From an uncultured Actinomycetes bacterium (GTDB taxonomy: Bacteria; Actinomycetota; UBA4738; JBBDTT01): DNA of 64,000 nt. Of this stretch, positions 1 through 64,000 are shown piece after piece. Where the stretch lies: assembly GCA_963742735.1 (NCBI GenBank), contig CAVUMN010000003.1, positions 544,001-608,000 of the forward strand. The letters run 5' to 3'. A program made the position numbers and the translations under genes. Under the pieces are notes generated by a model. It had not been told where the DNA came from and did no database searches. It was given only the letters and a program-made list of their open reading frames with translations. Numbering within the stretch: position 1 is the first letter of the stretch; each line of letters begins with the position of its first letter.

Positions 1-257
1 TGGATGAGCCCGGTGCCGTGCTCGTCGTTCGCCAGCACGTCGTGGACCGAGAGGACGAAGCTGCCCTCGGACAACTCCACGACCTTGCCGAAGAACGCCA
101 TCACCGCGTCGCGGCCGTCGAAGTCGCCCGAGATCGCGCTGCGGCCGGGGGAGTGCCACACGATGCTCTCGTCGAACGCCGCCATCACCGGTTCCATGTC
201 GCCGGTCGCGAACCCCTCGTAGGCCTTGAGAAGGAGCTCCTCGTTTGGATGTGCCAT
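1..257 (-). CDS. SnoaL-like / NTF2-family protein (runs off window start)
   Basis: Not in ORF track. Manual translation from ATG at 257 gives MAHPNEELLLKAYEGFATGDMEPVMAAFDESIVWHSPGRSAISGDFDGRDAVMAFF..., typical of NTF2/SnoaL proteins; GGAG upstream. Confidence 0.8.
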   Translation of the reverse strand, partial: MAHPNEELLLKAYEGFATGDMEPVMAAFDESIVWHSPGRSAISGDFDGRDAVMAFFGKVVELSEGSFVLSVHDVLANDEHGTGLI

Positions 258-346
258 CTCCTGCCCTCCCTAGGGTCGTTGCTTCGACTCTAGCCCCGAG
301 GCGCGGACCGGGAAAGCGGACGAGGTTCCGGTAGGCTGGCGCGGCC

Positions 347-1522
347 ATGGACGACCTGGGGTTCACCACTCGGGCCATGCGCGGCGAAACCGATCCGGGG
401 GACGCCCGGCCCGTCTCGACACCGATCTACCAATCCGCGACGTTCTCGTTCGAGGATCCGGAAGTCCTCGCCGACCTCATCGCTCGGGGGAAGGACACGG
501 GGTTCGTCTACTCGCGCTGGCACAACCCCACGCGGGACGCCCTGGAGCGGGTGGTGGCCGACCTCGAGGGCGCGGAGCGGGGGCTCTCGTTCGCCTCGGG
601 GATGGCGGCCATCACCACCGTCCTCTCCACGCTGGTGCAGGCCGGCGACCAGGTCGTGGCCAGCCCCGACCTGTACGGGGGGGCCCACGCCCTGCTGACG
701 AAGATCCTGCCGCGGTGGGGCGTCGAGGTGCGCCTGGCGGCCTCCTATCGCGCGGAGGACATCCTGGAGGCCGCGGGTCCGGGCACCCGCCTGGTGTACG
801 CCGAGACGATCGGCAACCCGCGCATCTCGGTGCCCGACCTCGAGGCGCTCGGACGAGGATGCGCGGAGCGCGGCGTGGCCCTGGTGGTCGACAACACCTT
901 CGCCAGCCCGTTCCTGTGCAACCCCATCAAGTTCGGGGCCGGCGTGGTGATCCACTCGGCGACGAAGTACCTGGGCGGGCACGGGGACCTCACCGCCGGC
1001 GTGGCCGTGGGCGATGCCGAGACGATGCGAATGGTCCGGGAGACGCTGGTCGAGCTCGGAGGCGTCGCGTCGCCGCTCGACGCGTGGCTGACCCTGCGGG
1101 GGATCCAGACCCTCGAGCTGCGCATGCGGAGGCACTGTTCGAACGCGACGGAGCTGGCGGGGATGCTCGAGGGCCACTCGAAGGTCACCCGGGTCTGGTA
1201 TCCGGCCCTGACGTCGCACGAGGATCACGAGGTTGCCCGCCGGATCCTCACCGGCCCCTCGGGCATGCTCTCCTTCGAGGTCGACGGAGGCCTGGAGGCG
1301 GGCCGCCGGTTTCAGCGGGCGCTCGAGGTCGCCGTGGTCGCGCCGAGCCTGGGTGCCACCCGCACCCTGGTCAGTCACGCGGCGAGCGTCACCCACACGC
1401 AGCTCACCCGCGCCGAGCGGGAGGCGGCCGGGATCACCGACGGATTCGTCCGCGTCTCGGTCGGGATCGAGGACCCCAAGGACCTCCTCGAGGACTTCGA
1501 GCGGGCCCTGGAGAAGGCGTGA
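347..1522 (+). CDS. PLP-dependent trans-sulfuration enzyme (cystathionine gamma-synthase/lyase or methionine gamma-lyase family)
   Basis: Motifs PIYQSATF, YSRWHNPT, FASGMAA, VDNTF, HSATKYLGGHGD (PLP lysine), RVSVGIE. Confidence 0.9.
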   Translation: MDDLGFTTRAMRGETDPGDARPVSTPIYQSATFSFEDPEVLADLIARGKDTGFVYSRWHNPTRDALERVVADLEGAERGLSFASGMAAITTVLSTLVQAGDQVVASPDLYGGAHALLTKILPRWGVEVRLAASYRAEDILEAAGPGTRLVYAETIGNPRISVPDLEALGRGCAERGVALVVDNTFASPFLCNPIKFGAGVVIHSATKYLGGHGDLTAGVAVGDAETMRMVRETLVELGGVASPLDAWLTLRGIQTLELRMRRHCSNATELAGMLEGHSKVTRVWYPALTSHEDHEVARRILTGPSGMLSFEVDGGLEAGRRFQRALEVAVVAPSLGATRTLVSHAASVTHTQLTRAEREAAGITDGFVRVSVGIEDPKDLLEDFERALEKA

Positions 1523-2640
1523 GGCGCCGGGTCGCCGTCATCTTCGGGGGACGCTCGGCGGAGCACGAGGTCTCGGTCGTCTCCGCGCGATCGGTGATCG
1601 ACGCGCTCGACCCAGACCGATACGAGGTGGTCCCGATCGGGATCGACAAAGACGGCCGTTGGCATCTCCTGGAGGGACCGCCCCGGCTCGAGGAGGGGTC
1701 GAAGCAGCTCCCGGCGGTTGCGGGCGACGCCGGCGTCGAGGTGGCGCTGTCCCGCGAGCCCGGAGAGCGTGCGCTGGTCTCCGACGCCGGCGAGCGCTCG
1801 GCGTTCGACGTGGCGTTCCCGGTTCTGCACGGGCCGTTCGGCGAGGACGGAACCATCCAGGGGCTCCTCGAGCTCGCGGGGATCCCCTACGTCGGCGCGG
1901 GGGTCCTGGCCTCGGCGGTGGGGATGGACAAGGCCGTGCAGAAGACGCTGTTCCGGGCGGCGGGGCTGCCCGTCGTCCCGCACCTGGTGGTGACGGAGAA
2001 GGACTGGGACGAGGACCCCGACCAGGTCGAGGCGGGGGCCGAGAGCCTCGGGTACCCCGTGTTCGTCAAGCCGGTGTCCCTCGGCTCCTCGGTGGGCATC
2101 GCGAAGGTCAAGCAGCCCGACCAGCTCGCGGAGGCCGTCGCCGGGGCGTTCGCCCACGGGCGCAAGATCCTGGTCGAGAAGGGCATGGAGGGGTTCCGCG
2201 AGATCGAGTGTGCCCTGCTCGGCAACGACGACCCCGTGGCGAGCGTGCCCGGAGAGGTCATCGCCGCAGGGGAGTTCTACGACTACCGCGCGAAGTACCT
2301 CGACGGCAACACGGTGATCGACGTTCCCGCCACCCTGCGCCCCGAGACGGTGGAGACCGTCCAGCGGATGGCGGTGGCCGCGTTCACGGCGATCGACTGC
2401 GAGGGGATGGCGCGGGTCGACTTCTTCGTCCGGGAGCCTGACGACGTGTACGTGAACGAGATCAACACGATCCCCGGCTTCACCAGCATCTCGATGTACC
2501 CGATGATGTGGGAGGCATCCGGCCTGACCTACGCGGAGCTGGTCGACCGGCTCGTGGAGCTCGCGCTGGAGCGTCACGACCGGGAGGCCGCCCGCGCGAC
2601 GCGAGGCGCCGACGCCGCGGAGAGGCCCGCATTCACATGA
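1519..2640 (+). CDS. ddl: D-alanine--D-alanine ligase
   Basis: GTG at 1519 overlaps the upstream TGA. Motifs FGGRSAEHEVS, LHGPFGEDGTIQG, MDK, GSSVG, FYDYRAKY, NEINTIPG. Confidence 0.95.
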   Translation: MRRRVAVIFGGRSAEHEVSVVSARSVIDALDPDRYEVVPIGIDKDGRWHLLEGPPRLEEGSKQLPAVAGDAGVEVALSREPGERALVSDAGERSAFDVAFPVLHGPFGEDGTIQGLLELAGIPYVGAGVLASAVGMDKAVQKTLFRAAGLPVVPHLVVTEKDWDEDPDQVEAGAESLGYPVFVKPVSLGSSVGIAKVKQPDQLAEAVAGAFAHGRKILVEKGMEGFREIECALLGNDDPVASVPGEVIAAGEFYDYRAKYLDGNTVIDVPATLRPETVETVQRMAVAAFTAIDCEGMARVDFFVREPDDVYVNEINTIPGFTSISMYPMMWEASGLTYAELVDRLVELALERHDREAARATRGADAAERPAFT

Positions 2641-3776
2641 AGATCCTGATCAGCTACCGGCGCGAGGACACGTCCGGCTATGCCGGCCGGCTCTACGACG
2701 ACCTGAGCGAGGTCTACGGCAAGGGCCAGGTGTTCATCGACATCGACGCCATCGAGCCCGGCGTCGACTTCACCGAGGTCATCGCCCGGGAGGTCGGCTC
2801 CTCGGACGTGGTGCTCGTCCTCATCGGCCCTCGATGGCTCACCCTCGCGGACGGTGAGGGGAACCGGCGCCTGGACAATCCCGAGGACTACCACCGCCTG
2901 GAGATCGAGGCGGCGCTCCAGCGGGACATCCGGGTGATCCCCCTGTTGTTCCAGGGCGCGGCGATGCCTAACCGCGACCAGCTCCCGGAGCCGATCCGGA
3001 AGCTCGCGGTGCGCAACGCCCTCGAGATCACCGATCAGCGCTGGGCGTTCGACCTCGGCCGCCTCACCGAGGCCCTGACGCGGGTCCTGGAGGGCTCGGG
3101 CGACGCCGCCACGGCCCGCCCTCGGCACGGGCGGCCTTCACCCCAAGCCGCCCGCCGGCCTTCGGAACGAGCCGCTTCTCCCGCTCGCAGTACCCAGACG
3201 ATCCCCACGGCCCGGAGCCGTCGTTTGGTGATCGGGTCCGTGGCCCTGGTCGTGCTCCTCGTCGCCGGCGTGCTCGGGTGGCAGCTCTTCCGCTCGGAAA
3301 AGGCGCCGGGTTCGCCCGGCGGCGGGGCCTCCCCCTCCGCATCGGGGGCCGCCGTCCCGGTCGGGGACTCGGTGCTCGTTCAGCTGGCGTGGCACGGCCC
3401 GCCCGACGACCTCGACATGTGGATCGCCACGCCCGGAGGCGTCTCCGGCGGCGTGTACGAGGCGGGAGACGCCGAGCACAGCGGCGACAGCAAGGGCCCC
3501 GACGCCCAGGAGACCGTGGTGATCGATCTCTCCGCCCCGTCCCCGATGTGGGCGGGCGAGTACGAGATCCACGTCGACAACTTCACCTGCGAGAAGGAGA
3601 TCTCCGATTCCGACGCGGTCATCACCATCCGGTCGGGCGATCGGGAGGTCGCGGAGATCGGGGTCCCGACCGCCGACGGCAAGCGGTGGACCGTCGGCAC
3701 CCTGACCCTGAGCGCGGATCGGGATGCTTCGTTCGTCGCGGACGGGTCGGTCGAGGAGATCTGCGCGTCCGGCTGA
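2637..3776 (+). CDS. TIR-domain membrane protein with C-terminal YfaP/DUF2135-like extracytoplasmic domain
   Basis: ATG at 2637 (ATGA overlap with ddl). N-terminal TIR_2 pattern ISYRREDT...FIDIDAIEPGVDF...VLIGPRW...RLEIEAAL...VIPLL; one TM helix (LVIGSVALVVLLVAGVLGWQLF); C-terminal QLAWHGPPDDLDMW...QETVVI...GEYEIHVDNF. Confidence 0.8.
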   Translation: MKILISYRREDTSGYAGRLYDDLSEVYGKGQVFIDIDAIEPGVDFTEVIAREVGSSDVVLVLIGPRWLTLADGEGNRRLDNPEDYHRLEIEAALQRDIRVIPLLFQGAAMPNRDQLPEPIRKLAVRNALEITDQRWAFDLGRLTEALTRVLEGSGDAATARPRHGRPSPQAARRPSERAASPARSTQTIPTARSRRLVIGSVALVVLLVAGVLGWQLFRSEKAPGSPGGGASPSASGAAVPVGDSVLVQLAWHGPPDDLDMWIATPGGVSGGVYEAGDAEHSGDSKGPDAQETVVIDLSAPSPMWAGEYEIHVDNFTCEKEISDSDAVITIRSGDREVAEIGVPTADGKRWTVGTLTLSADRDASFVADGSVEEICASG

Positions 3777-3778
3777 CG

Positions 3779-4321
3779 TCAGTGTGCCGCGGCAAGCAGC
3801 CGGTCGAACACCTCGTCGGGCGCCCCCACCCCGTTCACGCGCACCAGCCGGTCGCCGTAGTGGTCTCGGAGCGGGCCGATCTCGCCGCGGTACACCTCGA
3901 AGCGGTTGGCGATCGTCTCGGGGGTGTCGTCGGTCCGGTTGTGCTTCATCGCCCGGGCCAGGAGACGAGGGAGGAGCACCTCCTCGGGCACCACGAGCTC
4001 CAGGACCCGGTCGGGGGTCTCGGGCGCGAGCGCCCGGTCGAGGGCCGCCGCCTGGTTGGCGCTGCGCGGGTAGCCGTCGAGCACGAACCCCGGGGGAAGC
4101 GTGTCGAGGAGGACCCGCGCGAGGATCGCGTCCGGCACCAGGGCGCCGCCGGCCATGATCTCACCGACCCGGTGTGGGTCGCCGGCCGCGATCGAGGCGC
4201 GGAGCAGGTCTCCCGAGGAGACGTGGTCGACGCCCAGCGCGTGCGCCAGCCGTTCGCCCTGCGTGCCCTTCCCGCTTCCCGGGGGGCCGAGCAGGACGAT
4301 GCGCGGCGCGGTGCGGGTCAG
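3779..4321 (-). CDS. adk: adenylate kinase family protein (short-LID type); probable CTG start
   Basis: The frame upstream of the track's ATG (4156) encodes RIVLLGPPGSGKGTQ...HVSSGDLLR; also GALVPD, GFVLDGYPR, RTDD. No ATG/GTG/TTG precedes the P-loop; CTG at 4321 overlaps the upstream TGA. Confidence 0.8.
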   Translation of the reverse strand: MTRTAPRIVLLGPPGSGKGTQGERLAHALGVDHVSSGDLLRASIAAGDPHRVGEIMAGGALVPDAILARVLLDTLPPGFVLDGYPRSANQAAALDRALAPETPDRVLELVVPEEVLLPRLLARAMKHNRTDDTPETIANRFEVYRGEIGPLRDHYGDRLVRVNGVGAPDEVFDRLLAAAH

Positions 4322-4551
4322 AGGTGGACGACCGGGCAGGTCAGCGTTCGGGTGATCCCGTCCACCGCCTGGATCTTGGCCACCACCAGCTTCCCGAGCT
4401 CATCCACGTTGCGGGCCTCGGCCCGGACGATCACGTCGTACGGCCCCGTCACGTCCTCGGCGGCCGCCACGCCCTTGATCTGGGCCACTTCCTTCGCTAC
4501 CTGCGCCGCCTTCCCCACCTCGGTCTGGATGAGGATGTAGGCGTTGACCAT
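4318..4551 (-). CDS. Lrp/AsnC ligand-binding-domain-only protein (copy 1)
   Basis: 77 aa, AYILIQTEVG...VTGPYDVIV...GITRTLTC; GGAGGTGA SD; typical actinobacterial neighbour of thiL/ddl. Confidence 0.9.
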   Translation of the reverse strand: MVNAYILIQTEVGKAAQVAKEVAQIKGVAAAEDVTGPYDVIVRAEARNVDELGKLVVAKIQAVDGITRTLTCPVVHL

Positions 4552-4579
4552 TCGTCACCTCCGTGACCGGCGAGGGCAC

Positions 4580-4609
4580 ATCGTAGTCAGGGGTTCACGA
4601 AGCCGACAA
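4580..4609 (-). promoter_or_regulatory. sigma70-type promoter TTGTCG-N18-TACGAT for Lrp copy 1
   Basis: Hexamers and spacing are identical to those upstream of copy 2, while the spacer sequence differs. Confidence 0.6.
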
Positions 4610-4636
4610 CCGGTGCATACATCCCGGCGCCCGGGC

Positions 4637-4870
4637 TCAGATGTGGATGACCGGGCAGGTCAGGGTCCGGGTGATTCCCTCGACCGACTGGATCTGGGCG
4701 ACCACGAGCTTTCCGAGCTCGTCGACGTTTCGGGCTTCCGCCCGGACGATCACGTCGTAGGGACCGGTGACGTCGTCAGCCGCCGTCACGCCCTTGATCT
4801 CGGCCACGTCCTTGGCTACCTGCGCCGCTTTCCCCACCTCTGTCTGGATGAGGATGTAGGCGTTCACCAT
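4637..4870 (-). CDS. Lrp/AsnC ligand-binding-domain-only protein (copy 2)
   Basis: 77 aa; 68/77 identical to 4318..4551 by manual alignment; GGAGGTGA SD. Confidence 0.9.
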   Translation of the reverse strand: MVNAYILIQTEVGKAAQVAKDVAEIKGVTAADDVTGPYDVIVRAEARNVDELGKLVVAQIQSVEGITRTLTCPVIHI

Positions 4871-4898
4871 GCATCACCTCCGAGCCGAGCGAGCGCCC

Positions 4899-4928
4899 AT
4901 CGTAGGCGTGCACGCGCGAGCGCGACAA
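4899..4928 (-). promoter_or_regulatory. sigma70-type promoter TTGTCG-N18-TACGAT for Lrp copy 2
   Basis: Same -35/-10 hexamers and 18-nt spacing as 4580..4609. Confidence 0.6.
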
Positions 4929-4961
4929 ACCGGAGGGCATCCCGGTGGGCATAATCGAGGG

Positions 4962-5123
4962 GTGAGACCGAAGCGCCGCAAGCGGCCGTCCGACGATCCA
5001 CTCGAGGCCTATCGACGCGTGCGCAAGGCCGTCCCGCCCCCCGAACGCGTGATCCCCGACCGCCGGGACAAGCTCGCCGAGCGTGCCGAACGCCGCGAAC
5101 GCAAGGCCGAGGAGAACGGGTGA
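4962..5123 (+). CDS. small basic hypothetical protein (53 aa)
   Basis: GTG at 4962 shortly after CATAAT; MRPKRRKRPSDDPLEAYRRVRKAVPPPERVIPDRR...; its stop overlaps the next GTG (GTGA). Confidence 0.6.
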   Translation: MRPKRRKRPSDDPLEAYRRVRKAVPPPERVIPDRRDKLAERAERRERKAEENG

Positions 5124-5752
5124 GGTTCGCCGACCGGACCGAGGCGGGCCGGATCCTGGCGGAGCGCCTGGAGCACCTGCGGGGCCAGGACGTGGTCGTG
5201 CTGGGCATCCCCCGGGGAGGCGTGCCGGTGGCCGCGGAGATCGCGCGAGCCCTGAACGCCCCCCTGGACGTGGTGGTGCCCCGCAAGGTCGGCGCCCCGC
5301 GGAACCCTGAGCTCGCCATCGGCGCGGTGGCACCGGGGGTGCGGGTCTTCGACGAGCGGCTCGTCCGCATGCTGCGCGTCCCCGAGTCGTACCTGGAGTC
5401 CGAGTCCGCGGCGCAGGAGCGGGAGGTGCTGCGCCGGACCGAGGCCTACCGGCGCGGCCGGCCTCCGCTCGAGCTGCGGGACAAGGTCGGGGTCATCGTC
5501 GACGACGGGGTGGCCACCGGGAGCACGGTGGTGGCCGCGGCACGGTGGGTCCGCAGCCAGGCGCCGGCCAGAACGGTCATCGCCATCCCGGTGGGTCCTC
5601 CCGAGGCGCGGCTGCGTCTGGCGCCGGAGGCGGACGAGGCCGTGTTCGTGGCCACCCCCGAGCCGTTCTACGCGGTGGGGCAGTGGTACGAGCGCTTCGA
5701 CCAGCTCACGGACGACGAGGTGATCGGGATCCTCGAGGGCGCGCGGACGTGA
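5120..5752 (+). CDS. phosphoribosyltransferase family protein
   Basis: FADRTEAG, LGIPRGG, PRPP-binding motif IVDDGVATG, AVGQWY. Confidence 0.9.
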   Translation: MRFADRTEAGRILAERLEHLRGQDVVVLGIPRGGVPVAAEIARALNAPLDVVVPRKVGAPRNPELAIGAVAPGVRVFDERLVRMLRVPESYLESESAAQEREVLRRTEAYRRGRPPLELRDKVGVIVDDGVATGSTVVAAARWVRSQAPARTVIAIPVGPPEARLRLAPEADEAVFVATPEPFYAVGQWYERFDQLTDDEVIGILEGART

Positions 5753-6120
5753 CCCCCAGCTTCTCGCCGCCCCCGCCTCTGGGAGGGCTCTCGGGTGGAG
5801 AGATCGCCGAGGTCGTGCTGGGATGTCTTCTGGTCGTGTTCGGGCTCGTCGCCGGGATCCGGACGATGGCGAGGGTGGAGCCCGGCGACTCCGGCAAGCT
5901 CCGCACGCTGATCTCGCTCCACGCCCTGGCCCGGGCGGGCTTCTGGATCGGGCTGGGAGCGATCTTCTTCGCCTACGCGTTCCGCGGGTGGTGGGCGGGG
6001 TCGCCGGAGGGACTGTTCCCCATCCCGTTGGTGATGGCCGGCCTGCGCCTGATCACCGCCCAGGCCCTCGGCCGAAACCTCCCGCCCGAGGACGATCCGG
6101 CGGCTAGCCGGCGGCCTTGA
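5749..6120 (+). CDS. small membrane protein, hypothetical
   Basis: GTG at 5749 overlaps the PRTase stop; three hydrophobic segments. Confidence 0.6.
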   Translation: MTPSFSPPPPLGGLSGGEIAEVVLGCLLVVFGLVAGIRTMARVEPGDSGKLRTLISLHALARAGFWIGLGAIFFAYAFRGWWAGSPEGLFPIPLVMAGLRLITAQALGRNLPPEDDPAASRRP

Positions 6121-7624
6121 TGATCTCCTCTTCGAGGCCCTCGTAGCCGCGGAGGTACTCCTGGCGCTCGGCCTTGAACCGGTCGACCATCTGCGCGTAC
6201 TCGTCGGCGCGGTCCTGGCGCTCGTAGAGCTTCAGCGGCTGCAGGAGCTCGGGGTCGTCGATACCGGGGACGGCGGTGGCGATCTCGTAGCCGAAGTCGG
6301 GATCGTCGGTCCAGGTGATCGAGCCCTCGGCGATCGCCTTCACGACCGCCGACGAGTGCGGGATCTTCACCTTCTTCGACCGCTCGTCGTCGGCCTTGCC
6401 CCCCACGCGTCCGGTGTTCATCAGGAACACCTCCATCGGATGGGAGTCCAGGAGCTCCAGGAACCGGTTGCCCTGCTGCTCGTGGCGCAGGGGGAAGAAC
6501 GGGTTCGTTCCCGGGACGCGGAGGAACTTGCCCGCCTCGGAGGCTCCGCCCGCGGAGGTCCCGGTGGTCTCGCCGAGCATGAAGTACGCCGCCGCCTGGG
6601 TTCGCGAGAGGCGCGCCACGGCGGGCAGGATGTTCTCGTTCCAGTTGAGGATGAGCAGGTAGTCGACCCGTTCCAGCTCCTGGGCGTCCATCGAGCGGGC
6701 GAGGTCCTCCATGCGGAACACGGCCCGTCCGTTCTGCGTGTAGGACTCCTCGAAGAAGTTCACCTTCCCGTGCTCGTCCTGGTACACGTTCTCCAGGTAG
6801 GCGTTCGGCTTGACGATCGCGTTGTAGATGTTCGGCTCGAAGTCGGGGTCCAGGGAGAACGTCTTCGCGAAGCAGCCGTTCTCGGTGGCGTAGACCTTGC
6901 CGCCCGGCATGAGCGCGATGAAGTCGTCCTGCACCGGCAGCGAGTCGTTCTGGGTGGTGAACGTGGTGGTCGTCTTGCCGGTGCCCGACAGGCCGATGAT
7001 CAGGAAGACTCTCTGGTCGCCCTCGACCGGGATCATCTTGCACCCGGCGTGCAGGGCCAGCCCGCCCCGGTCGTGGACGATCTTGTTCCACATCCGCAGG
7101 CCACCCTTCTTCGACTCCCCGAAGTAGTCGGCGTGCAGGACGCGCGTGACGCCGTGGTCGAGGTCGACGGCGATCAGGCGGTCGTCCGGGTAGCCCTCGG
7201 CCTTCAGGTTGGGCGTGTAGATGACCTGAACCTCCGGCTCCGCCCCGTCGGTGCGCGGGTAGTAGAGCTTCTGCTGCATCCCCGCGATGTTCGCGTTGGC
7301 CTTCTCGATCGTCAGGCGAGCCCGCGTCTGGAAGTCGGGGGCGTTCCCGATGTAGCCGTCGACGACGACCATCTCCTGCTCGGCGATGTAGTCGTCCTGG
7401 AGCTTGGAGATCCGCGCGAACTCCTCGCGGGTGATGGTCTTGCCGCTGGTGACGCCGGGGTCGTCGCTCACGATGAAGGTGCTGCCCGCGCTTCGCGAGG
7501 TCACCCGCGTCTGGACGTTCACGTTGTCGAACTCGCTGATCCGGCACTGGGGCATCTGCTCGGTGAACGCCCGGAGCTCCTCGGGCGTGGGGTTGTCGTG
7601 GGTCACTTTGGGCTGGACGGTCAT
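6104..7624 (-). CDS. pckA: phosphoenolpyruvate carboxykinase (ATP-type)
   Basis: YFGESKKG, LHAGC, GLSGTGKTT, QDD, ENGCFAKT, TQNGRA, LMNTG; ATG at 7624 after GGAG. Confidence 0.85.
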   Translation of the reverse strand: MTVQPKVTHDNPTPEELRAFTEQMPQCRISEFDNVNVQTRVTSRSAGSTFIVSDDPGVTSGKTITREEFARISKLQDDYIAEQEMVVVDGYIGNAPDFQTRARLTIEKANANIAGMQQKLYYPRTDGAEPEVQVIYTPNLKAEGYPDDRLIAVDLDHGVTRVLHADYFGESKKGGLRMWNKIVHDRGGLALHAGCKMIPVEGDQRVFLIIGLSGTGKTTTTFTTQNDSLPVQDDFIALMPGGKVYATENGCFAKTFSLDPDFEPNIYNAIVKPNAYLENVYQDEHGKVNFFEESYTQNGRAVFRMEDLARSMDAQELERVDYLLILNWNENILPAVARLSRTQAAAYFMLGETTGTSAGGASEAGKFLRVPGTNPFFPLRHEQQGNRFLELLDSHPMEVFLMNTGRVGGKADDERSKKVKIPHSSAVVKAIAEGSITWTDDPDFGYEIATAVPGIDDPELLQPLKLYERQDRADEYAQMVDRFKAERQEYLRGYEGLEEEIIKAAG

Positions 7625-7677
7625 CAACGCTCCTGCGATCGAGGGGTGGGTTGGGGACGCGAAAAGTGGGGCCAATC

Positions 7678-8025
7678 CTACCGGACGTACAGCTCGCCGC
7701 TGCGCTCCTCGACCGTGCCCCGGCGCAGGGGCAGGACGTGGGTGAGGCCCTTGAAGAACGCGCCCAGCCCCGGGACCTTCGCGTACCACCCGCGGGGGCC
7801 GGTCACCATCCGCCCGCTCTTGACGTCGTAGCGGGAGCCGTGGCGGGGGCAGACCAGGCAACCCTCCCGGTCGATCGCCCCGCCGGCCAGGTCGGCGAGC
7901 TGGTGGCGGCATCGCCGGCTCACCGCGAACCGGTCGCCCTTCGCGTTGCCCACCGCCCAGGGGCCCGCCCCCGTGACCTTCCGAGGAGGAAGCTCCGAGG
8001 CCGGCCCGACGTGGATCTCGCCCAT
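7678..8025 (-). CDS. Rieske 2Fe-2S domain protein
   Basis: CRH...CPRHGSRYD Rieske ligand motifs. Confidence 0.85.
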   Translation of the reverse strand: MGEIHVGPASELPPRKVTGAGPWAVGNAKGDRFAVSRRCRHQLADLAGGAIDREGCLVCPRHGSRYDVKSGRMVTGPRGWYAKVPGLGAFFKGLTHVLPLRRGTVEERSGELYVR

Positions 8026-8036
8026 GCGCGAGGCCC

Positions 8037-8246
8037 CTAGCGGGAGCCCTCGACCTCGAAGAACAGCCTGACCTGGGTGCGATACTCGACGATCGCGTTG
8101 TCCTTCACGCCCGTCGAGGTCCCCAGGATCTCCATCTTGTTGATGTGGCGGATCGTCTTCGAGGCTTCCTTCAGGGCCTCCCGGGCGGCCTCGCCCCAGG
8201 ACTCCTCGGAGACGCCCTCCAGCTCCAGCGTGTTGATGACCGGCAT
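8037..8246 (-). CDS. dodecin family protein
   Basis: 69 aa [35 protein letters not shown]...[14 protein letters not shown], the dodecin pattern; GAGG upstream. Confidence 0.85.
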
Positions 8247-8288
8247 CGCCCTGCAGACCTCCTCGCGACGTGAGTATGGTTGATCATC

Positions 8289-9320
8289 GTGAACCGGAGG
8301 CTCCCAGGGCAAGCCCGCCTCTCCGAGGACGACCTGATCGCGGCCCTGCGCCGCCTGCTGTCGGCCGACGCTCCCGGCGTGCAGGTGGGGGTCGGAGACG
8401 ACGCCGCGATCGTCGAGCTGGGCCGTCATCCCGCCGTCGTGACCACCGATCTCCTCGTCGAGGGCGTCCACTTTCGCCGGAGCGCCACCTCCTCGCACGA
8501 CCTCGGCTACAAGGCCATCGCCGTCAACGTCTCCGACGTCGCCGCCATGGGAGGGAGCCCTCGGTACGCCACGGTCGGGCTGGGGCTGCGCGGCGGCGGC
8601 GAGGCGCCCTTCGTCATGGAGCTGTACGGGGGGATGCTGGAGGCCGCCGGCGAGTATGGCCTGTCGATCGTGGGCGGCGACCTCAGCCGCGCCGACCGCG
8701 TGGTGATCTCCGTGACCGTCGTGGGGGAGGTGGCCCAGGGCCATGCCGTGACGCGCTCGGGGGCGCGCCCCGGCGATCGGATCGTGGTGACCGGCGCGTT
8801 GGGGGCTGCCGCCGGAGGCCTCCGCCTGGCGCAGTCCGACCCCTCCCGGATCACCGAGTCCCTCGGGACCGACTGGGCCCGGGACCTCGCCATCGCCCTG
8901 GACCGCCCCGTGGCGCGGGTGGGAGAGGGCCTCACGCTCGCCCAGGCCGGGGCGACGGCGATGATGGACCTGTCCGACGGCCTGTCCACGGACCTGCCTC
9001 GCCTGTGCGCGGCGAGCGGGGTCGGAGCACGTGTCCGGCGCGCGGCGCTGCCGGTGGCCCCCGCGCTGCACGACCTCCAGAAGGTCCTGGGAACCGATCC
9101 GGTCGACCTGGCGGTCCACGGCGGCGAGGACTACGAGCTCCTGGCCGCGCTGCCCGCCGACGCCGTGGAGCCGGCCCTCCGCAAGCTCGGCGAGCGGTAT
9201 GGGACCTCGCTCGCCGAGATCGGGGAGATCACGGACGCCGCCGGCTCGGTCGTGCTGATGGATGACGACGGCGGTGAGCGCGCGCTGGAGCCCGGCGGCT
9301 GGGACCACTTCGGTGTCTGA
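8289..9320 (+). CDS. thiL: thiamine-monophosphate kinase
   Basis: [50 protein letters not shown]. Confidence 0.95.
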
Positions 9321-10137
9321 GGTTCCCCGGGCGCTGTCCATCGCGGGCTCGGACTCGGGAGGCGGCGCCGGGATCCAGGCCGACCTGAAGACGTTCCAGG
9401 CCCTCGGGGTATTCGGCATGACGGCGATCACCGCGGTGACCGTCCAGAACACCAAGGGGGTGACGGGCTACGAGGAGCTGTCGCCTCAGCTCGTCGGCGA
9501 CCAGATCCGCGCGGTGGTCGGCGACATCGGCGCCGATGCCGCGAAGACGGGCATGCTGGCCTCGGCTCCGATCATCGAGTCCGTCGCGGAGGCCGTGCGC
9601 GAGACGGGGATCACGAACCTCGTCGTCGACCCGGTGTTCGTCTCGAAGCACGGGCATCCGCTGCTGGCCGAGGACGCCGTGGGGGCCCTCCGCGAGCGGA
9701 TCGTCCCCCTGGCCATCCTGGTCACGCCGAACCTGCACGAGGCCGCGGGCCTGGCCGGCTTCCGCGTCGAGTCCCGCCCGGACATGGAGCGCGCGGCCGG
9801 GGCGATCCTGGCCCTCGGGCCTCGCGCGGTCCTGGTGAAGGGGGGTCACCTCGAAGGTTCGGCGGCGGATCTGTTCGCCGATGGCGACCGGACGGAATGG
9901 CTCGAGTCCGAACGGATCGACACGCCCCACACCCACGGGACCGGGTGTGTGCTGTCGGCCTCGATCACGGCCCACCTCGCGCTGGGCGACGACCTCGTCT
10001 CCTCCGTCCGCGCGGGAAAGGCCTTCGTGACCGAGGCCATCCGCCACGGGCTGGCCATCGGGCAGGGGATCGGCCCCGCCAACCCGGCGTGGCGCATATC
10101 GCCCGGCCGGGACGAATCGCGCATGGGCGACACTTGA
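9313..10137 (+). CDS. thiD: hydroxymethylpyrimidine/phosphomethylpyrimidine kinase
   Basis: [44 protein letters not shown]. Confidence 0.95.
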
Positions 10138-10163
10138 CCCTCACGCCGGACGCCGCCTAGTCT
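10134..10163 (+). promoter_or_regulatory. sigma70-type promoter TTGACC-N18-TAGTCT
   Basis: Near-consensus hexamers 27 nt upstream of the ATG at 10191. Confidence 0.55.
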
Positions 10164-10190
10164 GGGGGACCCCCGAGCCTGGAGTCGGCA

Positions 10191-12038
10191 ATGTCGAGGC
10201 GTCCGCACCCCAAGTCCTCCAACTGGCCGCGCGTCATGCTCGCCACGGTGCTCGTCGCCGTGGTCTTCGCGCAGGCCGCGCCGAGCGGCGCCGAGACCCC
10301 GCAGCCGCCGGTGTACGGCCTGGGGTCCCTCACGATCCAACCCGCCGTCGTCGACTCTGCGTGCCCGAAGACCAGCCTCGGCTACGTGGACGACTGGACG
10401 TGCACGCACTTCTCCGTCACCCCCGACACCTGCCCCATGGCGCCCGAGTCCGGGCCCGGGTACTTCGCCGCGTCGCCCGACCCGACCGGCGGAACGAAGG
10501 GCATCGTCGTCATGTTCAACGCCGGCGAAGGGGGGAGGTACTGGAGCTACGGGACCACCAACACCGGCATCACCACCGTCGAGCGGATGTACCAGGACGG
10601 CGGGCTGAAGGTGTTCCAGGTCCGGTGGCCGGTTCGAGGCTGGGGTCGCTCGGCTCTCGGCGTGAAGGCCGGCCCGGCGCGGCTGGCGTGCCGGATCGCC
10701 ACGATCACCAAGTACCTTCACGACCAGTACTGGTTGCCGCTGGAGGCCAGCCTGGTCACCCCGGCCGGACAGTGCGGCTTCTGCGCGGTGGGCGCTTCCG
10801 GGTCCTCCGGCGGGATCAGCTACATGCTCTCGCACTACGGGATGGACCAGTACCTGGACGCGCTCGTCCCCCACGGGGGTCCCACCCATGTCGCGATCGA
10901 CCGAGGGTGCGGTCCTCGCCGGCAGGACATCGGATACCGCTACCCGTCTCCCGATGAGTTCGACAAGGCCTACGGCTGGATGAGCTCAGATCCCGCCAGT
11001 CCCTGGTACACACCGAAGGGCCCGTGCGCCACGCAGAACGCCACGTCCACCTGGCTCACGACCTGGGTGAACGACAACGTCAACGCCCCGGGCGCCGACA
11101 ACTACTACCCGGGCACGCGTGTGCACGTCGTGGTGGGCGAGACCGACGGCCTCCAGCGCCAGCGAGCGAACGTCGAGTACGCCAACTGGCTCAACGACGG
11201 GTACGCCAACCGGACGGATCCGCTCCCGACCGATCCGCTGCCCCGGCTGAACGTTCGGATCGTCACGGGACAGGCCCACAACCTGAACGCGGCCGGGTAC
11301 GACGCGGTCTACGCGGCGCTCACGTGGACCGGCGGGGCGCAGGGGTGCAGCAACGGGTTCGACGACGACTGGGACGGCGTGGTCGACCTCGCCGACGGCG
11401 GCTGCACGGGGGCGTCCGACCTGCTGGAGCGCCAGGCGGGAGGCGCGACTCCGTGCGACGACGGGCTCGACAACGACGGGGACGGCGCCGCGGACTTCGC
11501 GACCTCACTCCCGTCGGATCAGGGCTGCTCGGGTGTCGCCGATTCGTCCGAGCGGACGCCGCAGTACCCGTGCGACGACGGCGCCGACAACGACGGCGAT
11601 GGGCTCGTCGACTTCCCCGCCGACCCCGGGTGCCCCACCGCCATCGGCGCGGAGGGCTCGGGCGGTGGCGGGCCGCAGACCATCTCGTTCGTCGCGACGT
11701 CGGTGAGCGTGACCGAGCGCGACCCGGGTCAGACCCAGCCGAAGTGTGTCGTGAAGATCAAGCTGTCCGGCGTTCCCTCCACCGACACGTTCGTGAACTA
11801 CGCGACGGCGAATGGCACGGCGATCGCCGGTTCCGACTACACGGCGAAGAGCGGAAAGATCAAGTGGGCGGTCGGGACGTCCACCCTCACCAAGAGCGTG
11901 GGCATCCTGCTGACCAACGACGCGTCCAACGAGAACAACGAGACGTTCAAGGTGAACCTGTCCGGAGCCACGCCGGCCGGCACCACGATCTCGACTCCCA
12001 GCGCGACGTGCACGATCGTGGACGACGCGGGCGGGTGA
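10191..12038 (+). CDS. secreted multidomain protein: putative alpha/beta-hydrolase-like domain, Cys/Asp-rich repeats, Calx-beta domain
   Basis: Signal peptide; GASGS elbow-like motif; three C-x-[ND]-G-x-D-[DN]-D-x-D-G repeats; C-terminal VNYATANGTAIAGSDY...NETFKVNLS...TIVDD (Calx-beta). Confidence 0.7.
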   Translation: MSRRPHPKSSNWPRVMLATVLVAVVFAQAAPSGAETPQPPVYGLGSLTIQPAVVDSACPKTSLGYVDDWTCTHFSVTPDTCPMAPESGPGYFAASPDPTGGTKGIVVMFNAGEGGRYWSYGTTNTGITTVERMYQDGGLKVFQVRWPVRGWGRSALGVKAGPARLACRIATITKYLHDQYWLPLEASLVTPAGQCGFCAVGASGSSGGISYMLSHYGMDQYLDALVPHGGPTHVAIDRGCGPRRQDIGYRYPSPDEFDKAYGWMSSDPASPWYTPKGPCATQNATSTWLTTWVNDNVNAPGADNYYPGTRVHVVVGETDGLQRQRANVEYANWLNDGYANRTDPLPTDPLPRLNVRIVTGQAHNLNAAGYDAVYAALTWTGGAQGCSNGFDDDWDGVVDLADGGCTGASDLLERQAGGATPCDDGLDNDGDGAADFATSLPSDQGCSGVADSSERTPQYPCDDGADNDGDGLVDFPADPGCPTAIGAEGSGGGGPQTISFVATSVSVTERDPGQTQPKCVVKIKLSGVPSTDTFVNYATANGTAIAGSDYTAKSGKIKWAVGTSTLTKSVGILLTNDASNENNETFKVNLSGATPAGTTISTPSATCTIVDDAGG

Positions 12039-12053
12039 GCTGAAGCTTCGGGC

Positions 12054-12245
12054 CTAGACGGCCCGGGTGATCTTGCCGGCCTTCAGGCACTTCGTGCAGA
12101 CATTGACCCGCTTCGGGGTTCCGTCGACGAGCGCGCGGACGCGCTGCACGTTCGGGTTCCACCGGCGCTTGGATCGCCGGTGCGAGTGGGAGATGTTCAT
12201 CCCGAACCCGGGGGTCTTTCCGCAGACGTCGCAGACCGCAGCCAT
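12054..12245 (-). CDS. rpmB: 50S ribosomal protein L28 (Zn-binding form)
   Basis: [34 protein letters not shown]...VCTKCLK. Confidence 0.97.
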
Positions 12246-12276
12246 GAGCGCTCGATGGTAGCAGACGGCCGCGTGG

Positions 12277-13995
12277 CTACCCCGGCGAACCGCCGCGGCG
12301 ACGAACGGCGACCAGCGAGGCAAGCACGAGCACGAGAACGATCGCGCCGAGGACCAGGGCGAGGCCGAGCGGAGACTCGCCGGCGGGGGCCGGAGGCAGG
12401 GCCAGCCCGTCCGTCGGGCTCGGGCCGGGTTTCGGCGCGTCCGACTCCACGGACGTGAGCCGTTTTGCCCGAAGCACGAGGGTGTCGATCCCATCGGAGA
12501 CCGTCGCCGTCACCCGATAGTCGCCGCTCGGCAGGCCCGCCGGCACGATGAAGGTGCGGGTGAACGTTCCCCGTTTGTGGGGCTTGACGGCCGGCAGCGA
12601 GTGCGCGGTGCCGTCCCCGTCGACCAGCGCGACCGACACGTTCACGTTGGCGCTCGACTCGATCCCCACGCCCGAGCGCCGGCCCGCCTCGGCCTGCATC
12701 GGAGGCCCGAACAACCGGGCCTCGAGCACCGGCGCCGGGAGCTTCGCCGCGGTCACGCGCAGCGGCCGGGCGGGGACGATCCGCCACGGCCCCGATCCGC
12801 GCAGGCGTTTCCCCCGTGCCGACGGTGCGTCGGCCGCCACGGTCACGCTGGTGAGCCCCGTGGCCACGCCCACGCGGATCGTCGGCGGAACATTTGCGTC
12901 GCGCGGCGTCAGTCCTCCGTAGTAGTGGGCGAGGATCTCGCCCGCGTTCACCCCGCGCCGGGCCTTCCCGTAGGCGCCCCACTGGACCATCCCGGTCCCG
13001 TGGCCCCAGCCCCGGCCGTCCACCACCAGGTCGCGCCCGTCGGTTCTCGCGTCGAACCACTTGGAGGGGATCGTCTGGGGCAGGCCGGGGTGGTCCTCCT
13101 GCTCGAGGTCCTCCCCGGGATAGGAGGCGGGGTCCAGGCACACGGAGCGGTCGTTGATCGCGATCCGAAACGAGACCTTCGACATCGTGACCCGTCGCCC
13201 GCCGCCGCGGATCACCAGGTTCTCGCCCTCCTGGGAGACCGCCGCCATGTCGCCTCCGGGCCAGTCGCCGGACGCGGCCAGGAACCGGGCCACGTCGGCG
13301 AGCGGGAGACGGGCGGTCCATCGGGAGACCGGCGACGCGCCGTCGTCGGACTCGCCGACGCCGCGCAGGTACGGGAGCGGGGTCCCGCCCTCGAACACCT
13401 CCTCGTTGTCGTACGTCCGGCCGTTCGAGGTCGAGAAGTAGAACGTCTCGGCCGGGTGCCCGTCGTGGAGCAGGGCCGTGCCGGCGGTTCGGGCGACGGC
13501 GTCGCGCCACCGGGAGCCCCACGCCCCGTGGGAGACGCCCAGCCCTCGATAGACCTGGCAGGCGTCGGTGGCGCACAGGTCGTAGCCCAGGACGTCGCCG
13601 GTGCTGTCCCCGCGTTCGAGCCGGGACAGGGCGTAGGTCCGTGCCGCCACGACCTGGGCGTCGAGCGCCGCGGCCGGCCAATCCCGGGGGACCTCGGCGA
13701 TGCCCTCCAGGTAGGTCTCGAACGGGAGCTCGTTGATCACGAAGAGCGTGCCGTCGGAGGCCTTGCCGACCTCGACGCGCCCCGTGAGACGAAGGTGCAG
13801 CGGGGCGCGCTCGTCGCGGGCGCATTCCGTCTCCAGCGGGGGATACGTGCCGTGTACCAGGACGGAGTCGGCCTCGACGAACGTTCGGGGAGGCGCGGCG
13901 GCGGCCGCGGGCCCCGCGGCGACGGCCGGCCCCACGATCGACAGCGCGAGGAGCGCGACCACTCCGGCGGGCGCCGCGCGGGACGGCCGGCTCAG
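12277..13995 (-). CDS. SpoIID/LytB-domain protein (lytic transglycosylase-like) with C-terminal membrane anchor
   Basis: [53 protein letters not shown]. First canonical start is GTG 13962; CTG at 13995 (overlapping the upstream TGA) would add the basic signal-peptide n-region. Confidence 0.85.
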
Positions 13996-14549
13996 ACGAC
14001 CTTCCGAAGCTCGGTTCGCAGGAGGTCCAGGTCGACCTCGCCGTGATGGACGAAGACCCGCTCACCCGAGGCGTCGAAGAGGAGCGTGACCGGCTGGCCG
14101 ACGAACCCCCAGTCGTCGCGGATCGTCCCGTTCAGGTCGAAGACGCTGGGGTAGCGCCACGCGAAATCGCGCATGAAGGCTCGGGCGGACTCGCGGTCGT
14201 CGAGGATGTCGATCCCCAGGAACTGCACGCGCTCGCCGAACTCCTCGCTGGCCGCGCTGAGGGACGGCGCCTCCCGCTCGCACGGCGGGCACCACGATCC
14301 CCACACGTTGACCAGCACCGGCGTCCCCTCGAGCTGGCCGAGCAGGTCGGCGAACGCCTCGGGGCCGAACTCCGGGAGCTCGAACGCGTCGGTGGGCAGC
14401 AGCGCGGCGGTCGTGGCGTTGAGCGCGCCCCCGGTGGGCGTCGTCGTGGTACCGCCGGAGGCCGTGGGCGAGGGGTCCGGCTCGGGCGACGTGCAGGCCG
14501 AGACGAACAGCGTCGCCGCCAGGAGGAGAGCCGAGATCGTTCGCCGCAT
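13992..14549 (-). CDS. TlpA/ResA-like thiol-disulfide oxidoreductase lipoprotein
   Basis: Lipobox VSAC; LVNVWGSWCPPCEREAP; GQPVT cis-Pro loop. Confidence 0.9.
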   Translation of the reverse strand: MRRTISALLLAATLFVSACTSPEPDPSPTASGGTTTTPTGGALNATTAALLPTDAFELPEFGPEAFADLLGQLEGTPVLVNVWGSWCPPCEREAPSLSAASEEFGERVQFLGIDILDDRESARAFMRDFAWRYPSVFDLNGTIRDDWGFVGQPVTLLFDASGERVFVHHGEVDLDLLRTELRKVV

Positions 14550-14604
14550 CTGCCCGATGCTAGCGTGCGGTTCCGTGATTGGCGGGTGCTATCGTTCGCG
14601 AGCG

Positions 14605-16227
14605 ATGGCGTCGCCGAACCCCCCGGTCCTCGACGCGCGGGCCCTCGTGGACGTCATGGGGCGCTTCGCCGATGCCCTCCGCGCCCATCGAGACGAGCTG
14701 AACTCCCTGAACGTCTTCCCGGTGCCCGACGGCGACACCGGCACCAACATGCTCCTCACCCAGGAGGCGGTCACCCGCGCGCTGGCGGCGAACGGCCACA
14801 CCGGGCTGCCCGAGGTCGGCGACGCGATCGCCCGCGCCTCGCTTATGGGCGCCCGCGGGAACTCGGGCGTGATCCTGTCCCAGGTCCTGCGAGGGCTCGT
14901 CTCCGTGCTGTGCGCCGGTGACCCGCCCGGCCCCGCGGCCCTGGCGGAGGCTCTCGAGGAGGCGACGCGCGAGGCCTACCGGGCGGTGGCCCGTCCCCGC
15001 GAGGGCACCGTGCTGACCGTCCTCGAGGCCGCGGCCGCGGCCGCGCGAGCGGCGTGCGACGCGGGGGGTGGGCTGCCCGAGGTGGCGGAGGCGGCGCTCC
15101 GCGCGGGTGCCGAGGCCCTCGAACGGACGCCCGAGCTCCTGCCCGAGCTCGCCCGCGCCGGCGTGGTCGACGCCGGCGGCCGCGGAGCCCTCCTGCTGTT
15201 CGACGCGCTCGCCTCGGTCCTGACCGGTGAGCCGATGTCGGTCGGCGTCGGCCCCCTCGGCCCCGTCGGGCGGGAGGAGACGGCTCGCCAGCCGGCGCCG
15301 CTCACGTTCTCGCACGAGGTGATGTACCTCCTGGAGGCGGCCGACGATTCGATCGCCGGCCTTGGGGAGGTCCTGGGAACGCTGGGCGACTCCCTGGTCA
15401 TCGTCGGAGGGCGCGGGCTCTACAACGTCCACGTCCACACCAACGAGGCCGACGCGGCGGTGGAGGCCGGACGCGGGGCCGGGCGGCCACGTGAGGTGCG
15501 GATCACCGACCTTCGCGAGGCGGTGGAGGAGCGGTGCCTCGCGGGCCAGGCCCGGGCGGTCCGGGTCGCCGAGCAGCGCGTCGCGATGGTGGCGGTGGCC
15601 GAGGGCGGCGGGCTCTCGGACCTGTTCAGGTCCCTGGGCGCGGTCGTGGTCACCGGCGGCCCGGGGCACAACCCCTCGGTGGAGGAGATCCACGCCGCGA
15701 TCCTGGTGACGGACGCCGATGCGGTGGTGGTCCTGCCGAATCACCGGAACGTGGTCCCCGCCGCCGAGCGAGCCGCGGAAGCGGCGGGGCCCGGGGCGCA
15801 GGTCCTGCCCACGCGGTCGGTTCCCGAGGGCCTGGCCGCAGCGGCCGTCTTCAATGCCCTCGGCGAGCCCGAGTCGGTCCGGGCGGAGATGGCCCGGGCC
15901 GCCGGCGGATGCGCGGCCGGCGAGCTGGCCGTGGCCGGGCGGGAGGCCGAGACCTCCGCCGGCCCGGTCCGTCCCGGCCAGTGGGTGGGGCTCGTCGACG
16001 GGACCATCGAGGTCCTCGGAGGGGATCCGGCCGCCGTCGCGGCCGAGCTGGTGGGGCGCCTGCTCCGCCCCGGTCACGAGGTCCTCACCCTGGTGACCGG
16101 TGAGGGCGCCTCGCCCGAGCAGGCCGAAGCGGTTCGCCTGGCCGTCGCGGCCGCCGCCCCGGACGTGGAGATCGAGGTGCACCGCGGGGACCAGCCCCGG
16201 TATCCGTATCTGATCGGCATCGAATGA
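14605..16227 (+). CDS. DAK2 domain fusion protein (FakA/YloV-like)
   Basis: LNVFPVPDGDTGTNM, GARGNSGVILSQ, EGTVLTV, VVDAGG, VHVHTN, NPS, LPN, ends LIGIE; lies between rpmB and recG. Confidence 0.92.
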   Translation: MASPNPPVLDARALVDVMGRFADALRAHRDELNSLNVFPVPDGDTGTNMLLTQEAVTRALAANGHTGLPEVGDAIARASLMGARGNSGVILSQVLRGLVSVLCAGDPPGPAALAEALEEATREAYRAVARPREGTVLTVLEAAAAAARAACDAGGGLPEVAEAALRAGAEALERTPELLPELARAGVVDAGGRGALLLFDALASVLTGEPMSVGVGPLGPVGREETARQPAPLTFSHEVMYLLEAADDSIAGLGEVLGTLGDSLVIVGGRGLYNVHVHTNEADAAVEAGRGAGRPREVRITDLREAVEERCLAGQARAVRVAEQRVAMVAVAEGGGLSDLFRSLGAVVVTGGPGHNPSVEEIHAAILVTDADAVVVLPNHRNVVPAAERAAEAAGPGAQVLPTRSVPEGLAAAAVFNALGEPESVRAEMARAAGGCAAGELAVAGREAETSAGPVRPGQWVGLVDGTIEVLGGDPAAVAAELVGRLLRPGHEVLTLVTGEGASPEQAEAVRLAVAAAAPDVEIEVHRGDQPRYPYLIGIE

Positions 16228-18410
16228 AGGCCCTCGGCGTGGACGCGCCCGTCAAGGATCTGGGCGGGGTGGCCTCGATGCCCACTCGCGGCGGCCGGGG
16301 GCGGGGCGGCCCGCCGGTGCACGAGGTGCTCTCCGAGAGCCTCGGCGTCCACACGGTCGACGACCTGCTCCATCACTATCCGCGTCGCTACGTCGATCGC
16401 TCCGCGATGGTCCCGATGCGGGACCTGAGGATCGGTCAGGAGGCCACCGTCATCGGGACGGTTCGCAAGGTCAACCGGGCCATGACCCGCCGGCGCCAGA
16501 CCATGGTGACGATCACCATCGGAGACGGCACCGGCTTCCTGGACCTGTTCTGGTTCAACCAGGCCTGGCCGGCCCAGCGGTTCAAGGAGGGCCAGGAGGT
16601 GATGGCCTCGGGGAAGCTCGGCGCGTACCGGGGCCGCCTGCGCGTGCCGAACCCCACGGTCGACATCATCAGGGGCGACGCCTCCGAGGCCGTCCACACC
16701 GGTCGCATCATCCCCATCCACCCCTCGACGGAAGGATTGTCCCCGGGGATGATCCGCCGGCTGGTGTTCGACGCGCTCAAGCGCGTGACGAGGCTGCCGG
16801 ACCCCATCCCGGACGCGCTCCGTCGGGCGGAGGACCTGGTGGCCCTCCCGGTGGCGATGCGCGGGATCCACTTCCCCGAGGACGAGACGCAGCTCCGCGC
16901 CGCGCGCGACCGCCTGAAGTTCGACGAGCTGTTCACCCTGGAGCTGGGGGTCGCGTTCCGGAAGCGCCGCGTGGCCGCCGAGACCCGCGGCGTCGAACAC
17001 GATCTGGCGGGCGCGCTGGCGAAGCGATACCTGGAAGCGCTCCCGTTCGAGCCCACCGAGGGCCAGCGGCGGGCGATCGCAGAGATCGAGGGGGACCTGG
17101 AGAGCTCCGCGCCCATGCATCGGCTCCTCCAGGGCGACGTGGGATCGGGCAAGACCGCCGTCGCCCTGCACGCCGCGATGGTGGCCATCCAGTCCGGACA
17201 CCAGGCCGCCCTCATGGCTCCCACGGAGGTGCTCGCCGCCCAGCACCTGCTGAAGGTCCGGGAGTTCCTCCGTCCCCTCGGTGCCTACGAGGTTGGGGAG
17301 GACGGTCCCGAGGGTCAGCTCGCGCTGGGGGAGGAGCGGCCCGACCGAGAGCTGACCTACGCGCTGCTGACGGCGTCGGTGACGGGGAAGGCTCGCCGGC
17401 GGGTCCTGGACGGTATCGCCTCGGGCGAGGTCGACCTGGTCGTCGGCACCCACGCGCTCGTCCAGGAGGGGGTGGCCTTCCGGGACCTCTCGCTGGCGGT
17501 GATCGACGAGCAGCATCGGTTCGGGGTCCACCAGCGCATCACGCTGAAGGAGAAGGGGGCATCCCCCGACATCCTGATCATGACGGCGACGCCGATCCCC
17601 CGGACGCTCGCGCTGACGTACTACGGCGACCTGGACGTCTCGGTCCTCGACGAGCTCCCCGCGGGCCGGCAGCCGATCGAGACGCGGGTCGTCCGTGGCG
17701 AGGCCCAGCGGGAAGCGGCCTATCGCCTGGTCCGGGAGGAGGTCGCGGCGGGCCGCCAGGCGTTCGTGGTCTGCGCGGCGATCGACGAGGGCAACCGGCT
17801 GGAGGTCAAGGCGGCCGAGGCCGAGGCGGACCGCCTGGCCACCGAGGTGTTCCCCGACCTGCGCGTCGCGCTCCTGCACGGCCGGATGCGCCCGGTCGAG
17901 AAGCAGGACCGCATGGAGGCCTTCCGAGGCGGAAACACCGACGTCCTGATCTCGACGACGGTGATCGAGGTCGGCGTGGACGTTCCGAACGCCACGGTGA
18001 TGCTGGTCGAGAACGCGGAGCGGTTCGGTCTGGCCCAGCTCCATCAGCTCCGGGGCCGTATCGGCCGCGGCGAGCACGCCAGCCACGCGGTGCTGTTCGA
18101 CGAGAGCGAGCCCGACAACGAGGTGGCTCGGGCCCGGCTCGAGGCCATGGTCCGGACCCAGGACGGGTTCGAGCTGGCCGACGTGGACCTGGACCTCCGC
18201 GGAGAGGGGACGCTGTTCGACGTCAAGCAGTCGGGGATGCCGGATCTGAAGCTGGCTCGTCTGTCACGGGACGCGGAGCTGGTGAAGCGAGCCCGCGCGC
18301 GGGCCTTCGCGCTCATCGATGAGGATCCCGAGCTGCAGGCTCACCCCGAGCTCAAGCGAGAGCTGGAGGCGCGTTTCGCGGATGCGATCGAGTGGCTGTT
18401 CCACTCGTAG
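16224..18410 (+). CDS. recG: ATP-dependent DNA helicase RecG
   Basis: RLKFDELF, LLQGDVGSGKT, DEQHRFG, MTATPIPRT, QLHQLRGRIGRG, DGFELA. Confidence 0.97.
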   Translation: MKALGVDAPVKDLGGVASMPTRGGRGRGGPPVHEVLSESLGVHTVDDLLHHYPRRYVDRSAMVPMRDLRIGQEATVIGTVRKVNRAMTRRRQTMVTITIGDGTGFLDLFWFNQAWPAQRFKEGQEVMASGKLGAYRGRLRVPNPTVDIIRGDASEAVHTGRIIPIHPSTEGLSPGMIRRLVFDALKRVTRLPDPIPDALRRAEDLVALPVAMRGIHFPEDETQLRAARDRLKFDELFTLELGVAFRKRRVAAETRGVEHDLAGALAKRYLEALPFEPTEGQRRAIAEIEGDLESSAPMHRLLQGDVGSGKTAVALHAAMVAIQSGHQAALMAPTEVLAAQHLLKVREFLRPLGAYEVGEDGPEGQLALGEERPDRELTYALLTASVTGKARRRVLDGIASGEVDLVVGTHALVQEGVAFRDLSLAVIDEQHRFGVHQRITLKEKGASPDILIMTATPIPRTLALTYYGDLDVSVLDELPAGRQPIETRVVRGEAQREAAYRLVREEVAAGRQAFVVCAAIDEGNRLEVKAAEAEADRLATEVFPDLRVALLHGRMRPVEKQDRMEAFRGGNTDVLISTTVIEVGVDVPNATVMLVENAERFGLAQLHQLRGRIGRGEHASHAVLFDESEPDNEVARARLEAMVRTQDGFELADVDLDLRGEGTLFDVKQSGMPDLKLARLSRDAELVKRARARAFALIDEDPELQAHPELKRELEARFADAIEWLFHS

Positions 18411-18427
18411 GGCCGCCGGGGTTTGGT

Positions 18428-18604
18428 TCAGGCGGCGCCGCGGCCGCGCGTCGCCGTCCGGCGCTTGACCTGACGGATCCGGGCGAAGGTCGAAGGGTGG
18501 ACCGAGATCGCGGCCTCGCGCTCCAGCTCGCAGACCAGGCAGAGTCTCGAAACGCGGGGGGTGAGTTTGCCGCAGGACTCACATCCTGTGAACCAGGCCT
18601 TCAT
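18428..18604 (-). CDS. 58-aa zinc-ribbon micro-protein (paralog A)
   Basis: ATG at 18604 after GGGAGGGAG; MKAWFTGCESCGKLTPRVSRLCLVC...; CxxC-x10-CxxC; aligns from Met1 with 18839..19006. Confidence 0.7.
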   Translation of the reverse strand: MKAWFTGCESCGKLTPRVSRLCLVCELEREAAISVHPSTFARIRQVKRRTATRGRGAA

Positions 18605-18645
18605 CGGGCTCCCTCCCGAAGCGATTATCGCTCCGCTCTCCTCCG

Positions 18646-18672
18646 GTATCGGCACATTTCGCCCCTTCTTGA
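18646..18672 (-). promoter_or_regulatory. sigma28 (WhiG/FliA)-type promoter TCAAG-N14-GCCGATAC
   Basis: Close to the TAAA-N15-GCCGATAA consensus; 41 nt upstream of paralog A; identical boxes and spacing at 26163..26189. Confidence 0.65.
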
Positions 18673-18782
18673 GGTGTGTGTCCCGATATCGGTTAGAGCG
18701 CCGAACCGCGGCCGGGGATACGCGCTGGCGACCGGAAGTCGCGCGGTCAGGCACGGGGACGATCCGGAGGGGGCGGGGCGGA

Positions 18783-18835
18783 GCCCCCACTCCAGACCGA
18801 CCACGGGGCTTGTCCCGTGGCCGGTCTGAGGGGGC
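18783..18835. terminator. long imperfect hairpin just downstream of micro-protein B
   Basis: GCCCCC/GGGGGC, CAGACCG/CGGTCTG and CCACGGG/CCCGTGG pair around a GCTTGT loop; begins 3 nt after the stop at 18839; no U-tract. Confidence 0.55.
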
Positions 18836-18838
18836 GCA

Positions 18839-19006
18839 TCACCGATCGTCGTACCGGTAACGCCTTCGCTCCCGGGCGACTACGCGGCGCGCTGCAGACG
18901 CGTTCGCCTGCCCTGCGGAGCGAGAGGTCTTGCAGTCGTCGCACGTCCCCGAAACGCTCGTGGTCCGAGCGCCGCAGATACCGCATCCGGTGAACCACAT
19001 CCTCAT
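18839..19006 (-). CDS. 55-aa zinc-ribbon micro-protein (paralog B), absent from ORF track
   Basis: Manual translation MRMWFTGCGICGARTTSVSGTCDDCKTSRSAGQANASAARRVVARERRRYRYDDR*; GAGGTAGGTG SD upstream. Confidence 0.7.
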   Translation of the reverse strand: MRMWFTGCGICGARTTSVSGTCDDCKTSRSAGQANASAARRVVARERRRYRYDDR

Positions 19007-19039
19007 GTGCCACCTACCTCGTGCGACTAGTTGACTAGT

Positions 19040-19067
19040 TCGTCGGTACGTTGCCCTTCCCTCTTGA
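19040..19067 (-). promoter_or_regulatory. sigma28-like promoter TCAAG-N15-ACCGACGA
   Basis: Shares CCTCAAGA...AA.GT.CCGA with the paralog A promoter; 33 nt upstream of the paralog B start. Confidence 0.5.
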
Positions 19068-19113
19068 GGGTGATCAAGCGGATATTTGGGACGACGTCAG
19101 AATTGGTCACGAG

Positions 19114-19716
19114 ATGAAGAGGCATCCGGTGTTCGCGAGGTTCTACCGGCTCCTGGAGCGTGTCGTGGCCGACGTGGAGCGGCCGTACCGGGAGGAGACG
19201 GCGGGCGGCGCGCGGGGTCGCGTGCTGGAGGTGGGCGCCGGCACGGGGGCCAACCTCGCGCTCTACGCGGACGGGACGGACGTCGTCGCCCTCGAGCCCG
19301 ACCCGCACATGCTGCGAGAGCTGCGAACGCGCGCGGCCGGCCGCCCCGTTCGGATCCTGCGAGGCTCGGCGCAGGCCCTGCCGTTCGGCGACGGGTCGTT
19401 CGACACCGTGGTCATCTCGCTGGTGCTGTGCTCGGTTGCCGATCCAGACGGCGCCGTGCGGGAGCTCCGGCGGGTGCTGGGCCCCGGGGGCCGCCTGCGG
19501 TTCTACGAGCACGTGCGGTCCGAGGATCCCCGGCTGGCCCGGCGGCAGGACCGATGGGAGCGGGCGTGGGGATGGTTCAGCGGCGGGTGCCATCCCAACC
19601 GGGACACCCTCGCAACCCTGCGCGCCGGCGGCTTCGAGGTCACGGCTCGCGGATGGAGCATGCCCCGGGCCTGGATCGCCGCCCCCCACATCGTGGGGGA
19701 GGCCCTCTCGGGGTGA
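19114..19716 (+). CDS. class I SAM-dependent methyltransferase
   Basis: VLEVGAGTGAN, ALEPD, LPFGDGSFDTVV, LCSV, FYEHV, GGCHPNRDT. Confidence 0.9.
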   Translation: MKRHPVFARFYRLLERVVADVERPYREETAGGARGRVLEVGAGTGANLALYADGTDVVALEPDPHMLRELRTRAAGRPVRILRGSAQALPFGDGSFDTVVISLVLCSVADPDGAVRELRRVLGPGGRLRFYEHVRSEDPRLARRQDRWERAWGWFSGGCHPNRDTLATLRAGGFEVTARGWSMPRAWIAAPHIVGEALSG

Positions 19717-20303
19717 GGGTCATCGCCGGCACGGCTCGAGGCGTGCGGCTCGCACCGGTCCCGGCCGGGACCCGGCCCGTATCCGACCGCGCCAGAGAGG
19801 GCATCTTCTCGAGCCTGGGGGATCTGGTGGTGGCCGCGAGCGTGCTCGACCTGTTCGCGGGCACGGGGGCGATGGGGATCGAGGCCCTCTCGCGGGGGGC
19901 GGATGGCGCGGTCTTCGTGGACCACGGGAACGTCGCGGTCCGCACGATCCGCGAGAACCTGGCGAGGGCCCATCTGGGCGAGGCACGGGTCCTGCGGGCG
20001 GATGTCCGCGCGGCGCTTCGCCGGGCCGATCTGGCGCCCTCGAGCGTGACGGGCTTCGATCTGGCCTTCGTGGATCCGCCCTACGCGATCGATCCGGGGG
20101 TCCTCACGGAGGTCCTGAGGTCGCTCGATGTCCATCTCGCGAAGAACGCGACGATCGTCCTGACCCGTCCCCGGAAGTCTTCCATCGATGTGATTCCGGT
20201 AGACTTTCGGGTCGCCAAAACCCTCGGGTACGGCGACACGCTCGCCCACCTGATCAGGAAGGACCGTCGTGCGCGGAAGCGCTCTGTGCCCGGGAACGTT
20301 TGA
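19713..20303 (+). CDS. rsmD: 16S rRNA (guanine966-N2)-methyltransferase
   Basis: MRVIAGTARG, TRPVSDRAREGIF, LDLFAGTGAMGIEALSRG, DPPY, YGDT; precedes coaD. Confidence 0.92.
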   Translation: MRVIAGTARGVRLAPVPAGTRPVSDRAREGIFSSLGDLVVAASVLDLFAGTGAMGIEALSRGADGAVFVDHGNVAVRTIRENLARAHLGEARVLRADVRAALRRADLAPSSVTGFDLAFVDPPYAIDPGVLTEVLRSLDVHLAKNATIVLTRPRKSSIDVIPVDFRVAKTLGYGDTLAHLIRKDRRARKRSVPGNV

Positions 20304-20745
20304 TCCGGTCACCAATGGACATCTGGACATCATCGAGCGCGCCAGCCGTGTCTTCGACACGCTGGTCGTCGTGGTCTCCGACAACCCCCGCAAGGACCCG
20401 TTGTTCAGCGTGGACGAGCGGCTCGCGATCCTGAAGGAGGCCGTCGCGGAGCACGCGAACGTCGAGATCGACACGTTCCAGGGGCTGCTGGTGGAGTACG
20501 CGGCGAGCCGGAACATCGGGGTCATCGTCAAGGGCCTGCGCGCGGTCTCGGACTTCGACTACGAGCTGCAGATGGCCCAGATGAACGAGCGCTTGACGGG
20601 CGTGGAGACGTTCTTCATGCACACCAACCCCAAGTGGTCCTACCTCTCCTCCTCGCTGATCAAGGAGGTCGTGCGCTACGGAGGCGACGTCTCCGGCCTC
20701 GTCCCCGATTTCGTCCGCGATCGCCTGCTGGAGAAGCTCGGCTGA
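20269..20745 (+). CDS. coaD: phosphopantetheine adenylyltransferase
   Basis: PGTFDPVTNGHLDI, KGLRAVSDFDYE, LSSSLIKE. Confidence 0.97.
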   Translation: MRGSALCPGTFDPVTNGHLDIIERASRVFDTLVVVVSDNPRKDPLFSVDERLAILKEAVAEHANVEIDTFQGLLVEYAASRNIGVIVKGLRAVSDFDYELQMAQMNERLTGVETFFMHTNPKWSYLSSSLIKEVVRYGGDVSGLVPDFVRDRLLEKLG

Positions 20746-21257
20746 TGGATCTGTCCGCGCGCATCCAGCAGCTCGAGGAGCTCGTCCGCGAGGCGAAGTC
20801 GATGCCGCTGTCCTCCTCGGCCCTGGTGAACCGCGAGGAGGTCCTCGAGCTCATCCAGGGCCTGCGTCAGACCCTCCCGGAGGAGATCAAGCAGGCCCGG
20901 TGGGTGGTCAAGGACCGCGAGGAGCTCCTGGTCAAGGCCCGGCGCGACGCGGAGTCCCTCGTCGAGCGGGCTCGCCACGAGCAATCCCGGCTGCTGGCCC
21001 ACGAGGACATCGTGATCCGGGCCGCCGAGGAGGCCGAGCGCCTCCTGGCAGACGCCCGGGAGCAGGCCCGTCAGATCCGCCTGGAGGCGGAGGACTACGT
21101 CGACGCCAAGCTCGCCCAGTTCGAGATCGCGCTCGCCAAGACCCAGGAGGACGTCGCCCGCACGCTGGCGCAGGTGGAGAAGGGCCGGGAGAAGCTCCGG
21201 GGGATGAGCGTGGCCGAGGAGGGCCTGGGCGAGGGCCAGCAGGAGGGCGCCCGATGA
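20745..21257 (+). CDS. SepIVA/DivIVA-like coiled-coil protein
   Basis: [17 protein letters not shown]...[18 protein letters not shown]; conserved position between coaD and DUF177. Confidence 0.8.
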
Positions 21258-21823
21258 TCCGCCACGTCGACGTCCACGACCTGGTCGGCCGCCCGGGGAC
21301 GTTCCGGGAGGTGCGCCTGGCCGAGCCCATCGAGGGCCTGGCCATGCCCCTCGCGGAGATCCCCGCCGACGCGCCCGTGGACGTCGAGCTGCTCCTCGAG
21401 AGCGTGGTCGAGGGGATCCTGGTCTCCGGGCGGGTCGCCGGCCCGCTGAAGCTCCGCTGCGCCCGGTGCCTGACGGAGTTCGGCGGCGATCTGGGAGTCG
21501 AGGTGCGCGAGCTGTTCGCCGCCCAGCCCGACGCCGAGGCCGAGGAATACCCGCTCGAGGGCGATCACGTGAACCTCGAGCCGCTGGTTCGCGACGCGGT
21601 GGTTCCCGAGCTTCCGTTCTCGCCGCTGTGCAAGCCGGACTGTCTCGGCCTGTGCGAGCGATGCGGCGGCGATCGCAACAAGGCGGAGTGCTCCTGTCCG
21701 CCGGTGACGGACCCTCGATGGGCCGGGCTCGAGGCGCTGCTCACGAGCGACGCGTTCGGCGAGCTGGGGACCCTGGTGGGCAACGACCTGGACGACGACG
21801 AAGCCGGCCCGAACGGGCCCTGA
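21254..21823 (+). CDS. yceD: YceD / DUF177 metal-binding protein
   Basis: [24 protein letters not shown]; immediately upstream of rpmF. Confidence 0.9.
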
Positions 21824-21836
21824 AGGAGGCAAGGAA

Positions 21837-22019
21837 GTGCCGGTACCGAAGCGAAAGCAGTCCCGCTCCAACACGCGGGCGCGGAAGGCGAACTGGAAGT
21901 CCGCGATCTCCGCGCCCACGTACGCGGAGTGCCCGCAGTGCCATCAGCCGAAGCGACCCCACGCCGTCTGCCAGAACTGTGGCTACTACGACGGCCGCGA
22001 GGTCCTCGAGGTCGAGTAG
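21837..22019 (+). CDS. rpmF: 50S ribosomal protein L32
   Basis: [18 protein letters not shown]...CPQC...[11 protein letters not shown]. Confidence 0.97.
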
Positions 22020-22038
22020 TCCGATCGGGAGCGAGGCG

Positions 22039-22767
22039 ATCGGAACCAACGGCGCGTCGGACACCGGCAGCTCTCTGGCCGGCCGGCTCGGGGTGGAGTT
22101 CAACGACCCCGGCCTGCTCGAGCTCGCCCTGACGCACCGTTCCTACGCGTTCGAGACGGGCGGGCTGCCCACCAACGAGCGGCTCGAGTTCCTCGGCGAT
22201 TCCGTGCTCGGGCTGGTGATCACCGATCTCACCTACCGCCGGTTCTCCGACCTCCACGAGGGCGAGCTCGCCAAGCTGCGAGCGGCGACGGTGAACATGA
22301 CGGCCCTGGCCGAGGTGGCCCGCGAGCTGGGCCTGGGGAGCCACATCCGGCTCGGGAAGGGCGAGGAGCTCTCCGGCGGCCGGGACAAGGCCAGCATCCT
22401 CGCCGACGGCCTCGAGGCCGTCCTGGGCGCGGTGTACCTGGATCGAGGCCTGGAGGTGACCACCGAGCTCATCGTCCGGCTGTTCGAGCCACGGATCGAC
22501 GCCTACGCGATGGGGGAGGGCGAGCGGGACTTCAAGACCACGCTCCAGGAGCTCGCCGCCGCCGGTGCCGGGGAGAGCCCCCGCTACGAGATCACGGAGC
22601 GAGGCCCCGACCACGCGAAGGAGTTCACCGCGGTGGTGTTCCTGGGCGCCAAGCCCTACGGACGGGGCGAGGGGCGCTCGAAGAAGGAGGCCGAGCAGCG
22701 CGCGGCCCGCGAGGCCCACGACGCCCTCACCGGAGCCGAGCGCGAGACGCTCGCCAAGGAGGGCTAG
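22039..22767 (+). CDS. rnc: ribonuclease III (start uncertain: ATC 22039, CTG 22075 or GTG 22093)
   Basis: [33 protein letters not shown], dsRBD GPDH...SKKEAEQ. Confidence 0.93.
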
Positions 22768-23610
22768 GTGGAGCTCCCCGAGGTCGAGGTGATGCGGCGG
22801 GACCTCGAGAAGGACGTCGTGGGCCGCCGGATCAAGACCGTCGACGTGAAGACGCACCGCAACGCGATGCGGGCCATCCGCCGGCACACCAAGCGCAAGG
22901 ACTTCGTCGACCGCCTGACCGGCAAGAAGATCACCAAGATCGACCGCAAGGGCAAGTACATCCTGCTGCACCTGGAGGGTGGCGACGTCCTGGTGGTGCA
23001 CTTCGGGATGAGCGGCCAGTTCATCCGGGGGACCAAGCGCCAGGCGACCCCTCAGCACACCCACGTGGTCATGGACTTCCAGCAGGGCGGGGATCTCCGG
23101 TTCATCGACCCTCGCACGTTCGGGGAGCTGTTCGTCTCGAGCGCGGACGACCTGGGCAAGGTGAAGGAGCTCGCCCACATCGCCATCGATCCCCTGGAGG
23201 ACACGTTCACGTGGCCGCAGTTCTCCGAGGTCCTCGCGGCGAAGAAGGCGAAGCTCAAGGCCCTGCTCATGGACCAGAAGTTCATCGCCGGGCTCGGCAA
23301 CATCTACTCCGACGAGGTCCTGTGGGCCGCCGGCCTCCGTTTCGACCGCATGAGCGACACGCTGTCGTCCCAGGAGGTCCGGCGCCTGTACCGCGGCCTC
23401 CAGGAGGTCCTTCAGGACTCGATCCGTTACCGCGGAACCACCCTGGGCGACGAGGCGTACGTGGACCTGTTCGGCAAGCCGGGGGAGTTCCAGCACGAGC
23501 TCAAGGTGTACGGCCGCCGGGGCCTGCCCTGCCCCCGGTGCCGTACCCCCATCGAGGCCGTCAGCCTGTCCGGCCGCAATACCTACTACTGCCCGCAGTG
23601 CCAGAGCTGA
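22768..23610 (+). CDS. mutM: formamidopyrimidine-DNA glycosylase (Fpg/Nei family)
   Basis: ELPEVE, RKGKY, HFGMSG, DPRTFG, LMDQ..AGLGNIYSDE, C-terminal CPRC...CPQCQ zinc finger. Confidence 0.93.
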   Translation: MELPEVEVMRRDLEKDVVGRRIKTVDVKTHRNAMRAIRRHTKRKDFVDRLTGKKITKIDRKGKYILLHLEGGDVLVVHFGMSGQFIRGTKRQATPQHTHVVMDFQQGGDLRFIDPRTFGELFVSSADDLGKVKELAHIAIDPLEDTFTWPQFSEVLAAKKAKLKALLMDQKFIAGLGNIYSDEVLWAAGLRFDRMSDTLSSQEVRRLYRGLQEVLQDSIRYRGTTLGDEAYVDLFGKPGEFQHELKVYGRRGLPCPRCRTPIEAVSLSGRNTYYCPQCQS

Positions 23611-23660
23611 CCCGCCGCCGGCCATCGGCGGGCCGTTCGACCCGTACGTGACCCCAACGT

Positions 23661-23690
23661 GAAAGCGGGGCCCTTTCGGGCCCCGCTTTC
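23661..23690. terminator. perfect 13-bp stem hairpin between convergent genes
   Basis: GAAAGCGGGGCCC-TTTC-GGGCCCCGCTTTC. Confidence 0.8.
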
Positions 23691-23713
23691 GGGGTTCAGC
23701 CGTTCGGTTCGGG

Positions 23714-25630
23714 TTAGACCTGCGTGATCGCCAGGTCACCCAGACCAACCGTCGTCGCGTCCTCCCAGACGTAGACGACGTTGCCGTTGTTGTCGAAGAA
23801 CATCACCCGGTACCCGTCGGGGTTCGGCGGGTTGGTCCCGTTGTCCCTGATGAACATCCGGAACCGGGCGAACACCGGGTCGCTGGCCGCCTTGGTGAAG
23901 CAGCGGCCCACGACCCCGTCGAGCTGGACGACCACCTCAGGCCGGTTCAGACGACGCATCGTCTCCACCTGGAAGCGCTCGCAGCGGAACGGGAACCGAA
24001 CCGCGCCGGGCGGGTTCGGCCGCAGGTCCCAGTAGCCGAGCCGACCGGTGGGCGGCGTGGCGTCGGACACGTTGTCGAACATGTTCGCGCCGATGTGCAC
24101 GTCACCCTTGTCGTTCTTGGTCACGTGGACCTTGCCGTCACCGTCGTAGTCGGTGTGGGCGTGGCCCTGGACTCGCAGCTCGTCGCCCTCTCCCGGTCCG
24201 CCACCATCCTCTTCCCAGATGATGACGACCGAGTCCTCGCAGACGCCCGGGGGCACCGCGACCGAGCACTTCGTGGTCGTGGTGCTGACCGACGCGGTGA
24301 CGGTCTGGGTTCCCGGTGTGGTGGAGGTGAGGACGGCGTCAGCCTGGCCGTTCTCGTCGGTGGTCGCCTCCTGCGAGACGAAGTCACCCTCGCCGGTCTC
24401 GGACCAGGTGATGGGGACCCCGACGACCGGGCGGCCGGCCTCGTCGGTCACGGTCGCGGTCGTGGTGGCCTGAGTCCCAACGTCGGCGTTCTGGGTCTCG
24501 GGCTCCAGGTCGATCGCGAACGCGTGCTGCTTGCACGTGATGTCGCTCCGGGCGTGGCCCAGGATGATGTCGATCGCCGCGCCGCTGATCGGGTCCGGCA
24601 GGATCTGGATGTGCACCGCGTTCACGGTGCCCTCGGCGTGCCGGTTCTGCTTCTCACCCGGGAGCTCGGGTCCGACCTCTCCACCCTCCTGAGGAAGCTG
24701 CTCGTTCAGGACGATGTCGATGAGCGGGCTGAGCGGGATCTGGGTGTTCGGCGGCGCGATACCCGAGAAGACGATCTCGTCGTCGGTCGGGTCGTCCGGC
24801 GTGCCGTTGGTCATGGTGATGACCACCTGGCCACCGTCGAGCTCCTGGGTCGCCACGCCGTTGGCGGAGCAGCGGCTGGTGGCACGGGATCCGGCGACCT
24901 CGACGCCCAGCGTCCCACCGATCTCAACGCCCGCCACGCGCGAGGTGGACTCACTGTGGGTGGACGTGAACTCGGTCCGCGCATCCGCCAGGCCGACGAA
25001 GACCGCCGGGCTCGCGGGAACGTCCAGAACCGTTTCGCGACGGACGTCCGGGTCGCTCGGGGTGCCCTCCTCGGGGCAGGGCTCCTCGACGTACGGAACC
25101 TCGGCGATGGGGCCGATGATCGGGCTGGCCAGCGCGCCGAACGCGCCGCCGGAGCACTCAAGGGCCGGCTGGTCCTTGTTCTGCTTCGGCACCCAGACCA
25201 TCGAGACCGCGTCGCAACGAACGCCGGGTCCAGGTGGATCCGCGCACGTCGCGGGCGGGTCGAGGTACGCCGTCACGGTCGAGGGGACCGGGGGCGGACC
25301 CGTGGGGCTCGCGACGTTGGAGGTGAGGACCGCCACGGCCTGGCCGTTGGCGTCCGTCGCGTTGTCGGCCTCGACGATCTGGCCGGCACCGCTCTCGGTC
25401 CAGAAAACCGCGGCGTTGGCGATCGGCGCCCCGCCGGCGGTGCGAACCGTCGCGACGACCTCCGCTCCGGTGGTCACCACGTGTGTCTGTGTTTCGGGTA
25501 CCGCGTCGATCGTCGAACCCGCAGGCGCAGGCGTGGGGGGTGGCGGTGCCTGAGCCACCGCAACGCTCGCGCCGACGAGCACGCCGATCAGGACCACGAT
25601 TAGGCCCATCGCCGTGCGAGTCCCTCTCAT
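23714..25630 (-). CDS. secreted protein with two Big_1-like Ig domains flanking a choice-of-anchor-P-like domain
   Basis: ATG 25630 after GGAGG; signal peptide; duplicated ...ATTD[AE]NGQA.AVLTS Ig-like units; PPNTQIPL...IVLNEQ...VNAVHI...IILGHARS segment. Confidence 0.7.
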   Translation of the reverse strand: MRGTRTAMGLIVVLIGVLVGASVAVAQAPPPPTPAPAGSTIDAVPETQTHVVTTGAEVVATVRTAGGAPIANAAVFWTESGAGQIVEADNATDANGQAVAVLTSNVASPTGPPPVPSTVTAYLDPPATCADPPGPGVRCDAVSMVWVPKQNKDQPALECSGGAFGALASPIIGPIAEVPYVEEPCPEEGTPSDPDVRRETVLDVPASPAVFVGLADARTEFTSTHSESTSRVAGVEIGGTLGVEVAGSRATSRCSANGVATQELDGGQVVITMTNGTPDDPTDDEIVFSGIAPPNTQIPLSPLIDIVLNEQLPQEGGEVGPELPGEKQNRHAEGTVNAVHIQILPDPISGAAIDIILGHARSDITCKQHAFAIDLEPETQNADVGTQATTTATVTDEAGRPVVGVPITWSETGEGDFVSQEATTDENGQADAVLTSTTPGTQTVTASVSTTTTKCSVAVPPGVCEDSVVIIWEEDGGGPGEGDELRVQGHAHTDYDGDGKVHVTKNDKGDVHIGANMFDNVSDATPPTGRLGYWDLRPNPPGAVRFPFRCERFQVETMRRLNRPEVVVQLDGVVGRCFTKAASDPVFARFRMFIRDNGTNPPNPDGYRVMFFDNNGNVVYVWEDATTVGLGDLAITQV

Positions 25631-25859
25631 GCCTGCCTCCTTCATATGGGCGCTTTAAGCCGCCGTAGTATGCACATCTTCCGTGTCGTTTACACGTATC
25701 CGCCCCGGGCAAAGGCGATCCGTGCGGTACCACTACACCAGATGAGTTCGGTCCATTTCAAACTGCTCCTGTGTTCCGAGCGGCACTTCCAGCAGAAAAT
25801 TCGTGCGAAACGGGCATCCCGGGCCTAATGGGGGGTGCCGGGGTCCGTATTCTGCGCCC

Positions 25860-26129
25860 GTGAAGCGGGCTCGGATTCTGGTGTCGGGAGAGGTCCAGGG
25901 AGTGGGTTTTCGTTGGATCTGCGCACAAGAGGCGAAGGCCCGCGGCGTCTCCGGATTCGTTCGCAACCTGCCCGACGGCCGGGTCGAGGCGGCGTTCGAG
26001 GGCCCGGACGAGGCCGTGGACGGAATGGTGCGGTGGGCACGGCAGGGGCCGAGCTGGGCACGGGTCAGCGGCGTCGACGTGGAGGACGAACCCGTCGCGG
26101 GCGATCCGGGCTTCGAGATCCGGCGATGA
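25860..26129 (+). CDS. acyP: acylphosphatase
   Basis: VSGEVQGVGFR, GFVRNLPDGRVE; conserved position before smc. Confidence 0.93.
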   Translation: MKRARILVSGEVQGVGFRWICAQEAKARGVSGFVRNLPDGRVEAAFEGPDEAVDGMVRWARQGPSWARVSGVDVEDEPVAGDPGFEIRR

Positions 26130-26162
26130 ACGCACCCCCGGTCACTAGTTCTTCGGGGCCAC

Positions 26163-26189
26163 TCAAGCTCTCGCCGCCTGAGCCGATAC
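26163..26189 (+). promoter_or_regulatory. sigma28 (WhiG/FliA)-type promoter TCAAG-N14-GCCGATAC
   Basis: Boxes and spacing identical to 18646..18672; intergenic, upstream of the 26262 gene. Confidence 0.65.
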
Positions 26190-26261
26190 GACTAGTGCGC
26201 CGCGAACACGCGGCGGACGGCAGGGCCGCCCGCGCCCCCTCGAGTGAAGGCGGTGCCCCCA

Positions 26262-28157
26262 ATGGGTCGGCGTGTTCCTGGTTCAGCGCCTCCTCGTCTC
26301 GTTCTTCTCTTGGCCCTCGCGGTTGGGCTCTCGGCCGGACTCCTGCCCGGCACGGCCAACGCCGCAAGCGGGGCGGACACGCCGCGGGCGGCGGGGCTCC
26401 CGGAGGATCACCCCGAGCGCGGCCTGGTCTACCGAGGCCTGCGCCCCGCGCGTGCGGACGGGCCGTGTCGCGGACACGGCTACGAGGTGGCCGACACGCG
26501 CGGCGAGACCAGCTGCACCCACGGCCCCGACGTCGCGCCGGCCGGGGTCGACGTTCGCGAGCGGCGCTCGACCGCGGAGATCGCCGCCGACGCGGCGGGC
26601 TCGGCGGCCGCCCAGGGAACCGCCCTCACCTGCATCGGCGACGGCGTGTCCGGCCCCCGGGTTCAGGCGGTGTACGCACGCGCGTCCAACGTGACGAGCC
26701 GCTACTCGAGCGTGCTCGCCTCGATCCGCAGCTACGCGGCCCAGATGGACGCCGACATCAACGCCTCGGCCGCGCAGACCGGCGGCACCCGCCATATCCG
26801 ATGGGTCACCGACGCGAGCTGTCAGCCGACGGTCCTGAACGTCACCCTCTCCACCGCGGGTGACGACGACGTCTACAAGACCCGCGACGAGCTCCGGGCC
26901 CAGGGCTACAACCGAACCGACCGGAAGTACGTCGTGTGGATGGACGCCAACGTCTACTGCGGGATCGGGTTCGTCGAGAACGACGACTCGGCGGGCTCCA
27001 CCAACCGCAACAACGGCATCGTCCAGGGGATGGTCGCCCGGGCCGACAACCAGTGCTGGGGCTCGGTCGAGAGCCACGAGCTGATGCACACCCTCGGGGG
27101 CGTGCAGCTCTCCGCGCCGCACACCACCGGTCTCTGGCACTGCTGGGACGAGTGGGACAAGATGTGTTACGCGGACGGCGGCTCGCACGGAATGATCTAC
27201 ACGTGCGGCTCCGACATGGGCCGGCTGTTCGACTGCGGACACGACGACTACTTCCACACGAACCCTCCGGCCGGCTCGTACCTGGCCACGCACTGGAACA
27301 CGGCGCGGAGCAGCTTCCTCGACGCAAGCGAGACGCCTCCGCCGCCTCCGCCCCCGTCAACCCAGACCCTCACGGTCTCACGCTCGGGCGCGGGGACCGG
27401 CACCATCACCAGCGTCCCGGCCGGGATCAACTGCGGCACGGACTGCACCCAGAGCTACACGTCCGGCACGGTGGTCACGCTGACGTCTCTTCCAAGCCCG
27501 GGCTCGGTCCTCTCCGGTTGGTCGGGGGCCTGCACGGGTCTCCCCGTGTGCGTGGTGACGATGTCCATCGCGAAGAGTGTGACGGCGACGTTCGGGCTCG
27601 GCACGCCGCCCCCGCCCCCTCCGCCGCCGCCGCCGACCGGCACCGTGGTCACCATGACCGACCTGGGCTACACACCGACCATCGTGAAACCCGCGCAGGG
27701 CACCGCCGTGACGTGGTCCTTCACCGGGCTGGGTACGCACGGGGTGATCGACAACAACGGGATGGCCCTCTACAGCTCGGGAGCGAAGCCCGCGGGGTCG
27801 ACCTTCGCTTTCACCTTCTCCGCGGCGGGGACCTACAACTACAAGGACCCCTACAACACCCTCCTGACGGGCCAGGTCAAGGTCCCGATGAAGGTGACGC
27901 CCGCCAGCGGAACCACCGCGACGCCCGTAACGGTCCGGTGGGCAAGCATGGCGACGTTCGCCCCCTGGGCGTTCGACGTACAGATCCGCCGGCCGGGTGG
28001 CCTGTGGGTGACGTTTCGGACGGCAGTGACCTACGCCTACGCGACGTTCACTCCGGATTCGGGAACCGGGACGTATTCGTTCCGCTCGCGTCTGCGCAAC
28101 ACCAGCACAGGCGCGGCTACGGGCTACTCGGCCGCGGGCTCTATCACGGTCTCCTAA
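26262..28157 (+). CDS. secreted HExxH metallopeptidase-like protein with divergent InlB-B repeat, cupredoxin-like and Fn3-like domains
   Basis: Signal peptide; SHELMHTLG; poly-Pro linkers; TLTVSRSGAGTGTITS..GINCG...SGWSGAC...VTATF; GTAVTW...GTYNY...GQVKV. Alternative start GTG 26244. Confidence 0.75.
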   Translation: MGRRVPGSAPPRLVLLLALAVGLSAGLLPGTANAASGADTPRAAGLPEDHPERGLVYRGLRPARADGPCRGHGYEVADTRGETSCTHGPDVAPAGVDVRERRSTAEIAADAAGSAAAQGTALTCIGDGVSGPRVQAVYARASNVTSRYSSVLASIRSYAAQMDADINASAAQTGGTRHIRWVTDASCQPTVLNVTLSTAGDDDVYKTRDELRAQGYNRTDRKYVVWMDANVYCGIGFVENDDSAGSTNRNNGIVQGMVARADNQCWGSVESHELMHTLGGVQLSAPHTTGLWHCWDEWDKMCYADGGSHGMIYTCGSDMGRLFDCGHDDYFHTNPPAGSYLATHWNTARSSFLDASETPPPPPPPSTQTLTVSRSGAGTGTITSVPAGINCGTDCTQSYTSGTVVTLTSLPSPGSVLSGWSGACTGLPVCVVTMSIAKSVTATFGLGTPPPPPPPPPPTGTVVTMTDLGYTPTIVKPAQGTAVTWSFTGLGTHGVIDNNGMALYSSGAKPAGSTFAFTFSAAGTYNYKDPYNTLLTGQVKVPMKVTPASGTTATPVTVRWASMATFAPWAFDVQIRRPGGLWVTFRTAVTYAYATFTPDSGTGTYSFRSRLRNTSTGAATGYSAAGSITVS

Positions 28158-28179
28158 CCGAGACCCCTCGGGCCTCATT

Positions 28180-28224
28180 CGGGGCCCCGGGAGCGAAAAC
28201 CCCCTCTTCGCTCCCGGGGCTCCG
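28180..28224 (+). terminator. long hairpin after the secreted metallopeptidase gene
   Basis: CGGGGCCCCGGGAGCGAA pairs with TTCGCTCCCGGGGCTCCG around a 9-nt loop. Confidence 0.65.
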
Positions 28225-28253
28225 GGAGGCCGCTGCTAGGATCGCCCCCCAGA

Positions 28254-31200
28254 ATGTTCCTCCGGTCCCTCGACGTTCGCGGCTTCAAGTCGTTCGCGGA
28301 CCGCACCTCTCTCGAGTTCCAACCCGGCATCTCCGTCATCGTCGGGCCGAACGGTTCCGGCAAGTCGAACCTGGTCGACGCGATCACCTGGGTGCTCGGG
28401 GAGCAGGGACCTCGCGCGCTGCGCGGCGCCTCGATGGCCGACGTGATCTTCGCGGGATCGCCGGGCCGCCAGGGCCTGGGGATGGCGCAGGTCACGCTCG
28501 TCGTGGACAACAGCGCGGGGATCATCCCCGTCCCGCTCACCGAGATCGAGATCTCGCGCGCCGTCTATCGCTCGGGCGAGAGCCAGTACTTCGTCGGCGG
28601 CAGTCCCGCCCGTCTCCTGGACATCCAGGAGCTGCTCTCCGAGACCGGCATCGGCCGGGCCCTGCACACCGTGGTCGGCCAGAACCAGCTCGAGGACGTC
28701 CTCACCGCCCGGCCGGAGGAGCGCCGTCAATACATCGAGGAGGCCGCGGGCATCGCGAAGCACCGCCGGCGCCGGGAACGCGCCGAGCGCAAGCTCGCCT
28801 CGATCGAGCAGGACGTCCTCCGACTGCAGGACGTCCTCGCCGAGCTCCGCCGTCAGCTGAAGCCACTTCGCCAGCAAGCCGATATGGCGGCGCGGCACGA
28901 GTCGCTCACCACCGAGGCCGGGACGCTGGCCGTGCGCCTGGCCGCGGCCCGGCTCCGATCGCTCAACGAGGATCGAGAAGCTCGTCGGTCCGGGTGGGAG
29001 GAGGGCCAGGCCCGCCGTCGCGAGCGGGAGGAGGCCCTGGCCGCCCTCGACACCGCGCTCGCGGGCCTCGCCGAGCGGCGAGCGGCCGCGGACGAAGCGG
29101 TCGTCCGGGGGATCGCCGAGGCCGAGGCGGCGACGACCGCACGGTCCGAGGCCGAGTCGGTGCTGCGCGCCGCCGTCCGCGCCGAGGGCGAGGCTCGCGC
29201 GCGGCTCGCCGAGGCGGGGAACCGCTCGGGCCGCATCCTGTTGCTCTCGGCCGACCTCGAGCGAACCGAGGGCGCCATGGCAGAGGTCCGCGTAACGCTC
29301 GAGGCCCGCGCCGCGGAGCTGGAGGTCGCCGAGGCGGCCTACACCGCGGCCCGGGCCGAGCGCGAGGCCGCGGAGTCCTCCGCCCGGACGGCGCACGAGG
29401 AGTCCGCACGCCGCCGGGCCGAGGCGGACGCGCTGCAGCGAAGCCTGGACGGCTACGAGCGCGAGCGGGAGCGCCTGGACGCACAGATCGCCGACGTCGA
29501 CCGCCGGCTCACCGCCGGGGATGCGGAACGGGAGTCGCTCGACGCCGAGATCGAGCGGCTCGACGAGAAGGAGACGCCGCTCAGCAAGGAGCAGGCCCGC
29601 GTCGAGCGCGAGCGGGGAGCGCTCGTCGCCGAGGTGCGCGAGCTCGAGGAACGCGAGGCCAGGCTGGCCGCCCGCCTGGCGGGCGCCCGGGAGCGCATGG
29701 ATGCCCTGGCGGAGACGCCGGGACGCCGATACCTGCGGACGCGTCCGGGCCGGGCGGCGGGCACCCTGGCCGACTTGTTGAACGTCGAGGCCGGCTTCGA
29801 GCTCGCCGTGGAGGCCGCCCTCGGGCCGTTCGCGGACCTCGTCGTGCCGGACGCCGAGGCGTCGGCCCTGGAGGACCTGGACGCGGTCGCCGGCTCGGCG
29901 TTCGGGCTCGACCCGGTGGCCGACGCGTTGGTGCGCGACCCGGGCGACCGTCCGCTGCTCGAGGTGATCCGGCCGGATCCCCGGGCCGAGGCGATCGCGC
30001 GAGCCCTTCTCGGCTCGGCCTTCCTGGTGGATGACCTCGCCGCCGCCGCCGCGCGCCGGCGGCGGTACCCCGGCGCGACCTTCGTGACCCGGGACGGCCA
30101 CGCGGTCGGGCCCGTGGTGGCTCGCCGCGTCCAGGGGGCCGGGACGGGCGTTCGCGCCGCCGAGGAGGAGCGGGACGCCGTCGAGCAGGACCTGAAGAAC
30201 GTCCGCGAGGCCATGGCACGCCGTCGCGAGTCCCTCACGTCGATCGAGCGGGAGGCGTCACAGGTCGAGTCGAAGCTCGGCGAGGCGGACGCGCTGATCA
30301 CCGCGGCGGCCGACCGCATGGGCCGCATCTCGACCGACCTGGCAACCCTCGGCAGGGAGCGGGACGTTCTCGCCGAGCGGCTCACCGCCCTGGACGAGGC
30401 GGCCGCGTCGTGGCGCGACGCCCTGGCGGCCGTGCCTCCGCCGCCGCCCGAGCCCGCCGCGATGCCGCCGGCGCCGGAGGCGCCCATGGCCCTCCGTGTC
30501 GAGACCGAGTCCCTCCGCCGCGAGGGCGCCCGCCTGGAGACCTCCGCCGCCCGGGCCCGGGACGAGCTCGCGGTGCTGCGCGCCGAGGACCCCGCGAGCC
30601 TGCAGGCCGCGATGGAGCGGGCCATGGGCGAGCGGGCCGCCGCCGAGGCCGGGCTCGCCGCCGCCGCCGAACGGCTGGATGCCGCCGCGCGGGCTCGCGA
30701 TGCCGCCGCGGGGTCGGAGCGCGCGCTCCGCGAGGAGGAGGCCGAGGCCAACCGCCGGTGGCGGGAGGCCGCCGCCGACCTGGCCCGGCTTCGCGACGAG
30801 TACGAGGAGGCCGACCAGACGCGCCGTGACCTGGAGCGGCGCATCCAGGACGCCGAGCGGGTGCTGCGGGAGGGCCACGGCCGCGACCCGGCGGACGCGC
30901 TGGCCGAGCTCGCCGAGGAGGACACCGTCGAGAGCCTCGGGCGGCGGGCCGACCTGGTCGCCCGCAGGCTGGCGCTGCTCGGGCGGGTGAACCTGCTGGC
31001 CACCGACGAGTTCGGGGCCCTGCAAGAGCGCCACGACTTCATGACCCGCGAGCTCGACGACGTCCGCACCGCCCGCCGGGAGCTCCAGGAGGTCATCGCC
31101 GACATCGACCGGCGCATCGTGGAGAGCTTCGACCGCGCGTACCGCGACGTCGCCGAGAGCTTCGAGCAGCTGTTCGGACAGCTCTTCCCGGGCGGCGAGG

Positions 31201-31667
31201 GCCGGGTCGTCCTGACCGAGTCCGAGGACCTGCTGGCCACCGGGGTGGACATCGAGGCCCGCCCGGGCCGCAAGCGCGTCAAGCGTCTGTCGCTGCTGTC
31301 GGGCGGCGAGCGCGCCCTGACCGCCCTGTGCTTCCTCTTCTCGATCTTCCGGGCTCGGCCGAGCCCGTTCTACCTGCTGGACGAGGTCGAGGCCGCCCTC
31401 GACGACGTGAACCTCCACCGGTTCCTCGAGCTCATCCGGGGGTTCGCGCACGACTCCCAGGTCATCCTGGTCACCCACCAGAAGCGCACGATGGAGGTGG
31501 CCGACATCCTGTACGGCGTGTCCATGGGCAAGGACGGCTCCTCCCACGTGATCGCCCAGCGCATGGAGGCAACCTCGACGGCCGGCGTCCCGGAACCGGA
31601 GGGCCCGAGCGAAGCGAGGGCCTCGGCCGAGGAGGAACCCGCCAGGGACGCGGAGCCGATTCACTAG
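28254..31667 (+). CDS. smc: chromosome segregation protein SMC
   Basis: GFKSF, GPNGSGKSN, IEEAAG, long coiled coils, LSGGE, LDEVEAALD, VTH. Confidence 0.96.
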   Translation: MFLRSLDVRGFKSFADRTSLEFQPGISVIVGPNGSGKSNLVDAITWVLGEQGPRALRGASMADVIFAGSPGRQGLGMAQVTLVVDNSAGIIPVPLTEIEISRAVYRSGESQYFVGGSPARLLDIQELLSETGIGRALHTVVGQNQLEDVLTARPEERRQYIEEAAGIAKHRRRRERAERKLASIEQDVLRLQDVLAELRRQLKPLRQQADMAARHESLTTEAGTLAVRLAAARLRSLNEDREARRSGWEEGQARRREREEALAALDTALAGLAERRAAADEAVVRGIAEAEAATTARSEAESVLRAAVRAEGEARARLAEAGNRSGRILLLSADLERTEGAMAEVRVTLEARAAELEVAEAAYTAARAEREAAESSARTAHEESARRRAEADALQRSLDGYERERERLDAQIADVDRRLTAGDAERESLDAEIERLDEKETPLSKEQARVERERGALVAEVRELEEREARLAARLAGARERMDALAETPGRRYLRTRPGRAAGTLADLLNVEAGFELAVEAALGPFADLVVPDAEASALEDLDAVAGSAFGLDPVADALVRDPGDRPLLEVIRPDPRAEAIARALLGSAFLVDDLAAAAARRRRYPGATFVTRDGHAVGPVVARRVQGAGTGVRAAEEERDAVEQDLKNVREAMARRRESLTSIEREASQVESKLGEADALITAAADRMGRISTDLATLGRERDVLAERLTALDEAAASWRDALAAVPPPPPEPAAMPPAPEAPMALRVETESLRREGARLETSAARARDELAVLRAEDPASLQAAMERAMGERAAAEAGLAAAAERLDAAARARDAAAGSERALREEEAEANRRWREAAADLARLRDEYEEADQTRRDLERRIQDAERVLREGHGRDPADALAELAEEDTVESLGRRADLVARRLALLGRVNLLATDEFGALQERHDFMTRELDDVRTARRELQEVIADIDRRIVESFDRAYRDVAESFEQLFGQLFPGGEGRVVLTESEDLLATGVDIEARPGRKRVKRLSLLSGGERALTALCFLFSIFRARPSPFYLLDEVEAALDDVNLHRFLELIRGFAHDSQVILVTHQKRTMEVADILYGVSMGKDGSSHVIAQRMEATSTAGVPEPEGPSEARASAEEEPARDAEPIH

Positions 31668-31679
31668 GCTTCGGAGGTC

Positions 31680-32714
31680 GTGCCGAGTGGGGTGGCCGTG
31701 GAGATCCTGATCGTCGTCGGGCTCGTGGTGGTCCTCGCGGCCGCCGTGGTCCTGGTTCGGGTCCGGGGCAGGACCCCGGCGCCGAAGGCGCCCCGTCCAC
31801 CGAAGGCGCCGAAGCCCCCGGCCGCCCCGGCGCCCGTCCCCGTTCCCGAGGCGGTCCCCGAGGCTCGCGGCCTCGGGGGGCGGGTTCGCGCCCTCCTGGG
31901 CCGCGCCCCCGAGCCCGACGCCTGGCCGAAGCTCGAGGACCTGCTCGTGCGGGCCGACGTCGGGCCCGCGGCTGCCTCCCGTCTGGTCGAGCGAGTTCGA
32001 GAGCGCTTCGAGGCGGGCGCCGACACCGCGGAGCTGCTTGCCCAGGAGATCGCGGGCATCTTCGCGGGCGATCGCCCGTTCGCGCCGGTCGACGGCCGGC
32101 TCTCGGTCGTCCTCGTCGTGGGGGTGAACGGGAGCGGCAAGACCACCACGATCGGCAAGCTGGCCGCGATGCTGTCCGGCGCCGGAAAGAAGGTCTGCCT
32201 GGCCGCCAGCGACACGTTCCGCGCGGCGGCGGGCGAACAGCTGGAGGTGTGGGCGAACCGGGCGGGCGCGGACCTGGTGGCCCAGGCGCGCGGAGCGGAT
32301 CCGGGCGCGGTGGCCTTCGACGCGGTGCAGGCGGCGAGGGCCCGGGGGGCGGACGTGCTCATCGTCGACACGGCCGGGCGCCTGCACACCCGCGAACCGC
32401 TCATGGAGGAGCTCAAGAAGGTCCGCCGGGTGCTGGACAAGGCCGGGGGCGACGTCGACGAGACGCTGCTGGTCCTGGACGCGACGACCGGCCAGAACGG
32501 GATCGCCCAGGCCCGGGCGTTCACCGAGGCCGTCGAGATCAGCGGCATCGTCCTGACGAAGCTCGACGGCTCGGCGCGGGGCGGGATCGTGGTGGCGGTC
32601 CGCGAGGAGCTCGGGATCCCGGTGAAGCTGATCGGGATGGGGGAGCGCGTCGAGGACCTTCGCCCGTTCGAGGCCGGCGAATTCGCCCGTTCGCTGGTGA
32701 GCTCGGAGCCGTGA
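31680..32714 (+). CDS. ftsY: signal recognition particle receptor FtsY
   Basis: N-terminal TM; GVNGSGKTTT, DTFRAAA, DTAGR, DATTGQN, TKLDG. Confidence 0.96.
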   Translation: MPSGVAVEILIVVGLVVVLAAAVVLVRVRGRTPAPKAPRPPKAPKPPAAPAPVPVPEAVPEARGLGGRVRALLGRAPEPDAWPKLEDLLVRADVGPAAASRLVERVRERFEAGADTAELLAQEIAGIFAGDRPFAPVDGRLSVVLVVGVNGSGKTTTIGKLAAMLSGAGKKVCLAASDTFRAAAGEQLEVWANRAGADLVAQARGADPGAVAFDAVQAARARGADVLIVDTAGRLHTREPLMEELKKVRRVLDKAGGDVDETLLVLDATTGQNGIAQARAFTEAVEISGIVLTKLDGSARGGIVVAVREELGIPVKLIGMGERVEDLRPFEAGEFARSLVSSEP

Positions 32715-33100
32715 CCTCCGTCCTGGTCGTCGACGACGACGCGGGGATCCGCGGGGTGATGCGGGCCATCCTCGAGCACGAGGAGTACGCGATCTACGAG
32801 GCGGAGACCGGCGAGGTGGCCCTGGCCTTCTGCGCGGCGGCCCACCCGGACGTCGTGATCCTGGACCTCATGCTTCCGGGCATGCACGGCCTGGACGTCC
32901 TTCGCGCCTTGAAAGCGGATCCGAAGACGGCGGAGAGCAAGGTGGTGGTGATCACCGCGATGGGCTCCTCGGCGAAGGACGAGGCGCTCGCCAACGGCGC
33001 GGACGGGTTCTTCGAGAAGCCGTTCAGTCCGATCGCGCTGATTCAGGTCGTGGAAGGGGCGCTGGCGGCACCCCCGCCGGTGCGGCCTGGGGAAGGTTGA
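32711..33100 (+). CDS. single-domain response regulator (CheY-like)
   Basis: VLVVDDD, ILDLMLPGMHG, ITA, KPF; GTGA overlap with ftsY. Confidence 0.9.
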   Translation: MTSVLVVDDDAGIRGVMRAILEHEEYAIYEAETGEVALAFCAAAHPDVVILDLMLPGMHGLDVLRALKADPKTAESKVVVITAMGSSAKDEALANGADGFFEKPFSPIALIQVVEGALAAPPPVRPGEG

Positions 33101-34844
33101 CCACGAACTCGGCCCCGCCCCGGGGCCCCGAGTCCACCGAGATCCGTCCGCCCATCGCCTCGACCAGCCGCTTGGAGATGTAGAGGCCCAGCCCCGCGCC
33201 TTCCTCTTCATGGCCGCGCTTCCCCGTCTGGTGGAACCGGTCGAAGATGCGCTCCCGTTCCTCCTCGGAGATGCCCGGCCCCTCGTCGCGGACCGCGAAC
33301 CGGACCCCGCCCTCCGGGCGATCCACCTCGACCTCCACCACCCCGTCGGCCGGCGAATACTTGAGCGCATTCTGGACCAGGTTGCGCAGGACCTGGGAGA
33401 GCCGGTGGGGATCCAGGCGGACCACCCCGTCCGCGCGAATGTCGAGGCGGATGCGCTCGCTCTGCGCGTCGAACGTGGCCACGAGGTCCTGCATCACGGC
33501 GGTGATCGCGACGTCCTCCGGCTCCACGCTCATCCGCCCGGCCTCGAGCCTGGACACCACCAGCAGGTCCTCGAGCAGGCGACCCAGCTTGCGGCTCTGC
33601 CCGTCGATCACGTCCAGGAAGTGCTGGCGTTCCTCCGGAGAGAGCCGCTCGGAGTGGCGCTTCAGGGTCTCGATGAACCCGCGGATCGCGGTGAGGGGCG
33701 TGCGCAGCTCGTGGCTGGTGACTGCGACGAAGTCGGACTTCATCTCGTCGAGCTCGCGGAGCTTGGTGAGGGCCTCGCGCTGACGGCTGAGCGCCGCCGC
33801 GTTGTTCATCACGAGCGCAACCTGGTCGGCCAGGCGGGTCATGAAGTCGAGGGTCGCCGTGGTGAGCCGCCCCGGCCGGCGGCTCTCGACGTCGAGGACC
33901 CCGATGACCTCCCCGCCGACCCGCAGGGGGACGGCGATCTCGGAGCACACCTCGGGGTCGATCTCGATGTAGTCCGGGTCGGCGCGGACGTCCTCGACCA
34001 GGATCCCCCGGTCCTCGGCCCACGCTCGCCCCGTGACGCCTTGGCCGGGCAGCAGGCGCTGACTCCGGGTCTCCGCCGGAAGGCCGAACACGGCGCCGAA
34101 CCGGAGCCGGCCGTCCTCGATGGTGCCGATGGACAGCGTCTCCAGGTCGAGGTCGGTCCCGATCGCCTCGACCATCGACTGCAGGGACGCCTCGAGGTCC
34201 GAGGCCGCGACACCGGCCATCACGGTGTGGTGGAACGCCGCCAGCTCCTTCCGCGCGGCGACCTCCCGGCCGGTCTGCTCACGAGCCTGAGTCGCGAGGG
34301 TGGCCAGCGACCGGGCCATGTACCCGGCCACCAGGGCGATGAGCGCCGCGATCCCCACCACGAAGGTGTACCGGTTCAGGACGAAGTCGTAGTTCTGGAG
34401 GCTGGCCACCCGGAAGGCCTCGCGGGCCGCCTCCGAGATGGCGATGAAGCCGAGCGACCAGAGCGCGCCGCGCATCTGGTAGCGGAGGGCCCCCTGGAGC
34501 GGGACCAGGTACAGGAGGACCCACCCGATGTCGTTGGGGTTGTAGCTCCCCAACCACACGAACCCCGTCAGCACGGCCGAGTCCATGCAGAACGCGAACA
34601 GTCCGAGGCGCCGGGCGTCCCGGGAGGCGTCCACCCGTCGCAGCGCGTGCGCGATGACCAGGTTCCCGGCGGCGACCAGGCCGATCAGGACGAACGAGGC
34701 GGTGACGACGTCGCTCGGCGGCCGCGGCTGGGCGCGTCCCAGCTGCCAGGCCTGGAACACGGCGAGGCCGATGCCGAACCAGCGGATCCTGACGAGGGTC
34801 CGCTCGAGGCGCGTCAGCTGCGAGAGGTCGCGGAGGGCTTCCAG
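33024..34844 (-). CDS. membrane GAF-domain sensor histidine kinase (probable CTG start 34844; first canonical GTG 34760)
   Basis: Several TM helices; GAF (GVTGRAW...SEIAVPL...GVLDVES); H-box SHELRTPL; N-box NLVQNALKY; DEGPGI; GLGL. Confidence 0.9.
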   Translation of the reverse strand: MEALRDLSQLTRLERTLVRIRWFGIGLAVFQAWQLGRAQPRPPSDVVTASFVLIGLVAAGNLVIAHALRRVDASRDARRLGLFAFCMDSAVLTGFVWLGSYNPNDIGWVLLYLVPLQGALRYQMRGALWSLGFIAISEAAREAFRVASLQNYDFVLNRYTFVVGIAALIALVAGYMARSLATLATQAREQTGREVAARKELAAFHHTVMAGVAASDLEASLQSMVEAIGTDLDLETLSIGTIEDGRLRFGAVFGLPAETRSQRLLPGQGVTGRAWAEDRGILVEDVRADPDYIEIDPEVCSEIAVPLRVGGEVIGVLDVESRRPGRLTTATLDFMTRLADQVALVMNNAAALSRQREALTKLRELDEMKSDFVAVTSHELRTPLTAIRGFIETLKRHSERLSPEERQHFLDVIDGQSRKLGRLLEDLLVVSRLEAGRMSVEPEDVAITAVMQDLVATFDAQSERIRLDIRADGVVRLDPHRLSQVLRNLVQNALKYSPADGVVEVEVDRPEGGVRFAVRDEGPGISEEERERIFDRFHQTGKRGHEEEGAGLGLYISKRLVEAMGGRISVDSGPRGGAEFVVNLPQAAPAGVPPAPLPRPESARSD

Positions 34845-34929
34845 GACGGTGCTCCCGCGGGTCGTCCCCTAGAATGGCCGTCCCGCACGGGCAGGATACG
34901 ACGACGATCCCGGGCGGAACAGATCGGAA

Positions 34930-36276
34930 ATGTTCGACACACTCTCCGGCCGCCTCGGCGCGGTCTTCAGCAAGCTCCGCTCCCGCGGGAAGCTCCACCC
35001 CAAGCAGGTGGACGCCGCGCTGGGCGACATCCGCACGGCCCTGCTCGAGGCGGACGTGGCCGTGGAGGTGGCCGACGACTTCCTGGCCCGCGTTCGGTCG
35101 CGCGCGCTCTCGGACGAGGTGATGCGCTCGCTCACCCCCGCGCAGCAGGTCGTGAAGATCGTGAACGACGAGCTCACGGCCACGCTGGGCGGCGAGCACA
35201 AGCCGTTCATCGCGTCGGGGAACCCGGCCGTGATCATGCTCGCCGGCCTCCAGGGCTCGGGCAAGACCACCCACGCGGCCAAGCTCGCACTGCACCTGAA
35301 GGAGAAGGGGCGGCAACCGCTGCTTGTGGCGGCCGACCTGGCCCGGCCAGCGGCCATCGAGCAGCTGTTCACCCTCGGGGCCGAGATCGGCGTGCCGGTG
35401 GTCTCCGAGGGCAAGGACGCTCCGAAGGTGGCCAGGAACGCCCTGAAGCAGGCCCGCCGTGAGGGCTTCGACGTGGTGATCGTCGACACTGCCGGCCGCC
35501 TGCACGTGGACGCGGAGATGATGCGCGAGGCCGCTCGCGTCCGCCGCGAGGTGGAGCCGCAGCACGTGCTGATGGTGGCCGACGCGATGACCGGTCAGGA
35601 CGCGGTCCATCAGGCGCGCGCATTCATGAAGGAGGTCGACCTGACGGGGTTCATCCTGTCCAAGCTCGACGGCGACGCGCGGGGCGGCGCCGCGCTGTCG
35701 GCGACCTTCGTGACCGGCCGCCCGATCTACTTCGCCGGCGTCGGCGAGAAGGTCGGCGATCTGGAGCCGTTCCACCCCGACCGCATGTCCGGCCGGATCC
35801 TCGGGATGGGCGACGTCCTCACGCTGATCGACAAGGCCGAGCGGACGATGGACCAGGAGACGGCCCAGGCCGCCGCGGAGAAGATGCTCCGGGCCGAGTT
35901 CACCCTGGAGGACTTCCTGGTCCAGATGCGCGAGGTGAAGAAGCTCGGGCCGCTGCAGGACCTGCTGGCGATGATGCCGGGCGTGCCGGGGAAGGCGGGG
36001 CTGAAGGACCTCCAGGTCGACGACCGTGGCCTCGATCGGACGGAGGCCATCATCTGCTCGATGACTCCCGAGGAGCGACGGCTTCCGTCTATCATCGGCG
36101 GCAGCCGCCGGGCCCGGATCGCGCGCGGCAGCGGTACGACCACCACCGAGGTGAACGCGCTTTTGAAGCAGTTCGACCAGGCGAAGAAGATGATGAAGCG
36201 CCTGGGCATGGGCGGCGGTGGGAAGTTGAAGATGCCGAGGATCCCCGGGATGCCGCAGATTCCCGGCCTCGGGTAA
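34930..36276 (+). CDS. ffh: signal recognition particle protein
   Basis: [47 protein letters not shown]. Confidence 0.97.
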
Positions 36277-36302
36277 CCCTCAGGCGAAGGAGCAGCACCG
36301 AC

Positions 36303-36848
36303 ATGGTCAAGATCCGTCTCATGCGGATGGGCGCGAAGAAGCGTCCGTTCTTCCGCGTCGTGGTGGCCGACTCACGAAGCCCCCGCGACGGCCGCTTCAT
36401 CGAGAACATCGGGAAGTACCACCCACTCGAGGACCCCTCGCTCATCGAGATCGACGGCGAACGGGCCCTGCACTGGCTGAAGACCGGCGCCCAGCCCACC
36501 GAGGCCGTCACGAACCTGCTGCGGATCCAGGGGATCTGGGAGCAGTTCACCGGCGAGCCGACGCCCGCCGCCAAGCCGCCGAAGCCGCGGCGTCCTTCGA
36601 AGAAGAAGCAGAAGGCCGCCGCCGCCCCGCCCGCGGCGCCCGCCGCGGCCGCCGAGGAAGCCGCTCCGGCCGAGGAACCGGCTCCGGCCGAGGAACCGGC
36701 TCCGGCCGAGGAACCGGCTCCGGCCGAGGAACCGGCTCCGGCCGAGGAACCGGCTCCGGCCGAGGAACCGGCCGCTGCCGAGGAAGCTCCCGCCGCCGAG
36801 GAGGCGGCCCCGGCCGAGAAGCCGACGGCCGAGGGCGAGGATTCGTGA
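36303..36848 (+). CDS. rpsP: 30S ribosomal protein S16 with long acidic repeat tail
   Basis: [34 protein letters not shown]...GAQPT. Confidence 0.97.
36663..36770 (+). repeat. 6 perfect in-frame copies of 18-bp GCTCCGGCCGAGGAACCG (APAEEP) in rpsP
   Basis: Counted directly; degenerate copies flank the array. Confidence 0.95.
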
Positions 36849-37075
36849 AGGAGCTGCTCGTCTACATCGCCCAGAACCTGGTCGACGACCCGGACGCGGT
36901 GGAGGTCGAGGAGATCCCCGGCGGCCGGACGACGGTGTACCAGCTGTCGGTGGCGCCGGACGATCGAGGCAAGGTCATCGGCCGTGGCGGCCGGACCGCG
37001 CGTGCCATCCGAACGCTGATGCGTGCGGCCGGCGTGCAGACCGGTTCGAACGCCATGGTCGAGATCGTGGGGTGA
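36845..37075 (+). CDS. khpA: KH-domain RNA-binding protein KhpA
   Basis: [26 protein letters not shown]; in the rpsP-khpA-rimM operon. Confidence 0.92.
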
Positions 37076-37560
37076 TCGCCGTGGGCCGGGTCGCCCGGTC
37101 CCACGGGGTCAGAGGTGAGGTGGCCGTCGAGCTGCTCACCGAGGTCCCGGATCGGTTCGCGCCCGGCTCGACGCTCCAGGCCGAGGACGGCTCCTCTCTC
37201 ACCATCGAGTCCGCGCGTCCGCATCAGAGCCGGATGCTGGTGACCTTCCAGGGCGTCGGCGACCGAACCGCCGCCGACGCCCTTCGCGGCGCCTACCTCT
37301 TCGTGCCCGAGACGTCCCTCCCCGATCTCCCCGAGGGCCGCTACTGGCCGCACCAGCTCGAGGGGTGCGACGTGGTCGACGAGGACGGCCGGGCGATCGG
37401 CCGCCTGGTAGAGGTCCTCGCGGGGCCGGAGGGCGGCAACGACGTGTGGGCCGTGGACGGCGAGGGCGGCCGGCGGCTGGTCCCCGCGGTCCGCGACGCG
37501 GTCGTGTCGGTCGACGTCGGCGCGCGCCGGGTGGTCGTTCGCGCGGAGGCGCTCTCGTGA
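37072..37560 (+). CDS. rimM: ribosome maturation factor RimM
   Basis: VGRVARSHGVRGEV, YWPHQLEG, LVPAV. Confidence 0.93.
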   Translation: MIAVGRVARSHGVRGEVAVELLTEVPDRFAPGSTLQAEDGSSLTIESARPHQSRMLVTFQGVGDRTAADALRGAYLFVPETSLPDLPEGRYWPHQLEGCDVVDEDGRAIGRLVEVLAGPEGGNDVWAVDGEGGRRLVPAVRDAVVSVDVGARRVVVRAEALS

Positions 37561-38240
37561 GCGAACCGGGCCTGCGCGCGGATCTGCTGACGATCTTTCC
37601 GGGCTACTTCGAGAGCCCGCTCCGGGAGAGCCTGCTTGGCCGGGCCATCGGCTCCGGCGTCCTGGACGTGCGCGTGCACGACATCCGCGCCCACGCGACC
37701 GATCCGCATCGCCAGGTGGACGACGAGCCGTACGGGGGAGGGCCGGGCATGGTCATGCTGGCGGAGCCGATCGTCCGGGCGGTCGAGGCGATCGACGGAT
37801 CCCCGCGGGTCGTGCTGCTCTCCCCCCAGGGGAGGCTCCTGGACCAGGGGCTGGCCCGCGAGCTGTCGGCGGCGCGCCATCTGGCCCTGATCTGTGGGCG
37901 CTACGAGGGTGTCGACGAGCGGGTGGCCGAGGTCCTCGGCGCCGAGGAGCTCTCGGTGGGGGACTACGTCCTTCCCGGCGGCGAGCCGGCCGCGCTCGTC
38001 GTGCTCGAGGCCGTCGCCCGCCTGGTCCCGGGCGTCGTCGGGAACCCCGACTCGCTCACCGCCGACTCCTTCGAGCACGGCGTGTTCGACCATCCCCACT
38101 ACACCCGGCCGCGCGAGTACCGGGGCGCCGAGGTCCCGGAGGTGCTGCTCTCGGGCGACCACGGCAAGGTCGACGAGTGGCGTCGCGAGCGCGCCCTGGA
38201 GAAGACGAAACGCAACCGCCCGGACCTGCTCGAGTCCTAG
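37557..38240 (+). CDS. trmD: tRNA (guanine37-N1)-methyltransferase
   Basis: VDDEPYGGGPGMV, CGRYEGVDER, SVGDYVL.GGE, YTRP, LLSGDH. Confidence 0.97.
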   Translation: MSEPGLRADLLTIFPGYFESPLRESLLGRAIGSGVLDVRVHDIRAHATDPHRQVDDEPYGGGPGMVMLAEPIVRAVEAIDGSPRVVLLSPQGRLLDQGLARELSAARHLALICGRYEGVDERVAEVLGAEELSVGDYVLPGGEPAALVVLEAVARLVPGVVGNPDSLTADSFEHGVFDHPHYTRPREYRGAEVPEVLLSGDHGKVDEWRRERALEKTKRNRPDLLES

Positions 38241-38653
38241 AAAACCGGGTTCACGGTGGCGTGGAGTACCGCCCACAGGCGGATGAACAAGATGGTCCCC
38301 GAAAGCGCCGTCAGGATCGCCCCCAGGAGCGTGGCTCCGTATCCGTCGGTCCTCGGGTAGCGGCCGACGTGGATCAGCACCACGGCGTAGATCAGGAACC
38401 CGAGCCCGACCGCCAGCCCGGTCAGCAGAAACCAATCGAACGCGAGCATCACGGGGCGCTCCAGGAAGGGCGGATAGGGGGAGCCGACGAGGTCGGCTCC
38501 CCGCGCGTCGTCGACGAACTTGGACACCAGGAACGCGCCGACGCCGAACACGCTGCCGACGGTGCCGCCGATCACCCCCCAGCGACGTTCGCGCCGGGCG
38601 TTCAGTCCTTGGGTGCGCTCAACGGGGGCGTCGTGGTCGGGACCGATCGGCAC
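38237..38653 (-). CDS. hypothetical membrane protein (about 3 TM)
   Basis: Hydrophobic segments; fills the gap between trmD and rplS; start uncertain. Confidence 0.55.
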   Translation of the reverse strand: MPIGPDHDAPVERTQGLNARRERRWGVIGGTVGSVFGVGAFLVSKFVDDARGADLVGSPYPPFLERPVMLAFDWFLLTGLAVGLGFLIYAVVLIHVGRYPRTDGYGATLLGAILTALSGTILFIRLWAVLHATVNPVF

Positions 38654-38757
38654 GGGGGATGTTGTACTGCTTCGGGGGTGATTTCGCACGTCAGGGGCCC
38701 GCGATTGCGGAAATGCGGCTGCTATCATGAGCGCTCCCGACTCGAGGGAACTCTGCG

Positions 38758-39165
38758 GTGAACCGAATCGATCTCATCGAAACCGCGCGCCTGCGCGACG
38801 ACATCCCGGACTTTCGCCCGGGCGACAGCGTCAAGGTCCACGTCAAGGTGGCCGAGGCCGGGCGCGAGCGCATCCAGGTGTTCCAGGGTGTCGTCCTGCG
38901 CCGCCAGAACGGCGGGCTTCGCGAGACGTTCACGGTGCGCAAGATGTCCTTCGGCGTCGGGGTCGAGCGGACGTTCCCGATCCACACGCCGACGATCTCG
39001 AAGATCGAGGTGGTGAGCCGCGGCCGGGTCCGCCGCGCCAAGCTCTACTACCTCCGCGAGCGGCGGGGGAAGGCGGCCCGGATCCGCGAGCGTCGCGAAC
39101 CAGCGGGGAAGGCCACGGCGGTCGCGGCCGAGCCGGTCGACGCCGGCGACGCTGCGGAGGAGTAG
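38758..39165 (+). CDS. rplS: 50S ribosomal protein L19
   Basis: [37 protein letters not shown]. Confidence 0.97.
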
Positions 39166-39169
39166 CCGG

Positions 39170-39898
39170 GTGGCGCGCGGGCCGCGCGCGGGGGACGAGA
39201 CCCGGACCGACACGGACACGCTGACGGTATCGCCGGGTCCCGACGGGCCCGCCGAGCCGCCGGTCGACTGGACCGGTCGCGACAAGCGCGACAAGGACCG
39301 GGGCCCTCTCGGGTTCCTGCGCGAGCTCCCGATCCTGATCGTCGTCGCCTTCGTCCTGGCCCTGCTGATCAAGACGTTCCTGGTCCAGGCGTTCTTCATC
39401 CCCTCGGAGTCGATGGTCCCCACGCTGGCGGTGGGCGACCGGGTGCTCGTCAACAAGGTCGTGTACCACCTGCACCCGCCCCGGAGGGGCGACATCATCG
39501 TGTTCGCGGAGCCCCACCCCGGCCCCGAGGACGAGCGGTCGGCGTGGCAGTCGTTCACCCACTGGCTCACCGACGGCCTGGGGGTGACCCAGGACCCCAC
39601 CAAGGACTACATCAAGCGGGTGATCGCGCTTCCGGGGGAGACCATCGAGGTCCGCCAGGGCCAGGTGTACGTCGACGGCCGTCCGCTCAACGAGCCGTAC
39701 CTCTCGCCGATCGAGGACGTCTCCTCGTTCCCGGCCCACACCGTCCCCGAGGGGATGCTGTTCGTGATGGGCGACAACCGCACCAACTCCCAGGACTCAC
39801 GATCGCTCCTCGGGGACATCCCACTCGAGAAGGTGGTTGGCAAGGCGTTCGTGGTCATCTGGCCCCCCTCGGACCTGCGGTGGCTCCCCGGCACGTAG
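39170..39898 (+). CDS. lepB: signal peptidase I
   Basis: IPSESMVPTL, YIKRVIA, MGDNRTNSQDSR. Confidence 0.96.
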   Translation: MARGPRAGDETRTDTDTLTVSPGPDGPAEPPVDWTGRDKRDKDRGPLGFLRELPILIVVAFVLALLIKTFLVQAFFIPSESMVPTLAVGDRVLVNKVVYHLHPPRRGDIIVFAEPHPGPEDERSAWQSFTHWLTDGLGVTQDPTKDYIKRVIALPGETIEVRQGQVYVDGRPLNEPYLSPIEDVSSFPAHTVPEGMLFVMGDNRTNSQDSRSLLGDIPLEKVVGKAFVVIWPPSDLRWLPGT

Positions 39899-40572
39899 AC
39901 GACCTCGATCGTTACGAGCGTCGTCTCCGGGCGAATGGCTTCTCGCGCGTGGCCGGGATCGACGAGGCCGGTCGGGGCGCGCTCGCCGGGCCGCTGGTCG
40001 TGGCGGCGGTGATCCTTCCCGAGGGCTTCGACCTCGACGGCGTCGACGACTCCAAGGTGCTGAGCGCCCCGCAGCGAGAGCGGGCGTACGCCCGGATCGT
40101 CCAGGAGGCGATCGCGTGGTCGGTGTCCAAGGCGCTTCCCCGCCGGATCGATCACCGAGGCCTGCATCGCTCGAACCTCGCCCTGTTCCGCCGCGTGATC
40201 CGGGACCTCCCGGTGCCCCCGGATTACGTGCTGGCGGACGGGTTCCCGCTGAAGGCGTTTCCCTACCCGCACCTGTCGATCAAGAAGGGCGACGCGGTGA
40301 CCGCCTCGGTGGCCGCGGCGTCGATCGTGGCGAAGGTGACGCGAGACCACATCATGGAGCGCTATCACAGGCGGTATCCCGCGTACGGGTTCAAGCAGAA
40401 CAAGGGATACGGCACCGCGTCGCATCGCGACGCCCTCCTCCGCCTGGGGCCGACGCCCATCCACCGGCACTCCTTCATGGGGATCGCGACCGGCTACTAC
40501 CCCAATCCCAAGGGCCTGGAGCTGCGTCGCCGGAGGCCGGATGCCCCGGGCGGGCGGATAATGGAGCCGTGA
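39895..40572 (+). CDS. rnhB: ribonuclease HII (start uncertain)
   Basis: AGIDEAGRGALAGP, DSK, ADG, KGD, AAASIVAKVTRD, KGYGT, HRHSF. First canonical start after lepB is GTG 39949. Confidence 0.93.
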   Translation, partial: VDDLDRYERRLRANGFSRVAGIDEAGRGALAGPLVVAAVILPEGFDLDGVDDSKVLSAPQRERAYARIVQEAIAWSVSKALPRRIDHRGLHRSNLALFRRVIRDLPVPPDYVLADGFPLKAFPYPHLSIKKGDAVTASVAAASIVAKVTRDHIMERYHRRYPAYGFKQNKGYGTASHRDALLRLGPTPIHRHSFMGIATGYYPNPKGLELRRRRPDAPGGRIMEP

Positions 40573-40892
40573 GCACCGACGACCTCGAGAAGTTCGAAAC
40601 CGAGATGGAGCTGCAGCTCTACCGCGAGTATCGCGACGTGCTCCCGATGTTCTCCCACGTGGTCGAGACGGAGCGGCGGTTCTACCTGGCGAACGTCGTC
40701 GACGTGGAGCGCCACGAGGGTGGCGGCGGAGTGTGGTTCGAGATCGTCCTGTCCGACGCCTGGGTGTGGGACATGTACCGCTCGGCCCGGTTCGTTTCGA
40801 AGGTCCGCGTTCTCACGACCCGGGACGTCAACATCGAGGAGCTGGCCCACAAGTCGGTTCCCGACTCTCCCGAGGAGCTCGACTCCCTCTAG
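40569..40892 (+). CDS. DUF2469 family protein
   Basis: MSTDDLEKFETEMELQLYREYRDV...ETERRFYLAN...DAWVWDMYR; actinobacterial rnhB neighbour. Confidence 0.92.
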   Translation: MSTDDLEKFETEMELQLYREYRDVLPMFSHVVETERRFYLANVVDVERHEGGGGVWFEIVLSDAWVWDMYRSARFVSKVRVLTTRDVNIEELAHKSVPDSPEELDSL

Positions 40893-40923
40893 TCGTGTCG
40901 GTGGCCCGCGCTAGCGTGCGTGC

Positions 40924-41274
40924 GTGGCCGCCTCGACGGATCGCGAAGCGCTGGGGCGCGACGGCGAGCGAGCGGCCCTGCGCTGGTACCTGGCCCGCGG
41001 CTTCCGGCTCCTCGCCCGCAACTGGCGTTGCTCGATCGGCGAGCTCGACCTGGTCGTGCGCCGGGGCCGCCTGGTCGCGTTCGTCGAGGTCAAGACGCGT
41101 GGCGGCGCGGCGTTCGGCGGCGGATACGAGGCGGTCGGCTGGAAGAAGCAGCGCAAGCTCCGCCAGCTGGCCGACGCCTTCGTGGCCGCCCACGGCGCGC
41201 CCGGGCTCGACTATCGCTTCGACGTCGCCAGCGTGATGGGCGCGGACGTCCACGTCTTCGAGGACGCCTTCTAG
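40924..41274 (+). CDS. yraN: YraN family endonuclease-like protein (UPF0102)
   Basis: LGRDGE, RNWRC..GELDLV, FVEVKTR, RFDV. Confidence 0.92.
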   Translation: MAASTDREALGRDGERAALRWYLARGFRLLARNWRCSIGELDLVVRRGRLVAFVEVKTRGGAAFGGGYEAVGWKKQRKLRQLADAFVAAHGAPGLDYRFDVASVMGADVHVFEDAF

Positions 41275-41310
41275 GGACGTGTCAGTGCCTCGCGCTAGCG
41301 TTCGCGGGTC

Positions 41311-42849
41311 GTGTACGGACGGGCGGTCGGCGTGGCGGTCGTGGGGATCGAGGGTCACCTCATCCAGGTCGAGGCCCACGTCGGGCGAGGGCTCCCCTCT
41401 CTCGCCCTGACGGGATTACCCGGGGCCTCCGTCCAGGACGCCCGCGACCGGGTACGGCCGGCGGTCGAGAACGCCGGGCTCGAATGGCCCCTGCGCCGGG
41501 TGACGGTGAATCTCAGCCCGGCCGAGCTGCGCAAGGACGGGCCGGGGTTCGACCTGCCGATCGCGATGGCCGTCCTGGCGGCGAGCGGGCAGGTCAAAGG
41601 AGGCGGGCTGGCCCGCTACGGTTTCTTCGGCGAGCTCTCCCTGACCGGCGCCCTCGTGCGGACGCCCGGCGTGCTGGCCGTCGCGGTCGCGGCTGCGCGA
41701 GACGGGCTGGACGGCGTGGTGGTGCCCGAGGCGAACGCGGTCGAGGCGTCGCTCGTGGAGGGGCTCCAGGTCGTGGGCGCGCCCTCGATCGCGCGAGTAG
41801 TGGAGTTCCTGAAGGGGCAGTGGAGGCCCGAGCGGCCCGGCGAGCACCCTCCGCCGCCGGTGGTGGACGACGTGGACCTGGCCGAGGTGCGGGGGCAGAC
41901 CGTGGCCCGCCGCGCGCTGGAGGTCGCCGCGGCCGGAGCCCACAACCTGCTCATGGTCGGGCCCCCCGGGTCGGGCAAGACCATGCTCGCGCGCCGGCTC
42001 GCCACGATTCTGCCCGGCATGACCCGCGACGAGGCGCTGGAGGTCACGCGCCTGCAGTCCGTCGCCGGCCTCCTTCCTCCCGGCGGCGGGCTCGTCCACG
42101 CCAGGCCGTTCCGAAATCCGCATCACACGATCTCGGCGGCGGGACTGCTCGGCAGCGGCAGCGGGGCCTTTCGCCCCGGCGAGGTCTCCCTCGCCAGTCA
42201 CGGGGTGCTGTTCCTCGACGAGGTGACCGAGCTCCGCCGCGATGCCCTCGAGGGGCTCCGCCAGCCGCTCGAGGAGGGGCGGGTGGTGATCACGCGGGCC
42301 GCGGGGACCGTGGTGTTCCCGGCCCGCTTCGCGCTCGTCGCCGCGGCGAACCCGTGTCCGTGCGGGTTCGCGGGCGACCCCCGGCGCACCTGTGAGTGCC
42401 CGCCGCACCGGGTGCTGGCGTACCGACTGAAGCTCTCCGGCCCGCTGCTCGACCGGGTCGACCTGCGGCTGGACGTGCCCAGGCTGTCCAAGGCCGAGCT
42501 CCTCGGACGGGAGGCGGGTGAGCCCTCCTCGGCCGTGCGAGCCCGGGTCGAGGAGGCGCGAGCGCGCCAGCGCCGGCGGTTCGAGGGAACCCGCATCCGG
42601 TCGAACGCCGAGATGCCGGGGGCGCTTGCCCGCGCCGAGGTCCGGCTGAGCGACGATGCGGCGGCCCTGCTGTCGCGGGCGGTCGATGCGCTGGCCCTGT
42701 CCGGACGCGGGTTCGATCGAGCGCTCCGGGTGGCCCGCACGGTCGCCGACCTCGACGGGCGCGACACGGTCGACGCCGGCAACGTCGCCGAGGCGCTCTC
42801 GTACCGCGCCGACGAGCGTGTAGTGGCGGAGATCGCCGGTGCCGGCTGA
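41311..42849 (+). CDS. comM: YifB/ComM Mg-chelatase-like AAA ATPase
   Basis: VNLSPA, DLPIA, GELSL, GPPGSGKTMLA, RPGEVSLA, LRQPLE, NPCPCG, SGPLLDR. Confidence 0.93.
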   Translation: MYGRAVGVAVVGIEGHLIQVEAHVGRGLPSLALTGLPGASVQDARDRVRPAVENAGLEWPLRRVTVNLSPAELRKDGPGFDLPIAMAVLAASGQVKGGGLARYGFFGELSLTGALVRTPGVLAVAVAAARDGLDGVVVPEANAVEASLVEGLQVVGAPSIARVVEFLKGQWRPERPGEHPPPPVVDDVDLAEVRGQTVARRALEVAAAGAHNLLMVGPPGSGKTMLARRLATILPGMTRDEALEVTRLQSVAGLLPPGGGLVHARPFRNPHHTISAAGLLGSGSGAFRPGEVSLASHGVLFLDEVTELRRDALEGLRQPLEEGRVVITRAAGTVVFPARFALVAAANPCPCGFAGDPRRTCECPPHRVLAYRLKLSGPLLDRVDLRLDVPRLSKAELLGREAGEPSSAVRARVEEARARQRRRFEGTRIRSNAEMPGALARAEVRLSDDAAALLSRAVDALALSGRGFDRALRVARTVADLDGRDTVDAGNVAEALSYRADERVVAEIAGAG

Positions 42850-43969
42850 GACCGCGGTCGTCACCCGCTGGCCCGACGGCTTCGCGGACACCGAGGCCGA
42901 CCGGCGGGCGGCCCTGGTCCTGTCCCATCTCCGAGGTATCTCCCCGCGGCGGATGACCGCGCTGGCCTCCGCCGAAGGGGGCGCCACCGCGATGCTCGCG
43001 GCGATCCGCCGCGGGGCCGCCGGCAGCGCAGGCGACCGCACGTTCCTGGCCTCGGCCGATCTCGCGAGCATGGAGGCCGTCGTCGCCGCGTGCGGAGCCC
43101 GGTTCGCCGTGGCCGGAGGCGCCGAGTACCCGAGGGGGCTCCTCGACCTCGACGACCCACCGATCGGGGTGTTCCTGCGGGGCCGAACGCTCGAGCACGA
43201 CCGGCCGGCGGTGGCGATCGTCGGAGCCCGCAACTGCACCCCCTACGGATCGGAGGTCGCCACCGCGCTCGGGGCGGGGCTCGCCGCGGCGGGGGTGGTC
43301 GTGGTGAGCGGCGCGGCCCGGGGGATCGACGCGGCGTCTCATGGGGGCGCACTTCGAGCCGAGGGGCGGACGGTCGCCGTGCTCGGCTGCGGCGTCGACA
43401 TCGCGTACCCGGCCAGCAGCCGCCGGCTTCTGGAGCGCATCGGCGAGGCCGGGACGATCCTCAGCGAGTATCCGCCCGGCACACGTGCCGAGCCGTTCCG
43501 CTTCCCGGCCCGGAACCGGATCGTGGCGGCGATGTCCCGGGCCGTCGTGGTCGTCGAGGGTGCGTCCGGGAGCGGCTCGAACATCACGGTCGACCATGCC
43601 CACGACAGCGGGCGCGACGTGTTCGCCGTCCCGGGGCCGGTGACCGGGCCGCTGTCCGCGGTGCCCAACGAGCTGATCCGGACGGGGGCATCCCTGGTCC
43701 GGGACGCCGCCGACGTGCTGTCCGAGCTCGGCCTGGGCGAGGGATCGGGGCCGGTGGCGCCTCCCGATCTGCCCGAGGACCTGGCCCGCGTGCTGGGAAC
43801 GCTCGGCGGCCCGCCCGAGGGGCCGGAGAGCATCGCCGACCGCCTCGCCGCCGGCCTGGGCGAGGTGCTGTCCGCGTTGCTGGATCTGGAGATGCGGGGC
43901 CTCGTCCGCCGGGTGGGCGGCCGCTTCGAGCGGACGCTGCTCGCCGGCCGTTCCCGGGTGGCAGACTGA
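42839..43969 (+). CDS. dprA: DNA-processing protein DprA
   Basis: AIVGAR, VSGAARGIDAASH, SEYPPG, FPARNRI, FAVPG. Confidence 0.95.
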   Translation: MPAETAVVTRWPDGFADTEADRRAALVLSHLRGISPRRMTALASAEGGATAMLAAIRRGAAGSAGDRTFLASADLASMEAVVAACGARFAVAGGAEYPRGLLDLDDPPIGVFLRGRTLEHDRPAVAIVGARNCTPYGSEVATALGAGLAAAGVVVVSGAARGIDAASHGGALRAEGRTVAVLGCGVDIAYPASSRRLLERIGEAGTILSEYPPGTRAEPFRFPARNRIVAAMSRAVVVVEGASGSGSNITVDHAHDSGRDVFAVPGPVTGPLSAVPNELIRTGASLVRDAADVLSELGLGEGSGPVAPPDLPEDLARVLGTLGGPPEGPESIADRLAAGLGEVLSALLDLEMRGLVRRVGGRFERTLLAGRSRVAD

Positions 43970-43973
43970 GGGG

Positions 43974-44456
43974 GTGGAGCCGGAGGCCGAGCTGCTCGAC
44001 CTGCCGAAGGAGTACGGGACGCCGAAGACCGTGCTGTCGTGGTCGGTCGTCCGCGAGAAGCTCGAGGCGGCCCCCGTGTACTGGCTCGCGACCACCCGTC
44101 CCGACGGGCGCCCCCACGTCGTGCCCCGCGACGGGATCTGGGTGGACGACGCCCTCTTCTACGGTGGCGCGCAAGAGACGGTTCATCACCGGAACGTGCA
44201 GGCGAACCCGAACGTGGTCGTCACGATCGGGGAGGGTCTCGAGGCGGTGATCATCGAGGGGGAGGTCCCTACCGAACCCCGGATCGAGCCCGAGCTGGCG
44301 CTGCGCCTGGCCGCGGCGCAGAACGCCAAATACCCCCAGTACGGCAAGGCGTCGCCCGACCAGTTCCGGGGCCCGGGCGCGCTGGTCGTTCGGCCCCGGC
44401 GCGTCATCGCGTGGACCGAGTACCCGGCGAACGCCACGCGCTTCCACTTCCGGTAG
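43974..44456 (+). CDS. pyridoxamine 5'-phosphate oxidase-like (possibly F420-dependent) protein
   Basis: YWLATTRPDGRPHVVP, RNVQANPNV, ATRF. Confidence 0.85.
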   Translation: MEPEAELLDLPKEYGTPKTVLSWSVVREKLEAAPVYWLATTRPDGRPHVVPRDGIWVDDALFYGGAQETVHHRNVQANPNVVVTIGEGLEAVIIEGEVPTEPRIEPELALRLAAAQNAKYPQYGKASPDQFRGPGALVVRPRRVIAWTEYPANATRFHFR

Positions 44457-44481
44457 GTCTCCTCGTGCTACAAGGGAGGCG

Positions 44482-45438
44482 ATGCCACCTTCCCCCGAAG
44501 TGCGACAACCGACACCGGCCGAGTCCGATCCGGACCTGGCCGACCGGCCGAGCCCCCGTGACGCCGCGCTGATCGGCGCGTTCCTGGATCACCTGGAGCA
44601 CGGCCGGCGCCTGTCGCCCAACACGATCGCCGCCTATCGCGTGGACCTGGAAGGTCTGGGGACGTTCCTGGCCCGCTACGGGGCCGGGCTGCTCGAGGCG
44701 GATCACCCGACGCTGAGACGGTGGCTCGCCCACCTGAGCACCCGCGGATACGCCCGGACCTCGATCGCGCGCAAGGCCGCGGCCGTCCGGTCGCTCTACA
44801 AGCACCTTCGCCGAGGGGGCGGCCTCGCGGTGGACCCGTCGGAGATGCTCTCGGCGCCGAAGGCTCCCTCCCGGCTGCCCGTGATCCTCAAGCCGGCCGA
44901 GGCCGCCGCCCTGGTCGAGTCGCCCTCGGGAGAGGATCCCTGGTCCCGGCGCGACCGCGCGCTGCTCGAGCTGATGTACGGCTCTGGCCTGCGCGTCGGG
45001 GAGGTCTCCGGGCTCGACATCGCCGACGTCGACCTTCGACGGATGCGGGTTCGCGTCCTCGGGAAGGGATCGAAGGAGCGCGACGTTCCACTTGGTGACC
45101 TCTCCGTGGAGGCGATCGAGCGCTGGCTCGACACACGGGGGACGGTCGCGAACGACCAGGAGCCGGCCTTGTTCGTGAATCGTCGTGGACGGCGGGCGAC
45201 CCCTCGCGACATGCGCGCCGCGGTGGAACAATATCGACGCGTCTCACTCGAGGCCCGGCGGGTGAGCCCGCACGCGCTGAGGCACGCCTACGCAACGCAC
45301 CTGCTGGAGGGAGGCGCCGACATCAGAGCGGTCCAGGAGCTCCTGGGCCACGCGAGCCTGGCCACCACGCAGCGCTACACCCACGTCTCACGCGGCCGGT
45401 TGTTCGCCGCGTACCGCCAGGGACACCCCCGCGCCTGA
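44482..45438 (+). CDS. xerC: tyrosine recombinase XerC
   Basis: [49 protein letters not shown]; canonical position after dprA. Confidence 0.9.
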
Positions 45439-46232
45439 TGGCCAGCGAAGCGCCCCCCTTCGACGCCCCCGCCTCCGTCCTCGACCGCCTGTGGCAGGAC
45501 TTCAAGGCGAGCGCCTCCCCCAAGGCCCGAGAACAGCTGATCCTGCACTACTCGCCGCTGGTGAAGTACGTGGCCAGCCGTCTCGCCAGCGGGCTGCCCG
45601 CCAACGTCGAGCAGGGCGACCTGGTCTCCTACGGCATCTTCGGGCTCATCGACGCGCTGGAGAAGTTCGACATGGGCCGGGCCATCAAGTTCGAGACCTA
45701 CGCCGTTCCCCGGATCCGGGGGGCGATCATCGACGGGATGCGGGCCAACGACTGGGTTCCGCGCTCGGTTCGATCGAAGGCTCGCGAGGTGGACAAGGCG
45801 ATCACCGGGCTGGAGTCCTCGCTGGGGCGGACCCCCACGGACGAGGAGGTGGCGGGCCGGATGGGCCTGAGCCAGGGGGAGCTCCGCGACACCATGAATC
45901 AGATCTCGTTCGTGTCCGTCATGGCCCTCGACGAGCTCCTGCACACCAGCGAGGGCGAGGGGATGTCGCTGCTCGAGACGCTGCCGGATCGCAGCGCGCT
46001 CGACGCCAGCGGGCCGATGGAGAGCCAGGAGGGCCGGGCCATGCTCGCCCAGGCGATCAACGCGCTCGCGGAGCGGGAGAAGATCGTGGTCACCCTCTAC
46101 TACTTCGAGGGCCTGACCCTGAACGAGATCGGCGGTGTGCTCGGGGTCACCGAGTCTCGGGTCTGCCAGATCCACACCAAGGCGGTCGGCTCGCTCCGGG
46201 GCTTGCTCGCGGACGATCCCGACGAGGACTGA
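45438..46232 (+). CDS. whiG: FliA/WhiG family RNA polymerase sigma factor (sigma28)
   Basis: [74 protein letters not shown]. Confidence 0.9.
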
Positions 46233-46301
46233 GCCCTCGACGACCGGCCGTGTCACTGGGTCGTGCCAGACTGCGGTCACCTCCGGGGTGCGAGGGATCC
46301 G

Positions 46302-46967
46302 ATGCCCGCACCCGAGATTCGAAGATCGCTCCGGGCGGCGCCGGCGACCCTGCTCGTGGCGACGCTGGCGCTCGCCGTGACGGTGCCGGCCGCGGTTCGG
46401 GCGGCGCCGAGCGAGCCCGAGCCGTACGCCTGGCCCGTCGCGGGGCCGGTGCTGCGGGGCTTCGAGCCACCCGACTCGCCCTACGGCGCTGGCCACCGGG
46501 GGATCGACATCGGCGCGCCGCTGGGCACGCCGGTCCACGCGAGCGCGTCCGGCACGGTTGCCTTCGCCGGGTGGGTCGCCGGTTCCCGGTTCGTGTCGAT
46601 CGATCACCCCGACGGGATCCGGACCACGTACTCGTTCCTGTCGGCGATCTCGGTCGCGCGGGGTGAGGCCGTCGGGCGAGGCGGGCTGATCGGCGCGACC
46701 GGTCACGGCCACTCGGGAGTCGACCGGCCGCACCTGCACTTCGGAGCTCGTCGCGGCGAGACGTATCTGGATCCCTTGGTCCTGCTCGGAGCGGCCGCGC
46801 CCCGAGTCCACCTCGCGCCGATCGCGGGGACGTCCTCCGGTGAACCGGCCGCCGACCCCTGGGGATCGATCACGGGGCTGGGGGAGGCCGCGCCGCGGCC
46901 GCACTGGCTCTGGTCCCGCGCCGAGCCGAAGCCGCTGGTGCTGCCGGGCCGGGCATCGTCCGGCTGA
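46302..46967 (+). CDS. M23 family peptidase (secreted)
   Basis: Signal peptide; WPVAG, GHRGIDI, HLHFG, YLDP. Confidence 0.9.
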   Translation: MPAPEIRRSLRAAPATLLVATLALAVTVPAAVRAAPSEPEPYAWPVAGPVLRGFEPPDSPYGAGHRGIDIGAPLGTPVHASASGTVAFAGWVAGSRFVSIDHPDGIRTTYSFLSAISVARGEAVGRGGLIGATGHGHSGVDRPHLHFGARRGETYLDPLVLLGAAAPRVHLAPIAGTSSGEPAADPWGSITGLGEAAPRPHWLWSRAEPKPLVLPGRASSG

Positions 46968-47012
46968 GGTTCGCCCGCCCGACGAACGGCCCGCCCCGTA
47001 GGATGACGGCTC

Positions 47013-48353
47013 GTGCGCAGATCGCTCGCCGCCCTCGCGGGGCTCGTCGCCTCGCTCGCCCTCGCCGCTCCCGGCCTCGCCGCGGAGACGGCCACGTGGC
47101 CGATGGTCCAGGGCGGGCCCGCGCATCTCGGCGTGGCCGAGGACGCGCCGGCGCCTCCGTACCGTGAGGCGTGGCGAGTGGAGGCCGGCCGATCGGGTCA
47201 CCGCGGCGCCGCGGGCTCGGTGGTCGTGGGGGATCTGGCGATCGCATTGGGTCGCGATGAGGTCCTGGCGGTGGACGCGGCGACCGGGGAGGTGCAGTGG
47301 AGCGTCGCCCGCGCCCCCAACGTGCCGGTGACCCCGGCCGTCTCCGCCGACGGCACGACGCTCGTCTACCCGGAGGGGACGGACGACGCGGCCGCGGTCA
47401 TCGGTCTGGACCTGGAAACCCACTCGGTCCGCTGGCGGTTCCGTCCGGACCAGGAAGTCCGGTCCCCGCCGGCCGTCCAGGGCCAGCTCGCCTTCATCGC
47501 GACCCGGTCGGGGACGGTGTACGCGCTGGAGGCCGCAACCGGCGCCGAGCGCTGGGAGTTCAACGGGGAGGGCACGATCCGGAGCCCGCTGGCGGTGGCG
47601 GGCGGTCGGGTGTTCGCGGTCGCGGAGGACACGGATGACGTGAAGACCACCGTCTACGCGCTCGCGGCCGAGGACGGGACGGAGGTCTGGCGCGTGGCGC
47701 CGCCCGGCGTCGCGGTGGTCGCGTCGGGGCCGGCGGTGGCGGACGGCCGGCTCTACGTCGGCTTCGGCGACGGGGGCGTGCGGGCCCTCGACGTGGAGGA
47801 CGGCGACGTGCTGTGGTCCCGGCAGGTGGCGATCCGGCAGGGGTTCTGGCCCGGGTCGATCCCGGCGATCGCGGACGGCGACGTGATCGTCACGTCGCCG
47901 GGCGGCTCGGTCAGCCGACTCGACGGGGAGACCGGCGAGCGGGTATGGCGGTTCCGGTTCCCCTCGGGGTTCCTGAAGGCGCTGCCACTGATCGTCGGGG
48001 ACGCGATCGTCGTCGGGCGTCACGACAGCGTGCTGGCCGCCCTCGATCTCGGCTCGGGCCGGCTCATCTGGGAGCTCGACCTGGACGACGGGCCCATCGG
48101 CGGGATCGCTCCGGCGGGCGACCAGCTCATCGCCTCGTTGCCCGAGGGCGGCGGCGGCCTGGTCGCCCTGGAGCATGATCCCGATGGCGAGCTGACCTCG
48201 ATCGAATCCCCGACCGAGTTGCACCCGACCACCGCCGTCGTGAACTACCTGATCGCGTTCGCGGCGCTCACCGCGGGGTTCGCGCTCGCGTTCCGGCTGG
48301 CGCCGGCGCGCGCCCGCCCGGCCTCGACCGATCCCCCCGGAGGCCTTCGATGA
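47013..48353 (+). CDS. PQQ-like (BamB-type) beta-propeller protein with C-terminal TM
   Basis: Signal peptide; WPMVQGGPAH; repeated A.D..TG...W units. Confidence 0.85.
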   Translation: MRRSLAALAGLVASLALAAPGLAAETATWPMVQGGPAHLGVAEDAPAPPYREAWRVEAGRSGHRGAAGSVVVGDLAIALGRDEVLAVDAATGEVQWSVARAPNVPVTPAVSADGTTLVYPEGTDDAAAVIGLDLETHSVRWRFRPDQEVRSPPAVQGQLAFIATRSGTVYALEAATGAERWEFNGEGTIRSPLAVAGGRVFAVAEDTDDVKTTVYALAAEDGTEVWRVAPPGVAVVASGPAVADGRLYVGFGDGGVRALDVEDGDVLWSRQVAIRQGFWPGSIPAIADGDVIVTSPGGSVSRLDGETGERVWRFRFPSGFLKALPLIVGDAIVVGRHDSVLAALDLGSGRLIWELDLDDGPIGGIAPAGDQLIASLPEGGGGLVALEHDPDGELTSIESPTELHPTTAVVNYLIAFAALTAGFALAFRLAPARARPASTDPPGGLR

Positions 48354-49423
48354 CGAACCGGAAGAAGAAGCGACGCCGTAAGCCCGCCGCGAGCGGTGGA
48401 GGCAACGGAACGCGAGGCCCGGCCGAGCGTCAGGCGGCCGCGGAGCCGTCCCGTTCGGGCCGGGGGTCGGGGGCCGCCAAGGACCCGGCGCCCGACGAGA
48501 CCCCCGGGGAGGAGGTCCGCCCGCGCGCCCGCGGCCTGTTCGGCGCCTCCACCCGTATGCGGGAGCCCTCGCCGTTCCCCAGCTTCCGTGAGTCGATGGC
48601 GAAGGGCGTCGTGGAGACCGCCCGACGCACCCCCGCCCTGGTCGTGGGGTTCCTCGCGCTGTTCGCCGTCTGGTCCACGTTCGTGCTCAGCGGCGCGGGT
48701 GACCTGATGACGTCGAAGTCGCTGGCCACGGCGCTCGCGCTGCCCCCGCTCTACCTGCTGTTCAGCGACGGCGTGCTCGCCTTCTACCCCGTCGTCGCGG
48801 GATCCGCCGTGGCGGGGCTCGGGGTGGCGATCGGTCTGACGATCTTCCGGGTGCTGCTCCTGGGAGCGATCGCGGCCATCCTGGCGCCGCGCCTCGGGGC
48901 GCCGGACCTCGATCGGCGGCGCGCCTTCGTGAAGGCGATCCCGCACCTGACCTTGATCGCGCTCGCGGTGTTCGGCGTGGGGGCCGCCATCCCGTACGTT
49001 GCCGGGGGGCTGCTCCCCGGGAACTTCGGGGGCATCCTGTTCCTGGCCGGACCACTGCTCGGCCTGCACTTCCTCACGTTCGCGCCGATCGCGGCGGTCG
49101 TCGACGGAGCGAACTTCCGCGACGCCATGCGCCGCAGCGGCCGCGCCGCCCGGTTGCCGGGGGGAAGCCACCTGGCGTTGAGCTTCGGCTACTTCGCCTT
49201 CGCGCTGTTCCTGATCTCGATCGTTCCCGGCCGGGTGGTCGATCCGGCGACGCCCTCGGTCCTCACGTGGACCGTGGCCCTCGTGGCCACGTTCCTGCAC
49301 CTGAGCACGTTCGCCGCGTTCGTGTACCGCTGGCTCGCCGTTCGGGACCTGAAGGCGCTCGATCAGCCGGTCCGGCGGGGCCCGGCGCGCGACGTTCCTG
49401 CCCGAGGTCGGACCCGCGGCTGA
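48350..49423 (+). CDS. hypothetical multi-pass membrane protein
   Basis: Basic disordered N-terminus followed by several TM helices; ATGA overlap with the upstream gene. Confidence 0.7.
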   Translation: MTNRKKKRRRKPAASGGGNGTRGPAERQAAAEPSRSGRGSGAAKDPAPDETPGEEVRPRARGLFGASTRMREPSPFPSFRESMAKGVVETARRTPALVVGFLALFAVWSTFVLSGAGDLMTSKSLATALALPPLYLLFSDGVLAFYPVVAGSAVAGLGVAIGLTIFRVLLLGAIAAILAPRLGAPDLDRRRAFVKAIPHLTLIALAVFGVGAAIPYVAGGLLPGNFGGILFLAGPLLGLHFLTFAPIAAVVDGANFRDAMRRSGRAARLPGGSHLALSFGYFAFALFLISIVPGRVVDPATPSVLTWTVALVATFLHLSTFAAFVYRWLAVRDLKALDQPVRRGPARDVPARGRTRG

Positions 49424-49428
49424 GCCGC

Positions 49429-49561
49429 TAGACTCATCGGTCGGCGTCCGTGACGGACGTACAACACACGCTCGGGGACTCGAACCCGCGGTCCCGGCAT
49501 CACGCCGGGTCGGGTAGGGGCCGATCCGAGCGGAGGATCGAAAACCGAAAGGAGAATCACC
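49429..49561 (+). promoter_or_regulatory. rpsB promoter and long leader (candidate S2 autoregulatory RNA)
   Basis: TAGACT -10-like hexamer, about 120-nt untranslated leader with ACACACGC and AAAGGAG SD. rpsB leaders are known autoregulatory elements, but the fold was not verified. Confidence 0.45.
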
Positions 49562-51890
<2,329 letters not shown>

Positions 51891-51903
51891 ACGGACGAGC
51901 GCG

Positions 51904-52461
51904 ATGATCGACGACACGCTCAAGGACGCCGAGCACAAGATGCGCGGCGCGGTGACGGTCGCCCAGGAGGAGTTCGGGGGTGTGCGCACCGGCCGCGCGA
52001 CGCCCAAGATCCTCGACCGGCTGACCGTCGACTACTACGGCACGCAGACCCCGATGAACCAGCTCGCGTCGTTCTCGGTGCCCGAGCCCCGGCTGCTCGT
52101 CATCCAGCCGTTCGACCGTAACGCCATGACGGCCATGGAGAAGGCCATCATGTCCTCGGACCTCGGCCTCACACCCTCCAACGACGGCTCGGTCATCCGC
52201 CTGGCGTTTCCCCAGCTGACCGAGGAGCGTCGCAAGGAGCTGATCAAGCTCGTGCATCATCGGGCGGAGGAGGGACGGGTCGCCGTCCGCAACGTGCGAC
52301 GGCACCACAAGGAGGAGCTCGAAAGGCTTGAGAAGGCCGGCGATATCTCTGAAGATGACCTCAGACGCGCCGAAAAGGAGCTCCAGAAGCTGACGGACCG
52401 TTTCGTCGCGGAGATCGACGAGATCCTGAAGCACAAGGAGAAAGAGCTCTCGGAGGTCTGA
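51904..52461 (+). CDS. frr: ribosome recycling factor
   Basis: VRTGRA, VDYYG, LTEERRKEL, VRNVRR. Confidence 0.97.
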   Translation: MIDDTLKDAEHKMRGAVTVAQEEFGGVRTGRATPKILDRLTVDYYGTQTPMNQLASFSVPEPRLLVIQPFDRNAMTAMEKAIMSSDLGLTPSNDGSVIRLAFPQLTEERRKELIKLVHHRAEEGRVAVRNVRRHHKEELERLEKAGDISEDDLRRAEKELQKLTDRFVAEIDEILKHKEKELSEV

Positions 52462-52515
52462 TCTGCCCGCGGGCCGGACGACGGCCCGGAGACTCCGCGA
52501 GCCGGAGAGAGGCCA

Positions 52516-54237
52516 GTGGCGAACCCCACCGACGACCGCGACGGCGAGGACCTGTTCGACGACCTCGACAAGTTCTTCGCGCCGATCGAGGAGACCGACT
52601 GGCCCGAGCCCGAGGCCGACGCCGCGGCCCCACGGGTTCCCCGGCGTTCCGCGACCCCCGACGCTCCCGCCGAGGACCTCTTCCCCGAGGGGTGGGACGA
52701 GATCGAGGGCCGGCCGGAGTCCGACGAGAGCCTCCTGGAGGCCGCGGCCTCACCGGCTCCCGAGGACACGTCGTCGTTCGAGTTCTCCGTCGACGAGCCG
52801 GAGCCGCCACCCCCGTCGGCGTCCTCCCGCGGCCGCTCGCGCCGCCCCGCCCCGCCCGAGCCGGAGCCGGTAGACCTGACCGATGACTGGACCGACACCT
52901 CCATCGGTGGCGAGGGCGAGGAGGAGGAGTCGTTCATCTTCGGGGCCGACGCCGAGCCCGAGGCGCCGTCCGTCGCCAGGCCGCCGCTGCCTCCGGAGGA
53001 GCTGGAGCCCGGCGAGCTGACGATCGACGATCTCAAGGTCGCGCCCCCCGAGTACGCCGAGCTCCCCGGACCCGGCTCCGACGAACCCGGCGGAGACTCG
53101 ATCTTCGGCGACGAGGACGAGCCGACCTTCGCGACCGCCGAGGTCCCCATCCCGCCGTCGCGTGGCGCGGAACCACCCGCGGGGGACCGAGGGCTCGCCG
53201 CGGCGTTCGAGGAACCCGCGGTCTCCGCCCCGGCGCGGGAGTCGGAGCCGCCGCCGGACGCACCGGCGCTCGCGACTCCCGCCATCGAGGACGAGCTCCT
53301 TGCCGGGCTCGACCAGTCCCCGTCCACCCCGCGGACCGTGAAGGTGGGGACGGACGAGCCCGTCATGGGGCACGGACCGGCGTGGGAGGACCCCAGCTCG
53401 CACGCGGTCGTGGGGGAGAGCGCTCCCACCCGTGGGGGACGCAACCTCTCCGCGGCGCTGATCTCAGGGGTGGGCCTCGGGGCCCTGGCCCTGATCCTGC
53501 TCGCGATCGGGCCGGCGCCGTTCGCGATCCTGGCCGCGGCGGTCCTCCTGGCCGCCCAGGCCGAGCTCTACGCCGTGGCTCACGGCCGTGGCTACCAGCC
53601 CGCCACCGCGCTCGGCCTGGTGGTCGGTGGGCTGATCCTGTACGCGTCCTACAACAAGGGCGAGGTCGCCATGGGCGCGATGCTCACGCTCGGCCTGATG
53701 CTCACCTTCTTCTGGTACATGGTGGTCCCGGCCAAGGCGCGCAAGGGGACGCTCGTGAACGCGTCGATCACCCTGCTCGGCATGGTGTACGTGCCGTTCT
53801 TCGCGGGGGTGATCTTCCAGCTGCTCCCGGTCAAGGGCGGACGCGCGGTGGTCATCTGGATCATCGGGCTGACCGTCATCTACGACGTCTTCGCCTTCAT
53901 CATCGGCTCGTTCTGGGGACGTCGTCCCCTCGCCGGCTCGATCAGCCCGAACAAGTCCTGGGAGGGCGCGATCGGCGCCAGCCTGGTCACGTTCTTCGTG
54001 GGACTGGCGTTCGGCCCACAGATCTCACCGCTCACCTTGGGGAGCTCGATCGGTCTCGCCATGGTGGTGCTGGTGATGGCCCCGCTCGGCGACCTCGCCG
54101 AGTCCGCACTGAAGCGCGACCTGGGGGTCAAGGACATGAGCACCATCATGCCCGGGCACGGTGGCCTCATGGACCGGATCGATTCGTTGCTGTTCGTCCT
54201 GCCGGCCGCGTTCTATTTCCTGCGGATGGTCCTCTAG
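52516..54237 (+). CDS. cdsA: phosphatidate cytidylyltransferase with very long acidic N-terminal extension
   Basis: ISPNKSWEG, GDLAESALKRDLGVKDM..IMPGHGGLMDRIDS; follows frr. Confidence 0.92.
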   Translation: MANPTDDRDGEDLFDDLDKFFAPIEETDWPEPEADAAAPRVPRRSATPDAPAEDLFPEGWDEIEGRPESDESLLEAAASPAPEDTSSFEFSVDEPEPPPPSASSRGRSRRPAPPEPEPVDLTDDWTDTSIGGEGEEEESFIFGADAEPEAPSVARPPLPPEELEPGELTIDDLKVAPPEYAELPGPGSDEPGGDSIFGDEDEPTFATAEVPIPPSRGAEPPAGDRGLAAAFEEPAVSAPARESEPPPDAPALATPAIEDELLAGLDQSPSTPRTVKVGTDEPVMGHGPAWEDPSSHAVVGESAPTRGGRNLSAALISGVGLGALALILLAIGPAPFAILAAAVLLAAQAELYAVAHGRGYQPATALGLVVGGLILYASYNKGEVAMGAMLTLGLMLTFFWYMVVPAKARKGTLVNASITLLGMVYVPFFAGVIFQLLPVKGGRAVVIWIIGLTVIYDVFAFIIGSFWGRRPLAGSISPNKSWEGAIGASLVTFFVGLAFGPQISPLTLGSSIGLAMVVLVMAPLGDLAESALKRDLGVKDMSTIMPGHGGLMDRIDSLLFVLPAAFYFLRMVL

Positions 54238-54327
54238 GACCGGATTGCGCCCCGGCCGGCAAGACCGCATCGGGCGTTTGTGGCGCCATTCCATACTTTC
54301 AACCGCGAAGGGGGTACCCTCCTAGCG

Positions 54328-55491
54328 ATGCGGGATGTCGTCATTCTCGGCTCCACGGGATCCATCGGGACCCAGGCCCTCGACGTCGTTCGCCGCAACC
54401 CCGAGCGGTTCAGGGTGGTCGGCCTGGCGGCCGGATCCAACCACGAGCTGCTCGTCGGGCAGATCCGTGAGTTCCTGCCGCCCGTAGTCGCGCTCGGGGA
54501 TGCGTCCGCCGTCGACGACCTCCGCGAGCACCTGAAGGGCATCCGCGAGACCGAGATCATCGCGGGCCCGGATGCGGCGGAGCGGCTGGCGCGCGACACC
54601 GACGCCGACCTGGTCCTGAACGCGATGGTGGGCGCGATCGGGCTCGCTCCGACCCTCGCCGCGCTTCAGACCGGCAAGTCCGTGGCCCTGGCCAACAAGG
54701 AGTCACTGATCGTCGGCGGCGAGCTGGTGATGGACCTGGTGAAGGGCGAGCCCGAGCGGCTGATCCCGGTCGACTCCGAGCACGCCGCACTCGCCCAGTG
54801 CCTGCGGGGCGAGCGGCGCGAGGACCTGCAGCGCGTGGTGATCACCGCGAGCGGCGGCCCCTTCCGCGGCTGGACGCGCGAGGACCTCGCCCGTGCCTCG
54901 GTCAAGGAAGCGCTGGCGCACCCCACGTGGAACATGGGTCCGAAGATCACGGTGGATTCGGCGACCCTCATGAACAAGGGCCTCGAGGTCATCGAGGCCC
55001 ACTACCTGTTCGGCCTCGACTACGCGGAGATCGACGTGGTCGTGCACCCCGAGTCGATCGTCCACGGCCTGGCCGAGTTCCGCGACGGCAGCGTGATCGC
55101 ACAGCTGGCCGACCCGGACATGCGCCTGCCCATCCAGCTCGCCCTCACCTATCCGGACCGGATGCGGTCGGGGATCACGCCGCTCGACCTGGTCTCGATC
55201 GGCCGGCTGACCTTCGAGCAGGTGGACCGGGAGGCGTTCCCGGCGCTCGACCTGGCCTACCGGGCCGGCCGGGCCGGCTTCACCTTTCCCGCCGCCCTCA
55301 ACGCCGCCAACGAGGTCGCCGTCCACGCCTTCCTCGACGGACGCCTGCGCCTGATCGACATCGCCGACGTGGTGGAGCGCATCCTCGACGAGCACGAGGC
55401 GCCGCCCGTCGTGTCGGCGGTGTCCCTCGAGCGCGCCGACGCGTGGGCACGCGGGCGGGCCGCGCAGATCGTCGAGGAGCGGGCCTCCTAG
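54328..55491 (+). CDS. dxr: 1-deoxy-D-xylulose-5-phosphate reductoisomerase
   Basis: LGSTGSIG, LANKESL, PVDSEH, TASGGPF, HPTWNMGPKITVDSATLMNKGLE. Confidence 0.97.
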   Translation: MRDVVILGSTGSIGTQALDVVRRNPERFRVVGLAAGSNHELLVGQIREFLPPVVALGDASAVDDLREHLKGIRETEIIAGPDAAERLARDTDADLVLNAMVGAIGLAPTLAALQTGKSVALANKESLIVGGELVMDLVKGEPERLIPVDSEHAALAQCLRGERREDLQRVVITASGGPFRGWTREDLARASVKEALAHPTWNMGPKITVDSATLMNKGLEVIEAHYLFGLDYAEIDVVVHPESIVHGLAEFRDGSVIAQLADPDMRLPIQLALTYPDRMRSGITPLDLVSIGRLTFEQVDREAFPALDLAYRAGRAGFTFPAALNAANEVAVHAFLDGRLRLIDIADVVERILDEHEAPPVVSAVSLERADAWARGRAAQIVEERAS

Positions 55492-55518
55492 TCCGCCGCG
55501 CCCACTAGGCTACGTCGC

Positions 55519-56721
55519 ATGCCGGTCGCCATCGGAACCATCCTGTTCATCGATCTCCTGCTGCTGTTCGTGAAGACCGGCAACCCGGCGGTGGCCGGTG
55601 TCATGAGCTTCATCGCGGTGATCCTGGCCGTGATCGTCCTCCACGAGTTCGGCCACTTCATCACGGCGAAGGCGTTCGGGATCAAGGTCACGGAGTTCTT
55701 CGTCGGCTTCGGCCCCCGGGTGTGGTCGGTGCGCCGGGGCGAGACCGAGTACGGGATCAAGGCCATCCCCGCGGGAGGCTACGTCCGCATCGCGGGGATG
55801 AACCCGTTCACCGAGGAGCCGGTCGAGGACCAACCGAGGACGTTCGGCGCGAAGCCCCCCTGGCAGCGCTTCATCGTCCTGGTCTCCGGCGCGGCGACCC
55901 ACTTCATCCTCGCGTTCGTGATGCTGGTGGTGTTCTTCGGCTTCATCGGACTGCCCCGGTACTCGCCGGCGGTCGCCGGCGTCGAGCAGCGACTCAACGG
56001 GTACCCGTCGCCGGCCGCCAGAGCGGGGCTCCTCCCGGGAGACGAGATCGTCGCCCTCGACGGGCGCCGGGACGTCTCGGCCGAGGAGTTCATCGCCTAC
56101 ACCCGGGCGCACGTCGGCCGGCCCATCCAGCTCGTGGTCCGGCGCAACGACCGCGAGGTGCCCATCACGGTCACGCCCGTCCTCTCCGAGATCGGGGGAG
56201 AGTCGTTCGGCCGGCTGGGCATCATCGTCGGCGGGGCGAGCTTCCTCGGCCGGGAACCGATCGGCCTCGGGAAGGGCATCACCGAGGGCGCGTCGGAGGT
56301 GGGCCGGCTCACCGGGCAGACGGTGGTCCGCCTCGGGGATGTCTTCGGCCCTCGCGGGATCAAGCGGCTCTTCCAGCTGCTCACCGGCCAGGAGGAACGC
56401 ACCCTGGACGACCCCGTCGGCCTGGTGGGCGCGGGTCGTCTCGCGGCGCAGGCCGTGGAGTCCGGCCGCCTCGACGCCTTCTTCGGCCTGTTCATCGGCT
56501 TCAACATCTTCGTGGGGTTCCTCAACCTGCTGCCGTTGCCACCGCTCGACGGAGGGCACGTGCTGCTGCTCGGGATCGAGAAGCTCCGCGGCGGCCGCGC
56601 CGTCGACCTGCGCCGGGTGATCCCCGTCATGGCGGTCGTGGCCGGGTTCCTGATCATCTACACGGTGCTGCTGCTCTACGTGGACATCCGCAACCCGATC
56701 CCGAACCCGTTCTCCCCATAG
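55519..56721 (+). CDS. rseP: RIP/RseP M50 site-2 metalloprotease with PDZ domain
   Basis: HEFGH, GFGP, GGYVRIAGM, NLLPLPPLDGGH. Confidence 0.92.
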   Translation: MPVAIGTILFIDLLLLFVKTGNPAVAGVMSFIAVILAVIVLHEFGHFITAKAFGIKVTEFFVGFGPRVWSVRRGETEYGIKAIPAGGYVRIAGMNPFTEEPVEDQPRTFGAKPPWQRFIVLVSGAATHFILAFVMLVVFFGFIGLPRYSPAVAGVEQRLNGYPSPAARAGLLPGDEIVALDGRRDVSAEEFIAYTRAHVGRPIQLVVRRNDREVPITVTPVLSEIGGESFGRLGIIVGGASFLGREPIGLGKGITEGASEVGRLTGQTVVRLGDVFGPRGIKRLFQLLTGQEERTLDDPVGLVGAGRLAAQAVESGRLDAFFGLFIGFNIFVGFLNLLPLPPLDGGHVLLLGIEKLRGGRAVDLRRVIPVMAVVAGFLIIYTVLLLYVDIRNPIPNPFSP

Positions 56722-56777
56722 AACCTTCACACGCGGGCGAGGCCCCCTTCGGGGCCCGCCTCTAGACTGGGTTGGAG

Positions 56778-57869
56778 ATGACGATCGAGCGCCGCAAGTC
56801 CCGTTCGGTGTTCGTCGGCGACGTCGAGGTCGGCGGCGACGCGCCCATTCGCGTCCAGTCGATGACCACCACGAAGACCGCCGACATCAACGCGACCTTG
56901 CAGCAGATCGCCTCGCTCGTCGCCACCGGGTGCGAGATCGTCCGCGTCGCGGTCCCGCACTGGGAGGACGCGAAGGCGCTGGAGGCCATCGCCGCGAAGT
57001 CGACGATCCCGGTGATCGCCGACATCCACTTCCAGTGGAAGTACGCGATGGCCGCCCTCGAGGCGGGCATCCAGGGCCTGCGGATCAACCCCGGGAACAT
57101 CAAGTACCAGGACAAGGTGCGGCTGATCGCCCGCGAGGCGAAGGCCCGCGAGGTGCCGATCCGGATCGGGGTGAACGCCGGCTCGCTCGAGAAGGAGCTG
57201 CTCGACAAGTACGGCGTCCCCACGCCGGAGGCCCTGGTCGAGTCCGCGCTGAACGAGGCCCGGATCCTCGAGGATGAGGACTTCACCGACATCAAGATCT
57301 CGGTGAAGCACTCGAACGCGCGCGTGATGATCGAGGCCTACCGGATGCTCGCCGAGGCGTGCGACTACCCGCTGCATCTCGGCGTGACCGAGGCCGGTCC
57401 GATGCCGATCGGCGGCGTGAAGTCCGCCGTGGGGATCGGGACGCTGCTGGCGGAGGGGATCGGCGACACCATCCGCGTCTCCCTGACCGACGATCCGGTC
57501 GAGGAGGTCAAGGTCGGCAACGCCATCCTTCAGTCGCTCGGGCTGAAGGTGCGCGGGCTGGATCTGGTGGCCTGCCCGTCGTGCGGGCGAGCCGAGGTGG
57601 ACGTCCTTGGCCTGACGAAGCAGGTCAACGAGGCGCTGGAGGCGGCCAAGCTCGAGGCGCCGATCCGCGTGGCGGTGATGGGCTGTGTGGTCAACGGGCC
57701 CGGGGAGGCCCGCGAAGCAGACCTGGGCATCGCCGCCGGCAAGGGGTTCGGCCACCTGATCGTCCGGGGCGAGGTCAAGGGCAAGGTCCCCGAGGACAAG
57801 TTCGTCGAGGTCCTGGTGGCGGAGGCGAAGAAGATGGCCGCCGAGCTCGCCGCCGCCCCGGCGGACTGA
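56778..57869 (+). CDS. ispG: (E)-4-hydroxy-3-methylbut-2-enyl-diphosphate synthase
   Basis: [53 protein letters not shown]. Confidence 0.97.
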
Positions 57870-57876
57870 CCTCGGC

Positions 57877-59301
57877 TCAATAGGCCCGCGCCCAGGCGGC
57901 CTCCTCGGCCGCCGGCTCACCGTCCACGATGCACGCGCCGCCGACCTCGATCGGATCGACGGGCAGGTAGCGGATCGTGGCCTTCGTCTCGGCCTTGACC
58001 CGGGCCTCGCATTCCGGCTTCCCGCACCATCCGCCCACCGCGAACCCCCCCGAGGCCTCGAGGAACGCCCGCATCTCCGCGTAGTCCTTCGGCCGCAGCG
58101 TGTGCTCGTCGGTGAACGCCACCGCCTGCCCGTACAGGTTGTCCTGGATGGTGTCCATCAGCCCTCGAACGTGCTCCGCCACCGATGCCAGCGGCAGCGG
58201 TGCCTTCGCCAGCGTGTCCCGGCGGGCCACGGTGGCCTGCCCGGCGTCGAGGTCCCGGGGGCCGAGCTCCACCCGGACCGGCACCCCCTTCTGCTCCCAC
58301 TCGTTGAACTTGTAGCCGGGCCGGTACTCCTCGCGGTCGTCGACCTTCACGCGAAGGCCGGCGAGGTCGGCCACGAGCTTCTCGGCCGCCTCGACGGTCC
58401 GGGCCCGCTCGTCGTCGCTCTTGTAGATCGGCACGATCACGGCCTGGTACGGCGCGAGCGCCGGGGGCAGGCGGAGGCCCTGGTCGTCGCCGTGGGCCAT
58501 GATCAGCGCCCCGACGAGCCGGGTGGTGGCCCCCCACGACGTGGCGTACGCGTACTCGAGGTCGCCGTCGCGGCCCTGGAACTGCACGCCGTACGCCTTC
58601 GCGAAGTTCTGCCCGAGGTAGTGCGACGTCCCGGCCTGGAGCGCCTTGCCGTCGCGCATCAGCGCCTCGCACGTGAAGGTCTCGACGGCCCCGGGGAACC
58701 GCTCGGCCTCGGTCTTGCGACCGGGCCGGATGGACAGCCCGATCACCCGCTCCATGACGTCGCGGTACACCTCGCTGAGGATCATCCGCGACTCGGCCAT
58801 GGCTTCCTCGGCCGTCTCGTGCGCGGTGTGGCCCTCCTGCCAGTAGAACTCGGTCGTGCGCAGGAACAGTCGCGGCCGGAGCTCCCAGCGAACCACGTTG
58901 CACCACTGGTTGTAGAGCAGCGGCAGGTCCCGGTAGGACTGGACCCACCTGGAGTACGTGTCCCAGATGATGGTCTCCGAGGTCGGCCGGACGACCAGCG
59001 GCTCCTCGAGCTTCTCGCCGCCCGCGTGGGTCACCACCGCGATCTCGGGCGCGAAGCCCTCGATGTGCTCCGCCTCCCGCTCGATCAGCCGGTAGGGGAT
59101 GAACAGCGGGAACTGAAGGTTCTGATGCCCGGTGGCCTTGATGCGCTCGTCGAACGCGGCCTGGATCCGCTCCCAGATGGCCCACCCGTAGGGCTTGACG
59201 ACCATCGTCCCGCGGGCCAGGGAGTTCTCGGCCAGGTCGGCCTGCTTCACGACCTCCTGATACCAGGCCGGAAAGTCCTCGGACTGCTTGGGAAGCGCCA
59301 T
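57877..59301 (-). CDS. proS: proline--tRNA ligase (archaeal/eukaryote-like type, no editing insert)
   Basis: EGFAPE, RPTSET, LFLRTTEFYWQEGH, QAGTSHYLGQNF, SWG.TTR, C-terminal ARAY. Confidence 0.95.
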   Translation of the reverse strand: MALPKQSEDFPAWYQEVVKQADLAENSLARGTMVVKPYGWAIWERIQAAFDERIKATGHQNLQFPLFIPYRLIEREAEHIEGFAPEIAVVTHAGGEKLEEPLVVRPTSETIIWDTYSRWVQSYRDLPLLYNQWCNVVRWELRPRLFLRTTEFYWQEGHTAHETAEEAMAESRMILSEVYRDVMERVIGLSIRPGRKTEAERFPGAVETFTCEALMRDGKALQAGTSHYLGQNFAKAYGVQFQGRDGDLEYAYATSWGATTRLVGALIMAHGDDQGLRLPPALAPYQAVIVPIYKSDDERARTVEAAEKLVADLAGLRVKVDDREEYRPGYKFNEWEQKGVPVRVELGPRDLDAGQATVARRDTLAKAPLPLASVAEHVRGLMDTIQDNLYGQAVAFTDEHTLRPKDYAEMRAFLEASGGFAVGGWCGKPECEARVKAETKATIRYLPVDPIEVGGACIVDGEPAAEEAAWARAY

Positions 59302-59351
59302 GGCCGGCTAGGTTAGCAACCGGACCGACCGCCCACTGTCGCGCCGTCGCG

Positions 59352-60488
59352 TCAGGGCGGCGAACGATCCTCGAGCCGGACCCCGTACGGCGTGCTGAAC
59401 ACGGGGCGTCCGCGGACGAGACGAAGCCGGAACCCGTCCTCGTGCACCGCCCGGTGATGGCGCCAGCAGACGAGCAGCAGGTTCTCGAGCGAGGTGCCGC
59501 CGCCGTCGGCCCAGTGGACGACGTGGTGGATCTCGCTCCAGGCGGGAGGGCGGTCGCACCCCGGAAACCGGCAATGACGATCTCGAGCCTCGACCGCCCG
59601 GCGCAGCGCGGCCGGGATGACCCGGGTCTTGCGCCCCACGTCGAGGGGTTCCGAGTCGGCCGACATGATCATCCGGACCAGGGACGCGTCGCACGACACC
59701 CGCCGGGCGGTCTCCGCGAGGATCGGGCCCGCGTCGGGGAGGTCGGCGGTTCCCACGCCTCGGGCGAGCGTCTTCGCGTCCACGATCACCGAGACCACCG
59801 GCCGTTCCCCGCCCACGCTGGGACGGTCCCGCCGGGACAGGAACCCCCGGCATAGCTGGCCGAGGGCGTCGGCCCGTCGCTGGGCATGGGTGCGTCGGTC
59901 GCCCCGGACGGCGTCCGCGTCCACCAGCGCGCGGATGGTCGTGATCATGATCTGGCCGTCCTCGGTGTCGAGCATCCCCTCGACGCGGACCATCCCTTCG
60001 AGGGTTCTCCCGTAGTCGAGGCGACGCGCCTCGTGGCGCCGCATCGCGGACTCTTGGGGGTCCTCGACGCGATGCCTCCACAGCTCGACCCGGTTGCGAA
60101 ACGCCTTCTGAGACAGGCCCGTGGCCGCCTCCACGAGGGCTTCCTCCACCCCGGAGAACGCCTCCGGGGAGATCTTTCGCGCGTCCACCAGGGTGCGCAG
60201 CGCCGAGGAGGGCAGGGCGCCCGAGGCCATCGCCTCCCGCGCGGCGGGCATCTCCTGCAGCGCCCGGGCCGCCTCGATGTCGCGCCGAGCTTCCCAGAAG
60301 GGGAGCCGGTGCCGATCCGCCAGCCACGCCTCACACGTGGTGGCCCCGACCGAAGCCCACGCCTTGCTCGCATCCACCTCCGCCAGGAGCCGGAGGCGGC
60401 GGGCGGACAGGGCCACCCACTCCCGGTGAACCTCGTCGAACTCGTCCACCGCGGACGGCCGAAGCTCGGAAACGCCTGACTCGAACAT
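59352..60488 (-). CDS. DUF222 (13E12-like) domain HNH endonuclease
   Basis: AQRRADAL, CDA, PLDVGRKTR, RDRHCRFPGC, HHVVHWADGG.T.LENL..VCWRHH..VH; ATG at 60488. Confidence 0.88.
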   Translation of the reverse strand: MFESGVSELRPSAVDEFDEVHREWVALSARRLRLLAEVDASKAWASVGATTCEAWLADRHRLPFWEARRDIEAARALQEMPAAREAMASGALPSSALRTLVDARKISPEAFSGVEEALVEAATGLSQKAFRNRVELWRHRVEDPQESAMRRHEARRLDYGRTLEGMVRVEGMLDTEDGQIMITTIRALVDADAVRGDRRTHAQRRADALGQLCRGFLSRRDRPSVGGERPVVSVIVDAKTLARGVGTADLPDAGPILAETARRVSCDASLVRMIMSADSEPLDVGRKTRVIPAALRRAVEARDRHCRFPGCDRPPAWSEIHHVVHWADGGGTSLENLLLVCWRHHRAVHEDGFRLRLVRGRPVFSTPYGVRLEDRSPP

Positions 60489-60496
60489 GTGTTCGA
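60481..60496. promoter_or_regulatory. LexA (SOS) box
   Basis: TCGAAC-ATGT-GTTCGA matches the actinobacterial LexA consensus TCGAAC-N4-GTTCGA; overlaps the HNH gene start and abuts a TAGCCT -10. Confidence 0.85.
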
Positions 60497-60565
60497 AGGC
60501 TAGCAGCACCCACTGACACGCCACGGCCTTGCGCGGGCACGCCCGACCCTGAAACGCTACCGGCG

Positions 60566-61447
60566 ATGGCCAAGCTCGCCGGCTGGCGGAAGATCGCCTC
60601 CGCCATGTGGGGCCCGCCCGACGACCCGCAGGTCTACGGCATGCTCGAGTTCGACGCGACGCCGATGCGCGCGTACATGGAGCGCGCCCGGAAAGCGGGG
60701 GTCAAGGTCACCCCAACGCACTTCGTGGGACGCGCCCTGGCGGTCGCGCTGCACGAGGTCCCCGACTTCAACGTCCGGGTCGTCGGCAGCAAGGTCATCC
60801 CCCGCGACACGGTCGACGTCTTCTTCATCGCCGCCGTCGAGGGCGGCCGCGAGCTCTCGGGCGTCAAGGTCGAGCGGACCGACGACAAATCGGTGCTGGA
60901 GGTGGCCAGGGAGCTCTCGGATCGCGCCGGGCGCATGAAGCAGGGCGACGACCCGGACTTCGCCAAGACGAAGAAGAACATCGCCGGGATGCCGCGGCGC
61001 CTGCTCCGGCCGAGCATGAAGCTGTCCGCCTACATCGCCGGCGACAAGAACCGCGGGATCAAGGCCCTGGGGGTCAAGGCCAGCCCGTTCGGCAGCGCGA
61101 TGGTCACCAGTATCGGCATGTTCGGCATCCCGCAGGGCTTCGCGCCGCTGGCCCGGTTCTACCGAGTGCCCCTGCTCGTCCTGGTGGGAGAGATCACCGA
61201 CAGGCCCGTGGTCGTCGACGGCCGGGTCGAGGTGCGCCCGATGCTGCCGCTGACGGCCACGATCGACCACCGCTACGCCGACGGCTGGCACATCTCGCAG
61301 CTGCTGCGGCCGTTCAAGGCGTACCTGGCCGACCCCGCTCAGTTCGAGCCCGCACCGCGAGCCGAGGCCGGCACCGCAAGGCGACGCGCGATCCGGAAGC
61401 CCGCGGCGAAACGGGGCGCGAAGCGCGCGCCGGTCCCGACCCGGTAA
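60566..61447 (+). CDS. 2-oxoacid dehydrogenase E2-like acyltransferase, catalytic domain only
   Basis: MVTSIGMFG, RPVVVDG, TIDHRYADG; no lipoyl or E3-binding domain. Confidence 0.82.
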   Translation: MAKLAGWRKIASAMWGPPDDPQVYGMLEFDATPMRAYMERARKAGVKVTPTHFVGRALAVALHEVPDFNVRVVGSKVIPRDTVDVFFIAAVEGGRELSGVKVERTDDKSVLEVARELSDRAGRMKQGDDPDFAKTKKNIAGMPRRLLRPSMKLSAYIAGDKNRGIKALGVKASPFGSAMVTSIGMFGIPQGFAPLARFYRVPLLVLVGEITDRPVVVDGRVEVRPMLPLTATIDHRYADGWHISQLLRPFKAYLADPAQFEPAPRAEAGTARRRAIRKPAAKRGAKRAPVPTR

Positions 61448-61459
61448 GCTCCCCGCCCG

Positions 61460-61738
61460 ATGGCCTCCAAGGTCCCCAACGACCTCATCGAGTTCACCAA
61501 GATCCGCGACGCGGTCGAGTCCGTGCTCCAGCGGATCGGCCGGGACACGTTCGATCTGGTACTCGTCGACCCCGATGGGAACTGGACGCGGGGCGTGTTC
61601 GCGTCGGAGGAGGCCGCGCGGGCCGCGGCCGAGTTCCTGGAGGTCCCGGTGCACGACGGCTGGGACGAGCGCATGTCCCAGCGCATGAACCGCCGGGACC
61701 ATTGGGGCGAACCGGGCGGCCAGAAGCGCGCCATCTAG
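61460..61738 (+). CDS. hypothetical protein (92 aa)
   Basis: Normal amino-acid composition and codon bias; fills the gap after the acyltransferase. Confidence 0.65.
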   Translation: MASKVPNDLIEFTKIRDAVESVLQRIGRDTFDLVLVDPDGNWTRGVFASEEAARAAAEFLEVPVHDGWDERMSQRMNRRDHWGEPGGQKRAI

Positions 61739-61785
61739 CCCGGCCGGCCCCTCCCAGCGCGCTCGTGAAGTCGTGAAACGGCGTG

Positions 61786-61847
61786 TATACTTGCCATAGC
61801 TGAACAGGTGTTTCACCTGAACGTGGGCGCGCGCCCGCGTTCTTTTT
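61786..61847 (+). promoter_or_regulatory. rimP-nusA-infB promoter and leader with terminator-like hairpin
   Basis: TATACT -10; hairpin CAGGTG-TTT-CACCTG; then GAACGTGGGCG...CGCCCGCGTTC followed by TTTTT (61819..61847). Confidence 0.65.
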
Positions 61848-61877
61848 ACGAGAGCAGAAGTTCTACAGGGGCCGGAA

Positions 61878-62333
61878 GTGGAGCTGGAGGGGGTCATCCG
61901 CTCGGTCGTCGAGGAGGACGGCCTGGAGCTGGTGGAGGCCGGATTCGTCCGCGAGGGCGGCCGGCGGATCCTCCGGGTGACCGTTGACAAGGAGGGGGGC
62001 GTGGACCTGGACGCGATCGCGGCCGCCTCCGAGCGCATCTCCCGCCGCCTCGACGCGGCCGGGGCCGTTCCGGGGCCTCGCTACACGCTCGAGGTGAGCT
62101 CGCCGGGGGTGGAGCGCGCGCTCCGCGAGCCGCGCCACTTCGCGCGTCATGTCGGCTCGAAGGTGACGGCGAAGACCGTCAAACCGGTAGAAGGCGCCCG
62201 CAGTCACGTCGGGACTCTGGCCTCGGCTGACGAATATGGCTTCACGCTCGCCACCGAGCACGGCGAGCTGCGCCTGAGGTACGCGGACGTGGCGTCCGCG
62301 CGAACGGTTTTCGAATGGGGTGCACACGGATGA
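61878..62333 (+). CDS. rimP: ribosome maturation factor RimP
   Basis: LRVTVDKEGGVDLD, YTLEVSSPGVER.L, upstream of nusA. Confidence 0.95.
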   Translation: MELEGVIRSVVEEDGLELVEAGFVREGGRRILRVTVDKEGGVDLDAIAAASERISRRLDAAGAVPGPRYTLEVSSPGVERALREPRHFARHVGSKVTAKTVKPVEGARSHVGTLASADEYGFTLATEHGELRLRYADVASARTVFEWGAHG

Positions 62334-63538
62334 ACATCGACATGATCAACGCGCTGCGGGAGCTGGAGCGAGAGAAGGCGATCTCGTTCGAGACGATCCT
62401 CAAGGGCCTCGAGGAGGCCCTCGGCGCGGCGTACAAGTCCTGGCGCCGCGGGTTCGGCGACGAGCCCGACGGCGCGCGCTGCGAGCTGCACCCCGACACG
62501 GGCGAGGTCCGGATGTTCGCCCAAGCCATGGACGAGGAGGGGGAGAACGTCGTCGAGGAGCACGAGGTCGAGCTGCCCGACGAGTTCCTGGGCCGCATCG
62601 CCGCGCAAACCGCGAAGCAGGTCATCTACCAGAAGCTCCGGGAGGCTGAGCACGAGCTCACGTACGAGGAGTTCTCCGGCCGCGAGGGCGACATCGTCAC
62701 CGGGATCATCCAGCAGGACTCCCATCGGTACACGCTGCTGGATCTGGGCAAGGTCGAGGCGCTGCTGCCCCAGGCCGAGCAGGTGCCGAGCGAGCCCTAT
62801 CGGCACGGCGAGCGGCTGAAGGCGTACATCGTCGAGGTTCGCCGGACCACGAAGGGGCCGCAGATCGTCGTGTCCCGGACCCACCCCGGGCTGCTCAAGA
62901 AGCTGTTCGAGTTCGAGGTCCCGGAGATCGCCGAGGGCATCGTCGAGATCAAGGCCGTGGCTCGCGAGCCCGGTCACCGTTCGAAGCTCGCCGTCATCTC
63001 CCACGAGCCCGGCGTGGACCCGGTGGGGGCCTGCGTCGGAGCGAAGGGCGCTCGCGTGCGCATGGTCGTGAACGAGCTTCGCGGCGAGAAGATCGACGTC
63101 GTCCCGTGGGCCGAGGATCCCCGCACCTTCGTTGCGTCCGCGCTGCAGCCCGCGAAGGTCAAGGAGGTCCGCATCGACCCCGAGACCCAGACGGCGCTGG
63201 CGATCGTGCCCGACTACCAGCTGTCGCTCGCCATCGGCAAGGAGGGGCAGAACGCCCGCCTGGCCGCCCGGCTGACGGGCTGGAGGATCGACATCAAGAG
63301 CGAGACTCAGGTTCACGAGGAGGGCGCCAGGAAGGCGGCCGAGCCGCCGCCGCCGCCGGCCGAGCCCGAGGAGGCGCCGGCCGAGCCCGAGGAGGCGCCG
63401 GCCCCGGCCGAGGACGCGCCCGCCCCGGCCGAGCCAGAGGAGGCGCCCGCCCCGGCCGAGTCGGCGGCTCCTGAGCCGGACGTGCCGGACGAGGCGGCCC
63501 CGCCCGCGGCCGACGAGGAGGCACCGGCCGACGCGTGA
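62330..63538 (+). CDS. nusA: transcription termination/antitermination factor NusA
   Basis: [60 protein letters not shown]. Confidence 0.97.
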
Positions 63539-63816
63539 GTTCCGAGGCGGAGCGGCGCCATACGCCGCTGCGGACGTGCGTCGCGTGCCGGCGAACCCGC
63601 CCGAAGGGCGAGCTGGTTCGGATCGCTCGCACCTCGGAGGGACCTCGTCTGGACCGGGCCGGGACCGCACCCGGGCGCGGCGCGTACGTCTGCCCCGAGC
63701 GAGACTGTGTCGGGGACGCCCTCCGGGCGGGAGGCGTACGCAGGGCCCTCGGGGCGCCGCTGGGCGACGACGAGGCCGCTAGGCTAAAGACCATGGTTGT
63801 GGAGGGACGAACGTGA
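63535..63816 (+). CDS. ylxR: YlxR/RnpM family RNA-binding protein (DUF448)
   Basis: PLRTCVACR...ELVRI...PGRGAYVC. Confidence 0.92.
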   Translation: MSSEAERRHTPLRTCVACRRTRPKGELVRIARTSEGPRLDRAGTAPGRGAYVCPERDCVGDALRAGGVRRALGAPLGDDEAARLKTMVVEGRT

Positions 63817-64000
63817 GGATCCACGAGCTCGCCAAAGAGCTGGCGGTCAAGAGCAAGGACCTGACCGAGGCGCTCGCCGAGATGGGATACCAGGGGCTCA
63901 CCGCGAGCTCCTCGGTCCCCGACGAGGCCGTCCCTCGCCTGCGCGCCTCCGGCGGAAAGGCCTCGGGCAAGCCGGTCGAGGCGACCGTGGAACCCGTGTC
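63813..64000 (+). CDS. infB: translation initiation factor IF-2, N-terminus (runs off window end)
   Basis: GTG 63813: MRIHELAKELAVKSKDL...ASSSV, the IF2 N-domain pattern; follows nusA-ylxR. Confidence 0.88.
   Translation, partial: MRIHELAKELAVKSKDLTEALAEMGYQGLTASSSVPDEAVPRLRASGGKASGKPVEATVEPV

Follow-up and report, generated by a model that had tools for sequence, protein, structure and literature searches.

Two paralogous four-cysteine small proteins with WhiG-type promoters in an uncultured actinobacterial genome

Two small ORFs between recG and a methyltransferase gene

The 64,000 nt stretch of DNA analysed here (the window) carries recG (16224..18410; NCBIfam, 875.6 bits) and, beyond an apparent gap, a class I SAM methyltransferase gene, the start codon of which is probably the ATG at 19114. 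Both flanking genes were confirmed, and the two minus-strand ORFs that an earlier note had placed between them are present with the coordinates and sequences that it gave. ORF A (18839..19006, minus strand; stop codon 18841-18839) encodes a basic four-cysteine protein of 55 residues (net charge +7) with the motif MRMWFTGC..CG..TTSVSG.CDDC followed by an Arg-rich tail. ORF B (18428..18604, minus strand) encodes a basic four-cysteine protein of 58 residues (net charge +8) with the motif MKAWFTGC..CG...RVS.LCLVCELEREAA..HPS and a C-terminal Ala-Ala (...GRGAA). It forms the distal part of a 120-residue GTG ORF (18428..18790), and the in-frame sequence upstream of Met1 of B lacks conservation. A Shine-Dalgarno-like stretch can be read before each ORF, GAGGTAGGTGG for A (19010..19020, minus strand) and GGGAGGGAG for B (18609..18617, minus strand), in agreement with the earlier reading.

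A and B are clearly related. BLASTP aligned them with 15 of 32 residues identical (E = 3e-9, in a single comparison), 13 of the first 25 residues are identical when counted from the sequences, and the arrangement CxxC-x10-CxxC is common to both; the last two observations had been made before and are correct. The two tails had been described as unrelated, which does not hold entirely: the family alignment shows a shared basic R-R-[VI] stretch, and at least 90% of 17 sequences carry Arg41. When their own genome was searched in six frames, each copy matched solely the other copy (E = 6e-5 and 7e-5), all remaining matches having E > 0.1.

The two genes are separated by the long G+C-rich hairpin that had been seen there, at 18783..18837 on the minus strand, directly after the stop codon of A and with no U-tract. 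The 241 nt spacer folds with -130.5 kcal/mol (z = -4.0), a value that none of 200 shuffled sequences reached. The hairpin is also found in the relatives G001 and L096, and a paired A-T to G-C change is visible by eye in G001. No consensus T-tract terminator was found in 18200..19300. The hairpin is the probable end of the A transcript, insulating B. For the g57 homologues a structured 5' leader was considered and rejected, as the RNAalifold covariation term was unfavourable (+2.72) and double changes occurred in just four of 65 pairs among five close sequences.

Comparison with relatives indicates that A and B are almost certainly real coding genes. All 12 further homologous ORFs in relatives have a start ATG aligned with Met1 and a length of 51-56 residues, and Met1, Cys8, Cys11, Cys22 and Cys25 are invariant among 17 sequences (in a larger set of 35 sequences Cys8, Cys11 and Cys22 are invariant and Cys25 is kept in at least 90%). 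Were the ORFs untranslated and their conservation due to RNA or DNA elements, the 71% G+C content of the DNA, which easily yields very short ORFs, would explain their presence, and the single protein match to A in a collection of 5.8 billion catalogued sequences would come as no surprise. However, this explanation is very improbable. Start and reading frame persist across three families of the order, as do the four cysteines, the upstream leaders contain 1 nt indels and the ORFs contain none, and dN/dS (Nei-Gojobori) is below 1 in 14 of 14 pairs tested (0.12-0.58). The values are 0.28-0.34 for the A orthologues (0.28 for A versus L096) and 0.26-0.50 for the B orthologues (0.26 for B versus L096). 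Substitutions are biased towards third positions; in low-depth soil metagenome contigs four of the five variants within the ORFs are synonymous third-position changes, and the fifth, G9S, falls in a variable column. Rfam gave no credible match in 18300..19200 (the sole hit was a plant microRNA model with E = 0.12) and none at E <= 0.1 in eight homologous loci. The earlier note had taken both ORFs for genes, and the frame-preserving homologues that start at the same Met, with dN/dS below 1 throughout, bear this out.

The family to which A and B belong is uncurated, 47-60 residues in length and strongly basic (net charge +4 to +10 and pI of at least 9.3 in 37 of 37 members), and it is restricted to one Actinomycetota class. 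A profile search of 1.84e9 representatives gave 41 hits at E <= 1e-3, and 27 of the 29 hits fetched carry the same N-terminal motif; the homologue search with both peptides that the earlier note had proposed accordingly yielded ~27 small relatives from 1.84 billion proteins. Members were found in 20 of 294 genomes of this uncultured class, a soil group, and in none of 369 genomes sampled from the rest of the phylum. Searching a species-genome collection at the DNA level with the degenerate pattern M-x-x-W-F-T-G-C-x-x-C-G gave seven stretches, from five Actinomycetota MAGs, one 'uncultured bacterium' MAG and one unrelated-looking bacterium. No family in Pfam, NCBIfam, PHROGs or PADLOC claims A or B, consistent with the earlier suspicion that the family was not already described. 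The curated cut-offs of the zinc-ribbon families (Zn_ribbon_LapB, DZR_2, DUF7129 and the NCBIfam rubrerythrin-like model) were not reached: A scored 13.9 bits against Pfam Zn_ribbon_LapB PF18073 (cut-off 25.7), 14.7 bits against DUF7129 (cut-off 30) and 12 bits against NCBIfam rubre_like_arch (cut-off 32), and B had no match to a curated family at E <= 1. Zn_ribbon_LapB matched 16 of 35 members at E <= 0.01 (best E = 2.9e-5). PHROGs and PADLOC matched one to three of the 35 members per family with weak E-values (HNH endonuclease, restriction enzyme), because of the cysteine motifs.

A and B each have their own orthologues: those of A were found in G001 (81% identical), L096 and G012 (54%), and those of B in G001 (57%), L096 (74%), P0006 and P0019. 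In the tree, support is 99/100 for the B clade and 89/13 for the A clade, and A and B do not form sister groups; their placement in separate clades thus points to an old duplication. The promoter type is also the same in both copies (see below), as expected if the whole promoter-plus-gene unit was duplicated, and the earlier proposal of such an event agrees with the data on both counts. Synteny is not conserved across genera (29 flanking ORFs at 13 loci), the recurring neighbouring families being confined to one genus. A and B are a solid new gene family, the regulatory input of which we infer from the promoter sites.

WhiG-type promoter sites

The sigma28-like promoter claimed for each gene is recognizable in both cases. 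The promoter of A (19039..19068, minus strand) consists of CTCAAG (19068-19063), a 16 nt spacer and CCGACGAA (19046-19039), and that of B (18645..18673, minus strand) of CTCAAG (18673-18668), a 15 nt spacer and CCGATACC (18652-18645). With the preceding G included, the -10 element of B reads GCCGATAC, which is the form found in L096, and G001 has GCCGAAAG. The promoter of A has unchanged CTCAAG and CCGACG elements in G000, G001, L096 and G012, with a varying spacer; similarly, 7 of 7 A/B-type loci retain CTCAAG and CCGA without change and have divergent spacers. The published actinobacterial consensus is CTCA-N16-17-GCCGA for WhiG1/FliA and T(A/C)AA-N16-GCCGATAA for WhiG2 (bioRxiv 10.64898/2026.01.14.699351). 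The search criteria of the same work accept T(A/C)AA-N16-GCCGA or CTCA-N16-17-GCCGA at up to 200 bp upstream, with CGA fixed and at most one mismatch at -10 positions 1-2. The sites of A and B, 61-69 nt upstream of the ATG, agree with these criteria, and the promoter of A fits both CTCA-N17-xCCGA and TCAA-N16-xCCGA. A scan of 18200..19300 detected no sigma-70 consensus.

A WhiG-type site precedes five of 17 homologues; the reverse complement, used as a control, gave 0 of 17, and 500 shuffles gave a mean of 0.22 with a maximum of 2. The 12 homologues of family f5 all lack such a site, and WhiG control is thus not family-wide, the WhiG-type promoter being specific to this lineage. Inside genes the loose published motif turns up often, tens of times for any given spacer length. 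The strict form TCAAG-N15-17-CCGATA occurs at six sites genome-wide, the promoter of B among them, compared with a mean of 0.52 and a maximum of 2 in 25 third-order Markov genomes and ~0.3 sites for each of the other spacer lengths. All six strict sites lie 6-55 nt upstream of a same-strand ORF start. Two response regulators, one of them an atypical member of the NarL/LuxR class, are encoded among the genes that follow; WhiI, a known Streptomyces WhiG target, is of the NarL/LuxR response-regulator class (bioRxiv 10.64898/2026.01.14.699351). Orthologues of the WhiI-like regulator were sought in four relatives, and solely paralogues (33-36% identity) were found.

The window also contains whiG (45438..46232, plus strand), which encodes a FliA/WhiG-family sigma factor (TIGR02479, 267.7 bits with a cut-off of 189.6; NF004935 'sigma factor WhiG', 343.1 bits with a cut-off of 343). 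From the motif matches we infer that its product would be the trans-acting factor of both promoters, and A and B are probably WhiG-dependent. It is unlikely, on the other hand, that the genes are real and their promoters are read by another sigma factor (ECF or group 3), the likeness to sigma-28 sites being a coincidence. Such a factor would suit a -35 element that is CTCAAG and not TAAA, and a -10 element of A that is CCGACG and not CCGATA (aCCGACGA departs from GCCGATAA), in a genome with at least five further matches to the sigma-70 family. Yet the WhiG1/FliA and WhiG2 consensus sequences given above are those published for WhiG, the strict motif stands before a response regulator of the class of WhiI, and relatives retain the motif ahead of orthologous genes (L083 versus L106; L109, L102 and L107). 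WhiG is present in 269 of the 294 genomes and the small protein in 20, and the small protein is thus not an obligate WhiG partner; with WhiG so widespread, co-occurrence was uninformative and was set aside as evidence.

Fold and possible functions

AlphaFold2 models residues 1-30 of both proteins with a pLDDT of 77-88 (77-83 for the A model). In both models Cys8 and Cys11 lie on a beta-knuckle and Cys22 and Cys25 at the start of a helix that begins at residue 23, and the two conserved CxxC pairs are positioned for one metal ion, as in a generic C4 zinc finger. The tail is modelled with a pLDDT of 52-59, which falls below 50 for residues 56-58 of B. On the basis of the four conserved cysteines and these moderate-confidence models, A and B probably bind zinc. 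The earlier assignment as a zinc ribbon survives in part: the cysteines are conserved, but the modelled topology looks treble-clef-like rather than like a two-knuckle ribbon. Foldseek gave no match in the PDB at E <= 0.001 (best E = 1.6), and VIA-align against 48,161 chains gave 21 rows with Z >= 2, none with Z >= 5 and a top Z of at most 2.8. By sequence, the solved structures that match best are those of ribosomal zinc-ribbon proteins with a basic tail: eL37 with a borderline E of 0.0026 (profile positions 7-39, mainly the cysteine motif), the other ribosomal proteins having E >= 0.0073 (bL36 0.23, uS14 0.3). No NCBIfam ribosomal model matched A or B, and hhalign against the genome's own bL32 (21837..22016) gave a probability of 13%.

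We propose that each gene would be transcribed from its own WhiG (sigma-28)-type promoter, so that both proteins would be made when WhiG is active. The A transcript would end at the conserved hairpin and that of B would run into the convergent recG end. The zinc finger would provide a compact fold and the Arg-rich tail would bind nucleic acid, either RNA or the ribosome or DNA. B, like many family members, may be short-lived owing to a C-terminal Ala-Ala degron of the ClpXP type; PopR and ClgR are actinobacterial regulators with C-terminal Ala-Ala ClpXP degrons. Eleven of 35 members end in AA and five in VA (the members are related and the counts are not independent), and the A-type proteins, which end in DDR, DDDR or THA, lack Ala-Ala. 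The C-terminal Ala-Ala of Streptomyces sigma-AntA is such a ClpXP degron (PMC7142297). We give this whole explanation, in which A and B are WhiG-timed nucleic-acid-binding zinc fingers, an even chance of being correct; nucleic-acid binding as the mechanism is held more tentatively.

We consider it rather unlikely that A and B are instead protein-binding transcription modulators, that is zinc-finger anti-sigma factors or RNA-polymerase binders like CsfB (Gin), which could include feedback on WhiG or on another sigma factor. CsfB is made under a developmental sigma factor in Bacillus sporulation. It is a small protein with Cys11 and Cys14 on a beta-hairpin knuckle, Cys30 and Cys33 at the first helix turn and a low-complexity C-terminus (PMC5890618), and the overall build of the A and B models matches it, with Cys8/Cys11 on the knuckle and Cys22/Cys25 at the helix start. 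A regulator would also be in line with the WhiG-type promoters on both genes, an accessory and patchy distribution, tails that evolve fast and the terminal Ala-Ala. No flagellin and no FlgM were found in the 88.9%-complete genome, and a six-frame regular-expression search did not find an exact match to the c-di-GMP motif of RsiG, E(x)3S(x)2R(x)3Q(x)3D, although this was a regular expression applied to an incomplete genome and not a profile. Superposition on CsfB (5n7y_C) is topologically compatible, with an r.m.s.d. of 3.5 over 38 residues, but its Z of 2.2 is tied with unrelated rows. A Pfam scan of the 35 members at E <= 0.01 matched ten families, none of them Gin or an anti-sigma factor, the family is found in 20 of 294 genomes compared with 269 for WhiG, and net charges of +7 and +8 point rather to nucleic acid. 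With WhiG nearly universal in the class and no flagellin, FlgM or RsiG motif found in this genome, a new feedback module on WhiG or RNA polymerase can be imagined, in which zinc-dependent binders, B being degraded by ClpXP, would set the duration of WhiG activity; we regard this as a long shot. If it were true, A and B would take the role that FlgM, RsiG or CsfB has elsewhere.

Still less probable is that A and B are precursors of Cys/Ser/Thr-modified peptides, a metal buffer or chaperone, or a redox sensor. The A-type N-terminal half is indeed rich in Cys, Ser and Thr, the methyltransferase gene lies divergently beside A in G000, G001 and L096, CxxCG...CPxC resembles rubredoxin knuckles, and 16 of 35 members match Zn_ribbon_LapB weakly. 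However, it is the N-terminus that is conserved and the basic tail that varies, the methyltransferase gene is absent beside the G012 and f5 homologues, and its product scores 35.5 bits against the daptide methyltransferase model (cut-off 175). The 29 flanking ORFs at 13 loci include no recurrent modifying enzyme or transporter, and the recurrent neighbouring modification enzyme by which a RiPP is recognized was thus not found.

The preferred reading, WhiG-timed zinc fingers that bind nucleic acid, concerns proteins of a size (~55 residues) that routinely escapes gene callers. The result is a conserved small-protein family under selection in an uncultured soil actinobacterial class, with two paralogues placed in the predicted regulon of WhiG, a sigma factor for which the mapping of targets beyond Streptomyces has only recently begun. 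Should WhiG control prove real and the target be nucleic acid or the polymerase, the family would be a new small effector of actinobacterial developmental or dormancy control and would add one more regulator timed by a C-terminal Ala-Ala degron.

Comparison with known systems

The zinc-ribbon ribosomal proteins (archaeal eL37, bL36, type-Z uS14 and bL32) resemble A and B in combining CxxC...CxxC with an Arg/Lys-rich extension within ~40-60 residues. A core ribosomal protein is nevertheless a poor fit, as the A/B family is patchy (20 of 294 genomes), its genomic context is variable and the promoters of A and B are predicted to be stage-specific.

CsfB of Bacillus subtilis (PDB entry 5N7Y) shares with the A and B models the small size, the knuckle CxxC and the CxxC at the helix start. 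It differs in the spacing of the cysteine pairs (x15 compared with x10 in A and B) and comes from a firmicute, and A and B are far more basic; the Pfam scan found no sequence match between the CsfB/Gin family and the A/B family. With the sigma-AntA type of degron (PMC7142297), B and ten other members share Ala-Ala-COOH, and the tail of B is modelled as disordered; the A-type proteins do not share it, and the degron of B is a candidate, proposed from the sequence.

No small zinc-ribbon family appeared among the matches listed in a search of the actinobacterial sporulation and WhiG literature, and the main text of the published WhiG regulons does not mention a small zinc-finger target, the word 'zinc' being absent from both papers (bioRxiv 10.64898/2026.01.14.699351; PMC8325347). 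The uncultured organisms described here probably lie outside the published genome set (bioRxiv 10.64898/2026.01.14.699351). The WhiG regulons of Actinomycetota are like the A and B sites in geometry and core bases (CTCA or T(A/C)AA, N16-17, xCCGA), and response regulators are co-regulated in them, as among the strict-motif genes of this genome.

Two small genes in the gap between recG and a methyltransferase gene

The source genome (G000) is 3.08 Mb in 5 contigs, has 71% G+C and is 88.9% complete; the window is G000:C3:544001-608000. The gap is bounded on one side by recG (16224..18410, +; NCBIfam RecG, 875.6 bits) and on the other by a gene for a class I SAM methyltransferase (Methyltransf_11, E 4.9e-23), which probably starts at the ATG at 19114. 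The earlier note placed two minus-strand ORFs sharing CxxC-x10-CxxC in this gap, and reading the coordinates and sequence bore this out: ORF A (18839..19006, -) encodes 55 amino acids, and ORF B (18428..18604, -) encodes 58 and forms the distal portion of a longer 120-aa GTG ORF. Promoter-like motifs and Shine-Dalgarno-like stretches were likewise confirmed at the locus, as was a long hairpin after A. From Met1 onwards the proteins share 15 identities over 32 aligned positions (E 3e-9 in a single comparison), and when all six frames of the whole genome are searched they match only each other (E 6e-5 and 7e-5), everything else having E > 0.1. Their tails had been described as unrelated; this holds only in part, as a basic R-R-[VI] stretch can be aligned across the family.

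When 41 relatives were searched in all six frames, two genomes matched strongly: G001, of the same genus, in which A is 81% and B 57% identical to the G000 copies, and G012, of a different family in the same order, which has a single copy with 54% identity to A. A profile built from these sequences found further copies within the order (19/294 genomes at E ≤ 1e-3); all 12 of the further ORFs read out have an ATG aligned with Met1 and a length of 51-56 amino acids. M1, C8, C11, C22 and C25 are invariant in a 17-sequence alignment. Nei-Gojobori dN/dS is 0.12-0.58 in all 14 pairs tested, and comparison with the metagenome contig L096 gives 0.28 (A) and 0.26 (B). Five differences within the ORFs are seen in low-depth contigs of four soil metagenome runs: four are synonymous third-position changes and the fifth is G9S, in a variable column. 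There is no in-frame conservation upstream of Met1. The G205 copy is frameshifted and C25 has been lost in two database members. The claim that the hidden ORFs are real genes is upheld by frame-preserving homologues that start at the same Met1 and by dN/dS below 1, and on this comparative evidence A and B are almost certainly translated. Genomes flagged as unpublished supply the aligned G209 and G210 sequences, one dN/dS pair and two of the 19 (or, with the 35-sequence profile, 20) positive genomes; the main claims do not depend on them.

The duplication is old, as the earlier note had proposed, with both copies maintained, because A and B fall into separate, non-sister clades, each with its own orthologues. 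In a maximum-likelihood tree of 35 members, in which many forks are unresolved owing to the few columns (56), the B-type clade (G000_B, G001_B and the database proteins P0006 and P0019) has support of 99/100 and a long branch, and the A-type group (G000_A, G001_A and G012) has 89/13. The B-type proteins share LCL[VA]C[ED]LERE.AM..HPS. Contig L096 has the layout of the window (methyltransferase, A, hairpin, B and convergent recG). A and B are adjacent in both, whereas in G001 (loci L009 and L028) a fatty-acid desaturase gene and a TetR-family regulator gene separate them by ∼1.9 kb (18605-18838 in the window), which implies an insertion or deletion in one lineage. The 5′ UTR of B also contains a short palindrome, AGCGAT-A-ATCGCT (18620-18632, -), between the promoter and the Shine-Dalgarno stretch; since neither G001 nor L096 conserves it, it is probably without significance.

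Extent and predicted fold of the family

Neither Pfam nor NCBIfam gives a match to A above cut-off or any match to B, and PHROGs and PADLOC return nothing but stray cysteine-motif matches; the family thus proved to be undescribed in these four collections. The Zn_ribbon_LapB (rubredoxin-like) model is matched weakly by 16 of the 35 members, and other zinc-ribbon models by smaller numbers. A word-indexed collection of 5.8e9 proteins contained one relative, and HMMER run in full over 1.84e9 representatives yielded 41 matches at E ≤ 1e-3 (12 at E ≤ 1e-10). Sequences were retrieved for 29 of these; 27 carry the pattern M-[KR]-x-[WLIV]-[FL]-x-[GA]-C-x-x-C-G-...-C-x-x-C-[ED] ahead of a basic tail, some of them with upstream starts that were mis-called, and the remaining two are zinc-ribbon proteins with multiple repeats. 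With the 35-sequence profile the family is present in 20/294 genomes and 10/78 genera of the class, class and order being the identical 294 genomes in the collection used. A phylum-wide sample of 401 genomes gave three matches, all within the order, and no match in the 369 sampled genomes of the phylum outside it. Presence varies even inside one genus, and the flanking genes vary between genera and at times within a genus. All 37 aligned members are basic (net charge +4 to +10, pI 9.3 or higher).

In the genus g57 the homologues (L051, L053, L054, L055 and L060) are preceded by a leader of ∼190 nt whose conservation equals that of the ORF; the leader has 1-nt indels, the ORF none. The leader-plus-ORF unit occurs in differing genomic contexts and the leader has no Rfam match. 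An RNAalifold fold of five close sequences gave an unfavourable covariation term (+2.72), with double changes in 4 of 65 pairs. A long regulated 5′ UTR is one possible reading of the leader; another is that promoter and gene could be mobile as one module.

AlphaFold2 models from the family alignments have a mean pLDDT of 68 (A) and 73 (B), with 77-88 for residues 1-30, 52-59 for the tails and below 50 for the last three residues of B. In both models residues 6-7 and 14-15 form short strands and a helix begins at residue 23, which places C8 and C11 on a predicted knuckle and C22 and C25 at the start of the helix. Neither Foldseek against the PDB (best E 1.6) nor a VIA-align comparison with 48,161 chains (top Z 2.8) gave a significant match; in the latter, CsfB (Z 2.2) is tied with ZAD domains, mitoribosomal zinc proteins and others. 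A sequence profile against solved structures ranked archaeal eL37 best (E 0.0026, positions 7-39), followed by bL36 and uS14; the genome's own bL32 aligns to the family at 13% probability. Models and profiles thus reach no further than a small C4 zinc finger that carries a basic extension, and the family is an uncurated new one of a known type, the small C4 zinc-finger proteins.

Promoters and the WhiG sigma factor

The window encodes a WhiG-family sigma factor (45438-46232; TIGR02479 267.7 bits, cut-off 189.6; NF004935 'WhiG' 343.1, cut-off 343). Two cell-wall remodelling genes lie close to this developmental sigma factor gene, one for an M23 peptidase (46263-46967, +) immediately downstream and one for a SpoIID/LytB-domain protein (12280-13962, -) upstream of the yloV-recG pair.

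The published consensus is CTCA-N16-17-GCCGAACT for WhiG1 and T(A/C)AA-N16-GCCGATAA for WhiG2, and the search rule holds CGA fixed and tolerates one mismatch in the two preceding bases (bioRxiv 10.64898/2026.01.14.699351). The B promoter reads CTCA-N16-GCCGATAC and the A promoter CTCA-N17-aCCGACGA. In an alignment anchored on CTCAAG, this element and CCGA are kept in 7/7 A- and B-type loci. The four A-type loci (G000, G001, L096 and G012) have 16 nt between CTCAAG and the -10 element and the three B-type loci have 15; the spacer sequence and 5′ UTR diverge. The proposal of sigma28-like promoters on both copies has stood up: both sites match the published rule, and the genome has a WhiG gene. 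A site by this rule lies within 200 nt upstream in 5/17 homologues (reverse complement, 0/17; 500 shuffles, mean 0.22, maximum 2). None of the 12 homologues in family f5 has one, so WhiG control would be a trait of the lineage and not of the family.

The strict motif TCAAG-N15-17-CCGATA occurs at six genome sites, other spacer lengths giving ∼0.3 sites each and 25 third-order Markov genomes a mean of 0.52 (maximum 2). All six are on contig C3, 6-55 nt upstream of a same-strand ORF start. They precede ORF B, two response regulators (L081, an atypical NarL/LuxR type, and L084, with a receiver domain) and three secreted or membrane proteins: L083 and L085, of no known family, and ORF 26244..28154 (637 aa; site CTCAAG-N15-CCGATA at 26162-26188, +), probably a secreted protein with a Flg_new_2/InlB B-repeat-like domain. 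The published -35 variants with xCCGATA give seven distinct sites, none within a coding frame. The motif also precedes the orthologous genes L083 (G000) and L106 (G001).

Three families of the order also keep the motif upstream of another four-cysteine protein, which is unrelated and 107-125 aa long (G000:C3:912601-912948, -, L109, outside the window; L102:1540-1896 in G012; L107:1540-1914 in G202). This protein, [MV]T[TR]IR[TA]TCP[RT]CGEVD ... CP.C, starts 8-11 nt past CTCAA[CG]-N15/16-[GT]CCGATA and has no Pfam family (DUF7560, 19 bits, is below cut-off). The loose published motif by itself is abundant within genes, so what speaks for WhiG promoters is the intergenic position of the sites, their conservation and the occurrence of the strict form. 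On these grounds A and B are probably WhiG-dependent, the case being stronger for B than for A, and a place for the family in the WhiG regulon is plausible. The main text of bioRxiv 10.64898/2026.01.14.699351 and of PMC8325347, both on WhiG regulons, mentions no zinc-finger targets.

Possible roles and comparison with known systems

What is established is two conserved, selected paralogues with separate promoters of WhiG type, four cysteines and a strongly basic composition. The gene-level finding is solid; the proposed link to WhiG is attractive, and the organisms are uncultured. The cysteine pattern and the models make zinc binding probable. Expression of A and B would be likely to occur when WhiG is active, and the Arg-rich tail on its zinc-finger scaffold might bind nucleic acid, a step that we put forward tentatively. 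The main rival is that A and B are CsfB-like, protein-binding modulators of a sigma factor or of RNA polymerase (PMC5890618), which we consider unlikely. It is kept alive by the absence from the 88.9%-complete genome of any flagellin or FlgM found, and of an exact RsiG c-di-GMP-binding motif in a regular-expression search, a crude test on an incomplete genome. However, WhiG is found in 269/294 genomes of the order (a count that takes in at least 22 genomes flagged as unpublished) and the small-protein family in 20/294, which argues against an obligate WhiG partner.

Beyond nucleic-acid binding, the C-terminus of B suggests a route of turnover. Ala-Ala endings are found in 11/35 members, B included, and Val-Ala endings in five of the 35, in which alanine makes up 12% of residues overall; these endings are spread over several clades, although the members are mutually related and the counts are not independent. 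The A-type proteins do not end in Ala-Ala. In Streptomyces, the C-terminal Ala-Ala of sigma-AntA is needed for its degradation by ClpXP (PMC7142297). By analogy, B, with the same C-terminal Ala-Ala, could be degraded by ClpXP, although we hold the odds to be somewhat against it.
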